Source: Alphaproteobacteria bacterium (GTDB lineage: Bacteria > Pseudomonadota > Alphaproteobacteria > Bin95). From it: DNA of 64,000 nucleotides. The translations under genes and the position numbers were made by a program. The stretch lies in the NCBI GenBank assembly GCA_964291285.2, contig OZ219787.1, forward strand, positions 1,216,001-1,280,000, read 5' to 3'. A model generated the notes under the pieces. The model made no database searches. It was given only the letters and a program-made list of their open reading frames with translations, and was not told where the DNA came from. Shown one piece after another: positions 1 through 64,000 of this stretch. How positions within the stretch are numbered: the stretch's first letter is position 1; every line of letters begins with the position of its first letter.

Positions 1-83
1 GCAAACAGCCTGAGCCTGAGCGCCAGCTGCGCGGGCGGCGGGTCGTAGCTGTAAACCGTGTCGTGGCGGATGGAGAGGCGCAT
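1..83 (-). CDS. Transglutaminase-family protein, N-terminus only (runs off window)
   Basis: ATG at 83 reads MRLSIRHDTVYSYDPPPAQLALRLRL, typical bacterial transglutaminase N-terminus; follows the alpha-E gene as expected for this operon. Confidence 0.7.
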   Translation of the reverse strand, partial: MRLSIRHDTVYSYDPPPAQLALRLRLF

Positions 84-93
84 CGCCGGCCCT

Positions 94-1023
94 TCAGAAA
101 TGGTAGGCGCGGGAAAGCTCGCCGGAGAGGCGGGCATTCAGCCGGAGCGCCTCCAGCAGGAACTCGTGCAGCCCCTCGTCGAAAATGTCCTCCATCTCCC
201 GGTCCTGCAATTGGCGAACGGCCTTTTCGACAGTGGCATGGCAATCGTGGCGCGCGCCGTAGCGGTTCGCCAGGCGGATGAGCGCCGCGCGGAGGCCGCC
301 GTAGCAGAAGGCGAGCGAGCAGGGGAACTCGGCGTTCAGGATCATGAAGTGGGCGATCTTCGACGGGTCGAAATCGCCGCGATAGACATAGTGGAAGGCG
401 CGGACGGCCGATGTGGCGTGCAGGAGGCTGATCCAGCGGTAGCGGTCCCGGTTGTCGAGCAGCAGGCCGGTTTCCGGAAGCAGCACGAAATATTTGGCGT
501 CGAGGAGTCTGAGCGTCATGTCGGCGCGTTCGAGGAAGGCGCCGGCGGAGAGGAAGTCGTAGCGCTCGCCGCGCAGCATGGTCGTCTGCGCCGCGCCCCG
601 GAAGAGCGCCGAGAGGCTCCTGATGCGGTCGAGCGTGGCCGGCAGGTCCCGCCGGACGGTCTCCGCCTCGACGCCGCCGAGCCACCGCCAGCCTTCGTTC
701 AGCCCCTCCCACATGTCGGCAGTGAGCGCGGTGCGCACGGCGCGGGCATTGTTCCTGGCGCGGTCGAGGCAGGCGCGGATCGAGGAGGGGTTGTCCTCGT
801 CGAGAATGAGGCTCCGGCAGACTTCGGCCTCGCCGACCCGGTCATCGGGCCCGAACGCAGCACCGGCGCCGGCCGCGGCCACGACCGAGCGCCATTCCTC
901 GTGCCCGTAAGCGCCGGGCAGCATCGCCATGCGCCGGCCCATCTCGATCAGCCGCGCGGTCGCCTCAGCGCGCTCGATATAGCGCGCCATCCAGAAGAGG
1001 CTTTCCGCCGTCCGGCTCAGCAT
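94..1023 (-). CDS. Alpha-E domain protein (DUF403)
   Basis: Starts MLSRTAESLFWMARYIERAE; ERAD repeat motif; start moved from ORF track to ATG 1023. Confidence 0.9.
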   Translation of the reverse strand: MLSRTAESLFWMARYIERAEATARLIEMGRRMAMLPGAYGHEEWRSVVAAAGAGAAFGPDDRVGEAEVCRSLILDEDNPSSIRACLDRARNNARAVRTALTADMWEGLNEGWRWLGGVEAETVRRDLPATLDRIRSLSALFRGAAQTTMLRGERYDFLSAGAFLERADMTLRLLDAKYFVLLPETGLLLDNRDRYRWISLLHATSAVRAFHYVYRGDFDPSKIAHFMILNAEFPCSLAFCYGGLRAALIRLANRYGARHDCHATVEKAVRQLQDREMEDIFDEGLHEFLLEALRLNARLSGELSRAYHF

Positions 1024-1094
1024 GGATACGGTCCTGTCAAACTCCGGACACAATATAGGCGGGTTTCGTCCGGCCTGTCCCGATCGGCACAGCG

Positions 1095-2501
1095 CTATTC
1101 CGCCAGCACCCAGGTGTCCTTGACGCCGCCTCCCTGGCTGGAATTGACGACCAGCGAGCCCTCGCGGAGCGCGACGCGGGTGAGGCCGCCGGGGACGAGG
1201 CGGATGGTGCGGCCGATCAGGCAATAGGGCCGGAAATCGACATGGCGTCCGGCAACGCCCGCCTCGGCAAGCGAGGGTGAGGAAGAGAGCTCAAGCGTCG
1301 GCTGGGCGATGTAGCCCTCCGGGTCGCGGCGGATCTTCTCCGCGAACGCCGCCCGCTCGGCAGCGGTCGAATGCGGCCCGATCAGCATGCCGTAGCCGCC
1401 CGAGCCGTGGACTTCCTTCACCACCAGCTCGTCCAGCCGCTCCAGCACATATGCGCGTTCCTCGTCATTCGAACAGCGCCAGGTCGGCACGTTCTGCAGG
1501 ATCGGCTCCTGGCCGAGATAGAAGCGGATCATTTCCGGCACATAGACATAGACTTCCTTGTCGTCCGCAACGCCGGCGCCGGGCGCCGAGCAGAGCGTCA
1601 CGCCGCCGGCGCGGTAGGCGTCGAACAGGCCGGGGACGCCGAGCATGCTGTCGGGACGGAAGGAGAGCGGGTCGAGAAAGGCGTCGTCGATGCGCCTGTA
1701 AAGCACGTCCACGCGCTCAGGCCCCTGCGTCGTGCGCATCCAGCACAGGCCCTCATCGACGAACAGGTCCTGGGGCTCGACCAGCTCGATGCCCATGAGG
1801 TCGGCGAGGAAGGAATGCTCGTAATAGGCGGAGTTGAACGGCCCCGGCGTCAGCAGCGCGATAGCGGGGTCGCCGTCGCAGGCGGGGGGCGCCACCTCCT
1901 CCAGCGTCCGGCGCAACTCCTCCGGATAGACATCGACCGGCTCGATATTGCCGCCGCGGAACAGCTCCGGGCAGGTCCGCATCATGCATTCCCGGTTTTC
2001 CAGCATGTAGCTGACGCCGGACGGCGTGCGGCAATTGTCCTCCAGCACCTGGAATTCCTGCTCTCCGGTGCGCACGATGTCGATGCCGACCACATGGGAA
2101 TAGACCCGGCCCGGCGGATCGACGCCGATCATCGCCGGCTCGAAGGCCGCATTCCGGTAAACCAGGCGCTCCGGCACGATCCCGGCGCGCAGGATTTCGC
2201 CGCGGTGATAGACGTCCTGGAGGAAGGCGTTGAGCGCGAGCGCGCGCTGGCGGATGCCGCGCTCCAGCCGGCGCCACTCGGCGGCGGCGAACACGCGCGG
2301 GATGAGGTCGAAGGGGATCAGCCGTTCCGGGTCGCCGCCCTCGCCATAGACGGCGAAGGTGATGCCGATGCGGCGGAATATGGCCTCCGCCTCGGCCGTG
2401 TGCCGGCGCAGCGTGTCGATGCCGCTCGCCTCGATCCATGCGGCGATGTCGCTGTAGGGCGCCCTCACTCCGTCGCCGTCGCCGGTCATCTCGTCGAACA
2501 T
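1095..2501 (-). CDS. Circularly permuted type 2 ATP-grasp protein
   Basis: GITFAVY, LEDNCRTPSGVSY, YRRIDD, VVNSSQGGGVKDTW motifs. Confidence 0.93.
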   Translation of the reverse strand: MFDEMTGDGDGVRAPYSDIAAWIEASGIDTLRRHTAEAEAIFRRIGITFAVYGEGGDPERLIPFDLIPRVFAAAEWRRLERGIRQRALALNAFLQDVYHRGEILRAGIVPERLVYRNAAFEPAMIGVDPPGRVYSHVVGIDIVRTGEQEFQVLEDNCRTPSGVSYMLENRECMMRTCPELFRGGNIEPVDVYPEELRRTLEEVAPPACDGDPAIALLTPGPFNSAYYEHSFLADLMGIELVEPQDLFVDEGLCWMRTTQGPERVDVLYRRIDDAFLDPLSFRPDSMLGVPGLFDAYRAGGVTLCSAPGAGVADDKEVYVYVPEMIRFYLGQEPILQNVPTWRCSNDEERAYVLERLDELVVKEVHGSGGYGMLIGPHSTAAERAAFAEKIRRDPEGYIAQPTLELSSSPSLAEAGVAGRHVDFRPYCLIGRTIRLVPGGLTRVALREGSLVVNSSQGGGVKDTWVLAE

Positions 2502-2549
2502 GCCGGCTCCTTTCCCGATCCGTGCCCCCGGTCCGGCCGCCGCCTGCCG

Positions 2550-3461
2550 TCAGACGGGATCCCAGTAGAAGACGTCCCCGTCCCGGTCGAGCGGCGAGAA
2601 GGCCGCCTTCAGGGACGGCATCGCGTGTTCGTGGATGGCGGCCGGCGACCAGCCCTCGCCGCGGTGGACGGAGCGCGCCGGGCGGTGCTGGTTGAAGATG
2701 AACTGCTCGTTGCGCCGGGACGCGAAGATCTGCCCCGTCACCCCGCTCGCAAGGTCGGAGAGCAGATAGACCACCATCGGCGCGATCTGCGCGGGCTGCA
2801 GCGTCTTCAGCTTCTCGATCCGCTCCAGCTCCTGCAGCGTGTTGGCGGGAATGGTCTCGATCATGCGGGTCCAGGCGAAGGGCGACATGCAGTTGGAGCG
2901 CACGTTGAAACGCTGCATGTCGAGCGCGATCGACTTCGACAGCCCCACGATCCCCATCTTCGCCGCCGCGTAGTTCGCCTGGCCGAAATTGCCGATCAGC
3001 CCCGAGGTCGAGGTGAAATGCACCATCGCGCCGGACTCCTGCGCCCGGAAATGGTCCGCCGCATTGCGCGCCACGTTGAACGAGCCCTTCAGATGCACCG
3101 AGATCACCGCATCCCAGTCCGCCTCGCTCATCTTGTGGAAGATCACGTCGCGCAGGATGCCCGCCACATTCACGACCCCGTCGATCCGCCCGAAGGTCTC
3201 CACCGCCTGGCCGACCATCCGGCCCGCCGCCTCGTAGTCCGAAACGCTGTCGCCGTTGACGACCGCCTCGCCGCCGGCCTCCCCGATCATCGCCGCGGTC
3301 TCCTGGGCCGGCGTCGCATCCGCCCCCGAACCGCCGACATCGCCGCCGAGGTCGTTCACGACCACCTGCGCGCCTTCTTTGGCCGCCAGAACCGCTACCT
3401 CGCGACCGATGCCGCGGCCCGCCCCCGTCACAAGAACAACCTTGCCTTCCAATACGCCCAT
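2550..3461 (-). CDS. Short-chain dehydrogenase/reductase
   Basis: TGAGRGIG, VVVNDLG, YAAAK catalytic motif. Confidence 0.93.
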   Translation of the reverse strand: MGVLEGKVVLVTGAGRGIGREVAVLAAKEGAQVVVNDLGGDVGGSGADATPAQETAAMIGEAGGEAVVNGDSVSDYEAAGRMVGQAVETFGRIDGVVNVAGILRDVIFHKMSEADWDAVISVHLKGSFNVARNAADHFRAQESGAMVHFTSTSGLIGNFGQANYAAAKMGIVGLSKSIALDMQRFNVRSNCMSPFAWTRMIETIPANTLQELERIEKLKTLQPAQIAPMVVYLLSDLASGVTGQIFASRRNEQFIFNQHRPARSVHRGEGWSPAAIHEHAMPSLKAAFSPLDRDGDVFYWDPV

Positions 3462-3644
3462 CTAAACCGGCTCCCCAATCTTTGCCGACGCCAGCATAGA
3501 TTGCCGCGCCCGCCTGTGCGAGCGCCGGAAGCCGACGCGCCGCAGTCTCATCCGCAGGCGCCGAAAGCGCAGGCCAAACACTTTTCCGGCCTGCCATTTC
3601 CGGCGTTGACGGCCCCGACCGGGCTTCCGGAACGGGCCGGCGAT

Positions 3645-3673
3645 TTGACGGGTCTGCCCGATACCGGCATAAC
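3645..3673 (+). promoter_or_regulatory. Possible sigma70 promoter of the ABC transporter operon
   Basis: TTGACG-N17-CATAAC about 230 nt upstream of the original ATG at 3904. Confidence 0.3.
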
Positions 3674-3991
3674 TCTGAAGCCGGTGCGCCCACCCGGCGG
3701 CCCGGCGGCGCGCCGGGCAAGACATAGCGGCGACAGGTTTGGGGCTGTCACGACTATCGATGCTCCTGCGCCGTGCTGCGACGGCACTCCGCGAGTGCCG
3801 CTGCGGAGGATTCGACAATTCACCCGTCTGGCCGGTGGGAGTTTCTGTATCGGACCGTATCGCCCACAACACAATCGAGGCAGACGGCAGGGAGAGTGCA
3901 AACATGAAAGATGTATCCGTTCGGGTTCCGGGGGATGAGGATTGGGTTATCCGCTTGTCGGCATTTTCACACCGGGGCGACGGTTGTGCTT

Positions 3992-4873
3992 CTACCGATT
4001 GAGGGTGCGTTGCCAGTCTTTTCGCAGTGTGCGGAGCCAGATGTCCTTTTTCGGCTGGTCTCGTTTGTTGTGCCTGTCGTAGCGTCCCCGGCCCTGGGTG
4101 GTCCCGACGCGGGTCCAGCCCGATGCGCGGTATACGGCACCGGTGTAGCGGGGCGTTTCGACGAAGGTCTCGATGAGCACCGGCGTGATGTTGTAGCGCC
4201 CGGTCCAGTCGATGGGCAGGCGGCGGCGCACGATGGCGAGGATGTGCGAGCCGAGGTTGGGGATCTCGATCCAGGGCAGGATCAGGAAGCGCGGGTTGTC
4301 GACGACGAGAGGAAGGTTCTTTTCGCGCAGTTCGGGCGTCCATCCGATGAAGCGGTCGCGCGGGGCGAGCTTCCATGCGGCGGTGGAGAAGCCGAGCATG
4401 GCGACGGGCCAGCCGTTGCGGTCGTGGACGGCATAGCGCATCTGGGCGCCGACCAGTGTCTTGTGTCCGAGATAGTGGTAGCGGGCGATGAACTCGTTCC
4501 AGAGCCTGCCTTCGCGGGTGCTGTGCACGACGGTGCGGAAGTCGAGCGGGCGGACCTCGTCGAGGGTCGTGGGCGCCGGGAACAGCGGCGGTTCGGTGTC
4601 GGGTCCGAACTGGACCGGCCTGGGCCGGTGCTGCCGCCCCCTCGGCGGCGGCAGCTCGATGAGCCCGTCCTTGTGCATGGCGAGCATGGCGACACGGGCC
4701 ATCATGTCCTTCAGTCCGCCGTCGGGCTTGAGCCAGCCGATGCGCCGGCAGAACTCGATCGACAGGGCGCGGCGGGAGAGCGGGGCGGGATCGGCGATCA
4801 GGGCACGCAGCAGCGCCATTTCATCTTCGGTGAAGTCGCGCCCGTAATAGCGACACTCGACCGCGCCGGTCAT
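3992..4873 (-). CDS. DUF4338 / Druantia DruA-like protein (IS passenger)
   Basis: YHYLG, RDRFIGW, RFLILPW, ETFVE, YRASGW..G.T.GRG motifs; ATG overlaps the transposase stop (ATGA). Confidence 0.85.
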   Translation of the reverse strand: MTGAVECRYYGRDFTEDEMALLRALIADPAPLSRRALSIEFCRRIGWLKPDGGLKDMMARVAMLAMHKDGLIELPPPRGRQHRPRPVQFGPDTEPPLFPAPTTLDEVRPLDFRTVVHSTREGRLWNEFIARYHYLGHKTLVGAQMRYAVHDRNGWPVAMLGFSTAAWKLAPRDRFIGWTPELREKNLPLVVDNPRFLILPWIEIPNLGSHILAIVRRRLPIDWTGRYNITPVLIETFVETPRYTGAVYRASGWTRVGTTQGRGRYDRHNKRDQPKKDIWLRTLRKDWQRTLNR

Positions 4874-7035
4874 CCCGCCGCCGCGAGTTCGCGCCGGCGC
4901 GCCTCGCTCATCGACCACGGCAGCCAGGGCGAGAGGTCTTCCGGCGGCTCGCCGCCGTTCTCCGCGCACGCGGTCAGCCATTCACCGAGCCAGCGCCGGA
5001 CGTCGATGCCGTTGATCGCCAGCGTGCCGGCCACCGAGTACATCGTTGCCGTGAACCCGGCGCCTTTCTCGCTGTCGGAGCCGAACGAGAGCCGTCGCCC
5101 GATGACCGCGAAGCGCAGGGAGAGTTCGCCGCGGTTGTTGTCCATGGGCACGAACGGCTTGTCGACGAAGACGCACAGCCCCTCGCGGTGCTTGAGGAGC
5201 GAGCGCAGCGGCCTGGCCCTGCGCGCCCTGTCCGTCAGCCCGGCCAGTTCCGCTTCGGCGGCCGCGAACAGCTCGTCGACCGCCTTCTTCAGCCTGGCGT
5301 GCGCGACGTCGAACGCCGGCGTCTGGCGTTCGAGAGGGTGAGCGGGGTCGTAATGCTCCAGCCGCGCCTCGTTGAGCCGGTAGATCTCCGCGATCCGCTC
5401 GATCCATCTCTGGCACCAGCGCCTGAGCCGCACCCGCCCGGCCGCGCCGTCGATGAACGAGCGCCTTTGGTGCGCCCAGCACCATTGCAGGATCACCTTG
5501 CCGGCGAGTTCGCGGGCCAGCTTTCTGTAGGCGCTGAACCGGTCGCAGACCAGAACCACGATGCCCTGTGTCGAACCGAACAGCTTCATCGCGACCTCGG
5601 CGCTGCGCGAGGGATCGATGTGGTAATAGACCGCGTCCGGGCTCACCGAGGTCCACAGCCAGGCGCGGCTCGACCGGCCTTTCTCGCGCCAGGCCTGAAC
5701 GCGCCAGGATGTTTCGTCGGCATGGCGCAGGGCCGCGGTGTTCTGGTGCGCAAGGATCGCCTCGGCCAGCGGCTCGAACAGCGGCACGAAGCGCTTGATG
5801 CTGTCGGCCAGGGTGCCCGGCGAGATCGTCAGCCCCATGTCGGCCAGCCAGGCCGCGACCCGATGCAGCGGCCGGCAGCAGACGAACCGTTCGTAGAGCA
5901 TGCACGTCCAGACGCTGATCCCGTAAGGCGTGGTCTCGAACAGTCGCACCGCCGGCGGCGCGGTCACCTCCCGCGGCGCGGAGGCGCAGTCGCAAGCCCG
6001 GCGCCAGCGCGACCGGACGATGGTGCGCTCGCAGGCCTCGACATCGATCTCGAAGAGGGTGGTGCGCCGCTCGCCGTTGGCGACATAGGGCTTGCCGCAA
6101 CGCGGGCAGATCCGCGCATCTTCCGGCGGGTCGCGCGTCTCCTTCTTCTTCCTGAGCCCGGGGCGCCGGGTGCGGCCGTGCCCGGCGGTGCCGCGCTGCT
6201 GGCCGCGCTCGCGCCCGGTGCCCGGCTTCTTCTGCCGCTCGCTCCTGCTGCCGTAGAGCGCCTTCGACAGGACGCTGCGGGTCGAGCGCAGCTTGTCGAG
6301 GTCGCCTTCCAGCTTCTCGACCCGCGCGGCCAGCGCGGCATTCTCGCCCTTCAGATCCCGCACCTCGGCGCGCAGCCCGGCATTCTTCTCCCGCAGCGAC
6401 CCGATCAGCTCCGTGGCCCGCACGACCGCCGCCCGCAGCCGGTCGTTGCGCGCGCGCAGCCACGCGATCGTGCCCTCCCCGGCCTTCACCAGCCGCCTGG
6501 CCGCGGCGAGATGCCGGTCGAACCGCCTGCGCAGAGATTCGGCCACGCGCTCGCCCTCGCGGTGTACCTTCGCGAGCCGCGAGCGCTCCCGGTCGATGTC
6601 CTGCTTCAACCAGTTGATCTCGTCCCGGTGGCGCGCCTCGACCCGCTCCCGGTGCTCGTGAGACCGGCGCAACGAGAGGTAAAGACCGGCGATCTCGTCG
6701 TCCTGATACTCGACCCTGCGCTCCAACGCCTTCATGGCCCGCGACGCGGTCCTGGTTACGGCCAACTTGAGCTTGAACCGGCAAGTCTCAAGCTGCCTCT
6801 CCAGAGAACGCACGCGCGTACAGGCGTCCCTCTCCGACCAGCGCAGTTCCTCGCGGCGCAACTCCGCCACGCGTGCGCGACCCCGTTCCTCCTCGATCCG
6901 CGCCTCTGCCTCTTCAAGCACAGACGCCCAGTCGAGCGGCTCGCACGCCGGCATCACCATGGGAGGCGACCACAAGGTGTCGCCCCCCTCGGCCAGCGTC
7001 AGGTCGGTGCAGAAATCCGCGTCGAAAACCGCCAT
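4870..7035 (-). CDS. IS66-family DDE transposase (TnpC) with long N-terminal coiled coil
   Basis: LYGSRSE, CPRCG zinc finger, HADET, VCDRF, CWAH, DNN..E..LR motifs. Confidence 0.92.
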   Translation of the reverse strand: MAVFDADFCTDLTLAEGGDTLWSPPMVMPACEPLDWASVLEEAEARIEEERGRARVAELRREELRWSERDACTRVRSLERQLETCRFKLKLAVTRTASRAMKALERRVEYQDDEIAGLYLSLRRSHEHRERVEARHRDEINWLKQDIDRERSRLAKVHREGERVAESLRRRFDRHLAAARRLVKAGEGTIAWLRARNDRLRAAVVRATELIGSLREKNAGLRAEVRDLKGENAALAARVEKLEGDLDKLRSTRSVLSKALYGSRSERQKKPGTGRERGQQRGTAGHGRTRRPGLRKKKETRDPPEDARICPRCGKPYVANGERRTTLFEIDVEACERTIVRSRWRRACDCASAPREVTAPPAVRLFETTPYGISVWTCMLYERFVCCRPLHRVAAWLADMGLTISPGTLADSIKRFVPLFEPLAEAILAHQNTAALRHADETSWRVQAWREKGRSSRAWLWTSVSPDAVYYHIDPSRSAEVAMKLFGSTQGIVVLVCDRFSAYRKLARELAGKVILQWCWAHQRRSFIDGAAGRVRLRRWCQRWIERIAEIYRLNEARLEHYDPAHPLERQTPAFDVAHARLKKAVDELFAAAEAELAGLTDRARRARPLRSLLKHREGLCVFVDKPFVPMDNNRGELSLRFAVIGRRLSFGSDSEKGAGFTATMYSVAGTLAINGIDVRRWLGEWLTACAENGGEPPEDLSPWLPWSMSEARRRELAAAG

Positions 7036-7083
7036 GCGCGAGACCGTAGCGCATGCGCGAAGTAGTTACCAGTCAGAAAATCC

Positions 7084-8700
7084 GTGGAGGCATACGATCC
7101 CCCGGAACCCGAACGGATACTGAAAGATATCCTGAAGTTCCAGCAGATGGTTCGCGACGGCGTAATGGGCCGCCGCGACTTCCTCGCCGCCCTGGGCGCA
7201 CTCGGCGTTACCAGCGCCGCCGCGACGGGCTTCCTGCACTCGTCAAGCGCGCTCGCGGCAACGCCGCGCAAGGGCGGGACGGTGCGCTATGCAAACAACC
7301 TCCACGGGCCCGACGACCAGATGGACCCGATCGTCTTCACGTCGGGCATCGACTACACGCGCGGCAGGGCGACCTATAACGGCCTCGTCCAGATGCGCGA
7401 CAACATGGCGCTCGCGCCCGAACTGGCCGAAGAATGGTCGGCCAACAGCGACGCTACCGAATACACCTTCAAGATCCGCAAGGGGGTGGAGTTCCACGAC
7501 GGCTCGCCGCTGACCGCCGAGGATATCGTCTGGAGCATGAACCGCCATCTCGGCGAGGACTCCCCCTCGGTCGCCAAGGCGCTCTTCCAGTCGGTGCAGG
7601 AGTGGAAGAAGGTGGACGGACACACCGTCAGGGCCATCCTGAAAACGCCGGATTCCGACCTTCCCGCGAAGCTCACCGAGAAGCAGGCGAAGATCGCCAA
7701 GATGGGCACCGAGGACTTCAAGAAGGGCAACGGCACCGGTCCGTTTATCCTCGAGTCCTTCGAGGCCGGCGTGCGGTCCACCCATGTGCGCAACCCGAAC
7801 TACTGGAGGGACGGCGCGAATTTCGAGGCGCTGGAGATCACCGCCATCACCGACCCGCTTGCGCGGGCCAACGCGCTGATCGCCGGCGACGTGGAACTCA
7901 TCAACCAGGTCGACTCCAAGAGCATCCCCCGCGTCGAGGAGGCGGACGGCGTGCGCGTCATTTCGACACCGACCAGCGCCTATACCGGCATCTGCATCCT
8001 GAAGAACACGGCGCCCGGCGAGAACGACGATTTCGTCAAGGGCATGCAGTACATTCAGGATCGCGAGCGCATCGTGCGCTCGATCCTCAAGGGGCACGGG
8101 ACGATCGGCAACGACCACCCGGTCGGGCCGGCCTTCGGTCCGGACCATTGCGCTGAGCTGGCGCAACGCGCGTTCGACCCGGACAAGGCCAAGTTCCACC
8201 TTGAGAAGTCCGGCGTCACCTCCGCCGAACTCCATGTCGCGCCGGTTCGCCTCGGCATCGTGGAAATCTGCCTCCTGATGCAAGCCAATCTCAAGAAGAT
8301 CGGCTTCGACCTCAGGATCAAGAAGGTGCCGACGGACGGCTACTGGGGCGCGGTGTGGATGAAGGAGCCGATGAACGTCGTGTCGTGGAACATGCGCCCC
8401 ACGGCGAATGCGCAGATGGCCATCCAGTTCGCCCCGGGCGCGGCCTGGAACGACACCTTCTGGAACAACGAGCGGATGGGAGAGTTGCTGACGGCCCAAC
8501 TCGCCGAGACCGACCCGGCCAAGCGCCACGGCATGCTCTGCGAGATGCAGACCCTCATCCACAATGGCAGCGGCATGGTAATCCCCTGCCATGTGAACGA
8601 GGTGGACGGCGCCAGCAACAAGGTCCAGGGCATACCGAACGTGCCGTTCGGCTCGCTCGGCGCCTATGAGTGGGTCGAGTTCGCATGGATGGACGCGTGA
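7084..8700 (+). CDS. ABC transporter substrate-binding protein (family 5, Tat signal); native start (ATG 3904) detached by the IS66
   Basis: GRRDFL Tat motif, PELAEEW, FHDG, GTGPF; native 5' end MKD plus RBS lies at 3890-3912. Confidence 0.88.
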   Translation: MEAYDPPEPERILKDILKFQQMVRDGVMGRRDFLAALGALGVTSAAATGFLHSSSALAATPRKGGTVRYANNLHGPDDQMDPIVFTSGIDYTRGRATYNGLVQMRDNMALAPELAEEWSANSDATEYTFKIRKGVEFHDGSPLTAEDIVWSMNRHLGEDSPSVAKALFQSVQEWKKVDGHTVRAILKTPDSDLPAKLTEKQAKIAKMGTEDFKKGNGTGPFILESFEAGVRSTHVRNPNYWRDGANFEALEITAITDPLARANALIAGDVELINQVDSKSIPRVEEADGVRVISTPTSAYTGICILKNTAPGENDDFVKGMQYIQDRERIVRSILKGHGTIGNDHPVGPAFGPDHCAELAQRAFDPDKAKFHLEKSGVTSAELHVAPVRLGIVEICLLMQANLKKIGFDLRIKKVPTDGYWGAVWMKEPMNVVSWNMRPTANAQMAIQFAPGAAWNDTFWNNERMGELLTAQLAETDPAKRHGMLCEMQTLIHNGSGMVIPCHVNEVDGASNKVQGIPNVPFGSLGAYEWVEFAWMDA

Positions 8701-8730
8701 GTCCGGCTGTGCCGTCGTCCGGATGATACG

Positions 8731-8766
8731 GGCCCGCGCGGTCTCGGCCGCGCGGGCCTTTCCTTC
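8731..8766 (+). terminator. GC-rich hairpin after the SBP gene (terminator or mRNA-stabilising stem)
   Basis: GGCCCGCGCGG-N6-CCGCGCGGGCC followed by a pyrimidine run. Confidence 0.4.
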
Positions 8767-8819
8767 CGACAGCCGCCGTCCGGCCGACGCATGGCGACCC
8801 GTTCCGGATCGTCCCCAGA

Positions 8820-9791
8820 ATGGCACTGCTGAACGCGATACTGCGCCGGACCGGGCTCGGCATCGCGACATTGTTCGTTGTGTCGGTGCTGATCTTCATC
8901 GGCACCAGCATCCTGCCGGGCGATGTCGCCAACATCATCCTCGGCCAGATGGCGACGCCGGAATCCCTGGCGGCGCTCCGGGCCAAGCTCGGCCTGGATG
9001 AGCCGGCGCATGTCCGGTACTTCATCTGGCTGAGCGACCTGCTGACCGGAGACCTCGGTTTTTCGAAGGCCGGCGCCGGCGCCGGGACCATCGGCACCCC
9101 GATCTCCGACATGCTGATGCCGCGCCTGGTCAACACGCTGCGCCTGGCCACCGCCGTTGCTGTGGTCGCTGTCCCGTTCGCGGTGACGATAGGCCTGCTG
9201 GCCGCCATGTACCCCGGCACGAAGCTCGACCGCGCGGTCACCTTCACCACGCTCGGGCTTATCTCCGTGCCGGAATTCCTCGTCGCCACCCTGCTGGTGC
9301 TGGTGGTGGCGGTCCAGCTTGGCTGGCTACCCGCCACCGCCTATATCAGCGGGCAGGAGACCGGGATGAAGCTGGTCCGGGCGCTGGCGATGCCGGCGCT
9401 CACCCTGATTATCGTGGCGTCCTCGCAGATCATGCGCATGACGCGGGCCACGGTGCTCAACGTCATGAGTTCCCCCTATATCGAGATGGCGATCCTGAAG
9501 GGGGTCCCGCGCAAGCGGATCATCCTGCGCCATGCGCTGTTCAACGCCATCGGGCCCATCGCCAATGTCATTGCGCTCAACCTCGCCTATCTCGTGAGCG
9601 GGGTGGTCATCGTCGAGACGGTCTTCGCCTATCCGGGGCTGGCGAAGCTCATGATCGACGCCGTGCAGACGCGGGACCTGCCGCTGGTGCAGGCCTGCGC
9701 CATGATCTTCTGTGCGACCTACATCGTGCTGATCTTCATCGCGGACATGGTGTCGATCCTGTCCAATCCCCGCCTGCGGCACCCGAGATAG
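8820..9791 (+). CDS. ABC transporter permease (DppB-like)
   Basis: LPGD, YIEMAILKG EAA-like loop, VETVFAYPG, RDLPLVQ. Confidence 0.93.
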   Translation: MALLNAILRRTGLGIATLFVVSVLIFIGTSILPGDVANIILGQMATPESLAALRAKLGLDEPAHVRYFIWLSDLLTGDLGFSKAGAGAGTIGTPISDMLMPRLVNTLRLATAVAVVAVPFAVTIGLLAAMYPGTKLDRAVTFTTLGLISVPEFLVATLLVLVVAVQLGWLPATAYISGQETGMKLVRALAMPALTLIIVASSQIMRMTRATVLNVMSSPYIEMAILKGVPRKRIILRHALFNAIGPIANVIALNLAYLVSGVVIVETVFAYPGLAKLMIDAVQTRDLPLVQACAMIFCATYIVLIFIADMVSILSNPRLRHPR

Positions 9792-9801
9792 AGGCAGTTA
9801 T

Positions 9802-10737
9802 ATGGCTGACAGCGTCGACAAGACCGGAACCGGGGCCACCTTCGAGGAGCTGCCCGACGCGCCGCCGCGGCGGCGGCTCCGGCTCTCCTGGAGCGGTAAG
9901 CTCGGGGTCTGCGTCGTCGCCTTCTGGATGGCCATCGTCTTCATCGGGCCGTCGATCTCGCCCTATCACGAGGCCGATATCCTGGACGAGGCGCTGTTCA
10001 TCGTGCCGGGCAGCGACAATCCCTATCCCGAGACGGACTACCAGCCGCCAAGTTCGGTCGCGTGGCTCGGCACCGACTATCTCGGCCGCGACACTCTCTC
10101 CCGAACGCTGTACGGCGCGCGCACGACCATCGGCATCTCGCTTGCTTCGACCTTGCTCGCCTATCTCGTGGGCGTCACGCTCGGCATCGCGGCGGCAGTG
10201 GGCGGAACCGTCATGGATTCCGCGCTCAGCCGGTTCAACGACGCCATATTGTCGATCCCGAGCATCATGCTGGCGCTGGTGGTGATCGCCGCCATAGGCA
10301 GCACCATCCCCATACTGATCGTGCTGACCGGGCTCATATACGCTTCCACCGTGTTCCGGATAGCGCGGTCGCTCGGGCTGGACGTGAAGGTCAGCGACTT
10401 CGTCGAGGCGGCGCGGGTGCGCGGCGAGGGCCTGTGGTGGATCGTCACCCGCGAAATCCTGCCCAATGTCGCCATGCCGATGGCGACCGATTTCGGGCTG
10501 CGCTTCGTCTATGTCATCCTCTTCATCTCGAGCCTGAGCTTCCTCGGCCTCGGCGTGCAGCCGCCCCAGTCCGACTGGGGCAGCATGGTTCGGGAGAGCC
10601 TCTCCGGACTTCCCTACGGCTCCATCGCGCCGCTGGTGCCGGCGCTCGCGATCGCCACCCTCACAATCGCCATCAACCTCATTGTGGACGATGTCTCCGC
10701 GCATGCCGGCGGGCGGCTGGCGAAGAGGATGATCTGA
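9802..10737 (+). CDS. ABC transporter permease (DppC-like)
   Basis: LGTDYLGRD, FVEAARVRG, LSFLGLG...PP..DWG. Confidence 0.93.
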   Translation: MADSVDKTGTGATFEELPDAPPRRRLRLSWSGKLGVCVVAFWMAIVFIGPSISPYHEADILDEALFIVPGSDNPYPETDYQPPSSVAWLGTDYLGRDTLSRTLYGARTTIGISLASTLLAYLVGVTLGIAAAVGGTVMDSALSRFNDAILSIPSIMLALVVIAAIGSTIPILIVLTGLIYASTVFRIARSLGLDVKVSDFVEAARVRGEGLWWIVTREILPNVAMPMATDFGLRFVYVILFISSLSFLGLGVQPPQSDWGSMVRESLSGLPYGSIAPLVPALAIATLTIAINLIVDDVSAHAGGRLAKRMI

Positions 10738-12566
10738 TGGCGGCACTTCTTGAAGTCGACGGCCTGACGATCGACGCGCGCAAGGATGACGGCAGCCTCG
10801 CGCCCATCGTCAAGGGCGTGAGCTTCGGCATCGAGCGGGGCGAGGTGGTGGCGCTCATCGGCGAGTCCGGCTCGGGCAAGACCACCATCGCCCTCTCGGC
10901 GCTCGGATACTCGAAGCCCGGCCTGGAGTTCACCGGCGGCGAGGTCCGCCTGGACGGCCGCGACGTGGTCACCATGCCGCCGGACGAGAAGCGCGACATG
11001 CGCGGCCAGCGCGTCGCCTATCTCGCCCAGAGCGCGGCCGCCACCTTCAACCCGGCGCTCACCATCGGCGAGCAGGTGACCGAGTCCTCCGTCCTCCACG
11101 GGCAGATGACCCGCGAGGAGGCGGAGGAGCGGGCCGAGGAGCTTTACAGGGCGCTGGAGCTGCCGGACCCGGACCGTCTCGGCAGGCGCTATCCCCACCA
11201 GGTGTCAGGCGGGCAGTTGCAGCGGCTCATGGCGGCCATGGCGCTCTGCGGCAGGCCGGACCTGCTGATTCTGGACGAACCGACCACCGCCCTCGATGTC
11301 ACGACCCAGATCGAGGTGCTCAAGGCGTTCAAGTCCGTCATCAAGCGCGAAGGGGCGGCGGCACTCTACGTCACCCACGACCTCTCCGTCGTCGCCCAGA
11401 TCGCGGACCGCATCGTCGTCCTCTACGCGGGCGACATACTGGAGCACGGGGACGCCGACCAGGTCATCAACCGGCCGGCGCACGACTATACGCGCCGGCT
11501 GATGGCGGCCGTGCGCCCGCCTCCGGCCGCAGGCCAGGGCGACGAGGCGCTGGCCGAGCATTTGCGGGACAGTCCCGCCATCGAGGTGAAGGGCATCAAT
11601 GCGGGCTACGGCCGGCGCATGGACGGCTCCGTGACCGTCAAAGTGCTGCGCGATGTCAACCTGACCGTGCAGCGGGGCCACACGGTCGGCATCATCGGCG
11701 AGTCGGGCTGCGGCAAGTCCACCCTCGCCCGGGTCATGTCCGGCCTGCTGCCCGCCGTCGAGGGCGAGATATTGCTGGACGGCGAGCCGCTCCGGCCGGG
11801 CCTCCAGCAGCGGGCGCGCAGCGAACTTCAGAAAATCCAGTTCGTGTTCCAGATGGCCGATGTCGCGCTCAATCCGCGCCAGAGGATCGGCAGCATTCTC
11901 GGACGCCCGCTGGAGTTCTATTTCGGCCTCCGCGGGAAGGAGAGGCGCCAGCGCATCAGCGAGCTGCTGCAGATGGTGGAATTGCCGGTGGAATTCGCCG
12001 GGCGCTATCCCGAGGAGCTTTCCGGCGGACAGAAGCAGCGGGTCAACCTCGCCCGCGCGCTGGCGGCGTCGCCCGAAGTGCTGCTCTGCGACGAGGTGAT
12101 TTCCGCGCTCGACACCATCGTCGGGGCGAATGTCATCGAGCTCCTCAAGCGGCTCAGGCGGCAGAGCGGCGTGTCCTTCGTGTTCATCAGCCACGACCTT
12201 TCCACCGTCGCGTCCTTCGCCGACGACATCGTCGTGCTCTATGCCGGGCGGGTGGTGGAGCAGGGGCCGACCGACCGCGTGCTCTCGCCCCCTTACCACC
12301 CCTATACCCGCCTGCTGATCGCCTCGGTCCCTGAGCTTCGCATCGGCTGGCTGGAAGAGACGATGGAGAGCCAGGAGGCGCAGGCGGGCATCGACCGCGT
12401 CGTCACGATGACGGATACAGGCTGCCCCTTCTTCGACCGCTGCCCGATCGCCATCGAGGGCACCTGCGACCGTGAAACGCCGCCCGTCCGCCGTCTTGGC
12501 AGCCGACACGCCATCGAATGCCACCGCACGGAGGCGGAATTCGTGGAGGGGATGCCGGCGGGCTGA
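10737..12566 (+). CDS. ABC transporter ATP-binding protein (fused DppD/DppF)
   Basis: Two Walker A motifs ([16 protein letters not shown]), two SGGQ signatures; ATG overlaps the upstream TGA. Confidence 0.93.
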
Positions 12567-12581
12567 CCGTTCCGCCCGGCC

Positions 12582-14144
12582 TTAATCCTCTGTTGCAGCC
12601 CTTCGAGAAGCCAGAAAGCGCTTCACTTCCGCTGGCCTGACTGCGCCGAGGCCGAGCGCCGCAAGCGTGAACACGACGAAGCCGCCGATGCAGAGCGCCG
12701 CGAGCGCCCCGATGCGCAGGGACTCGCCGCCCGCGAGCCACGGACCCAGCGCTTCGAGCCCGCCGAGAAGCGCCGCCGCCATGACGATGGACGCGCCTGC
12801 TGCGCGCGGCAGGCGGGAAAGAAGACGTCGGTCCGCTTCGCAATGGCCGCAGCGGCGCAGCATCGCCCACAGGAGGCCCGCATTCGCCCAGGCGGCGGCG
12901 CTCGTCGCCGCGGCGATGCCGACATGGCCGATGGTGCGGTAGAGCGCCAGGCTGAGGCCGGTGTTGAGCACCACGACGACAACCGTGATCCGGAACGGGG
13001 TACGCATGTCCCCGCGGGCGAAGAATCCCGGCTGCAGAACCCGCACCAGCACGAAGGCGGGCAGGCCGGCCGCGAAGGCGGCGATGGCGGCCGCGGTCGC
13101 CTCCGTGTCCGCCGCCGTGAACGCGCCGCGCTCGAACAGCACGCCGGCGACCGCCCCGGGCATGGCGATGAGCGCGGCGGCGGCCGGCAGCGCCAGCAGC
13201 ATCGCCACCTCGACCGCCCGGTTCATCTCGTCGGCGGCCCCCGCGCTGTCGCCGGCCTCGAGCGTGCGGGTGAGGCGCGGCAGCAGCGCCGTGCCGAGCG
13301 CAATGCCGACCACGCCGAGCGGCAGCTGGTAGATGCGGTCGGCATAGTGCAGCCAGGCGACGGCCCCGGTCGGCAGCAGCGAGGCGATCATCGTGCCGAT
13401 CAGCAGGTTGATCTGGAGCGCGCCGGCGGACAGCGTGCCCGGAACCAGCTGGCGCAGCAGCCGGCGGACATCGCGCGTGAGCCGGGGTGCGCGCAGCCGG
13501 AGCCTGAGCCGCGCCCGGCGCATGTCCCAGAGGATCAGCGCCAGCTGCCCGAAGCCTGCAAGGCAGACGCCGATGGCGAGCGCCAGCCCCGGCGCGCCGG
13601 TCCAGAACGCCGACACGGCGAGCGCGCCGATCAGCACGACATTCAGCAGGATCGGCGCGGCCGACGGCACGGCGAAGCGGTAGAAGCTGTTCAGTATGCC
13701 GGCGAAGAAGGCCAGCAGCGCCATGCAGAGCAGGTAGGGGAAGGTCAACCGCGAGAACAGCACGGCGGGTCCGAACCGTTCCGGCTGGTCGAGGAAGCCC
13801 GGCGCCAGCACCGCGACCAGGATCGGCATGAAGGCTTCGGCGAGCGCGGTGAACACGAGCAGCGCCGCGAACAGTGCCGCCAGCACCTCCTCGCCGAAAG
13901 CGAGCGCCGCCTTGCGCCCGTCCTGCTGGAGCCGGCCGGAGAACATCGGCACGAAGGCCGCGGCGAAGGCGCCCTCGGCGAACAGGCGGCGGAACAGGTT
14001 GGGCAGGCGGAAGGCGACCAGGAAGGCATCCGCTATGGGGCCGGCGCCGAGCAGGGCGGCGAAGGCGAGGTCGCGCACGAAGCCCAGCACCCGGCTTGCC
14101 ATCGTGTAGCCGCCGACGGTCGCGGCGGCGCGCAGGAGCGCCAT
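12582..14144 (-). CDS. murJ: Lipid II flippase MurJ/MviN
   Basis: SRVLGFVRD, PNLFRRLFAEGA, YADRIYQLPLG. Confidence 0.96.
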   Translation of the reverse strand: MALLRAAATVGGYTMASRVLGFVRDLAFAALLGAGPIADAFLVAFRLPNLFRRLFAEGAFAAAFVPMFSGRLQQDGRKAALAFGEEVLAALFAALLVFTALAEAFMPILVAVLAPGFLDQPERFGPAVLFSRLTFPYLLCMALLAFFAGILNSFYRFAVPSAAPILLNVVLIGALAVSAFWTGAPGLALAIGVCLAGFGQLALILWDMRRARLRLRLRAPRLTRDVRRLLRQLVPGTLSAGALQINLLIGTMIASLLPTGAVAWLHYADRIYQLPLGVVGIALGTALLPRLTRTLEAGDSAGAADEMNRAVEVAMLLALPAAAALIAMPGAVAGVLFERGAFTAADTEATAAAIAAFAAGLPAFVLVRVLQPGFFARGDMRTPFRITVVVVVLNTGLSLALYRTIGHVGIAAATSAAAWANAGLLWAMLRRCGHCEADRRLLSRLPRAAGASIVMAAALLGGLEALGPWLAGGESLRIGALAALCIGGFVVFTLAALGLGAVRPAEVKRFLASRRAATED

Positions 14145-14153
14145 CGCCAGCCC

Positions 14154-16895
14154 TCAGCCGGTTTCGTCCGGGCCCGCTACCGCCTGGAGCAATGTCTCGT
14201 GCACGCGGGCGAGCTTGCCGTCATGGACGACTTTCAGCCCGAACACGTCCTTCACGTAGAACACGTCGACCACCCGTTCGCCATAGGTGGCGATGCGCGC
14301 CGTGGTGATCCGCAGGCTGAGGTCCGTGAGCGCGCGCGCCACGTCGAACAGGAAGCCCGGGCGGTCGCGACCGTTGACCTCGACCACGGTGTGGGTGGCC
14401 GACGCGCGGTTGTCGATCAGCACGCGCGGCGGCACGGTGAATACGGCGGTGCGCGAGGGCCAGCCGCGCCGCCGCCGGACCTCGTGCCGGAGGTCGATTT
14501 CGCCCCCCAGCGCTTCCCGCACCCGGCGCTCCAGCGCCTGCAGCTGGCGCGTGCCGGTCACCGCCTGGGCCTCGGCGTCCTGGACCTGGAAGGTGTCGAT
14601 GGCGATCCCGTTCGCGAAGGTGAAGACCCGGGCCTCGACGACGCTCATGCCGGAGGCCGCGAGCGCGCCGGCGAAACGCGAGAACAGGCCCGGATGGTCG
14701 TGCGCGCAGAACACCACCTCGGTGACCGCGCGGCTCTCGTCGATGCGCGCCTTCACCGAGAGCGCCGAGGGGTCGTCGCGGACCTCCGCGATCATGCCGG
14801 CGTGATGCACCAGCGTGTCGCGGTCCCAGGCGAGCCAGTAGCTGGCGGGCGCGGCCTCGGCGAACTCCGCGAAAACCTCGTCGGACCAGCCGGAGAGCGC
14901 GGTGCGAAGCTCGTCCTGTGCTTCCCGCACCCGCTCGGCGGCGGCGAGGCGGACATCGCCGCCGGCCAGCAACTCCTCGGTCTTGAAATAGAGCTCGCGC
15001 AGCAGCGCGGCCTTCCAGGCGTTCCAGACATTGGGGCCGACCGCGCGGATGTCGGCGACCGTCAGCACCAGCAGCAGGCGCAGCCGCTCCGGCGACTGCA
15101 CCAGGTCGGCGAAGTCGGCGATGGCGCTGGCGTCGTTCAGGTCGAGCTTGAAGGCGGCAGCGCTCATCGCGAGATGGTGGCGCACCAGCCATGACACCGT
15201 TTCGGTCTCCTCCGCGCTCAGGCCCAGTTCCGGCCCGAGCCGCAAGGCGTCCTCCGCGCCCAGGACCGAATGGTCGCCGCCACGCCCCTTGGCGATGTCG
15301 TGCATGAAGACGGCGAGGTAGAGCGCCCGGCGCGAGAGCACCTTGTGGACGACCTCGGAGGCGACCGGGGCCTCGTCCCGGAACTCGCCCTGCTCGATGC
15401 GGTGCAAGATGCCGATGGCCCGGATGGTGTGCTCGTCCACCGTGTAGGTGTGGTACATGTCGTATTGCATCTGCGCCACGACCCGCCCGAACACCGGGAT
15501 CAGGCGGCCGAGCACGCCGGCCTCGTTCATCCGCCGGAGCGTAACGTCCGGCGCTTTCTCCGAGGTCATCATGTCCAGGAACAGCCCGGCGGCCTCCGGC
15601 CGGCGGTGGAAGCCGGAATCGATCCGGTGCAGGTTCCGCGTCACCTGGCGGAGCGCCGCCGGATGGATGTCCAGCTCGTGGTGCTGCGCCTCGTGGAACA
15701 GCCGCAGCATGGCGGCCGGGTCTTCGGCGAAGGCGTCCTCGTGCGCAAGGTTGAGCCAGCCGCCCTCGGCGGTGAACGGCCCCATCTGCCTGTCGCGGGT
15801 CAGCAGCCGCGAGATCGAGAACAGTGGCCGGCGGCGGTGTTCGTCCTCCAGCGCGGCGCAGAAGATGCGCGTCAGGTCGCCCACCTTCTTCGCCTCCAGG
15901 TAATAGTGCTTCATGAAGCGCTCGACGGGACGCGCGCCGGCGCGGCTGCGGTAGCCGAGGCGCGCGGCGATCTCCGGCTGGAGGTCGAAGGTCAGCCGCT
16001 CCTCGGCCCGCCCGGCCAGATAGTGCAGATGGCACCGGACGGTGGAGAGGAAGCGCTCCGCGCGCACGAAGGCCGCAAGCTCGGCGGGCGAGAACACGCC
16101 CTTCGCCGCCAGTTCGCCCACCTCGTCCACCCGGTAGAGATATTTGGCGATCCAGTAGAGGGTGTGGAGGTCGCGCAGCCCGCCCTTGCCCTCCTTGACG
16201 TTCGGCTCGACGACATAGCGGCTGTCGCCGAAGCGCAGATGCCGTTCGTCGCGCTCGGCCAGCTTGCGCTCGGCGAATTCGGGGCCGGTCTTCCTGACCA
16301 GCTCGTCGGCGAAGCGGGTGCGGAACTCCTCGTAAATCCCGGCTTCGCCCCACAGGAAGCGCGTCTCCAGCAGGCTCGTGCAGATCGTGGTGTCCCGGCC
16401 GGCGAGGCGCAGGCACTCCTCGACCGAACGGGTGGCGTGGCCGACTTTGAGGCCCGTGTCCCAGAGCAGCAGCAGCACATATTCGACGATCTGCTCGACC
16501 CTCGGCGTGACCTTCCAGGGCAGCAGGAACAGCAGGTCGAGGTCCGAATAGGGTGCGAGGCTGCCGCGCCCGTAGCCGCCCTGGGCCGCCAGCGCGAAGC
16601 GGTCGCCGGTGGTGGGGTTCGCGGCCGGGAACACCGTTCCGGCCACGAAGTCGAACAGGCCGCCCGCGATCCGGTCCATGGCGGCGGAGAGGTGGCTCAT
16701 TGCGGCATCGGCCGGCTGCCCGGCCTCGAAGGCGGCGCGCACGGCTCCCCGCGCCTCCTCCACGCCCTCCTTCAGGATGGCGAGCGCGTGCGCCCGGTCG
16801 GGGCGCGTCTCGGAGCCCAGCGCATCGAGCCGGGCAACCGTCCGCGCCGCCTGCCGGGCGCTCTCCCCGGCAAATTGCAGGCCGGTTCCGTCCAC
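14154..16895 (-). CDS. glnD: [Protein-PII] uridylyltransferase
   Basis: GGYGRG..APYSDLD, EPNVKEGKGGLRD, HD domain, two ACT domains. Confidence 0.96.
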   Translation of the reverse strand: MDGTGLQFAGESARQAARTVARLDALGSETRPDRAHALAILKEGVEEARGAVRAAFEAGQPADAAMSHLSAAMDRIAGGLFDFVAGTVFPAANPTTGDRFALAAQGGYGRGSLAPYSDLDLLFLLPWKVTPRVEQIVEYVLLLLWDTGLKVGHATRSVEECLRLAGRDTTICTSLLETRFLWGEAGIYEEFRTRFADELVRKTGPEFAERKLAERDERHLRFGDSRYVVEPNVKEGKGGLRDLHTLYWIAKYLYRVDEVGELAAKGVFSPAELAAFVRAERFLSTVRCHLHYLAGRAEERLTFDLQPEIAARLGYRSRAGARPVERFMKHYYLEAKKVGDLTRIFCAALEDEHRRRPLFSISRLLTRDRQMGPFTAEGGWLNLAHEDAFAEDPAAMLRLFHEAQHHELDIHPAALRQVTRNLHRIDSGFHRRPEAAGLFLDMMTSEKAPDVTLRRMNEAGVLGRLIPVFGRVVAQMQYDMYHTYTVDEHTIRAIGILHRIEQGEFRDEAPVASEVVHKVLSRRALYLAVFMHDIAKGRGGDHSVLGAEDALRLGPELGLSAEETETVSWLVRHHLAMSAAAFKLDLNDASAIADFADLVQSPERLRLLLVLTVADIRAVGPNVWNAWKAALLRELYFKTEELLAGGDVRLAAAERVREAQDELRTALSGWSDEVFAEFAEAAPASYWLAWDRDTLVHHAGMIAEVRDDPSALSVKARIDESRAVTEVVFCAHDHPGLFSRFAGALAASGMSVVEARVFTFANGIAIDTFQVQDAEAQAVTGTRQLQALERRVREALGGEIDLRHEVRRRRGWPSRTAVFTVPPRVLIDNRASATHTVVEVNGRDRPGFLFDVARALTDLSLRITTARIATYGERVVDVFYVKDVFGLKVVHDGKLARVHETLLQAVAGPDETG

Positions 16896-16992
16896 GCGCC
16901 TTGCCCCCGCTGCCGCCAGGCGCGACCATGGGCGGCACGGCGCGGCCCGTCAAGGCGGCGGGTGGCGCCGGATGCAGCCATGGGAGGGGCTT

Positions 16993-17613
16993 ATGGGCAA
17001 CGGGATTCTGGCGGTGTGGACGGACTGCGCCGCGGACGGTGAGGCGGATTTCAACGAGTGGTACAACCGCGAGCACCTGCCGGAGCGGGTGGGCGTGCCG
17101 GGCTTCCTCAAGGGCGTGCGCTACCGCGCGGTCGAGGCCGACCGGGGCTATTTCACCTGGTACCGGACCGAGACCGTCGGCGTGCTGGCGTCGAAAGCCT
17201 ACCGCGACCGCCTGAACGACCCGACCGCGTGGACGGAGCGGGTGATGCATGTCTTCCGCAACACGATCCGCTCGGCGATGACGGTCGAGGGCGAGACGGG
17301 CGAGGCGTCCACAGGCGCCTGGGCGGCGGTGCTGCGCGCCGGCGGGGAGCTGGGCGCGGTCGATCTGGAGGCGCTCGCCGCCGGCGAGGAGGCCTTGAGC
17401 GCGATGCGCTGGCATCTCGACATGGCGGCGACGGGCAGCCCGACGGTGGAGGCCTCGATCCGCGGGCCGGACACGCAGGCGGCGCGGGCGGTGCTGGTGC
17501 AGACGACGACGGAAGCGGCGGCGCGGCGCGCGGCGGAGGCGCTGGCCGGCCACGGCGAGGTCGGTGTCTATGCGCTGATGGCGGTGCTCGCGACCGAAGA
17601 CCTGGCGGGCTGA
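16993..17613 (+). CDS. Hypothetical protein, DUF4286/EthD-like dimeric alpha-beta barrel
   Basis: FNEWYNREHLPER..VPGF motif; GGAGG RBS before ATG 16993. Confidence 0.7.
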   Translation: MGNGILAVWTDCAADGEADFNEWYNREHLPERVGVPGFLKGVRYRAVEADRGYFTWYRTETVGVLASKAYRDRLNDPTAWTERVMHVFRNTIRSAMTVEGETGEASTGAWAAVLRAGGELGAVDLEALAAGEEALSAMRWHLDMAATGSPTVEASIRGPDTQAARAVLVQTTTEAAARRAAEALAGHGEVGVYALMAVLATEDLAG

Positions 17614-17620
17614 CGCACAT

Positions 17621-17696
<76 letters not shown>

Positions 17697-17815
17697 ACAC
17701 CTCGCACGCTGTCGCCTCTAGGCGGCAGCCGGGAAGCGGGGTTATGTTTCAGTGTGCGGGAGCGTGTCAAGGCCCCGCGCGACCTGCGTCCATCCACCGG
17801 AGGCGTCCGGGCCCC

Positions 17816-18115
17816 ATGAACGTCATCCTGATCCCGCTGCTCCAGCTTCTCGACATCGTGCTGGAGCTCTACCAGATCGTCCTGATCGTCTGGGTGGTGC
17901 TGAGCTGGCTGGTCTCCTTCAATGTGGTCAACACGGCCAACGGCTTCGTGCGCGGGGCGATGAACGTGCTCTGGCGGCTGACCGAACCGACGCTCCGCCC
18001 GATCCGGCGCTTCGTGCCGATGATCTCCGGGCTGGATTTTTCGCCGCTGATCCTGCTGCTCCTGATCTACTTCCTGCGCGGCGTGGTCGGCCGCATGATC
18101 TTCTCCATGGCCTGA
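17816..18115 (+). CDS. yggT: YggT family membrane protein
   Basis: [27 protein letters not shown]. Confidence 0.9.
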
Positions 18116-18132
18116 GAGGGGAGGCAACCCAC

Positions 18133-19020
18133 ATGAGCGGAGCGCGCATCATCGACGGCAAGGCGCTCGCGGCGAAGCTGCGCGGGCGCGTGGCGGCGCA
18201 GGTGGCGGCGCTGGCGGGAACCGTCCGGCCCGGCCTCGCCGTGGTGCTGGTCGGCGACGACCCGGCAAGCGCCGTCTATGTCCGCAACAAGAACCGCGAG
18301 ACAGAGGCCGCCGGCATGGCCTCCTTCGAGCACAGCCTGCCCGCCGACACGCCCGAGGCGGACCTGCTGGCGCTGGTGGCGAGCCTCAACCGGGACCCGG
18401 CGGTGCACGGCATCCTGGTGCAATTGCCGCTGCCGGACGGGATCGACTCCGCCAGGGTGCTGCGCGCCATCGACCCCGCCAAGGACGTGGACGGCTTCCA
18501 CCCCGAGAATGTGGGCGCGCTCTGGACCGGCGCCCCGGCGCTCGCGCCCTGCACGCCGCGCGGCTGCATGACCATGCTGGCCGAGGTCCACCCGGACGGG
18601 CTCGTCGGCAAGCGCGCGGTCGTCGTCGGGCGCTCCAACATCGTCGGTAAGCCGATGGCGGCCCTGCTGCTCGCCCAGCACTGCACGGTGACGCTCGCCC
18701 ATTCCCGCACGCAGGACCTGCCGGGCGTCTGCCGCGGCGCGGACATTCTGGTCGCCGCGGTCGGGCGGGCGCGCATGGTCGAGGGCGGTTGGGTCAAGCC
18801 GGGCGCGACGGTGATCGATGTCGGCGTCAACCGCATACCGGCCGAGGAGGAGGGCAGGACGCGGCTCGTCGGCGATGTCGATTTCGCCGGGGCTTCCGAG
18901 GTCGCGGGCGCCATTACGCCGGTGCCGGGCGGCGTCGGCCCGATGACGATCGCCTGCCTGCTCGCCAACACCGTGACAGCGGCCTGCCGGCAGGCGGGCG
19001 TGGCGGAGCCGGAGGGCTGA
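18133..19020 (+). CDS. folD: Methylenetetrahydrofolate dehydrogenase/cyclohydrolase
   Basis: [32 protein letters not shown]. Confidence 0.97.
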
Positions 19021-19028
19021 TTCCGGCT

Positions 19029-20405
19029 ATGACCGGAACCCGCGAGGGCGCGCTCGCCCGCATCCGCGAGCACTATGACGGCGGCGCGTTCATCGAGACG
19101 CTGGCGCGCCGGGTGGCGGTGCCCTCCACCAGCCAGGACCCGGCCTTCGCGCCGCATCTGTGGCGCTACCTGGAAGAGGAGGTCGCGCCGGCGGCCCGCG
19201 ACATGGGCTTCGAGGTCCGGGTGGAGCCGAACCCCGAGGAGGGCGGCGGCCCCGTCCTGACGGCGGTGCGGCAGGAGGACGAGGCGCTGCCGACTGTGCT
19301 CGTCTATGGCCACGGCGACACCGTGCTCGGCCATGAAGGCCAGTGGCGGGAGGGCCGCGACCCCTGGACGCTCGACCGCGACGGCGACCGGCTCTACGGG
19401 CGCGGCACGGTGGACAACAAGGGCCAGCACGGCATCAACCTTGCCGCGCTGGAGGCCGTGCTGGCGGAGCGCGGGCGGCTCGGCTTCAACGCGAAGCTGC
19501 TGGTCGAGACCAGCGAGGAGACCGGCTCGAAGGGCCTGCGCGCCTTCGCCGAAGCCAACCGGGAGCGGCTGGCCGCGGACGTGCTGATCGCGTCGGACGG
19601 GCCCCGCGTGGCGCCCGACCGGCCGACCGTCTATCTGGGCTCGCGCGGCGTCATCAACTTTGCGCTGGACATCGAGGCGCGCGAGGGCGGCCACCATTCC
19701 GGCAATTGGGGCGGGCTGCTCTCCAATCCGGCAACGCGGCTGGCGGGCGCCGTCGCCAGCATGGTGGACGCGCGCGGGCGCATACTGGTCGAAGGGCTGA
19801 GGCCGCCGCCCATGTCCAACGCCGTGCGCACCGCGATTGCCGATTGCGCCGTGGACGGCGGGCCGGGCGCGCCGGAGATCGACCCCGACTGGGGCGAGCC
19901 GGGCCTCACGCCCTGGGAGCGCGTCTTCGGCTGGAACGCGCTCGAGGTGCTGGCCCTGGGCGCGGGCGACGCCGAGCGGCCGGTGAACGCCATCCCGCCA
20001 GGCGCGCGGGCGGTCATCCAGATGCGCTTCGTCGCGGGCTCCGACGACGAGGCGTTCGAGGCCGCCATCCGCGCGCATCTGGACGCAAACGGCTTCGAGG
20101 ACGTGCAGGTGGCTCCCATGCGCACGACCATGAAGGCCACCCGCACGCCGCTCGACGACCCTTGGGTGCGCCGCGTCATGGCCTCGGTCGAGGAGACGCT
20201 GGGCCGGCCGCCGGCGCTGCTGCCCAATCTCGGCGGCTCGATCCCGAACGACGTGTTCACAGACGTGCTCTCCATGCCGACGGTCTGGGTGCCCCACTCC
20301 TTCGCCGGCTGCTCCCAGCACGCCCCCAACGAACACGCGCTGGCCCCCCTGCTGCGAGAAGGCCTCGAAATGATGACCGGCATCTTCTGGGACATCGGCG
20401 CGTAG
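19029..20405 (+). CDS. M20-family metallopeptidase
   Basis: YGHGD, GRGTVDNKG, EE, HSGN, QHAPNE. Confidence 0.9.
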   Translation: MTGTREGALARIREHYDGGAFIETLARRVAVPSTSQDPAFAPHLWRYLEEEVAPAARDMGFEVRVEPNPEEGGGPVLTAVRQEDEALPTVLVYGHGDTVLGHEGQWREGRDPWTLDRDGDRLYGRGTVDNKGQHGINLAALEAVLAERGRLGFNAKLLVETSEETGSKGLRAFAEANRERLAADVLIASDGPRVAPDRPTVYLGSRGVINFALDIEAREGGHHSGNWGGLLSNPATRLAGAVASMVDARGRILVEGLRPPPMSNAVRTAIADCAVDGGPGAPEIDPDWGEPGLTPWERVFGWNALEVLALGAGDAERPVNAIPPGARAVIQMRFVAGSDDEAFEAAIRAHLDANGFEDVQVAPMRTTMKATRTPLDDPWVRRVMASVEETLGRPPALLPNLGGSIPNDVFTDVLSMPTVWVPHSFAGCSQHAPNEHALAPLLREGLEMMTGIFWDIGA

Positions 20406-20489
20406 CGGGAGGCTGCGTGCTATCTTCCGGGCAAAAGGGGGATGAGCATGGTCTCTATGTCTTCAACCGAGATGAACAGGGAGGCTTAC

Positions 20490-20894
20490 ATGGCGAAACT
20501 TCGGCATATTGCGGTCACGGTTCCGGACCTGGAGGCGGCGGCGCGGTTCTATGAGGACACCTTCGGCATGGTACGGCAGCAGCAGTCCGACATTGCGATC
20601 CTGCTTTCCGACGGGGTGGTCAGCCTGGCGATCCTGAAGTTCAAGACCGACGAGCAGGCGGGCGACGAACGCGGCAAGGACTTCCACGGCCTGCACCATA
20701 TGGGCTTCGTGGTCGATGACATCGACGCGATGAGCCGGGAGATCGAGGCCAATGGCGGGCGCTACCACATGCGGCTCCCGGACTCGGCGGAAGGCGCCAC
20801 CGAGATCAAGTTCTACGACCCCAACGGCGTCGTCTTCGACATCGTCACCGCCGACTACGCCACCAACGCCTGGGGCGCCAAGGTCTCGGACTGA
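20490..20894 (+). CDS. VOC/glyoxalase family protein
   Basis: LRHIA, GLHHMGF, DPNGVVFD; GGAGG RBS. Confidence 0.88.
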   Translation: MAKLRHIAVTVPDLEAAARFYEDTFGMVRQQQSDIAILLSDGVVSLAILKFKTDEQAGDERGKDFHGLHHMGFVVDDIDAMSREIEANGGRYHMRLPDSAEGATEIKFYDPNGVVFDIVTADYATNAWGAKVSD

Positions 20895-20964
20895 CCGCGC
20901 CCACTTGCCGCCCGGCGGGGCGGGCGGCTACAAGGCGGCGTTCTTGACGGATGAGGGACCGGAG

Positions 20965-21840
20965 ATGACCGAGGCGGCGCTCGTTCCGCTGCTGGTGCGC
21001 ATTGCCGACGCGCTGGAGCGGCTGGCTCCCGGGGCGGGGGCGGCGCCGGACCTTGCGTCGGCGGACGCTTTCGTCTGGCACGCTGAGGGCGGCCTGCTCA
21101 CGCCGGTGGCGGAGGTCAACCATGTCGCGCTGCCGCTGCTCCGCGGCATCGACCATGTGACGGGCATCCTGCTGGAGAACACACGGCGCTTCGCCGAGGG
21201 GCTGCCGGCCAACAACGCGCTGCTCTGGGGCGCGCGCGGCATGGGCAAGTCTTCGCTGGTCAAGGCCATCCACGCGCATATCGCGGCCGAGCGGCCGGGC
21301 GCGCTCGCGCTCGTGGAAATCCACCGCGAGGACATAGGCTCGCTGCCGGGCCTGCTGGCGTTGCTCAGGGGCGCGGGCCGGCGCTTCGTGCTGTTCTGCG
21401 ACGACCTCTCCTTCGACGGCAGCGACACCACCTACAAGTCGCTCAAGGCGGTGCTCGAAGGCGGGCTGGAGGGCCGGCCGGAGAATGTCGTCTTCTACGC
21501 CACCTCCAACCGCCGCCACCTGATGCCGCGCGACATGATCGAGAACGAGCGCTCGACGGCGATCGCCCCCGCGGAGGCGGTCGAGGAGAAGGTGTCGCTG
21601 TCGGACCGCTTCGGCCTCTGGCTCGGCTTCCACAATTGCAGCCAGGCGACCTATTTTGAGATGGTCGAAGGCTATGCCGCGCATTTCGGTCTGGAAGTGG
21701 AGAGCGAGGCGCTGCGTCGGCAGGCGAACGAATGGGCCGTCACGCGGGGCGGGCGCTCCGGCCGCGTCGCCTGGCAGTTCGTGCAGGACCTGGCGGGCCG
21801 GCTCGGCCGCAAGCTGAACGGGAGGGGCGGGGCCCAATGA
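20965..21840 (+). CDS. DUF815 AAA+ ATPase
   Basis: LLWGARGMGKSS, FCDDLSF, TSNRRHL, SLSDRFG, SGRVAWQF. Confidence 0.92.
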   Translation: MTEAALVPLLVRIADALERLAPGAGAAPDLASADAFVWHAEGGLLTPVAEVNHVALPLLRGIDHVTGILLENTRRFAEGLPANNALLWGARGMGKSSLVKAIHAHIAAERPGALALVEIHREDIGSLPGLLALLRGAGRRFVLFCDDLSFDGSDTTYKSLKAVLEGGLEGRPENVVFYATSNRRHLMPRDMIENERSTAIAPAEAVEEKVSLSDRFGLWLGFHNCSQATYFEMVEGYAAHFGLEVESEALRRQANEWAVTRGGRSGRVAWQFVQDLAGRLGRKLNGRGGAQ

Positions 21841-22463
21841 TCCTGCTGATCGATAACTATGACAGCTTCGTCTACAACCTGATGCACTTCCTGGGCGAGC
21901 TCGGGGCCGATATCGAGGTCCGGCGCAACGATGCGCTGAGTGCGGACGAGGCGCTGGCGATGCAGCCGGAAGCGGTCGTGATCTCCCCCGGCCCCTGCGA
22001 CCCCGACAAGGCCGGCAACTGCCTGGAGCTGGTGGAGAAGGCCGCGGGCCGGGTGCCGCTCTTCGGCGTCTGCCTCGGCCACCAGTGCATCGGCCAGGCC
22101 TTCGGCGGGCGGGTGCTGCGCGCGCCGGTCTGCATGCACGGCAAGCTCTCGCGCATCCACCATGACGGCACGGGCGTGTTCGCCGGGCTGCCGTCGCCCT
22201 TCGAGGCCACGCGCTACCACTCGCTGACCGTGGAGCGGGCGGGTCTGCCGGACGGCATGGCGGTGAATGCCTGGACCGAGGACGGGACCGTCATGGGCCT
22301 CAGCCACCGGACGCTCGATGTCCACGGCGTGCAGTTCCACCCGGAGAGCATCGCCTCGGAGCACGGCCACCGGCTGCTCGCCAATTTCCTGACCTCGGTG
22401 TCCGGCCGCCCGCCGGCCGGGGTGCCGAAGCCGCTGCCGGAGCGCCGGGTGTTCGCGGCATGA
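21837..22463 (+). CDS. trpG: Anthranilate synthase component II
   Basis: IDNYDSF, SPGP, GVCLGHQ, QFHPES; upstream of trpD. Confidence 0.93.
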   Translation: MILLIDNYDSFVYNLMHFLGELGADIEVRRNDALSADEALAMQPEAVVISPGPCDPDKAGNCLELVEKAAGRVPLFGVCLGHQCIGQAFGGRVLRAPVCMHGKLSRIHHDGTGVFAGLPSPFEATRYHSLTVERAGLPDGMAVNAWTEDGTVMGLSHRTLDVHGVQFHPESIASEHGHRLLANFLTSVSGRPPAGVPKPLPERRVFAA

Positions 22464-23479
22464 GCGGCGATCTGAGGGCCATCCTGGCGCGCGTCGCCGA
22501 CGGAACACAGCTGGGCGAGGCGGAGGCGGAGACTGCCTTCGAGATATTGATGTCCGGCGACGCCACGCCCTCGCAGGCGGGCGCCTTCCTGATGGCGCTG
22601 CGGGTGCGCGGCGAGACCATCGACGAGATCACCGGCGCGGCGCGGATCATGCGCGAGAAGGTGCTCGGCATCGAGGCGCCCGCGGACGCCATCGACACCG
22701 CCGGCACGGGCGGCGACGACAAGGGCACCCTCAACATCTCCACCGCCGCCGCGCTGCTGCTGGCCGGCGCGGGCGTGCCCGTGGTCAAGCACGGCAACCG
22801 GGCGCTTTCCTCGCGGGCGGGGTCCTCGGATGTGCTGGCGGCGCTCGGCGTCGATATCGACTGCGACATGGCCCTCGTCCCGAAGGCGCTGGAGGAGGCG
22901 GGCATCTGCTTCCTCATGGCGCCCCGGCACCACGGCGCGATGCGCCATGTCGCCGGCACGCGGGTCGAGCTCGGCACGCGCACGATCTTCAACCTGCTGG
23001 GGCCGCTCTCCAACCCCGCGGGCGCGCGCCGGCAGCTTGTCGGCGTGTTCGCCGGGCGCTGGATCGAGCCGCTCGCCCATGTGCTCGGCAATCTCGGCGG
23101 CGAGCGCGCCTGGGTCGTCCACGGCTCGGACGGGATGGACGAACTCACGACCACGGGCGCGAGCCATGTGGCGGAGTTGAAGGGCGGCGCGGTGAGGCGG
23201 TTCGAGGTCGATCCGCGCGAAATCGGCCTGCCGCTGGCGGCGCCGGAAGACCTCCAGGGCGGCGATCCCGAATACAATGCCGGCGCGATGCGGTCCCTGC
23301 TGGACGGCGAGGCCGGCCCCTACCGCGACATCGTGGTGCTGAACACCGCCGCCGGCCTCGTGGTGTCGGAGCGCGCCGCGACGCTGGCCGAGGGCAGGGC
23401 GCTGGCCGAGGAGGTCATCGACAGCGGCGCGGCGCGGGACCGCCTTGCGGCGCTGGTGCGCGTCACCAATGGCGGCTGA
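22460..23479 (+). CDS. trpD: Anthranilate phosphoribosyltransferase
   Basis: GTGGD, NIST, KHGNR, FNLLGP. Confidence 0.96.
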
Positions 23480-23498
23480 AGCGCCGGGAAGAGGAGGC

Positions 23499-24296
23499 AT
23501 GTCGGACACTCTCGCCAGGATCGTCGCCGAGAAGCGCGGGCATGTGGCGCGGATGAAGCGCGAGCGGCCGCGCGCATGGTTCGATGCGGCCGATGGCGGC
23601 GCGCCGCGCGGCTTTGCGGCGACGCTGGCGCGCGCGGACGGCTACGGCCTGATCGCGGAGATCAAGAAGGCTTCGCCCAGCAAGGGGCTGATCCGCGCCG
23701 ATTTCGACCCGGCGGCGCTCGCGCGGGCCTATCTCGACGGCGGGGCCTGCTGCCTTTCCGTGCTGACCGACACGCCGTATTTCCAGGGCGAGGACCGCTA
23801 TCTGGCGGAAGCCCGCAACGCCGCGCCGCTGCCGGTGCTGCGCAAGGATTTCATGGTGGACCCCTGGCAGGTCGCGGAATCCCGCGCGCTCGGCGCGGAC
23901 TGCATCCTCATCATCCTCGCCGCCGTGGACGATGCGCTGGCGGGAGAGCTGGAGGCGGCGGCCTTCGGGCTCGGCATGGACGCGCTGGTCGAGGTGCATG
24001 ACGAGGCCGAACTGGAGCGCGCGCTCCGCCTGTCCTCGCCGCTCATCGGCATCAATAACCGCAATCTCAGGACGCTGGAAGTGGACCTGGCGACCGCCGA
24101 GCGCCTCGCGCCGATGGTCCCGGCGGACCGGATCGTCATCGGCGAGAGCGGGCTCGCCGTCACCGCCGACCTCGAGCGGCTGGCAGAGGTCGGCGTCACC
24201 CGCTTCCTGGTGGGCGAATCGCTGATGCGCGAGGCGGATGTGGCGGCCGCGACCCGCGCGCTGCTCGGCCCCGACATGCTGCGGGAAGCGGGATGA
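23499..24296 (+). CDS. trpC: Indole-3-glycerol phosphate synthase
   Basis: [24 protein letters not shown]. Confidence 0.96.
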
Positions 24297-24775
24297 ACGC
24301 GCGCCTCACCCATTTCGACGAGGAAGGCCGCGCGGCCATGGTGGACGTGTCCGCCAAGGACGAGACGGAGCGGGTCGCGGTTGCCGGCGGCCGGGTGGTC
24401 ATGGCCCCGGAAACGCTGGCGCTGGTCCGGGCGGGCGGAATCGGCAAGGGCGACGTGCTGGGCGTCGCGCGCCTCGCCGGCATCATGGCGGCGAAGCGCA
24501 CGGCGGACCTGATCCCGCTCTGCCACCCGCTGGCGCTGACCTCCGTCGCCGTGGACCTTGCCGCCGACGAGGCCGCGTCCGCCGTGGAGATCACCGCGAC
24601 CTGCCGGCTCAAGGGCCGCACCGGCGTCGAGATGGAGGCGCTGACCGCCGTCTCGGTGGCGGCGCTCACCGTCTATGACATGTGCAAGGCGGTGGACCGC
24701 GGCATGAGGGTCGAGGCGGTCCGCCTGCTGCGCAAGGAAGGTGGCAAGTCCGGTACCTGGACTGCACGCAAGTGA
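24293..24775 (+). CDS. moaC: Cyclic pyranopterin monophosphate synthase
   Basis: [20 protein letters not shown]. Confidence 0.97.
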
Positions 24776-25965
24776 TCCCGGTTGCCGAAGCGATTGCGCG
24801 CATTCTGGCAGGCGTGGAGCCGCTGCCGGCGGAGATGGTGCCGCTCGGCGACGGTCTCGGCCGCGTGCTGGTGGAGGACCTCGCGTCGAGGCGCACTCAG
24901 CCGCCGGCGGCGGTCTCCGCCATGGACGGCTATGCGGTCCGCGCCGAAGACGCGGCGCACACGCCGGCGGAACTGCGCATCGTGGCGGAGATCGCCGCCG
25001 GCGCGGCCTGGACGGGGACGGTCGGGCCGGGCGAGGCGGCACGCATCTTCACCGGCGCGCCCGTTCCGGCAGGCGCCGACGCCATCGTCATCCAGGAGGA
25101 TTGCGAGCGCACAGGCGACCGCGTGACCGTGCGCGAGGCGGCGAGGGCCGGCGCTTACGTCCGCCCCGCAGGGCTCGACTTTGCGGAGGGCGACGTGCTG
25201 CTGCGCGCCGGCCGGCGGCTCACCTCGCGCGATATCGGCCTCGCTGCGGCGATGAACCGGCCGTGGCTGCCGGTGCGCCGCCGCCCGCGCGTGGCGCTGC
25301 TCGCCACCGGCGACGAGATCGCGCTTCCGGGAGAGCCGCTCGGGCCGCAGCAGATCGTGAGTTCCAGCGGGCCGGGGCTGGCGGCTCTGGTCGCGGAGGC
25401 GGGCGGCCAGGCGGTCTCGCTCGGCGTGGCCGGCGATAGCACGGCCTCGCTGCGCGCCCGCGCTGCCGGGGCCGGGGGCGCGGACATCCTGGTGACCATG
25501 GGCGGCGCCTCGGTCGGCGAGCACGACCTCGTGCAGTCGGCGCTGGCGGAGGACGGGCTCGCAGTCGACTTCTGGCGGATCGCCATGCGGCCCGGCAAGC
25601 CGCTCATGTTCGGGCGCATGGGCGGGGCGCTGGTGTTGGGGCTGCCGGGCAACCCGGTCTCGGCGTTCGTGTGCGCGCTGCTGTTCCTGCGCCCGCTGGT
25701 CGACGCGATGCTGGGCCTGCCGGCGGGGCCGCCGGCGCGGGAGCCGGCCCGGCTCGGCGCGGACCTCGGCGCGAACGACCGGCGCGAGGACTATCTGCGC
25801 GCCCGGCTCGCCCCGGACGGCGGGGGCCTGCCGATCGCCACGCCCTTCGCGCGCCAGGACAGCTCCATGCTGGCGCGTTTCGTCGAGGCCGATGCGCTGG
25901 TGGTTCGCGCCCCGCATGCGCCGCCGGCCCGCGCCGGCGACCTCGTGGACATCATCCGCCTGTAG
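24772..25965 (+). CDS. moeA: Molybdopterin molybdotransferase
   Basis: [25 protein letters not shown]; GTG start overlaps the moaC stop. Confidence 0.94.
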
Positions 25966-25981
25966 CCTGTGAGCGGCGGCG

Positions 25982-26482
25982 TCACCGGCCGCTGCGCAGT
26001 TCCGGCGGCGGGTATTCCCGAAGTGCGTAATCGAGGCTGTCGCGGCCGCAATTCATCCGCTTCATGTTGAAGCGCAGATGGCCCGCCTTGCGGCCGCGCC
26101 AGAACCCGCCGAACGCGACCACGATCCAGGGGAAGGAAGGCGCCGGCGGCTCGAAATGGATGAGGAGTTCATTGCGGCTCAGCAGCGACTGCTGGCGGAT
26201 CGTGCGGATGGCGGACCAGTCCCGCTGGGGGATGCCGAAGATCGGGAAGGCGATGCCGCTCTTGTCGAACACGACGGCCGGCAGATGCGCGCGCCGGACG
26301 ATCCACACCGCATAGCCGGCAATGCCGCCAAGCAGCGCCGCCAGCAGCGCCGCCATCGCCAGAGGCGGCCCCGGCTTGCCCGTCGCCAGGCCGTTGACCA
26401 GCAGGGCCAGAAGCGCAAGCGTCACGAGGCCGGCCGCCAGCGCCAGCGCGATATAGGTGGGCCGGTAGTAGTAGATCGTCAT
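25982..26482 (-). CDS. Hypothetical protein, two N-terminal TM helices
   Basis: 166-aa ORF with GGAG RBS filling the gap between moeA and lexA. Confidence 0.6.
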   Translation of the reverse strand: MTIYYYRPTYIALALAAGLVTLALLALLVNGLATGKPGPPLAMAALLAALLGGIAGYAVWIVRRAHLPAVVFDKSGIAFPIFGIPQRDWSAIRTIRQQSLLSRNELLIHFEPPAPSFPWIVVAFGGFWRGRKAGHLRFNMKRMNCGRDSLDYALREYPPPELRSGR

Positions 26483-26687
26483 GGGCTCCGCCTATAGCCG
26501 GGCGCGCGCCGGGGAACAAGCCGGGCCTGGATACGGCTGCGCGCCTTTGGCCGGCGGCATGGAACATTCCGGGGCCAGGCGTGAACCGGGGCGCGAAGGT
26601 ATCCGGACCTATGCCTGCGAATTACGAATTACCCCTTTTTGACGCATGTGCCGCTGGCGTGGTGCTATCTTGCTTGACGTCTGTTCC

Positions 26688-26702
26688 GAACCAATATAGA
26701 AC
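26688..26702 (+). promoter_or_regulatory. Alphaproteobacterial SOS (LexA) box
   Basis: GAAC-CAATATA-GAAC (GAAC-N7-GAAC) upstream of lexA. Confidence 0.9.
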
Positions 26703-26755
26703 GCAAGTAACGAAACCGGGTTCGTATAAGGAACATCGCCGGAGGGAGTAGCGGC

Positions 26756-27433
26756 ATGTTGACGAAGAAACAGAACGAACTGCTGCTGTTCATCTCGCAG
26801 CAGATCTCCAAGGACGGCGTATCGCCTTCCTTCGACGAGATGAAGGATGCGCTGGGGCTCAAGTCGAAATCGGGCGTCCACAGGCTGGTGACGGCGCTGG
26901 AGGAGCGGGGGTTCATCCGCCGGTTCCCGAACCGCGCCCGTGCGCTGGAGATCGCGCGCCTGCCGGAGGCGGACGCCTATGAGGGCCGGAGCCGGGCCGG
27001 GCGGTCCGCCTTTCGCGGCTTCCGCCGGCGCCTTGACCCTGCCGACACGGTGCAGAACGAACTTCCGCTTTACGGCCGCATTGCCGCGGGCACGCCGATC
27101 GAGGCCCTGCGCGATCCGGACAGCACCGTGGCGGTGCCGCAGGGAATGCTCGGCGGCGGGCGCCACTATGCGCTCGAAATCGCCGGGGATTCGATGGTCG
27201 ATGCCGGCATCATGGACGGCGACACGGTCATCATCCAGGAGTGCGACGAAGTGGAAAGCGGGGCCATCGTGGTCGCACTCGTCGATTCCGAGGAGGCGAC
27301 GCTGAAGATCTGGCGCCCGTTCAACGGCCGCGTGGTGCTGGAAGCCGCGAACGAAGCCTATCCTACGCAGGACTACGAGCCGGAGCGGGTGAAGGTCCAG
27401 GGCCGGCTGGTCGCGCTTATGCGCGACTACTGA
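26756..27433 (+). CDS. lexA: SOS repressor LexA
   Basis: MLTKKQ, SPSFDEMK, IAAG cleavage site, GDSM and TLK catalytic dyad. Confidence 0.97.
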   Translation: MLTKKQNELLLFISQQISKDGVSPSFDEMKDALGLKSKSGVHRLVTALEERGFIRRFPNRARALEIARLPEADAYEGRSRAGRSAFRGFRRRLDPADTVQNELPLYGRIAAGTPIEALRDPDSTVAVPQGMLGGGRHYALEIAGDSMVDAGIMDGDTVIIQECDEVESGAIVVALVDSEEATLKIWRPFNGRVVLEAANEAYPTQDYEPERVKVQGRLVALMRDY

Positions 27434-29514
27434 GGCCCGGCCAGCGCGACCCAGGGCCGCCGGCCACGACGGTCCCAGTCGGTCTCGACGACAGGGCCCC
27501 CGGGCGTGAGGCGGATCGCATGGGCGCCCAGCCGGCGGAGTCTCTGCCGGTCCACGATCAGCGCATCGTCCGGGCAATAGAGCCGCCGGGCCCGGCGCGA
27601 GACCGTCACTGCGGACAGGACGATGGCGGCGCGGCGGCAGTCTTCTTCCAGGGCTTCGTGACGGAGCACGACCGCGACTCCGTCCGCTGAGCAGCCAAGC
27701 ATGTCGCAAGAAAGACCGGGACTCCCGGTCCCGGTGGCGCCGGCTTCGCTTGTGCCCACCGCTTCCGTCCACACCCGGCCCAGGAAGCCGGCGCGCGGTT
27801 TCGAAAGATAGAGCCGGCCTTCGGCATGGCGGGCGAACAGGCGGGCGTCCCGGTCGGCCATCAGGTCGGGCGGATGCGCGCCAGCCTGGATTACGAGCGC
27901 GGCGGCGAGGCCGCCTATGCCCAGAAACCGCCATCGGGTCTGCCAGAGGCAGAGCCAGAGACCGCCGGCCGCCGCCGCGACAGCCCCCGCTGCCGGCACG
28001 GGCGGGAAGCGGTGCACCGCTCCGGGCCATGCGGAAACCGTCTCCGCCGTCCAAAGCACGGCATCGATGCCGGCTTCCATGATTGCGAGCGGCCAGATTT
28101 CCATGCCGAGCGGCATGGCGGCCATCGCAAGGATCGCGGCCGGCATGATCCAGAAGGCCGCAATGGGCACCGCGATCAGGTTCGCGGCGAGCCCGTAGGC
28201 GGCGATGCGGCCGAAATGATGCGCCGCGAACGGAGCCGTGGCGAGCGTGGCCACGACGGTGGTGAGCAGGGTTGCGGCCAGGAAGAGAGGCGCCCGCCCC
28301 GACCGGGAGCGGAATTCGGACAGCGAGGGGGCCAGCCTTTCATAGACGGCGACCAGTGCCACGACGGCGGCGAAGGAAAGCTGGAAGCTCGCGGTGGTGA
28401 GCGCATAGGGATCCAGAGCCAGCACGGCGAAGGCTGCCAGCGCGACGAGGCGCATGCCGATTTCGAGCCGGTCCACCAGTACCGCCAGCAGGGCGAGTGC
28501 CACCATGAGGAAGGCACGCTGCGTCGGAACGGTCGCGCCCGCGAGCAGCATGTAGAAGAAGCCGGCGGCAATGGCGGCTGCGGCCGCCCATTTCTTGACC
28601 GGATAGCGGAGCGCGACGCCCGGCCAGAGGGCCAGCGCGGCTCTGACCGCTGCGAAGACGAGGCCGGCCACAAGACCCAGATGCAGGCCGGAGATCGCAA
28701 GCAGATGCGCGAGGCCGGCATCCCGGATTGCCTCATGCACGGCCTTGGGCAGGTCGCCGCGAAGTCCTGTGGTGAGCGCGATGGCAACACCGGCCGCTGC
28801 CGGGTCCGCGATGGCCTTGCCGATGCGTGCTGCGATCGCGTGGCGCAGACGCTCGATGCCAGGGGTTTCGGCGGGCTCCAGAAGGCGCGCCCGGCCGAGC
28901 GCAAAGCCTGTCGCGCCGATGCCCTCGAAGAAGGCCCGTCTGGCCGGGTCGTAGCCGCCGGGCAGGGCAGGCTGCGGCACGGGCTCCAGCCGGGCGAGCA
29001 CCGCGATGCGCGCGCCGGGACCCGCGCCGGGCGGCAGCGATGCGATGCGCAGGCGCAGTCGCCCCGGCGTCCGTTCCGGCGGGAGACGCGAGACGGTTGC
29101 GTCCTCCAGCACGACCCGAACCGGCCCTTCGATCCGGTCCTGGCGAAGTATCCTCCCGCTCACCTCGGTCGGTCCCACGGATCGTTCCAGAATGGGGGCG
29201 CGGGCGAGTTCGGTGTGGAGGCCGGCCCAGAAGAGGCCGGCGGCAGCAACGGCGACGGCGATGCCCGCCGGGAAGAAGGCGGACCGGCGCAGATATACGG
29301 CAAGCAGGGCTGCCAGGCCGGTTGCCGACGCCGTCATGAGGACATGCGGCTCGAAATCGAGCGAGAAATAGACACCGATGCCGAGCGCGAAGAAAACCGG
29401 CAGCCAGAGCGCCCACCGGTCCCGCTCACGCATTGGCAGGGCGGCGACGGCCTTGACCTCTTCGCGCAGCCTTTCGATAAACGCGCGCTCCTTCCCGGAA
29501 GTTTTGCTGCCCAT
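27427..29514 (-). CDS. comEC: ComEC/Rec2 competence membrane protein
   Basis: [22 protein letters not shown]; start uncertain (29514 or 29433). Confidence 0.9.
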
Positions 29515-30901
29515 GACCGTCGTTACCCGGTTCGCCCCCTCGCCCACCGGCCTCCTACATATCGGGGGCGCGCGCACGGCGCTATTCAATTGGCTCTTCG
29601 CGCGCCGTCATGGCGGGTGGTTCCTGCTGCGCATCGAGGATACCGACCGCCGCCGCTCGACGGAGGAGGCGGTGGCCGCGATCCTGGACGGGCTCGCCTG
29701 GCTCGGCCTCGACCCCGACGAGCCGCCCGCCTATCAGTTCCAGCGCCGCGAGCGCCATGCGGAGGTTGCGCGGGCGATGCTGGAGGCCGGCGCGGCCTAT
29801 CGCTGCTTCGCGGGACCCGAGGAACTGCAGGCGATGAGGGAGGCTGCCGCCGCGCGCGGCGAGCGCTTCCGCTACAACGGGCTCTGGCGCGACCGGGACC
29901 CGGCGGAGGCGCCGGAGGGCGCGCCCTTCGCGATCCGCCTCAAGGCGCCGCAGGACGGCGAGACGGTCATCCGCGACCTGGTGCAAGGCGAGGTACGCGT
30001 CGCCAATGCCGAACTCGACGACATGGTGCTGCTGCGCGCCGACGGCACGCCCACCTACATGCTTTCCGTGGTGGTGGACGACCATGACATGGGGGTGACC
30101 CATGTGATTCGTGGCGACGACCATCTGAACAACGCCTTCCGCCAGGCCCAGGTCTTCGAGGCGATGGGCTGGCCGCTTCCGGCCTTCGCCCATATCCCGC
30201 TCATCCACGGGCCCGACGGCGCCAAGCTGTCCAAGCGCCACGGCGCGCTCGGCGTGGATGCCTACCGCGAGATGGGGCTGCTGCCAGAGGCGGTCCGCAA
30301 CTACCTGTTGCGGCTCGGCTGGAGCCATGGCGATGCCGAGATCGTCTCGACGGAGGAGGCCGTGACCTGGTTCGGGCTGGAGGCGGTCGGCCGGTCGCCG
30401 GCGCGCTTCGACCGGGACAAGCTGGAAAGCGTCAACGCCCACTATATGCGCGCCGCCGACGAGGACAGGCTTCTGGCGCTGCTGGAACCGTTCCTCGCGC
30501 TGCCGCCCGACGAGGCCGGCCGGGCGCGCCTCCGGGCCGGTCTGGGCGCGCTCCTCCCGCGGGCGAAGACGCTGGTCGAACTGGCCGACGCCGGCGCGTT
30601 CTACACAGCCGGGCGGCCGCTGGAGCCGGATGCAAAGGCCGCGCGCCTGCTGGCGGATGAGGCGGCCCGCGCCCTGCTTGCGCGCTATGCGGCGGCGCTG
30701 GAAGGGGCGGAGTGGACGGAGGCAGCGCTGGAATCCGCAACGCGGGCCTTTGCGGAAACCGAAGGGCTCGGGCTCGGGCGGGTCGCCCAACCGGCGCGCG
30801 CCGCGCTTACCGGACGCGCCGCCTCGCCGGGTCTCTTCGAGGTGCTGGCGGCGCTCGGCCGGGAGGAGGCGCTGGGGCGTCTGCACGACGCGGCTCTCTG
30901 A
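29513..30901 (+). CDS. gltX: Glutamate--tRNA ligase
   Basis: [22 protein letters not shown]. Confidence 0.96.
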
Positions 30902-30962
30902 TTGCCAATCTCTCTGCGCCGCCATATTGTGGCCGCCGTATCGAGTGAGGATGACAGTCGAG

Positions 30963-32258
30963 ATGACCAGCCGCAGCGTTTCCATTGTGGATCGGGCCAA
31001 CAACAAGACCGTTGAGTTGCCGATCATGAGCGGGACTTTGGGAACGGACGTCATCGACATCCGCGCCCTCTATAAGGAACTCGGCTATTTCACCTTCGAT
31101 CCGGGCTACACCGCCACGGGAAGCTGCCAGTCCAAGGTCACCTATATCGACGGCGACGAGGGCGTGCTGCTCTACCGCGGTTATCCCATCGAGCAGCTTG
31201 CCGAGCACTCCGACTACATGGAGACCTGCTACCTCATCCTGTTCGGGGAGCTGCCGAACGCGGAACAGAAGGCGAAATTCGTTTACGACATCACGCATCA
31301 CACGATGCTGCACGACCAGATCACCAACATCTATCGGGGCTTCCGGCGCGACGCGCACCCGATGGCGGTGATGTGCGGCGTGGTCGGCGCGCTCTCGGCC
31401 TTCTACCACGACAGCATCGACATCGAGGACCCCTGGCACCGGACTGTCGCGTCCTACCGGATGATCGCCAAGATGCCGACCATCGCGGGCTGGGCCTACA
31501 AATATTCCATGGGCCAGCCCTTCATGTATCCGCGCAACGACCTCGACTACGCCTCCAACTTCCTGCGGCTCTGCTTCGCCGTGCCGACGGAGGACTTCGA
31601 GGTCAACCCGGTGCTCGCCAAGGCGATGGACCTGATCTTCATCCTCCATGCCGACCATGAGCAGAACGCCTCGGCCTCGACCGTGCGTCTTGCGGGCTCC
31701 ACCGGCGCCAATCCGTTCGCCTGCATCGCCGCCGGCTGCGCGGCGCTATGGGGGCCGAGCCATGGCGGGGCGAACGAGGAAGTACTCAAGATGCTGGCCG
31801 AGATCGGCTCGGCCGACAAGGTGGGCGACTGGGTGCTGAAGGCCAAGGACCCGGACGATCCCTTCCGCCTCTTCGGCTTCGGCCACCGGGTCTACAAGAA
31901 CCACGACCCCCGCGCGCGGGTGATCCAGAAGGCCTGCCACGACGTGCTGAACGAACTCGGCCTGCACGACCCGCTGCTGGAGGTCGCGATCGCTCTGGAA
32001 AAGGTTGCGCTGGAGGACGACTATTTCGTCAAGCGCCGGCTTTACCCGAATGTGGACTTCTATTCGGGCATCATCCTGAAAGCGATGGGCTTCCCGGTCT
32101 CCATGTTCACGGCGCTGTTCGCGGTCGGCCGGACGGTCGGCTGGATCGCGCAGTGGAACGAGCTGATCGAGGACCCCTCGCAGAAGATCAACCGCCCGCG
32201 CCAGCTCTATATGGGCCCCGCCCAGCGGGACTACGTCCCCCTCGCCGACCGGGAATAA
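30963..32258 (+). CDS. gltA: Citrate synthase
   Basis: [30 protein letters not shown]; alternative ATG at 30951. Confidence 0.96.
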
Positions 32259-32272
32259 GGCGGGCGCTGCCT

Positions 32273-33217
32273 CTACCCCCAGGCAAGCTCTGCGAAGGCT
32301 TCCAGGCGGCGGATGCAGGTGTCCTCGTCGGGGCTTTCATAGCCGACGATCAGGGTTTCGAGGCCGGCTTCGGCGAAGGCCGCGAGGTCGTCGCGGACAG
32401 CGGCCCGGTCGCCGGTGAAGGGGCGGCGGTTGCCCTCGTCGTCCCGCACCGTTTCGCCGGGCATGATCCACATGGCGTAGCAGCTGCCGACGGGCGGCGG
32501 CCGCCCGGCTTCTTCCGCGGTTTCCTCCACCTGCGCGAGACCGGCGGCGTAGCGCGCCGGTGTGTCGAACCGCCAGCGCGGGTGGTTGCCGAGCGGATAC
32601 CAGGCGTTGCCCAGCCGCCCGGCGCGGCGCCGCGCCGCCGGGCTTTCGCCGCCGACCCAGATCGGCGGATGCGGCTTCTGCGCGGGCTTGGGCGAAAACA
32701 GAAGGTTGTCGAAGGCCACATGCTGCCCTGCGTAAGCGGGCGCGGGCTCGGTCCAGAGATTGCGGAAGGCTTCCAGCGTCTCGTTCGCCGCCCGGCCCCG
32801 GCTCGCGAATTCCGGGGCATGGGGCAGCAGGGCGAACTCCTCCTGCAGCCAGCCAACGCCGACGCCGAGCGTCAGCCTGCCGCCGGAGAGCACATCGGCC
32901 GTCGCCAGCATCTTCGCGGCCAGCATGGGCGGGCGGTGGCCCAGCACCATGACAGAGGTGAGCAGCCGGATGCGCTCGGTCGCGGCCGCGAGGAACCCCA
33001 CCACCGTCACCTGCTCCAGGCATTCGCCGGTATCCTCGGCGAACCAGCGCCCGTCCTTCGTATAGGGATAGGCGGTGCCGGGATTGCGGGCGATCACCAC
33101 ATGGTCGCTGACGCCGAGATAGCCATAGCCGGCGGTCTCCGCGCGCCGGGCCATCCGGCCGAGCGGGCCCGGCTTCCCCGCGGGGCCGCGCAGGCCGAGG
33201 TGAAGTCCGAATTGCAT
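32273..33217 (-). CDS. LLM (luciferase-like) class oxidoreductase, possibly F420-dependent
   Basis: SDHV, DVLSGGRL.LGVG.GW, PKP.QKPHPPIWVGG. Confidence 0.88.
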   Translation of the reverse strand: MQFGLHLGLRGPAGKPGPLGRMARRAETAGYGYLGVSDHVVIARNPGTAYPYTKDGRWFAEDTGECLEQVTVVGFLAAATERIRLLTSVMVLGHRPPMLAAKMLATADVLSGGRLTLGVGVGWLQEEFALLPHAPEFASRGRAANETLEAFRNLWTEPAPAYAGQHVAFDNLLFSPKPAQKPHPPIWVGGESPAARRRAGRLGNAWYPLGNHPRWRFDTPARYAAGLAQVEETAEEAGRPPPVGSCYAMWIMPGETVRDDEGNRRPFTGDRAAVRDDLAAFAEAGLETLIVGYESPDEDTCIRRLEAFAELAWG

Positions 33218-33240
33218 GGGGCTTGGCCTCCCTTGGGCGC

Positions 33241-34500
33241 TCAGATGCTCTTCATGGTCAGCCAGGCGCGGAAGGCGGTCTCGAAGGCGGCGGCGCGCAA
33301 CGGGCGGAGGCGGTCGCTGCCGGCCTCGTGGACCGGGACCGGCGGCGGCTCGCCTCCAAGCGCCGCGTCGGCCATCCAGCGCCCGAGCACCGTGCCGGGG
33401 CCGATGCCGCGCCCGTTATAACCCATCACCGCCCAGAGGCCCGGCGCAGGAGTGAGCAGGCGGGGCAGGTGGTCGCGGGTGAGTGCGATGCGGCCGTGCC
33501 AGGCGCATTCCCAGTCCAGCTTGCCCAGCGCCGGGAACAGCCGGCGCGCCGTCCGGTCGGCCCAGCGTTCGGACAGCCGCCCGGCGAGGCGGCCCATGCT
33601 GCCGAAGATCAGCCGCCCGGCGCGGTCCCGCCGGACCGAGGTCATCACCGGCGCGGTGTCCCACACGCCCTGGCTGCCCGGCATGATGTCCGCGCCTGCT
33701 TGCCCGAGCGGCGTGCTGGCGACCTGGAAATAGTGGATGGGGGTATAGACCGCGTCCGCGCCGAGGCCGCCGCCATAGGCATTGGTCGCAAGCAGCACCC
33801 TGTCCGCGCGCACCCGGCCGCGCGGGGTCTCGACAACCCATCCGGTTCCGCTGGCAGAGAGGCCCGAAACCGGCGTTCCGGCGAATATGCGCGCGCCCGC
33901 ATTGCGCCCGTCCGCGCGGGCGGCGGCATGGGCGAGGCCGCGGGCATAGCCGAGCGGGTTGATGGTGCCGGCCCGCCGGTCGAGCAGCCCGCCGTGGAAG
34001 GCGCGCGTGCCGATGGCCTTTGCGGCCTCGTCGCGGTCGAGCAGTTCCACGGGCGCGCCGAGTGCCGACCAGGCGCCGTGGCGCTCTTCGAGTTCGCGTC
34101 GTCCGGCGGGGCTGTGCGCGGCGTGAATGGTGCCGTTCCGCGTCGCTTCGCATTCGATGCCGTGCCGGTCGATCAGTTCGAACACCCGGTCAGGCGCCTC
34201 CGACAGCGCCGAGACGAGCTGCTCGCCCCTCTCCTTGCCGAGCGCGGCTTCGATCCTGTCGGGCGGCAGCCAGAGGCCGGCATTGACGAGGCCGACATTG
34301 CGCCCCGAGCCGCCATAGCCGATCTCGTTCGCCTCCAGCACGCAGCAGGCAACGCCCTGTTCCGAGAGGCGCAAGGCGGCGGAGAGGCCCGTGAAGCCCG
34401 CGCCGACAATGGCGGTTTCGGTCTCGGTATCGCCGTCCAGCGGCGGGCAGTCGGGCCCCGGCGGCGCCGTCCGGGCCCAGAGTGAATCCAGCCTAGACAA
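33241..34500 (-). CDS. FAD-dependent oxidoreductase (DAO/PuuB-like)
   Basis: GAGFTGLS, GSGRN.G, GYNGRG; TTG start overlapping the upstream gene. Confidence 0.88.
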   Translation of the reverse strand: MSRLDSLWARTAPPGPDCPPLDGDTETETAIVGAGFTGLSAALRLSEQGVACCVLEANEIGYGGSGRNVGLVNAGLWLPPDRIEAALGKERGEQLVSALSEAPDRVFELIDRHGIECEATRNGTIHAAHSPAGRRELEERHGAWSALGAPVELLDRDEAAKAIGTRAFHGGLLDRRAGTINPLGYARGLAHAAARADGRNAGARIFAGTPVSGLSASGTGWVVETPRGRVRADRVLLATNAYGGGLGADAVYTPIHYFQVASTPLGQAGADIMPGSQGVWDTAPVMTSVRRDRAGRLIFGSMGRLAGRLSERWADRTARRLFPALGKLDWECAWHGRIALTRDHLPRLLTPAPGLWAVMGYNGRGIGPGTVLGRWMADAALGGEPPPVPVHEAGSDRLRPLRAAAFETAFRAWLTMKSI

Positions 34501-35659
34501 CCGACAGGTCCGCCGGGTGGCCCATCAGGAAGGCGCCGACCGTGCGGAAGTGGGACTTGCGGCCCTGGAGCTGCTGGGTGACGGAGTGGAGGTCCCGGAA
34601 ACGCCGCTCGAAGGCCGCTTCGGCGAAGATGGCGCTGGCGCCCGCCGCATCGTAGAGCATGTCGGCGGCGGTCTTCGCCTCGTGGATGGCGAAGGTGGAA
34701 GCAAGGCGGATGCGGATCCGGTCCGCAATTTCCAGCCGGCCCGCCTTCTGCGTGGCCGTCCAGATGTCCTCCACTTCGGACAGCACGAAGGCGCGCGCCG
34801 AGCGGATGCGGGCGACGGCCTGCGCGGTCTCGTACTGGACGAGATCGTTGTTCGCCAGGCGCGACCTGTGGAGGCGGGGGGTCTTGTCCTGCGCCAGCGC
34901 CATGAAGGCGTCCAGCACACCTTGCGCGATGCCGAGCGCGGTGCCGGCGAAACCCATGGCATACATGTTCATGCTGAGGAAAAGGTAGAGCGGCGCCTCG
35001 TACTGGCGGTAGTCGGCCTCGTCCCGCACGGTCGTAAAGGCCGCCGGCACGAAGCGGTCCTTCAGCGTGTAACCGTCGCTCGCCGTGCCCCGCAGGCCGA
35101 TCGTGTCCCAGATGTCCTCGATCTCGATGCTGGACGCCGGCATCAGGAAGGTGCGGATGAGCGGGGAGCCGTCGGGCATGCGCTGGCGCTCGCCGCTCTC
35201 GTCCACGACCGGCATGTGTGCGCCAAGCCAGGTTGCATGGCGGGCGCCGCTGGCAAACGCGATCTTCGCATCGATCCGGTATCCGCCCCCGGCCTCGCGC
35301 GCCTCGGCGGGTCCCGGCCCCCAGGCGAGCACGGCGGCAGGGTCTCCGCCCCACATTTCCCCGGCAATCTCCGGAGCCAGATAGGCGGCCGCCATGGCGC
35401 AGCCGTTCGCCTGGCAGAGGCACCAGGCGGTGCTGCCGTCATGGCGCGCGACTTCCGAGATCGTCTTGAAGAAGGTCGGCGGGGGCGTCTCCAGCCCGCC
35501 ATAGGGCTTCGGCAGCAGCATCCGGAACAATTTGTGCTCGTGCAGCGTTTCGAGCAGGCCGGGTGTCAGCCGCCGCCGTTGGTCGATCTCCGGCGCTGCC
35601 GCCTCTATTTCGGAGCCGATACCGCGCACGGCATCGAGCACATTGTCCGGGCGGGACAT
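34493..35659 (-). CDS. Acyl-CoA dehydrogenase-fold flavin-dependent hydroxylase (HsaA/DszC-like)
   Basis: FASG, W..IGLRGTAS, ERRFRD motifs. Confidence 0.85.
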   Translation of the reverse strand: MSRPDNVLDAVRGIGSEIEAAAPEIDQRRRLTPGLLETLHEHKLFRMLLPKPYGGLETPPPTFFKTISEVARHDGSTAWCLCQANGCAMAAAYLAPEIAGEMWGGDPAAVLAWGPGPAEAREAGGGYRIDAKIAFASGARHATWLGAHMPVVDESGERQRMPDGSPLIRTFLMPASSIEIEDIWDTIGLRGTASDGYTLKDRFVPAAFTTVRDEADYRQYEAPLYLFLSMNMYAMGFAGTALGIAQGVLDAFMALAQDKTPRLHRSRLANNDLVQYETAQAVARIRSARAFVLSEVEDIWTATQKAGRLEIADRIRIRLASTFAIHEAKTAADMLYDAAGASAIFAEAAFERRFRDLHSVTQQLQGRKSHFRTVGAFLMGHPADLSVV

Positions 35660-36738
35660 CAGAACATGATGACGCTGCGCGCCACGCTGCCGGACTTCAT
35701 GTCGTCGAAGGCCTGGTTGATGTCCTTGAGCTCGATGCGCTGCGAGATCATCTCGTCGAGGCGCAGCTTGCCGTTGAGGTAGAAATCGACCAGGCGGGGC
35801 ATGTCCACCCGGAACCGGTTGGAGCCCATGGTCGAGCCCTGGATGCGCTTCTCGCGCAGGAACTCCGGCCCGTGCAGCTCGATCTTGGTGCCGACCGGAA
35901 TCATGCCGACGATCGTCGCCGTGCCGCCTGGCCGGATCATGCCGAAGGCGTTCTCGGAGGTCGATTTGAGCCCGATGCACTCGATGGCGTGGTGGACGCC
36001 GCCGCCCGTGATCTCCCGCACCTCGCCGACCATGTCCTGTTCCGTGGCGTCGATCACATGCGTCGCGCCGAACTCCTTGGCGAGGTTGAGCTTGGAGCCG
36101 ACCGTGTCGATGGCGATGATGCGCCCGGCGCCCGCGATGGCCGCGCCGTTGACGGCCGAGAGGCCGACGCCGCCGCAGCCGATGATCGCCACATCCATGC
36201 CGGGCTCCACCTTCGCGGTGTGGAAGACGGCGCCCACGCCCGTCATCACGCCGCAGCCGATGAGCGCGGCGCGGTCGAGCGGCATGTCCTCGCGCACCTT
36301 CACCAGCGCATGCTCGTGCACCAGCATCATCTCGGCATAGGAGGAGAGGTTGGCGAACTGCGTCATCGGCGCGCCGCCCTTGGCGAGCCGCGGCTCCTCG
36401 TCCGGGCGGCGCTGAAGGTCCGGGTTGTCGCAGAGCGACATATGGCCGGTCAGGCAGTATTCGCACTCGCCGCAGAAGGCGGAGAGGCAGGTGATGATGT
36501 GGTCGCCCTTCTTCACATAGGTGACCTGCTCGCCGACTTCCTCGACGATGCCCGCGCTCTCGTGGCCCAGCACGATGGGCAGCTTCGCCGGGTAGAGGCC
36601 CTCGACGAAATGGAGGTCGGAGTGACAGACGCCCGCCGCCACGGTGCGCACCAGCACCTCGCGCGGGCCCGGCTTGGAGATCTCCACCTCCTCGATCTCG
36701 AGCGGCTTGCCGACTTCGCGGAATACGGCGGCTTTCAT
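35659..36738 (-). CDS. Zn-dependent alcohol dehydrogenase
   Basis: GVCHSD, GHE, CGECEYC structural Zn site, GCGGVG. Confidence 0.93.
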   Translation of the reverse strand: MKAAVFREVGKPLEIEEVEISKPGPREVLVRTVAAGVCHSDLHFVEGLYPAKLPIVLGHESAGIVEEVGEQVTYVKKGDHIITCLSAFCGECEYCLTGHMSLCDNPDLQRRPDEEPRLAKGGAPMTQFANLSSYAEMMLVHEHALVKVREDMPLDRAALIGCGVMTGVGAVFHTAKVEPGMDVAIIGCGGVGLSAVNGAAIAGAGRIIAIDTVGSKLNLAKEFGATHVIDATEQDMVGEVREITGGGVHHAIECIGLKSTSENAFGMIRPGGTATIVGMIPVGTKIELHGPEFLREKRIQGSTMGSNRFRVDMPRLVDFYLNGKLRLDEMISQRIELKDINQAFDDMKSGSVARSVIMF

Positions 36739-36808
36739 GGGCGTCGTCCCCTCCGGATGGTCCCCTGTCCTCAGGGGCGATGATGCCCCAGGCCGGGCGC
36801 CGGGGGAA

Positions 36809-37828
36809 TCAGTTCTTGGAGCGGTCCACCAGCGCGTTCTCCGCGATCCACGGCATCATGCCGCGCAGGCGCGCGCCGACCTCCTCCACCGGGTGCTCTG
36901 CCGCGCGCCGGCGCATGGCCTTGAAGCTCGCCTGCCCGGCGGCGTTCTCCAGCACCCATTCGCGCGCGAAGGCGCCGGACTGGATTTCGTCCAGAATGGT
37001 CTTCATGCGCGCCTTCACGCCGGCGTCCACGACGCGGGGTCCGCGGCTGTAGTCGCCGTATTCCGCCGTGTTGGAGACCGAATAGCGCATCTGCGCGAGG
37101 CCACCCTCATAGATGAGGTCCACGATCAGCTTCACCTCATGGACGCATTCGAAATAGGCCATTTCAGGCGCGTAGCCGGCCTCGCAGAGCGTCTCGTAGC
37201 CCGCCTGGATCAGCGAGGTGATGCCGCCGCAGAGCACGGTCTGCTCGCCGAACAGGTCGGTCTCGCACTCCTCCTTCATGGTCGTCTCGATGACGCCGGC
37301 CCGGCCCGCGCCCAGGCCGCAGGCATAAGAGAGGCCGAGCTCCTGGCAGTTGCCGGAGGCGTCCCGGTGGACGGCGAGCAGGCTCGGCACGCCGGCGCCG
37401 CGCACATATTCGGAGCGCACGAGGTGGCCCGGGCCCTTGGGCGCGACCATGAACACGTCGAGGTCGGCGCGCGGCTCGACGAGGTTGAAGTGGATCGAGA
37501 GCCCGTGCGCGACGGCGAGCGCCGCACCTTCCTTCATATTGCCGGCGAGGTCGCCGGAATAGAGCGCCGAGTGGCCCTCGTCCGGGGTGAGCATCATCAC
37601 GACATCGGCGGTCCGTGCCGCAGCGTCGGGCGTCATCACCGTAAAGCCGGCGCCTTCGGCCTTGGGTCGGCTGCCGGAGCCCTCGCGCAGGCCGACGATG
37701 ACGTTCTCGACGCCGCTTTCCCGCAGGTTGTTGGCGTGGGCATGGCCCTGGCTGCCATAGCCCAGTATGGCGACGGTCCGCGACTTGATGAGGTTGAGGT
37801 CGGCGTCGCGATCGTAATAGACGCGCAT
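36809..37828 (-). CDS. ilvC: Ketol-acid reductoisomerase
   Basis: [23 protein letters not shown]. Confidence 0.97.
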
Positions 37829-37871
37829 GGGGCGGGCTTCCTTTCTGTCGTCGTGTCTCTTTCGCAGGCGT

Positions 37872-38387
37872 TCACATGCCTTCGGCGCCGCGGGCGATGG
37901 CGACGACGCCGGTGCGGGCGAGGTCGGCCATGCCGAGCGGGCGCATCAGGTCGATGAAGGCGTCGATCTTCTCGGTCGAGCCGGTGACCTCGAAGACGAA
38001 GGAGCGGTGGGTGCTGTCCACCACGCGGGCGCGGAAGATGTCGGCGATGCGCAGCGCCTCGATACGCCGGGCGCCGCCGCCCGCGACCTTGACCAGCACC
38101 AGCTCCCGCTCGACATGCGGTCCTTCCTGGGTGAGGTCGGACACGCGGTGGACGGGCACAAGCCTGCCCAGTTGGGCTTTGATCTGCTCCAGCACCATCA
38201 GCGTCCCGGACGTGACGATGGTGATGCGCGAAAGATGGCCGGTCGGGTCGGTCTCGGCGACGGTCAGGCTCTCGATATTGTAGCCGCGGCCCGAGAACAG
38301 GCCGATGACGCGCGCCAGCACGCCGGGCTCGTTGTCCACGACCACGGCGAAGATTCGCCTTTCCTGCTGGTGCTCCGTGGCGGCCAA
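37872..38387 (-). CDS. ilvH: Acetolactate synthase small subunit
   Basis: [19 protein letters not shown]; TTG start with GAGGAG RBS. Confidence 0.95.
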
Positions 38388-38431
38388 TTGGGTCTCTCCT
38401 CGCGCCGGGCGGCCGGAAGTCAGGGCCGATC

Positions 38432-40195
38432 CTAGACGAGGACCATGCCTTCGGCGTCGATCTTTGCTTCCGGCTCTTCCGTGCCGCTCAGGATCATCTC
38501 GTTATGCGCCTTGCCCGATGGAATCATCGGGAAGCAGTTTTCCATCTGCGCGACCTGTACATCGACGATCACGGGGCCGTCGGCGGCGATCATGGCGTCG
38601 ATTACGCCGTCCATCTCCTCAGGGCGTTCCGCGCGCAGCCCTGTCCAGCCGAAGGCTTCGGCGAGGCGCACGAAGTCCGGCAGGCTGTCCGTGTAGCTCT
38701 CGGAATAGCGCTCGCCATGCAGCAGCTCCTGCCACTGGCGCACCATGCCCATCCACTGGTTGTTCAGGATGAAGAGCTTGACCGGCAGCCGGTATTGCGA
38801 GGCGGTGGAAAGCTCCTGGATGTTCATCAGGATGGACGCCTCGCCGGCGACATCGATCACCAGCGCGTCCGGGTGGGCGACCTGTACGCCGATGGCGGCC
38901 GGCAGCCCGTAGCCCATCGTGCCGAGGCCGCCCGAGGTCATCCAGTGGTTCGGGCGCTCGAAACGGAGGAACTGCGCGGCCCACATCTGGTGCTGGCCGA
39001 CCTCCGTGGTGAAGAACACGTCGTTGCGGCCTGCGATCTTCGCCTGCAGGCGCTCGAGCGCATATTGCGGTTTGATGACCTTGTCGTCCTGCTCGTATTT
39101 CAGGCAGTCGCGCTTGCGCCATTTGGCGATCTCGCGCCACCATTTTTTGACCGCGCGGTAGTCCGTTCGCCCGCCGCGCGCCGACCAGCGCCGCCGGATC
39201 GCCTCGACCGCCTTGCCCGCATCCGCCACCACCGGCACATCGACCACGACGTTCTTGTTGATCGAGGACGGGTCGATGTCGATATGCACCTTCTTCGCGT
39301 GCGGGGCGAAGCCGGAGAGGAGGCCGGTCACCCGGTCGTCGAAGCGCGCGCCGACGGCGAGGATGAGGTCCGCGCCGTGCATGGCGAGGTTGGCCTCGTA
39401 GAGGCCGTGCATGCCGAGCATCCCGATGGACTGCGGATGCGAGGCCGGGAAGGCGCCGAGCCCCATCAGCGTCTGCGTGCAGGGAAAGCCGGTCTCCTGC
39501 ACCAGGCGGAGCAGCGCGCGCGCCGCGGCCGGTCCCGAATTAATCACGCCGCCGCCGACATACACCACCGGCCGCTTCGCGGTCTCGATCAGGGCCACGG
39601 CCTCTTCCACCGCCTGCGGCTCGGGGCGCGTGCGCGGCTTGTAGCTGCGGTGCTTCACCTCTTCCGGCGGCCGGTAGGCGCCGGCGGCGAATTGCACGTC
39701 CTTCGGCACATCCACCACCACCGGCCCCGGCCGGCCGCTGCGCGCGACATAGAACGCCTCATGAATCGTCGAGGCGACTTCGTCCACGCTCCTTATGAGG
39801 TAGTTGTGCTTGGTGCAGGGCCGGGTGATGCCGGTCGTGTCGGCTTCCTGGAAGGCGTCGTTGCCGATGAGGTGCGTCGGCACCTGGCCGGTCAGGCAGA
39901 CGACGGGAATGCTGTCCATGAGCGCGTCGGTGAGGCCGGTCACCGCATTGGTCGCGCCCGGCCCGGAGGTCACGAGCACGACGCCGACCTTGCCGGTCGA
40001 GCGGGCATAGCCTTCTGCGGCATGGACCGCGCCGCCTTCCTGGCGGACGAGGTAGTGGCGCAGCCGGTTCTGCTTGAAGATCTCGTCATAGATCGGCAGC
40101 ACGGCGCCGCCCGGATAGCCGAAGACCGCCTCGACACCCTGATCGACGAGGGCTTTGACGATCATTTCGGCGCCGTTCATGGTCCTGGCGGTCAT
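38432..40195 (-). CDS. ilvI: Acetolactate synthase large subunit
   Basis: [28 protein letters not shown]. Confidence 0.96.
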
Positions 40196-40535
40196 GGGCC
40201 TGTTTTCCGCATTCCGGGAGGGAGCGCGACCCTAATCTGCGTCAAACCGCCGGTCAACAGGCGGGAAGACGGCGCTCCGGATGAGGAAATCGCGCCGGAG
40301 AAGGCTTGCAGCCACGAGTTTCCGACCGGGCGGGCAAGCTGGGGCGGTCTCCGTAGGCAACAGTGATATAAGTTGTTTGTTCGAAAAATAATGAAATAAT
40401 TCTACTTTTGTATCTGAATTAAAAATAATCGTGATAGAACAGGGCAGCAGGAGACGGGGCAAGGGTCGTGCAATGCAAACGACTGTCGCCTGGCGTGGGG
40501 CCGGTAAATTTCAGGTGCCTTCTTCGTCGTTCGGG

Positions 40536-41162
40536 TCAACATCGGCTGGGAAGGGCCTCGCCGCCGTAGAGCCTCAGGAACTTGACGGCGGCCTGTCTTG
40601 CCCGTGTCTCGATTTCCCCGGCGTCCGGAATATCGACGACCCCGAGCAGGCGTCGGACCTGCTTGTCTCCCAGCAACAGTCCCAGGAACGTCTCTGCCGC
40701 TTCCCACGGGTCGTCGAAGTCCAGCAGGTTGCGTCTGCGGCATCGTTCGAGATACCGGACGAAGAACGGCTGGGTCGCCTCGCGGCCTGTCTCCACCAAT
40801 ATGCGCGCCAGCACCGGCTCCGAGCGCGCCTCGGAAATTGCAGCGCGGTTGATGGCGACGGCGCCATCGCCCAGAAGGAGGCCGGCGAGCGCCCGGCCGA
40901 CATCGGCAAGAGCCTCATCTACCGGCGCGTCGCCGTCCAGATGCGCTTCGAGCACGGTGCGCACAGTATCCGCGTTGCGGCGAATGACTGCCTGGAAGAG
41001 TCCGGACTTGTTTCCGAACCAGGCATACAGCGTTTCCTTCGACGCCGAGACCCGCCGGGCGACCTCCAGCATTGTGGTGTCGCGGTAGCCTTTTTCGCGA
41101 AGGATGGCGGTGGCGGTATCGAGGATGACGTCGCGTCGCTGCGCGCGGTCAGGCTCCTTCAT
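40536..41162 (-). CDS. TetR/AcrR-family regulator
   Basis: N-terminal HTH: VARRVSASKETLYAWFGNK. Confidence 0.92.
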   Translation of the reverse strand: MKEPDRAQRRDVILDTATAILREKGYRDTTMLEVARRVSASKETLYAWFGNKSGLFQAVIRRNADTVRTVLEAHLDGDAPVDEALADVGRALAGLLLGDGAVAINRAAISEARSEPVLARILVETGREATQPFFVRYLERCRRRNLLDFDDPWEAAETFLGLLLGDKQVRRLLGVVDIPDAGEIETRARQAAVKFLRLYGGEALPSRC

Positions 41163-41194
41163 GTCCGAACATCCGTAATTTCACGGTTGACATA

Positions 41195-41242
41195 TCCGAA
41201 CCCATCGGTACGGTATTGTCAAACCGAACCGGTGGGTTCGGA
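41195..41242. promoter_or_regulatory. Probable TetR operator inverted repeat in a divergent promoter
   Basis: TCCGAACCCATCGGTACGGT-N8-ACCGAACCGGTGGGTTCGGA (18/20 match); TTGACA on each strand (41187-41192, 41217-41222). Confidence 0.7.
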
Positions 41243-41261
41243 CATCACTGTGAGGCGCAAG

Positions 41262-41675
41262 ATGCAGGAGCAGACAAACAGGAACCGGGCCACAGACGGC
41301 TATACCGCGGCAGCGGTCGCGGCGCTTCTGGTGCTTACGGGTGCCATGCTGCTGGCCATGTTCACCCGCACCGAGCCTCACCCGCCGCTGGAGGTCGAGC
41401 CCTTCGCGCTCGGGCCTTTCCTTGCCGCGTCGCTGGCGACAGGAGCGGCGGCCTACGCCCTTGCGGTCCGCGGCGCCCGGTTCGCCATGGCGGTCGCGCT
41501 CCTGTTCGCGCTGACGGCGCTGGTGTCCTACGGCCCGCAAAAGTATGTCGATCCTGCGTTTCCCAGGATCTGGCCTGCAGTGATTGTGGCCCAACTCTCG
41601 ATTGCGGTGATCTTGTGCCGGGCGGTCTGTCTGGCGATTCGACGGATGCGCCCTGCCGGCGGTAGCGACGCGTAA
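41262..41675 (+). CDS. Hypothetical four-TM membrane protein
   Basis: Hydrophobic ORF with EPHPP and GPQK motifs; GAGG RBS; divergent from tetR. Confidence 0.7.
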   Translation: MQEQTNRNRATDGYTAAAVAALLVLTGAMLLAMFTRTEPHPPLEVEPFALGPFLAASLATGAAAYALAVRGARFAMAVALLFALTALVSYGPQKYVDPAFPRIWPAVIVAQLSIAVILCRAVCLAIRRMRPAGGSDA

Positions 41676-42216
41676 TGTCGAAAGCAACGCGGCAAGGCTA
41701 TGGTGGCGGCATCGAACCGGCGACGCCGCTCGCCTTCCTGTCGTTCCTGTTTTCGGGGGCGATGTTCGGGTTCTTCTTCGCCTGGGTGTGTTCGACCATG
41801 TGGGGGCTGGACGCCGCGGACCCCAATACCGCCATCGCCGCTATGCAGGCCATGAATGCGAGCGTGCGCAACTGGGTCTTCGCGCCGGCTTTTTTCGGTA
41901 CGCCCGTGCTGCTGATGTTCACGGCGCTGGCCGCCCTGAGGGTCGGGAAGCGGCAGGCCGCAACCGGCTTCGCGCTCGCCGGCCTCCTTTATGTGCTGGG
42001 CGCGATGGTCCCGACGATGTGCCGTTGAACGAGGCGCTGGCGCTGGTCGAGACGCCGCTCCACCCCGCGGAAGCCGGGGAAGCGTGGCGGGCCTATTCCG
42101 GGCCCTGGCAGGTCTGGAACGCCGTTCGTGCCTTGGCTGCAGGCTTCGTCCTCGCGCTGGCGGGCTGGAGCCTTCGGGGCACGGGTGCCCTTCCGGTCAG
42201 GCGCGCCGGCGGATGA
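41675..42216 (+). pseudogene. DUF1772 (anthrone oxygenase-like) gene with frameshift near 42019
   Basis: Frame 1 has MWGL..AMQAMN..V; the conserved VPLN.AL...W..WN.VR continues in another frame. Confidence 0.75.
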
Positions 42217-43045
42217 GCCAGACGCCGGCCATGGCGAGCGCGAAACCGGGCCACATGGCGGCGGGAAGGTCCTCGCCGAGAAGGGCCCAGGCGAGCAGCG
42301 CGGTCACCCCCGGGATCAGGTAGAAGTTGGATGCGGCGCGCCCCGCCTCGCCGTGGCGGAGCATGTAGAGCAGCAGCGCCATGGCGCCGAGCGAGACGCC
42401 GAAAGTGAGATAGGCGAGCGCGGCGACCATGCCGGGCGTCCACACGGCATGCGGCGTCTCGAACGCCCAGGTGAACGCCCATGCCGTGACCGCCGCCGAT
42501 GCGAGCTGCACCGTATTGGCCCCGATGAGCGGCGCCTCCCGGCAGAAGCGCGCATGGTAGAGCGTGCCGGCGGCAAGCGCGGCGATGGAGCCGACGGCCC
42601 AGGCGATGCCCGCCGGGCGACCGAGGTCGAAGGCGCCGATGCCTGCAACCAGCGCGACGCCGCACGCGCCGAGCAGGAAGCCCGCCCATTGCCGGCCCCG
42701 GAAGCGTTCGCCGAGCAGCGGGCCGGCGGCGAGCGCCGTCGCGATCGGGTGCAGCGCGCCGATCAGCGCCATGGTGGCGCCGCGGATTTCGGTCATGGCG
42801 AGATAGGCGCCGCCCAGATAGACGGCATTGATGACGGCGCCCGAGAACGCCAGATGGGCGAGCACCGGGAGGCCCGGCCGCCAGTTCCGCATCAGGAAGG
42901 CCGCGGCGACCGCCAGCACCGCTGCCGCGACGGTGAAGCGGATCGCCAGGAAATAGAACGGCGTGATGTCCGGCAGGCCGGCGCGGACCGCGACGAATGC
43001 GCCGCTCCAGATCAGGACGAAGAGGAACGGGGCGAGGCGGGTCAG
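42197..43045 (-). CDS. DMT/EamA-family transporter, probable CTG start
   Basis: FVLIWS.AF, LGE, ten-TM pattern; CTG overlaps the upstream TGA and follows GAGGA. Confidence 0.82.
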   Translation of the reverse strand: MTRLAPFLFVLIWSGAFVAVRAGLPDITPFYFLAIRFTVAAAVLAVAAAFLMRNWRPGLPVLAHLAFSGAVINAVYLGGAYLAMTEIRGATMALIGALHPIATALAAGPLLGERFRGRQWAGFLLGACGVALVAGIGAFDLGRPAGIAWAVGSIAALAAGTLYHARFCREAPLIGANTVQLASAAVTAWAFTWAFETPHAVWTPGMVAALAYLTFGVSLGAMALLLYMLRHGEAGRAASNFYLIPGVTALLAWALLGEDLPAAMWPGFALAMAGVWLIRRRA

Positions 43046-43803
43046 CTTGCGCTGTCCTCGATCACCTCGCCGCCGAGTTCCTCGACGAAAGCGTAGATCT
43101 CGGTTGCCGCCGCATCGATGCGCGCGCGGTCCGCCCCGCGCACGACCAGCGCGACACCGGTGCCCTTGTCCGTGTTGTAGAAGGGGTAGGAGCCGAGATC
43201 GAGCTCCGGGAAGCGCTGCTGCACCGCGCCCAGCCCCTTCGCCAGCACGCCCTCCACCAGACGGGTCGAGAGCGACCGGGAATGGATCACCGTGCCGCGC
43301 CGGAGCGAGGGTTTGGCGGCCTCGAACATGGACTGCATGATCTGCGGTACCCCGGCGAAGACGAACACGTTCTCCATGCGGAAACCGGGCGCGATGGACA
43401 CGGCGTTGTCCACGAGTTCCGCGCCGACCGGCGTGATCGTCATGCGCTTGCGCGCCTCGGTGAATTCCTGCCCGCGACGGTCGTACCATTCGGCCATCCG
43501 GCGGTAGCTCTCCGGGTGGTAGTGCCATTCCGTCCCGAAGGCGGCGGCGACGGACTCCGGCGTGATGTCATCATGGGTCGGCCCGATGCCGCCGGTGGTG
43601 AACACATAGTCGTAGCGCGCCCTGAGCGCGTTGACGGCTTCGACGATCTCCTCGCGGATATCGGCCACGATGCGTACTTCGCTGAGCTGGATGCCGATCT
43701 CGTTGAGGCCGTTGCCGAGAAAGGCGATGTTCCTGTCCTGGGTGCGGCCCGAGAGGATCTCGTTGCCGATGACGCAGAGCGCGGCGGTAACCGTGGAAGC
43801 CAT
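43042..43803 (-). CDS. CinA-like molybdopterin-binding protein
   Basis: IGNEILSGRTQD.N, GGIGPTHDDIT, GVP. Confidence 0.92.
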   Translation of the reverse strand: MASTVTAALCVIGNEILSGRTQDRNIAFLGNGLNEIGIQLSEVRIVADIREEIVEAVNALRARYDYVFTTGGIGPTHDDITPESVAAAFGTEWHYHPESYRRMAEWYDRRGQEFTEARKRMTITPVGAELVDNAVSIAPGFRMENVFVFAGVPQIMQSMFEAAKPSLRRGTVIHSRSLSTRLVEGVLAKGLGAVQQRFPELDLGSYPFYNTDKGTGVALVVRGADRARIDAAATEIYAFVEELGGEVIEDSAS

Positions 43804-43936
43804 GGAGGTTGTCCTCGGGCGGCGGGCGGGCGGAGGATAGCCCCGCCGGGCGCGCTCTTGAAGACAGCGCGGTTGGCGGGGCGAAATGCTATGCTGGGGG
43901 CTGAGTCCTGTCCGTCAGCACCTGTCCGGAGCCTCG

Positions 43937-44755
43937 ATGCAGCTCAAGCGCCAACAGACCCGCCGCCGGGAAGACGAGATCGCGATCCACACGGAAGCCG
44001 ACCTTGCGGCCATGCGCAAGGCCGGGCGGCTTGCGGCGGAGGTGCTGGACCATGTGACGCCGCATGTCGCGCCGGGCGCGACGACGGAGGAGCTCAACAC
44101 CATCTGCCACGACTTCATCCTTGCGCATGGGGCCGTGCCGGCGCCGCTCAACTACAGGGGCTTCCCGAAGTCGATCTGCACGTCGATCAACCATGTCGTC
44201 TGCCACGGCATTCCGGGGCCGCGCCGGCTGCGCGACGGCGACATCATGAATATCGACGTCACCGTCATACTCGACGGCTGGTACGGCGATACCAGCCGCA
44301 TGTTCCTGGTCGGCGAGCGGGTGGGCGTGAAGGCGCGCCGGCTCGTCTCGGCCACGCATGAGGCCTTGATGCGCGGTATCGATACGGTCCGTCCGGGCGC
44401 GTATCTCGGCGATATCGGCCACGCCGTCCAGGCTTATGTCGAGCCGATGGGCTTTTCCGTGGTGCGGGATTTCTGCGGCCACGGCCTCGGGCGCGAGTTC
44501 CACCAGCCGCCGAGCGTGCTGCATTACGGCCGGCCGGGGGACGGCCCGATGCTGCGGGAAGGCATGTTTTTCACCATCGAACCGATGATCAATGCCGGCC
44601 GGTTCCATGTGAAGATTCTCGCGGACAACTGGACGGCCGTCACCAAGGACAAGTCGCTCTCGGCCCAGTTCGAACACACGGTCGCCGTGGTGCCGGACGG
44701 GGTGGAGGTGCTGACCTATTCGCCGAAGGGATGGGACAAGCCGCCTTATGCGTGA
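43937..44755 (+). CDS. map: Methionine aminopeptidase type I
   Basis: VCHGIP, DVT, GDTS, GHG, TIEPM, AQFEHT. Confidence 0.96.
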   Translation: MQLKRQQTRRREDEIAIHTEADLAAMRKAGRLAAEVLDHVTPHVAPGATTEELNTICHDFILAHGAVPAPLNYRGFPKSICTSINHVVCHGIPGPRRLRDGDIMNIDVTVILDGWYGDTSRMFLVGERVGVKARRLVSATHEALMRGIDTVRPGAYLGDIGHAVQAYVEPMGFSVVRDFCGHGLGREFHQPPSVLHYGRPGDGPMLREGMFFTIEPMINAGRFHVKILADNWTAVTKDKSLSAQFEHTVAVVPDGVEVLTYSPKGWDKPPYA

Positions 44756-45551
44756 CGGGCCTGCGAACGGGGGCGACGGCAAGGTCGTGCCGCTTTTCAG
44801 TACGACTGCGCCCGCCGCGCCGGAGCAGGCCCGCGCGGACGACTCCGCGGTTCCGGGCCGCGATGAGCGAATCAGGAAACAGCGGCAGGGGCACAGGGAA
44901 CGACTTCGCCGGCATTTCCTGAAAAACCTGAACAACGAAGGCAGCATGAAGGACTACGAGTTGCTGGAATTGCTGCTGTTCGGCGCCTATTCCCGGCGGG
45001 ATGTGCAACAGATCGCCAGAGACCTGATCGAGACCTTCGGTTCGCTGAGCGGCGTGCTTGCCGCAGAGCCGGCGGCGCTGCTCAAGGTGAAGGATGTGGG
45101 CGAGGCGGCCGTCTCGATCATCAAGGTCGCCGAGGCGCTCGGCGTCGAACTGGCCCGCAAGGGCGCCGTCAGCGGCGAACTCCTGAACAATTACGACGCC
45201 GTGATCGCCTATTGCCGTGCCCGGATGGGCCGGCGGCCGGTGGAGGAGTTCCGCATCCTGTTCATGGACAACAGGAACCGCCTGCTGCGCGACGAACGCC
45301 AGACCACCGGCACGATCAACCACACCCCCGCCTACCCGCGCGAGGTGTGCAAGCGGGCGCTCGAAGTCGGGGCGTCCGCCGTCATCCTGGTCCACAACCA
45401 TCCGAGCGGCGACCCGACGCCGTCCGGGGCGGATATCGAGATCACCCGGCGCATCGAGGCGGCCGCGAAGCTGCTCGGCATCGCCGTCCACGACCACCTG
45501 ATCGTCACGCGCGGCGAGACGCTGAGCTTCAAGGCGAAGGGGCTGCTCTGA
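44748..45551 (+). CDS. radC: RadC/JAB-domain protein
   Basis: GHRERLR, ELLELLL, HNHPSGDPTPS..D, HDH. Confidence 0.93.
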   Translation: MRDGPANGGDGKVVPLFSTTAPAAPEQARADDSAVPGRDERIRKQRQGHRERLRRHFLKNLNNEGSMKDYELLELLLFGAYSRRDVQQIARDLIETFGSLSGVLAAEPAALLKVKDVGEAAVSIIKVAEALGVELARKGAVSGELLNNYDAVIAYCRARMGRRPVEEFRILFMDNRNRLLRDERQTTGTINHTPAYPREVCKRALEVGASAVILVHNHPSGDPTPSGADIEITRRIEAAAKLLGIAVHDHLIVTRGETLSFKAKGLL

Positions 45552-45559
45552 GGGGCGCT

Positions 45560-46315
45560 TCAGCCGAGGAGGAACCGCCCGGCGAGCACCGCCCCCAGCA
45601 CGATCAGCAGCGCGAGCACGGCCTTGCGGAAGGTCTCGGCCGGAAGGCGGCGGCGCAGCGCCTCGCCGAGCTTCACCCCTGCCCAGACCGGCAGCAGGCC
45701 CAGCACCGAGACCATGGCCGCCGGGCCGGTCAGCAGCCCCGCTTCCGACAGCCCCACCGCCATGGCGAGGCTGGAGAAGGTGAACACGCAGTTGATGGCC
45801 TGCACGAAGCGGTTCGGGTCCAGTTGCAGAGCCAGCAGGTAGGGCAGCAGCGGCATCACCTGCGAGCCGGTGAGGCCGTTCACCGTGCCGTTGATGAACC
45901 CGACGGGCCATTGCAGCGGACGTTCCAGACGGGACGGCAGCATGAGCGCCGGGCGCGCCAGCGCGAAGATGGCATAGCCCGTAAGCACCGCCCCGAGCGC
46001 GGCCCCGGCGGCCAGCGGATCGACCCAGACCAGAAGCATGACGCCGAGCGCAACGCCCGGCAGCACCGCCAGGCATAGCGGCCAGAACCGCCGCACCGTC
46101 TCGCGGAAATGGCCCGCCCCGCGCATGACCAGAAGATTGCTTGCAATCGACGGCGCGAGCACCAGCGGCAGCGCCTCGCGTATGCCGATGGACAGCGCAA
46201 GCAGCGGCAGCGCGCAGGTCGAGAAGCCGAGCCCGGTGGCTCCCTTGACAAAGGCGGCGAGCAGGAAAGCGGCGGCGACGGCGGCGAGCGTTTCCGGCGC
46301 CGTCGGATCAATCAT
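45560..46315 (-). CDS. TauE/SafE sulfite exporter family protein
   Basis: VKGATGLG, multiple TM helices. Confidence 0.85.
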   Translation of the reverse strand: MIDPTAPETLAAVAAAFLLAAFVKGATGLGFSTCALPLLALSIGIREALPLVLAPSIASNLLVMRGAGHFRETVRRFWPLCLAVLPGVALGVMLLVWVDPLAAGAALGAVLTGYAIFALARPALMLPSRLERPLQWPVGFINGTVNGLTGSQVMPLLPYLLALQLDPNRFVQAINCVFTFSSLAMAVGLSEAGLLTGPAAMVSVLGLLPVWAGVKLGEALRRRLPAETFRKAVLALLIVLGAVLAGRFLLG

Positions 46316-47198
46316 GCGTGTAGCCCTGCCGCGCAACCGGGACGGGCTCCCCCGGCGCGTCGAGGACGGTTACGCCCTCGCCCGCGACGATGCGCCCGAC
46401 AGGGATGGCTGCGCTCTCCCGCGCGGTGAAGACCAGTTCGTAGTCGTCGCCGCCGGTCAGCGCCTCCAGCCGGGCGCCGGCCCCGAGCGCGGCCACCTCC
46501 GGTGAGAGCGGCACGGCCTCGAGCTCGATGACGGCGCCGACGCCGGAGGCCCGGCAGATATGGCCGAGATCGGCAATGAGCCCGTCGGAGATATCGGCCG
46601 CTGCCGTGGCGCCCTCGGCCGCGCCGAAACGCGGCGTGGGCAGCCAGTAGCGTTCCGCTAGGCGCGGCGCGTCGAGTTCGCCGCGGACGGCCTTCAGCCC
46701 GAAACAGCCGTCGCCGACGGGCCCGGTGACGAACACGCGGTCGCCGGGCCTCGCGCCGGAGCGGCGAACCGGGGCGGCCGCCGAGCCGAAGGCGGTCACG
46801 GTAAGCGTGAGCGCGCCCGGCGTCGCCACCGTGTCGCCGCCGAGCAGCGAAAGGCCGAACTCCTTCTGGTCCGCGGCCAGGCCGGCCGCGAAGCCTTCCA
46901 GCCACGGGTCGTCGATCCGCCCGGGCAGGGCAAGGTTGAGCAGGTATCCTTCCGGCCGGGCGGCCATGGCGGCGAGGTCGGAGAGGTTGCTTCGCAAGAG
47001 CCGCCGGGCGATCAGGCCGGGCGGCCCGTCGCCCGGGAAATGCACGCCCTCCACCATGCTGTCCGTGGTGACGACCAGCTGCCGGCCCTCGGGCGCGTCG
47101 ATGAGCGCGGCGTCGTCTTCGAGGCCGCCCGCTCCGGCGGCGGTCGCGAGCGGCGCCAGGAAGCGGCGGATCAGCTCGAATTCGCCCGACCGGCTCAT
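46308..47198 (-). CDS. thiL: Thiamine-monophosphate kinase
   Basis: EFELI, DDAA, NLSDLAAM, DISDGL, GGDDYEL. Confidence 0.95.
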   Translation of the reverse strand: MSRSGEFELIRRFLAPLATAAGAGGLEDDAALIDAPEGRQLVVTTDSMVEGVHFPGDGPPGLIARRLLRSNLSDLAAMAARPEGYLLNLALPGRIDDPWLEGFAAGLAADQKEFGLSLLGGDTVATPGALTLTVTAFGSAAAPVRRSGARPGDRVFVTGPVGDGCFGLKAVRGELDAPRLAERYWLPTPRFGAAEGATAAADISDGLIADLGHICRASGVGAVIELEAVPLSPEVAALGAGARLEALTGGDDYELVFTARESAAIPVGRIVAGEGVTVLDAPGEPVPVARQGYTHD

Positions 47199-47710
47199 GC
47201 CGCCGGGCCGTCGAGCTCGCCGGGCCGTGCGCTATGGGCGATCCGGTCGAACACGGCGGTCGCGAAGCGGGCCTGCGGCTCGTCGAAGAAATCGCCCACA
47301 AGGTCCGTGTATTCGCGGATCGCGACGCGGGGCGGCACGTCCGGTCGGTAGAGCAGCTCGGCCGCCCCCAGCCTGAGTGCGGCGCGGAGCACCGGCTCCA
47401 GCCGCCCGAGCCCGTCGGGTTTGTCGAGCGCTGCCGATACCGCGCTGTCGATGTCGCGCCGGTGGTCCGCCACCGCCCGCAGCAGGCGGTCGAAGAAACG
47501 GCGGTCGGCGTCCATCCTGATGCCTTCGAGGTTCCTGCCGAGGCGGTAGCGCCGGAACTGGTCCGACACCGCTTCTGCCGACTCGCGGTTCATCTCCGCC
47601 TGGTAGAGCGCCTGGAGGGCGGCGAGACGTGCAAGCCGCCGCCGGCTCGGAGGCGCCTCCCCGGCGTCTTCGGCCTCCCGGGGCCCGGACTCGCGCTCGG
47701 CCGGCGTCAA
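47195..47710 (-). CDS. nusB: Transcription antitermination factor NusB
   Basis: RRLARLAALQALYQ, VP..VAI.EY; TTG start overlapping the ribH stop. Confidence 0.9.
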   Translation of the reverse strand: MTPAERESGPREAEDAGEAPPSRRRLARLAALQALYQAEMNRESAEAVSDQFRRYRLGRNLEGIRMDADRRFFDRLLRAVADHRRDIDSAVSAALDKPDGLGRLEPVLRAALRLGAAELLYRPDVPPRVAIREYTDLVGDFFDEPQARFATAVFDRIAHSARPGELDGPAA

Positions 47711-48141
47711 TCCGCCCGCCCGAGCGCCTGCTTCAGCACGATGGTCTTGAGGCAGGCATGGGCCGCCTCGGCGCCCTTGTTCTTGCCGGAGACGCTGGCG
47801 CGGACGCGCGCCTGGTCGCCGTTCTCGCAGGTGAGCAGGCCGAATCCCAGCGCCAGCTTGCGCTCGACGGCGAGGGTCTGGAGCGCCCGGCTCACCTCCG
47901 TGCAGAGATGGTCGTAGTGGCTCGTCTCGCCGCGAATGACGCAGCCGATGGCGATGAAGCCGTCGAACCGCTTCGGCGAGTCGAGCGCAATCGAGATCGC
48001 GACCGGCAGCTCGAACGCGCCGGCGACGTTGTAACGGTCCCAGCTGTGGCCGGCCTCCTCGATGACGGCCCCGGCCCCGGCAATCATCTCGTCGCAGATG
48101 TCCTCGTAATAGGGTGCGACCACCATCATGATGTGGGCCAC
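47707..48141 (-). CDS. ribH: 6,7-dimethyl-8-ribityllumazine synthase
   Basis: GAFELP, GCVIRGETSHYD, NKG. Confidence 0.95.
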   Translation of the reverse strand: MAHIMMVVAPYYEDICDEMIAGAGAVIEEAGHSWDRYNVAGAFELPVAISIALDSPKRFDGFIAIGCVIRGETSHYDHLCTEVSRALQTLAVERKLALGFGLLTCENGDQARVRASVSGKNKGAEAAHACLKTIVLKQALGRAD

Positions 48142-49310
48142 AGGCTCTCCTCCTTCGGGATCGGGCGCCGGCCGGCAATGTGCAGGTCGTAGCCGTCGAG
48201 GCCGACGACATGCCGGTCGCTGTCTGACAGCAGCACCATGTTGACGACGCCGAGGTCGCGCAGGATCTGCGCCCCGACGCCGTAGTCGCGCAGCGGCGGC
48301 CGGCCGCGCGTTTCACGGCTGTCGATCTCGGCCTTGATCCGCGCCGAGAGCAGCGCCGTGTGGCGCTCGCGAAGCAGCATCACCACGCCCCGGCCCTCCT
48401 GGCCGATGGCCATCATGGAACGCTGCAACTCGCCGCCGCGCCCCCGGTGCTGGTCGCCCAGCACGTCTTCGAGGATGTTGAAGGCATGCGCGCGGACGAG
48501 CACCGGCTCATCGCCCGAAAGCTCGCCCTTCACCAGCACCTGGTGCTCGACGCCGTCGATCTTGTTGCGGTAGATGATGAGCCTGAAATGCCCGCCATAG
48601 CGGCTTTCGAACTCCGACTGGATGACCTGCTCGACCAGGATGTCCTGCCGCCGGCGCCAGGCGATCAGGTCCTCGATGGCGCCGATCTTGAGGTTGTGGA
48701 ACTGGGCGAAGGGAACGAGATCCGGCAGCCGCGCCATGGTGCCGTCATCGTTCATGATCTCGCAGATCACGCCGGCCGGGTTGAGCCCGGCGAGGCGCGC
48801 GATATCGACGGCGGCCTCGGTGTGGCCGGCGCGCACCAGCACGCCGCCTTCGCGCGCTTCCAACGGGAAGACGTGGCCCGGCGTGGAGAGGTCGCTGCCG
48901 CTTTTTTCCGGGTCGATGGCGACCGCGATGGTGCGCGCCCGGTCCGGGGCGGAAATGCCGGTGGTCACCCCCTCCTTGGCCTCGATGGACACGGTGAAGG
49001 CGGTGGACTGGCGCTGCTCGTTCTCGCGCGGCATCAGCGGCAGGCGGAGTTCCTTCACCCGCGCCGGGGTGAGGGCGAGGCAAATAAGCCCGCGCCCGTA
49101 TTTCGCCATGAAGTTGATCGCGTCCGGCGTCGCCATCTGCGCCGGGATCACCAGGTCGCCCTCGTTCTCGCGGTCCTCGTCATCGACGAGGATGAACATG
49201 CGCCCGTTGCGGGCTTCCTCGATGATCTCCTCGATGGACGAGAGATAACCGAGGTCGTCCGTCGTGCGCGGCGCGGACGCCCGCATGAGCCCGTCGAGAT
49301 TACTTGCCAC
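48126..49310 (-). CDS. ribB: DHBP synthase with degenerate GTP cyclohydrolase II domain (RibBX type)
   Basis: DDEDRENEGD, PGHVFPL, GHTEA; C-terminal domain lacks the Zn cysteines. Confidence 0.93.
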   Translation of the reverse strand: MASNLDGLMRASAPRTTDDLGYLSSIEEIIEEARNGRMFILVDDEDRENEGDLVIPAQMATPDAINFMAKYGRGLICLALTPARVKELRLPLMPRENEQRQSTAFTVSIEAKEGVTTGISAPDRARTIAVAIDPEKSGSDLSTPGHVFPLEAREGGVLVRAGHTEAAVDIARLAGLNPAGVICEIMNDDGTMARLPDLVPFAQFHNLKIGAIEDLIAWRRRQDILVEQVIQSEFESRYGGHFRLIIYRNKIDGVEHQVLVKGELSGDEPVLVRAHAFNILEDVLGDQHRGRGGELQRSMMAIGQEGRGVVMLLRERHTALLSARIKAEIDSRETRGRPPLRDYGVGAQILRDLGVVNMVLLSDSDRHVVGLDGYDLHIAGRRPIPKEESLWPTS

Positions 49311-49899
49311 GGCCCAGCTCCTCCAATTGGCGGGCAAGGTAGCGCGCCAGCATGTCGATTTCCATGTTGACCGCATCTCCGGGCTGAAGTTCGCCGAGCG
49401 TCGTGTGCGAAAGGGTGTGCGGGATGATGTTGACGCCGAAGCGCGCGCCGTCCACCTCGTTGACCGTGAGCGATACGCCGTCGAGCGCGACCGAGCCCTT
49501 GGAGGCGACGAACCGGGCGAGCGCTTCCGGGGCCTCGAAGGTGAAGCGCACGCTGTCCCCTTCCGGGCGGCGCGACACCGTTCCGGCGACGCCGTCCACA
49601 TGGCCCGAGACGATATGCCCGCCGAGCTCGTCGCCGACGCAAAGCGCGCGTTCGAGGTTGACCGGGGTTCCCTCGCGCCAGTCGCCGAGCGTGGTGCAGG
49701 CGAGCGTTTCGGCCGAGGCCTCGACCGCGAACGCGCCCGGCCGGACGGCAACGACCGTCAGGCACGCGCCGGAGCAGGAGATCGAGGCGCCGAGCGCGAT
49801 GCCCGAGGTGTCCCAGGCCGTCGCGATCTCGAACCGGGTGTCGCCTTGCCGCTCGACGGCCTCCACGCGCCCGATATCGGTGACTATTCCGGTGAACAT
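49300..49899 (-). CDS. ribE: Riboflavin synthase alpha chain
   Basis: MFTGI, G.CLTV, GGHIVSGHVD, GVSLTVN. Confidence 0.96.
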   Translation of the reverse strand: MFTGIVTDIGRVEAVERQGDTRFEIATAWDTSGIALGASISCSGACLTVVAVRPGAFAVEASAETLACTTLGDWREGTPVNLERALCVGDELGGHIVSGHVDGVAGTVSRRPEGDSVRFTFEAPEALARFVASKGSVALDGVSLTVNEVDGARFGVNIIPHTLSHTTLGELQPGDAVNMEIDMLARYLARQLEELGRGK

Positions 49900-50996
49900 C
49901 GCCGCCAGACCTCCCAGGTGTCGCCGCCGGCCTCGCGCCGGGCATGAAGGCGGAAGCGCGGCGCGTCGCCGGGGTTCTCCGCGCCGAGCGCCGCCACGGC
50001 AGGCGCGCCGTCGCCGCCCATCACCGCGGGCGCGCGGAACCAGTGGATACGGTCCACCAGGTCCGCCTTCAGCAACGCCGCCGCCAGCATGCCGCCGCCC
50101 TCCACCAGCAGGCGGCTGAGACCTTCCTCGCCGAGCCGCCGGAGGCCGGCCGCGAGGTCCATCCGCCCGTCCTCGCCGGCCGGTACGCGGATCAGCCGGA
50201 CGCCGGCGTCCTCCAGCCGGCTTGCCCGGTCCCGGTCTGCGTCCTCCCGGCAGAGCACCCGGCAGGGCCGGCCGTCGGCGGCCAGATGGTGCGTCGGCGG
50301 CAGGCCGAGGCTGCCGTCCGCCACGATGCGCAGCGGCGACCGGTCCCGGAGCCCGTCCAGCCGGCAGTCGAGGCGCGGATTGTCCAGAAGCGCGGTGCGC
50401 GCGCCCACCATGACCGCGTCATGGCCGGCCCTCAGCCTGTGCGCGGCCGCGCGGGCCGCGGGGCCGGTGATCCAGCGGCTCTCGCCGCCCTGCGCCGCGA
50501 TCCGTCCGTCCAGGGTCGTCGCGGTCTTGAGCGCGACCAGCGGCCGGCTCGAGCCGACACGGGTGAGGAAGCCCTCATTGTCGAACCGCGCCTCCGCCTC
50601 GCCGAGCCCCGTTTCCACCGCAATGCCCGCCGCCTCCAGCCGCGCGAAGCCCCGCCCGGCCACGCGCGGGTCCGGGTCTCCGGTCGCGGCGACGACGCGG
50701 GCGATGCCGGCCTCGATGAGCGCGTCGGCGCAGGGCGGCGTCCGGCCGTGGTGGCTGCACGGCTCCAGCGTCACATAGCAGGCGGCGCCCCTGGCGGCCG
50801 CGCCCGCGCGCGCCAGCGCTTCGGCCTCGGCGTGGGGCCGTCCGCCCGGCTGCGTCCATCCCCGCCCGACGACGCGGCTGCCATGCGCCAGCACGCAGCC
50901 GACCGCGGGGTTGGGCCAGACCAGGCCGAGGCCCCGCCGGCCGAGCGCGAGCGCAGCGCCCATATGCGCCGCGTCCATGGCGCCTGCGTCAGTCAT
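49884..50996 (-). CDS. ribD: Riboflavin biosynthesis deaminase/reductase
   Basis: [25 protein letters not shown]. Confidence 0.95.
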
Positions 50997-51447
50997 CCTG
51001 TTCGGAGAGCTGCCCGACAAACTCCTCGAAATCCCTGGCTTCGCGGAAGTCCCGGTAAACGGAGGCGAAGCGGACATAGGCGACCTGGTCGAGGTCGGCG
51101 AGCATCTCCATCACCATTTCGCCGAGTTGGTCCGAAGGGAATTCGGTCTGCCCCGAGGCTTCGAGCTGGCGCACCAGGCTGGAGATCATGCGCTCCAGCC
51201 GGTCGTCGTCCACGGGCCGCTTGCGCAGCGCGATCGCAACCGAGCGTTTCAGCTTCTCGCGGTCGAAGGTCTCGCGCCTGCCGCTGGACTTGACGATGGT
51301 GAGATCGCGCAGCTGCACCCGCTCGAATGTGGTGAAGCGCGCATTGCAGGCCGGGCAGTGGCGGCGGCGGCGGATGACGGTGTTGTCCTCCGTCGGCCGG
51401 CTGTCCTTCACCTGCGTGTCTTCATGGGCGCAGAACGGGCAACGCAT
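50989..51447 (-). CDS. nrdR: Transcriptional repressor NrdR
   Basis: [28 protein letters not shown]. Confidence 0.97.
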
Positions 51448-51451
51448 CGCA

Positions 51452-52714
51452 CTACCTCCCCGGGGCCGCCCCGTAGATCGGGAAGCGCGCCAGCAGCGCC
51501 TCGACCCGCGCCGCCGCGCCCGCCTCCGCCGCCTCGCCGCCCTTCAGCACCTCCACGATGAGCCGCCCGACTTCCCGGAACGCCTCCTCGTCGAAGCCGC
51601 GCGTGGTCGCCGCCGGCGAGCCGAGGCGCAGCCCGGAGGTGACGGTCGGCTTCTCCGGGTCGAACGGGATGCCGTTCTTGTTGCAGGTGATGCGCGCGCG
51701 CTCCAGCGCCTTCTCCGCGACATCGCCGGTGAGGCCGAGCGGGCGCAGATCGACCAGCAGCAGGTGCGTGTCGGTGCCGCCCGACACGATTTCGAGCCCG
51801 CCTTCCCGCAGGCTTTCGGCGAGCGCGCGGGCATTGGCGACCACGGCCTCGGCATAGTCGCGGAACCCGGGTTGCAGCGCCTCGCCGAAGGCGACCGCCT
51901 TGGCGGCGATGGCGTGCATCAGCGGGCCGCCCTGGAGGCCGGGGAACACCGCCGAGTCGATCCGCCGGCCGAGGCTTTCGTCGTTGGTGAGGATCATGCC
52001 GCCGCGCGGGCCGCGCAGCGTCTTGTGCGTGGTGGTGGTGACGATGTCGGCCCAAGGCAGCGGGCTCGGATGCACGCCCGCCGCCACCAGCCCGGCGAAA
52101 TGCGCCATGTCGACCATGAACTTCGCGCCGCACGAGTCGGCGATCTCGCGGAAGGGCCGGAAGTCGATCTCGCGCGGATAGGCCGAGCCGCCGGCGATGA
52201 TGAGCGCCGGCCGGCGTTCCTCCGCCAACCGCGCGACCTCGTCGAAGTCGATCCGGCTGTCCTGGCGGCGCACGCCGTATTGCACGGCGTCGAACCATTT
52301 GCCGGAGAGGTTGGGCGCCGCGCCGTGCGTCAGGTGCCCGCCGGCGGCGAGCGACATGCCGAGCACCGTGTCGCCCGGCTTGCAGAGCGCCATGAAGGCC
52401 GCCTGGTTCGCCTGCGCGCCGGAATGCGGCTGGACATTGACATGCGCCGCGCCGAACAGCTGCTTCGCCCGCTCGATGGCGAGCCGCTCCGCCCGGTCCA
52501 CCCATTCGCAGCCGCCATAGTAGCGCCGCCCCGGATAGCCCTCGGCATATTTGTTGGTCAGCACCGAGCCCTGCGCCTCCAGCACGGCGCGCGAGACGAT
52601 GTTCTCCGACGCGATCAGCTCGATCTGGTCGCGCTGCCGGTCCAGCTCCCCGCCGATGGCGGCGGAGAGGTCCGGGTCGGCGTCGGCCAGCGGCGCGGTG
52701 AAGAAATCGGCCAT
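51452..52714 (-). CDS. glyA: Serine hydroxymethyltransferase
   Basis: [31 protein letters not shown]. Confidence 0.97.
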
Positions 52715-52845
52715 GCGCGAGGGGCTCCCGAGTGCAGCCCCAGCCCATAGCAAATCCCGCCCCCGCCCGCCATAGCGCGCGGCCCATGGTAGTGTCTCAC
52801 TTTGACTTTACTGGGCGATCACAAGCCAGATGGAGGTTCCCATGG

Positions 52846-53127
52846 CTACTGAATCGTCGGATCGTTACCGAACATCTCCTGATGCAGGAGGCTCCCTACG
52901 GCTGAAATCAGAAGTTTGCGCATCGTGCGGAGCCGTGCTTTTTCGTCCTCGGACAACGTTGAGGGAAGTGATGCTTCGGTCAGGCGTGACAGAAGATCTG
53001 CTGCGAGAGTTGCACAGCCACGGATTTGGGCGAGTTCTCGAAGAGCTTGCGCCAACTCGAAGATGAACGCGGTCTCGGCGGTGCCGTCGTAGGCCATCTC
53101 GACGATCTTCCGGGTGTCCTCATCCAC
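52846..53127 (-). CDS. Hypothetical 93-aa helical protein (IS cargo)
   Basis: GTG start with GGGAG RBS, overlapping the upstream stop; ends just inside the IR. Confidence 0.55.
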   Translation of the reverse strand: MDEDTRKIVEMAYDGTAETAFIFELAQALRELAQIRGCATLAADLLSRLTEASLPSTLSEDEKARLRTMRKLLISAVGSLLHQEMFGNDPTIQ

Positions 53128-53347
53128 GGTAGGTCTCCCTCGTGTTCCGGTGCCGTCGGCAGCGCGGCTCGCCGTTCACCGTGTGGGTCGCCCTCGCACC
53201 GCAGGGCATCTCGCCATACGGGCCTGGGGCCGTGCAGCGCGGGCCGGGGTCCGGCCGCTGCTCCGGCCTCGGGGCATTGCGTCCAGCGACCATGCCCAGG
53301 AGGCCGAGCAGCACCGCGCCGCCCACGATGACGATGAGGGTTGTCAT
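53120..53347 (-). CDS. Hypothetical 75-aa protein, N-terminal TM helix and C/C/C/H cluster (IS cargo)
   Basis: MTTLIVIVGGAVLLGLLG; ATG overlaps the transposase stop (ATGA). Confidence 0.55.
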   Translation of the reverse strand: MTTLIVIVGGAVLLGLLGMVAGRNAPRPEQRPDPGPRCTAPGPYGEMPCGARATHTVNGEPRCRRHRNTRETYRG

Positions 53348-54255
53348 GCGCCGCAGGGATTGTTGCGGGTGCGGTAGCGTGTCCCCTTCGCCGGACCAGG
53401 CTTCTTCGGTGGCGGCGCGGCGGCGTCGATGAGGCCGACGATCCACTCCATGTCGTGCAGGCTCCTGTCCACGCCGGCGGCCATGGCGGGCGTCACCCTG
53501 AGCGTCTTGTGGACCCGCACGAAGTTGTAGAAGCAGAAGAACAGCGAGCTCATGTGGATATGGTTCTCGACCTTCTTGGAGAAGGCGTTGGTGAGCCGCG
53601 TGAACCGGCGCATCCCCATCCGCATGGTGAGGTTGTGGCGCTCGACGTGTGACGTGCTGATCTTCTCCGGCTCGGGCCAGCCCTCGACCGTCTTCTTGAT
53701 GATGCCGACGCACTCCGAAGGCGAGTAGCGTTTGGACGCCTCCTTGCCCGCTTCCAGCACGCCGTAGAGCTTCACGAGCTGGGCATAGTCCACGTCGCCC
53801 CCGAACGCGCCCTCGACGGCTTCCAGATAGGCGGCATGGCCATCCGTGGTCAGTTGCACCCGGTTCACCAGCCGCGAGCGCAGATCGTCCATGAGGTCGA
53901 GGGCAACGTCGGCTTCGCGGGTGCCGAACCGGTAGGACAGGATTATCTTCGAGTCGCTGTCGAGAGCGGTCCATGTCCAGAGGTCGCCCGCGCCTGGGGG
54001 AGGTTTCAGGGCGAAGGGGACGTTCTTCTTCTTGGCGTAGCAGAAGGCCCATATCTCGTCGCACTGGACGTGGCGGGCGTGAACCTCCCGGACTGCCTGG
54101 TCGTGGTGCATGGCGCAGGCATGGCCCGCGTCCACGAGCAGCTTGGAGACGGTGTTGATCGAGACATCCGCGATCCGCGTGATGGCCCGCATCGACACAC
54201 CCTCGACGAGCATGTGGAGGATGTGAGCGCGCTTGGCGGTTGAGAGCTTGTTCAT
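53344..54255 (-). CDS. IS1-family DDE transposase
   Basis: N-terminal HTH (LVEGVSMRAITR), QCDEIW, TTDG, HVERHN, RRFTRLTNAFSKK. Confidence 0.9.
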   Translation of the reverse strand: MNKLSTAKRAHILHMLVEGVSMRAITRIADVSINTVSKLLVDAGHACAMHHDQAVREVHARHVQCDEIWAFCYAKKKNVPFALKPPPGAGDLWTWTALDSDSKIILSYRFGTREADVALDLMDDLRSRLVNRVQLTTDGHAAYLEAVEGAFGGDVDYAQLVKLYGVLEAGKEASKRYSPSECVGIIKKTVEGWPEPEKISTSHVERHNLTMRMGMRRFTRLTNAFSKKVENHIHMSSLFFCFYNFVRVHKTLRVTPAMAAGVDRSLHDMEWIVGLIDAAAPPPKKPGPAKGTRYRTRNNPCGA

Positions 54256-54262
54256 GGCGTTG

Positions 54263-54310
54263 AAGATAAAGGACGATTGCACACTGTCAAGCACAATGTC
54301 ATTTTATCTT
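54263..54310 (-). promoter_or_regulatory. Transposase promoter inside an inverted repeat
   Basis: TTGACA-N16-TATCTT ending 7 nt before the ATG (leaderless-like); AAGATAAA...TTTATCTT arms. Confidence 0.5.
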
Positions 54311-55601
54311 TATGCTGCCATGGGGAGCTGGAGCTTGGCCCGCAGATACTCCATCCCCCGGTCGCCCTTCACGGCGTTGCAGGCGCCGCAGAGGAGTTGG
54401 AGGTTGCTGATGTGGTCGGTCCCGCCCTTGGCCCGCGCAATGATATGGTCCACATGAAAGTGCCGAAGCTCAAAGTGATGCTGGCAGCCTCGGCAGTATC
54501 CCGCCTGTTCGCCGTAAAGGTGACGCTTGTTGTTCGGGTGGTTGTACGGAAGCAGCGGGACTAGGTCCGTGCGCTCCGGCAGATCGGTGCGGACCGTGCC
54601 CTTGAAGAACATGCCCAGCTCGTCACGCATCCGAGTCTGGACAAGCTCGGCAGCCTTCGGGGATATGTCGATCCCCACCCATTGCCGCCCCGCGTCTTGT
54701 GCCGCAACGCACGTTGTTGCGCAGCCGCAGAACGGGTCGAGGATCATGCCGTCGGCCGGGCATGACGAAAGGATGATTCGGCGAAGAAGCGCCAGCGGCT
54801 TCTGTGTCGGGTATCCGGTCTCTTCCTTGCCCTTGGTCGTCGGGAACCATCCCCGGCGGCTGGAAAGCTGCATGATGTCCGACCAGACCGTCGAGAGCGG
54901 CATACCAGGGCTTTCGTCGAGGTATTGGCGGACGATCCCTCCGGCCCGCTGTCGGGTGCGGTAGGGCCTGCCCTTTTCATCCTTGTGCCGGAACCAGCGC
55001 AGATACCTGTCCGTATAGGGCGTGTATTGCCGCGCGTAGAAGTGCTTCCCGTATTCCGAGGCATAGGCCAGAAGACAGTCATGCACCTTCACGGGCTTCT
55101 TGCCGCCGACGCGCCCCCCGGACGGGGTGCCGTAGTTCCACACGATTTCGTTGATGAAGTTCCCGCGCCCGAAAATTGCGTCCATCACCAGCTTCAGGTA
55201 GTGAGACGCGAATTGATTGCAGTGCAGGTAGATGGTGCCGCTCGGCTTCAGCAGGCGGTGCATCTCCAGCAGCCGCGCCGCCATATAGACCAGATACGCC
55301 TTGTCGCTTGCCGTCATGGCGGCGAGCAGAACGCGATACAGGGCCGGGTGCTTCGCCTCGATGAGGTTGATCCACTCGGCGTCCACGTCCGTCAGCGTCC
55401 AGGTATCCTTGAACGCAGCCCCGGCGGCCTTGCTGCCGATGGGCGCGGCGTAGTTGGCTTGCGAGTTGAAAGGCGGGTCGAGATAGATGAGGTCAACCGA
55501 GGCACTGTTCATGCCTCGCATGATGTTCAGATTGTCGCCGGTCCAGACTGTCTGGTTAGCCCAATTCGGACTCCCTGGGGGGGGGTACTACGCTTTGGCA
55601 T
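54310..55601 (-). CDS. Beta-class N4/N6 DNA methyltransferase fused to HNH endonuclease; 5' end frameshifted at a C9 tract
   Basis: GDNL, DPPF, YPTQKP, DPFCGCAT; C-terminal CxxC..DH..GG....NL..LCxxCN; the open frame extends to 55587 and the candidate ATG 55601 needs one extra base. Confidence 0.85.
55577..55585. repeat. G9/C9 homopolymer tract
   Basis: CTCCCT-GGGGGGGGG-TACTA on the + strand. Confidence 0.9.
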
Positions 55602-55827
55602 CGGCCCACCGCGCTGCCGCCGCGGCCTGGGCGATCTCCTTGCGCCGTTCGGGCGTCATCGCGCGCGCGCGGGCTTTTCCTCCGGCGCGGCCGCCCTTGG
55701 CCTTGTTCGGCTGCCGGGGCTGCTCCTCAAGGGTTTCCTCGATGTCGCCGACTGCGATCTTGCAGACATGCACGGCATTGCTGATCACGTCAGCCGGGCG
55801 CTTCTGCCCCTGCGGTCCTGTGGGCAT
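55588..55827 (-). CDS. Small basic protein with KGG-like motif (IS-associated)
   Basis: MPTGPQGQKRPADVI...KGGRAGGKARA..MTPERRKEIA..AA.ARW; GGAGG RBS. Confidence 0.8.
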   Translation of the reverse strand: MPTGPQGQKRPADVISNAVHVCKIAVGDIEETLEEQPRQPNKAKGGRAGGKARARAMTPERRKEIAQAAAAARWADAKA

Positions 55828-56152
55828 CGTCGTTCCTCCTTGCCAGACGCGGCGATGGTATCACCGCTTGGGGACGATGCGAACAGGGTCGATTTGGCCT
55901 CACAAAGTCAAAGTGAGACACTACCCGGCCCATGCCGTCCTTGCATTGAGCTTTCTCAGAACGCAGACTGCTTCCCGCAAGCAATACGCGGACACCCGCT
56001 CTGTCGGGCCGCCCGCTGAATAGAACAGCCTGATACCCGGCAAGGGAGTAGCTACCCAGGCCCGGCGAATAGGCGGGGCTTTACGCATCCGCGTGTTGCT
56101 TGCAACGGCCCGACGCCAGCTTCGGGCCTTTGTGTCGAAGCGAGGCGCGGGG

Positions 56153-56944
56153 ATGGCCCAACTGCCTGTCTATGTCATCAATCTCGACCGGCGCCCGGAC
56201 CGGTGGGCGGCGATGTCCGCGCAGCTGGACCGGCTCGGCATCGGGGCGGCGCGCATCCCCGCAATCGACAAGGAGTGCCTGGCGGGCGACCCGGCGCTTC
56301 TCAGGATGGGCGCGGGCCATGTCGCCTGCGCGCGCAGCCACTACAAGGCGATGCAGGCGCTTGTCGATTGCGGAGCGCCCGCCGCGCTCGTCCTCGAAGA
56401 CGATGTCGAGGTCGGCGGGGAAGTCCCGGCGCTTATCGCGTCGCTGGAATGGTGGCCCGGCGAACACGGGCTGGTGAAGCTGCAAAGCACGATCGCGCCC
56501 GACAGGCGGATATGGCTGGGCCCCGCCGTCGGCGCCACGCCGAGCGGCCGCGCCCTCAGGCCGATCATGGGCAGCCACCTGGGCGCATACGGATACCTGA
56601 TCGACCGCGACGCCGCCCTGGAGGCGCTTGAGACCGCCCCGGCGACGCCCATGCCGATCGACCATCTGCTGTTCAATCTCGGCAACTCGCATCTCGCGCA
56701 CAGCCTCGCTCCGCTGCAGATGACGCCGGGCGCAATCCGCCACCTGCCCTACGGGATGTTCGGCTCGGACACCGGAGAGCACCGGGTCGAAGGGCGGAGG
56801 CTCTGGAAGCCCGGCTACGCGACCCGCCTGTCGCTCAAGAAGACATGGATGTGGGCCGCGGCGAGGGGCCGGTGCGAGCGCATCGGCGTCGGATACTGCC
56901 CCGGCCCGAAGGCGAACCGGACCGCCGGGGCCGCGGCCGGGTGA
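56153..56944 (+). CDS. Glycosyltransferase family 25
   Basis: YVINLDRRPDRW, C..SH, LEDD, PIDH. Confidence 0.85.
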   Translation: MAQLPVYVINLDRRPDRWAAMSAQLDRLGIGAARIPAIDKECLAGDPALLRMGAGHVACARSHYKAMQALVDCGAPAALVLEDDVEVGGEVPALIASLEWWPGEHGLVKLQSTIAPDRRIWLGPAVGATPSGRALRPIMGSHLGAYGYLIDRDAALEALETAPATPMPIDHLLFNLGNSHLAHSLAPLQMTPGAIRHLPYGMFGSDTGEHRVEGRRLWKPGYATRLSLKKTWMWAAARGRCERIGVGYCPGPKANRTAGAAAG

Positions 56945-57768
56945 TGCTGCCGGTTTTTGTCATCAATCTCGACCGCCGCCCGGACCGGTGGGCGGCGATG
57001 TCCGCGCAAATGGACCGCCTCGGCATCGGGGCGACGCGCATCCCGGCGGTCGATGCCCGCCTGCTGGCGGCGCAGGAGGAATGGGAGCGAACGACGAACG
57101 GCAATCCGCCCTTCTGGCGCATCAATCTGGGCTCGGCGGCCAACATGCTCGGCCACGGCAGGGCCATGAGCGAGCTGCTCGGGTCGGACGCCCCGGCGGC
57201 GCTGATTCTGGAAGACGATGCGGCGCTCGCTCCCGATACGCCTTCACTGCTGGAGTCGGTGGACTGGTGGCCCTCCGGCGCGCATGCCGTGCGGCTGGAA
57301 GAAAGCCTTCCGGGGACCCTCCGGTGGCGCAAGGCCGCGCCGCTGTGGCGGTCGTCGGGCAGGACGCCGAGCGGGCGCGGGCTGCACCGTCTGGAAAGAT
57401 GGTGCCCCGGGGCCGCGGCCTATCTGATCGACCGGCGCGGGGCGCAGATCGCGCTCGCCGCGTTCGCCGATCCCGACAACAGCCTTGACCAGACGTTGTT
57501 CGACCTTCGCTATTCCAGGGCAGCCCGCCGGCTGCGGACGGTGCAGATATTGCCGGCGATGGCGCGCCAGCGCGAAGAGGACGGAAGCGACCAGGCCGCG
57601 TGGCGCCAGGCGGCGGAGTTGCGGGGCCGGAAAAGGCGCCTCCATCGCCTGCGGAGGAACCTTCGCGCCCTGCCGTACAAGGCGCGCGTGCAGGCGCTGT
57701 TCGCCCTCGGGATGGTGCGGAAGGTCCGCATTTCCTACAGCGACGATCCGCCGGGGCGTCCGTGCTGA
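56944..57768 (+). CDS. Glycosyltransferase family 25 (paralogue)
   Basis: FVINLDRRPDRW, AVD, LEDD, AYLI. Confidence 0.85.
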   Translation: MLPVFVINLDRRPDRWAAMSAQMDRLGIGATRIPAVDARLLAAQEEWERTTNGNPPFWRINLGSAANMLGHGRAMSELLGSDAPAALILEDDAALAPDTPSLLESVDWWPSGAHAVRLEESLPGTLRWRKAAPLWRSSGRTPSGRGLHRLERWCPGAAAYLIDRRGAQIALAAFADPDNSLDQTLFDLRYSRAARRLRTVQILPAMARQREEDGSDQAAWRQAAELRGRKRRLHRLRRNLRALPYKARVQALFALGMVRKVRISYSDDPPGRPC

Positions 57769-57992
57769 ACGCCATGCCGCCGATCTTCGTGGTCTCCCTG
57801 GTCCGGGAGGCCGAACGCCGCGCCCGCATGCGGAAGGAACTGAAGGCGCAGCAGCTCGATTTCGAGTTTTTCGACGCGGTGGACGGGGCCGGGCTGACCG
57901 AGGACTGCTGCCGCCGCCGGATGCACCGGACCGAACGAAGCGGTGAGCCGACGGCGCGGAGTCGCCCGTCAACCGTGCGCAGGGGGATATGA
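57762..57992 (+). pseudogene. Truncated third GT25 (N-terminal remnant)
   Basis: IFVVSL..AERR..M.....FEFFDAVDG, then similarity is lost with no EDD motif. Confidence 0.65.
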
Positions 57993-57995
57993 GGC

Positions 57996-59297
57996 ATGAA
58001 TACCGGTCGAGCGGTCCGCGGCCGGTGTTTGCCGCGCATCGGCATGGTGCTGCCGGACCTGGCAGGCGGCGGCGCGGAAAGAACCGTGTTGACGCTGGCA
58101 GGTGCTCTTCTCGAACGAGGATACCCCGTTGACCTCGTTCTTCTGCGTTTGAACGGTTCATACAAGCGCACGATACCGGACGGGATTCGGATATATTATC
58201 GACAGCGCAAAAGAACTACCGACCCGAACTTTCTGGCGCACTGCCGCGAGCGCGGGATCGAAGCGCACCCGCTTGCGGTCGATCTTCTGGCTACGTGCAG
58301 TGCATGGCGGTCCCTGCAAAGGCTTCATTCCGGCGCTCCCCTGAAGTGGGCGCAAATACGCGCGGCAGTCGCCATCGCCCGCTATATACGCGAGGCGCAA
58401 CCTCAATTGCTGTTTGCTGCTCTGCCGCCTGCAAATTGTGCGGCAATACTCGGCGCGGAATTGGAGAAGACCTGTATTCCCGTCATAGCGTCTATTCATA
58501 TCAACGTCGATACCGGCGACAGCTACAAAGGACGGGGGAGGGAGATTGCGATCTCGACCGATCCCAGAGCCGACGCGGTGGTGGCGGTTTCTCAAGGCGT
58601 GGCTAGGACCGTGATCGACACTTTGGGTGTCGATGCGCGGAAAACACATGTAATTTACAATCCTGCTCCTGTGTCGGAAATACGCCGCCTGGCCGAACAG
58701 GAAGTCCAACACCCCTGGTTTCAGGCTGCTGAAATTCCGATTGTTCTCAGCGTGCTTGCTCAAAGAAACCAGAAAGACTGGCGCACACTTGTTTCGGCAT
58801 TTGGAGCAGTGCGCCGGAAAACGAACGCCCGTCTCGCAATTCTCGAAGATCTGTCGGCCGACTACCGCAACCAAATTACATCTCTGGCCAGGGAAATGGG
58901 GGTGGAAGACGACATCGCCTTTCTGGGCTTTGTCGAGAACCCGTTCAGCTACATGCGGCGTGCTGCGCTGTATGTATTGTCGTCGAGATACGAAGGCCTG
59001 GCGAACGTCCTCATCGAGGCGATGGCCTGCGGCACCCCGGTTGTCAGTACCGATGCGCCATACGGGCCGGCGGAAATTCTCGAGGGAGGCCGGTGGGGGC
59101 GGCTTGTGCCGGTCGGCGATGCGGAGGCGCTGGCCGCAGCGATTGTCGAGAGTTTGGAAGGCGGCGCGGTTTCCACGGCGGAACTCGAACGGCGCGCCGA
59201 TGACTTTTCCGCAGAGCGCCTTGTTCCCGTCTATGAGGATTTGTTCAAGAGGATGATTGGGAAAGGGAAGGGCGCAACGGTCCAGGAGCGGGTTTGA
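57996..59297 (+). CDS. Glycosyltransferase family 4
   Basis: GGGAER, IYNP, SSRYEGLANVLIEAMACGTPVV. Confidence 0.9.
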   Translation: MNTGRAVRGRCLPRIGMVLPDLAGGGAERTVLTLAGALLERGYPVDLVLLRLNGSYKRTIPDGIRIYYRQRKRTTDPNFLAHCRERGIEAHPLAVDLLATCSAWRSLQRLHSGAPLKWAQIRAAVAIARYIREAQPQLLFAALPPANCAAILGAELEKTCIPVIASIHINVDTGDSYKGRGREIAISTDPRADAVVAVSQGVARTVIDTLGVDARKTHVIYNPAPVSEIRRLAEQEVQHPWFQAAEIPIVLSVLAQRNQKDWRTLVSAFGAVRRKTNARLAILEDLSADYRNQITSLAREMGVEDDIAFLGFVENPFSYMRRAALYVLSSRYEGLANVLIEAMACGTPVVSTDAPYGPAEILEGGRWGRLVPVGDAEALAAAIVESLEGGAVSTAELERRADDFSAERLVPVYEDLFKRMIGKGKGATVQERV

Positions 59298-59364
59298 GCG
59301 GGAACGTCCGACCGATGGGAAGCGGCAGAGGAAACATCCCGGCCTTCCGCGGAGAGCATGAGAG

Positions 59365-60291
59365 ATGAACATCCGTCGAGTGATCCCCCGTCGGTTTTTG
59401 CCGCGCAATGCGTGGGGCGACAGGGAATCCGCCCGGCGGCGCTTCGTTCGCAGGCACGGGCGCCCTCCCAGCCCGCAGAAGCCCGAGCGGCTTACCGACT
59501 ATCTCTACAGGATCATGGTAGATGGCTCGCTGACCGACCCGTTGCGCCAGTTCGTCACCGACAAGGAGTTCGCGAAGCTCTATATCGAAAGCACGGTCGG
59601 GCCGGGCTATCTGCCGGAGACTTACCGGATATTGAGGAATGCGGACGACATAGAGACATTCGTTCCGGACCGGGTTCCCTGCGTGGTGAAGCCCACGCAC
59701 CTGAGCGGCTACGTGCAGTTCTACATCGACCCGGACGAAACTATTGACCGGGACCTGTTGCACAAATGGTTGAACACAGAATACTACAGCATCACGAGGG
59801 AAGCCAATTACCGCTATCTCCGGCCGAAGATCGTCGTCGAGGAGTTTCTTTCCGAAGACGGCGTCTCCGCTCCGAAAGATTACAAATTGTTCTGCTTTCA
59901 CGGCGTTCCGAAGCTGATTCAGGTGGATTCTGGCCGGTTCGGCGAGCACACGCGGAATTTCTACGATCTCGACTGGAACCGGCTGCCCATGACTAGGCTC
60001 TATCCAGCGGGCGAAGAAGACGACGACAGACCTGAACCCCTTCAAGAAATGTTGGAGGTAGCGGCGCGGTTATCTTCCCCGTTTTCTTTCGTGCGGGCCG
60101 ATCTGTATGCGATCTCGACAGATGTCAGGATAGGAGAATTGACGTTTTGTCCCGGAGGCGCCAACGAAGTTATGCTCCCGCTCGCCGCCGACATCGAGCT
60201 CGCAAAACTCTTCGACCCTGATTATCGGTTGGATGGGAAGGCTTGCGCCGAGGCGTGGGCGGCCGAGCGACGGCCTGCCGCCGCAGCCTGA
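59365..60291 (+). CDS. TupA-like ATP-grasp amide ligase
   Basis: DK, VVKPTH.SG, IVVEE, DYK.FCFHG, FVRADLY, GELTF.P. Confidence 0.85.
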   Translation: MNIRRVIPRRFLPRNAWGDRESARRRFVRRHGRPPSPQKPERLTDYLYRIMVDGSLTDPLRQFVTDKEFAKLYIESTVGPGYLPETYRILRNADDIETFVPDRVPCVVKPTHLSGYVQFYIDPDETIDRDLLHKWLNTEYYSITREANYRYLRPKIVVEEFLSEDGVSAPKDYKLFCFHGVPKLIQVDSGRFGEHTRNFYDLDWNRLPMTRLYPAGEEDDDRPEPLQEMLEVAARLSSPFSFVRADLYAISTDVRIGELTFCPGGANEVMLPLAADIELAKLFDPDYRLDGKACAEAWAAERRPAAAA

Positions 60292-60544
60292 GCGCAGCGC
60301 CTCCGCATCGTTGCACTGTCCTCCATCCCGGCGCAGGCCGGGGACGGGAGGCCGCTCCCGCTCCTCCAGTCATGAAAAATTTCTGGTATTTTTGAAAATT
60401 GTTCCTCATTTGATCTTGACATATGCCAGAGTGTGGTATGCTGTTCCTGAGGGAAGAGGCATCCGGAGCCGCTTCCCCGGCGTTGCGCGGCGCCATTTTT
60501 GAAAACCACCGAGGGAGCCGACAGGAGAGCGACTGTGTTGTCGG

Positions 60545-62253
<1,709 letters not shown>

Positions 62254-62273
<20 letters not shown>

Positions 62274-62622
62274 CCACCTTCCGGTCCAGAACCCGGAGGT
62301 CTCCCTGGACCTGTGCCAGCCCGGCCACCAGCGCCTGCCGCTCCTCCCGTGCCCGCTCCAGACCGGCCGCCAGCGTCTCCTGTCCTTCCTCGACAGCGAT
62401 CAGGCGGGTCTCGACGACGCCGAGCCGCGCGTTCATCTCATGGATGGAAAGCGCAATCCAGCCAAGCAGCCCCAGCAGGGCGACCGCCAGCACGGGATAC
62501 AGCCAGTCCCGCTGCGCCAATGGCCGCCGGGCGGCGGACTCCGCCAGGGCGGCCGCGGCGTCGGGCCGGACGCCGGCCTGCTCCAGCGCGCTGCGGATCT
62601 GTTCGGGCGATGCGGTCGCCAT
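62254..62622 (-). CDS. Hypothetical 122-aa protein: small head, TM helix, coiled coil
   Basis: GAGAGGA RBS; MATASPEQIRSALEQAGV; heptad C-terminus; duplicated in tandem. Confidence 0.75.
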
Positions 62623-62709
62623 GATGTCCTCTCGCTGACGGCCGGAAACACCATAGCCCGCCCGGGTCCGGCCGTCCACAACGGGCCGGGCGCCGCCCCG
62701 CTTCGCGCC

Positions 62710-62803
62710 GGCGCGCACATAACCTGCGAATCAGGGTCCCGCCGCCAGGGCAGGCCGGCGGCGGGGAGAACGGAACGAAAGGGAACGAACCGGGATGGAG
62801 GAA
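62710..62803 (+). repeat. 94-bp direct repeat, copy 2
   Basis: Nearly identical to 61732-61825. Confidence 0.9.
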
Positions 62804-62882
62804 GGACCGCTCTCATGCCCGAAGGAACAACAGGATATGCGCCGACGGCATGCGGATCATGACATCTCATGACATGCGGTGG

Positions 62883-63015
62883 TCCCTCGATACGCGGCTG
62901 GCGACGCTACTCAGGATGAGGGTTCTGTCCCGGCCGCCATCCCCGCCCCTCATCCTGAGTAGCGACCGCGCCAGCGGGCGCGTATCGAAAGCCTGTCCTG
63001 AGCTTGTCGAAGGGG
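62883..63015. repeat. Inverted pair of REP-like elements with a nested 22-bp insert
   Basis: CTCAGGATGAGGG / CCCTCATCCTGAG arms; insert AGCCTGTCCTGAGCTTGTCGAA at 62990-63011. Confidence 0.7.
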
Positions 63016-63240
63016 ACTGCTCCGAACCGCCCCGCGCACGCGGGCGCGCGAGCGCGGGCGGGCGCGCATAATGCGCGGGCGAGGGACGCGCCTCCGGCAA
63101 CGGGGGCGTCCGGGACCACGGACCGGCAAGCAGGCTGCAATGCCTTGCGAACGACCGGGGCGGAGACCGGCCCGCATGACAAAACATGACATCCCATGAC
63201 GTGCCCGCGGGGTGGGCCCCGGGCCGGGAGCCGGTCCGGC

Positions 63241-63816
63241 TTACGCCGCCTGCCCCTCGCGGCGGAAGGCTGTGCCGGCGTGTTCGGGCTGGTCGGTGCG
63301 GAAGACGAGGTCGTCCACGGGCGCGCCCGACTCGTAGCGGGCCAGCAGCTCGTCAGGGTCGAAGAGCTGGCCGACGGGGTCGCGCGCGAAGGTCTCGCTG
63401 CGCATGAATTCGCCGGCCCGGGCCAGGTCCATCATGTCGATCTGGAACTCGAGCCCGTTGCCGTCCGGGTCGCGGTAATACATCGAGAGCGTGAGCCCGT
63501 GGCGGATCGGCCGGTAGGGCAGGATGCCCATGCCCTTCAGCCGCTTGTAGGTGTCGAGCAGCTCGCCCAGGCCCCGCCAGGTGTAGGCGACATGGTTGAC
63601 GCCCGCCTCGTCCGGCCGGCGTTCCGCCGCGCCCTCCGGCGCGGGCCCGAGATTGATGAAGGCGAAGCGGTGGTGCTCGTCGTCATAGGTCAGGAACGCC
63701 AGCCGCTCGTCCCGGTGCTGGATGCGCGCCTCGAAGACGCGGGCATACCAGTCGACCATCTCCTCATGGCGGTGGGTGTTGTAAACGATGTGGGCGAACT
63801 TGCTGGGCGCGACCAT
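63241..63816 (-). CDS. VOC-family protein (extradiol dioxygenase/glyoxalase-like)
   Basis: FAHIV, YDDEHHR, HVAY, HG.T.SMYY.DPDGNG.E. Confidence 0.9.
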   Translation of the reverse strand: MVAPSKFAHIVYNTHRHEEMVDWYARVFEARIQHRDERLAFLTYDDEHHRFAFINLGPAPEGAAERRPDEAGVNHVAYTWRGLGELLDTYKRLKGMGILPYRPIRHGLTLSMYYRDPDGNGLEFQIDMMDLARAGEFMRSETFARDPVGQLFDPDELLARYESGAPVDDLVFRTDQPEHAGTAFRREGQAA

Positions 63817-64000
63817 CTCTGCCTCCCCGGATGCTTGTGGGCTTCATACCAACGGTCATTGATCGGAACCCATGCCGGCAGCCGCCCCTTTTCGTCGCCC
63901 CGGCTCGGGGGCCGGGGCGACGGTGAAGCGCGACCTCTCATGAGTCGTAACCCGGCACCGCGGTTATCGGGCCCTGACCGGCGGGTCCGTCTCGCTCGTC

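Follow-up and report, generated by a model that had tools for sequence, protein, structure and literature searches.

Slipped-strand mispairing is an established source of length change in homopolymer tracts, and Type IIG enzymes are built from a gamma-class methyltransferase (MTase) that follows an N-terminal PD-(D/E)XK nuclease. SSR tracts mutate 100-10,000 times above background, according to the available part of PMC11868660. In Campylobacter jejuni NCTC11168, the Type IIG restriction-modification (RM) enzyme Cj0031 is phase-variable through a poly-G tract, G9 being ON and G10 OFF; the accessible sections of that paper also report that both activities were lost together, that many alleles were tract-free and that one carried an interrupted tract (PMC4889913). 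Simple repeats also occur in the beta-class methylase genes of Type III mod phasevarions. Repeats are carried by 17.4% of mod genes, among them genes of environmental species, and a host that is no pathogen is therefore nothing unusual. Transporter insertion sequences (tIS) with passenger genes (Siguier et al., 2009, cited in PMC11891212) and transposon-like RM units (PMC2853133) have been described as well, and the portions of these sources at hand give them terminal inverted repeats, a short target duplication, a transposase and passengers that include methyltransferases. Chromosomal RM genes of Types I, IIG and III are known to be switched by repeats; in the present case such a repeat is found with a differently built enzyme carried on insertion sequences.

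The locus analysed here resembles Cj0031, as far as the available part of that paper describes it, in that a homopolymer in the reading frame would switch a single-chain methylase-nuclease, and the interrupted tract has a parallel in the homologue locus L066. It differs from Cj0031 in build and setting. Cj0031 has 1243 aa and its tract at base 2573, whereas the present gene encodes a 430-aa beta-class MTase with a C-terminal HNH domain and carries the tract after codon 5; moreover, it lies inside a multi-copy transposon, and it is known from its sequence, with a predicted activity. Type IIG was rejected as a class by build, since the enzyme has the beta order and a C-terminal HNH; it works like a Type IIG enzyme at most. 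A Type III mod phasevarion was rejected as well: no res-like gene, and thus no adjacent res helicase-nuclease gene, was found among the element's five ORFs. The simple repeat in a beta-class methylase gene is shared with the mod phasevarions, but here the nuclease domain is fused to the MTase. The terminal inverted repeats, target duplication, transposase and methyltransferase passenger are shared with tIS and transposon-like RM units, but the MTase-HNH fusion cargo and the putative repeat switch set the element apart from them as they are described in those portions of the sources. A phase-variable transposon-borne MTase-HNH was not found in the titles and abstract openings of the papers listed, a set that covers few subscription journals, or in the available part of the RM review PMC12707154; REBASE- or ISfinder-type tables may list such enzymes.

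The window, a 64,000-nucleotide stretch of contig OZ219787.1, contains the gene on its minus strand (Table 1). The order on that strand is GGTGG, ATG 55601, five codons, the C9 run and then codons for GSPNWANQTVWTGDNL. From 55587 onwards, 425 codons of the methylase frame are free of stops, and the first ATG, GTG or TTG in this frame is ATG 55521; on the 5' side, it is closed by the TAG (55590-55588) of the upstream 79-aa ORF, which is in the same frame. The repeat sits between the start codon and the gene body, and its length sets the frame, as in a contingency locus. The sequence bore out the original prediction that a C9 run between ATG 55601 and the conserved methylase N-terminus breaks the frame, that the window copy is OFF, with a TGA after 24 codons from ATG 55601, and that the upstream TAG is in frame with the MTase. 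The full-length product predicted for C10 occurs naturally in two other copies of the element in the same genome. Only 41 C/G runs of at least 8 were found in the 6.1-Mb genome (5 contigs), with a dip at length 8 (5 runs) and an excess at lengths 9-16 (36 runs). The genome probably belongs to the class Alphaproteobacteria, as one locus of G049, a genome of that class, is identical to L035, which bears this label. The C-run is likely to be a real frame switch, probably a selected one, and we consider slipped-strand phase variation of the methylase-HNH gene the probable explanation of it.

Table 1. Positions of the transposon, its genes and the frame switch in the window, and of related elements and C/G runs elsewhere in G000 (contig:position).
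Feature	Position	Strand	Remarks
8-bp target-site duplication, left copy	55926..55933	.	
Left terminal inverted repeat, 22 nt	55904..55925	.	100% complementary to right one
Small basic ORF of transposon chassis, 79 aa	55588..55827	-	No family match
Likely MTase-HNH start codon, overlapping end of upstream small ORF	55599..55601	-	SD-like GGTGG 55610-55606; in frame in two C10 copies
OFF-state peptide, 24 codons, read from ATG 55601 with C9	55527..55601	-	TGA at 55529-55527
C9 homopolymer, putative frame switch, OFF length here	55577..55585	-	Reads as G9 on +; C10 = in frame
Beta-class amino-methyltransferase body and C-terminal zinc-binding HNH, intact	54310..55587	-	Pfam PF01555 131 bits, PF01844 46 bits
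Promoter-like TTGACA-16-TATCTT before transposase	54290-54263	-	
IS1-type DDE transposase, single frame, 303 aa	53344..54255	-	Pfam PF03400 38.2 bits, cut-off 24.1
Passenger ORF, 75 aa, hydrophobic N-terminus	53120..53347	-	No family match
Passenger ORF, 93 aa	52846..53127	-	Weak PF21716 (addiction-antidote family) match, 17.3 bits, below cut-off 27
Right terminal inverted repeat, 22 nt	52788..52809	.	
8-bp target-site duplication, right copy	52780..52787	.	
Sister IS1595-type element copies	C2:1045386, C3:664786, C3:1312396, C3:2119374		L095, L100, L141
Promoter-spacer C/G runs, G000	C1:418681, C5:351356, C1:1134030, C4:670190, C4:317110, C4:678631		
Promoter-spacer C/G runs, G000, further	C4:718063, C1:426611, C1:572476, C1:822642, C4:11323, C5:357616		
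DQIPF/DHIPF-associated runs, G000	C1:149602, C1:790093, C2:378242, C2:1386002, C3:115326, C4:235189		

The methylase and nuclease domains (PF01555 and PF01844) lie in one chain and one frame. The methylase motifs follow the beta-class order, with motif IV (DPPF, at 42) before motif I (DPFxGxxT, here DPFCG at 289). D23, D42-P43-P44, C370/C373, D385-H386, N400 and C405/C408/N409 were invariant in 63 aligned full-length homologues; the four cysteines (C370/C373/C405/C408) are the zinc ligands, and D385, H386, N400 and N409 are the HNH residues. The predicted structure had a mean pLDDT of 82.7. Its best Foldseek matches were M.BceJIV, CcrM and M.RsrI, with a TM-score of up to 0.80 over the target and 16-23% identity; all of the listed matches were methyltransferases, and none was named as an MTase-HNH fusion. 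The protein is like M.BceJIV, CcrM, M.RsrI and M.MboIIA in fold and motif order, but unlike them in sequence, at 16-23% identity. It is a predicted single-chain restriction-modification enzyme, and its conserved residues suggest that the HNH would cut DNA. A viral collection gave one match only, to the HNH alone. Plasmids gave 31 records, all below 60% identity; none of the 12 that were listed extends beyond residue 367, so these stop short of the HNH.

Anti-SD pairing was -7.0 kcal/mol for ATG 55601 versus -3.4 for ATG 55521. The overlap of start and stop at 55601 likely couples the translation of the small ORF and the MTase-HNH. In L066, the same overlap with the upstream stop is found, the start being GTG, the C-run interrupted and the gene in frame. 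This layout supports ATG 55601 as the start, as had been proposed, and the same ATG is in frame in the two C10 copies. In a survey of 121 N-termini (the query and its 120 best matches), the segment before MRGMN was present in 106 proteins, mostly as M-x-x-P-N-W, and 15 were called later or differently; homologues do not begin at the position of ATG 55521 but before the PNW motif. It is extremely improbable that translation instead reads through the upstream TAG, or begins at ATG 55521, to give the enzyme. The TAG is in the methylase frame with C9 and with C12, and gene callers place the start late or elsewhere in 15 of the 121 proteins; however, the upstream stop (TAG, TAA or TGA) and its frame vary across loci built alike, and no amber-reading tRNA was found in the genome by ARAGORN, so the read-through route suggested earlier fell away. 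A start at 55521 would also lose D23 of GDNL and a confidently modelled core strand (residues 18-29, a strand and helix with pLDDT of about 88-95). An enzyme begun there would probably be crippled, because D23 is invariant and these residues are modelled with confidence.

The gene had been described as transposon-borne, and this was confirmed by the terminal inverted repeats, the target duplication, the transposase and the presence of three copies. The element spans 3138 bp (52788-55925) and has perfect 22-nt terminal inverted repeats, an 8-bp target duplication and five ORFs. The transposase scored 77 bits against NCBIfam IS1, below the cut-off of 100; the element may belong to the ISMhu11 group of IS1. 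A sigma-70-like promoter was looked for before the small ORF and before the methylase, and none was found at either place. The same chassis of small ORF and IS1-type transposase occurs with unrelated cargo at L162 (G002:C426) and L164 (G011:C1), where no run follows the small ORF (2/2). When the DNA of 17 genomes from the genus was searched, no close whole copy of the element turned up outside the present genome (G000). The window copy is inserted just upstream of a glyA-like ORF (51452-52753; function read from sequence), beside a glycosyltransferase cluster (PF01755). One and the same 8-mer borders the second copy on the left and the third copy on the right (C3:12088 and C3:783416); the halves of the target duplication are swapped between these two copies, and the third copy is without its first 71 nt. 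The swap suggests that the two copies, about 770 kb apart, likely recombined with each other.

The three copies are at least 99.9% identical. The tract is C9 in the window copy and C10 in the second (C3:12428) and third (C3:786205) copies, and both C10 copies encode the whole 430-aa protein. It is the sole difference between the window copy and the second copy; the third copy differs, in addition, by the 5' truncation and a 2-bp deletion. Two in-frame C10 copies would keep the cell ON, masking the OFF copy of the window.

Tract length was also read in three public runs of one study (X1, X2 and X3), as contigs only, which drop rare variants. The X1 contigs showed C10, equal to the majority of the three collapsed copies, and the same copy junctions as the assembly; X1 may be the source data of the assembly. 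X2 had C12 on a contig of 2644 nt, which takes in the left flank of the window site and is otherwise identical to the window, at a depth similar to that of the flanks. In the X2 strain the element looks single-copy and out of frame, so the cell would be OFF. X3 had C9 on a contig that runs on into another flank. Runs X4 and X5 contributed only small shares, X4 covering 5 of 30 bins, with the tract not among them. Uniform C10, the outcome named earlier as speaking against a switch, was not seen; contigs gave C10, C12 and C9. They show that tract length differs between samples; flipping within a population is a separate matter.

Long-read sequencing errs most commonly by dropping a single base from a long homopolymer. 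It is nevertheless unlikely that the window copy is really C10 and its C9 a consensus error of the assembly, in which case the tract may switch elsewhere. Sequencing errs most in long C/G runs, the two other copies and the X1 majority are C10, and the C9 of the window copy rests on the assembly; against this, X3 also has C9, and X2 has C12, two or three bases off. Out-of-frame tracts were also found in L019, L027, L062 and L063, whose contig names suggest short-read assemblers, a naming convention that we take them to follow. As a control for noise, homopolymers were compared across the multi-copy repeats of the assembly. Short ones were nearly invariant: among 2066 C/G runs of five, 2 departed from the modal length, and among 16 T8 runs none did; runs of 5-6 C/G and of 5-8 A/T in general were nearly invariant across the repeat copies, which argues against consensus error, although these runs are shorter than the present tract. 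All five multi-copy families with C/G runs of at least 9 varied in length, for example over 9-14 and 10-16. Such spreads exceed single-base error, yet a one-base difference of C9 versus C10 remains compatible with error, and the variation of all multi-copy C/G runs of at least 9 fits biology and sequencing error alike.

Under slipped-strand phase variation, translation from 55601 would stop after 24 codons with C9 and would give the whole 430-residue methylase-HNH protein with C10. One C gained or lost at replication would flip the gene at a high rate and in both directions. Because methylase and nuclease share one chain, the OFF state would abolish both activities together, and a switched-off cell would spare itself. 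The population would then contain two kinds of cell, those that restrict and are methylated and those that are open and unmethylated. Such a mixture could balance defence against phages with the uptake of DNA, and it may also affect gene expression. It is very unlikely that the tract instead throttles a gene fixed out of frame, with RNA polymerase slippage or -1 ribosomal frameshifting yielding little full-length enzyme. The CCC-CCC codons could re-pair in the -1 frame, and a weak 5-bp hairpin begins 4 nt past the run (-8.1 kcal/mol for 30 nt), but the length of the DNA tract itself varies, in-frame alleles exist, and the 7-, 8- and 11-bp repeats found at the same spot in the family are incompatible with such slippage. 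Furthermore, the shift that OFF alleles require is -1 at certain loci and +1 at the rest. A conserved frameshift signal was considered as well and rejected. Some leakiness may come on top of phase variation.

The homologues had been proposed as a place to look for a retained tract of variable length. We sampled 75 distinct homologue N-termini, chosen irrespective of repeats, with the own genome, exact duplicates and loci without an N-terminal match excluded. A simple repeat was present in the 60 nt before the conserved Asn in 14 of the 75 homologues, versus 42 of 7240 background windows of the same loci. Three of these 14 repeats precede an ATG that is itself in frame, and so do not act as frame switches; with L078, added by hand (it has two units of a 7-mer, of which its near relative L080 has nine), the total of frame-shifting repeats at this spot was 12/75. 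Three of the 12 were ON, eight were OFF and one was unreadable at a contig edge; the repeated units were single C or G bases, a 7-mer and two 8-mers. In a biased sample, drawn from relatives of genomes with a tract, 11 of 27 had repeats, which added (GA)10 and runs up to C19. The length of the 5' switch units was in no case divisible by three. Eleven other homologues of the 75 had a C/G run of at least 8 inside the gene, versus 1.15 expected from the flanks; eight of these genes were frameshifted and three were open. A 5' repeat and an internal run did not occur together in any gene of the sample (0/75; 1/102 in the full set).

Alleles of both states were found among close sequences. G176 has one C8 copy (ON) and two C7 copies (OFF), and L078 and L080 share their 5' end, with two copies of the 7-mer (OFF) versus nine (ON). 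Four other loci have the same layout of small ORF and IS1-type transposase; three of them carry C9, C12 or C14, and in the remaining one the run is interrupted and the gene in frame. In all, a tract was present at either place in 23 of the 75 homologues (about 30%) and at neither in 52. Most of the homologues are thus tract-free, many of these lie beside IS1595-type transposases, and two of the three copies here are in frame, which lends no support to the earlier idea that the OFF state eases a toxic nuclease into a naive host; switching ON later would presumably face the same unmethylated chromosome.

About ten of 104 homologue genes were broken without a C/G run, including L088 and L091, which have a 5' repeat; these breaks indicate that the MTase-HNH family also decays. 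In a sister IS1595-type element of the same genome, the ATG of another MTase-HNH gene is followed by 2 or 8 units of an 11-bp repeat, and this gene is out of frame in all four copies. It could be argued from this that the tract is a mutational hot spot in costly, decaying cargo and that OFF alleles are one-way knock-outs, the more so as OFF exceeds ON by 8 to 3 both for the 5' repeats and for the internal runs. We regard this as distinctly unlikely. Decay leaves unexplained the roughly tenfold excess of long runs in these genes, open ones included, over the flanks, and also why differing repeat types occupy one 5' spot and why a gene has at most one. In addition, about one third ON is the expectation of free drift over three frames, and the gene body here is intact.

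In the run contigs, the sister element appeared in its two-unit form in X1 and as an empty site with an 8-nt overlap in X2, and was uncovered in X3; no new number of 11-bp repeats was found in X1-X3. The relative G025 has 21 or more nearly identical copies of an IS1595-type element that bears a methylase (for example L079). The N-terminus of P0105 (protein sequence only) contains QPDSPTAR twice at the same spot before the conserved Asn, as would result from an 8-nt repeat translated in all three frames.

On a quick tree (10 rows omitted), the 5' repeat label changed 16 times, and 13 of these changes were forced by strong branches. The 12 genes with 5' poly-C were rejected as one clade (p-AU 9e-130; 21 rows omitted), in a test of a sequence-defined group made after the first tree had been seen; the loci include kin and near-copies and are not mutually independent, so p-values are overstated. 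The nearest protein, L012 (77%), is without a tract, and the 5' junction resembles more distant loci, indicating that module shuffling, as read from these junctions, contributes to the repeat counts.

Many homologue records bear names that we take to be sponge-associated (Poribacteria, Ca. Aldehydirespirator). As a wider and more tentative reading, one that we find conceivable and would not yet call probable, frame switches may have evolved repeatedly in a large family of transposon-borne, single-chain beta-methylase-HNH restriction enzymes of uncultured marine (likely sponge-associated) bacteria, as poly-C, poly-G, GA and 7-, 8- and 11-bp repeats at the start and as poly-G inside, one per gene. 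Small transposons would then deliver switchable defence or methylation modules across phyla, and copy number would act as an OR gate on the state of the cell. The interest of phase variation here lies in apparent switching on a beta-MTase with a C-terminal HNH in about 30% of the sampled family (23/75), with many unrelated repeat types. If true, natural ON/OFF alleles in long-read metagenomes would make the methylation motif assignable without culturing and would provide a means to test whether the HNH fusion restricts; phase variation itself would be transposon cargo.

Long C/G runs were also seen elsewhere in G000. Many lie between -35-like and -10-like hexamers in multi-copy elements, with spacers of 15 to 21 nt by copy, and are candidate promoter-spacing switches. 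A repeated element has, in six of its copies, a C9-C14 run behind a gene that closes with DQIPF/DHIPF-stop, presumably an ssb-like protein end. A C11 run at G000:C3:1126339 precedes another methylase gene (C3:1125914) by about 425 nt.
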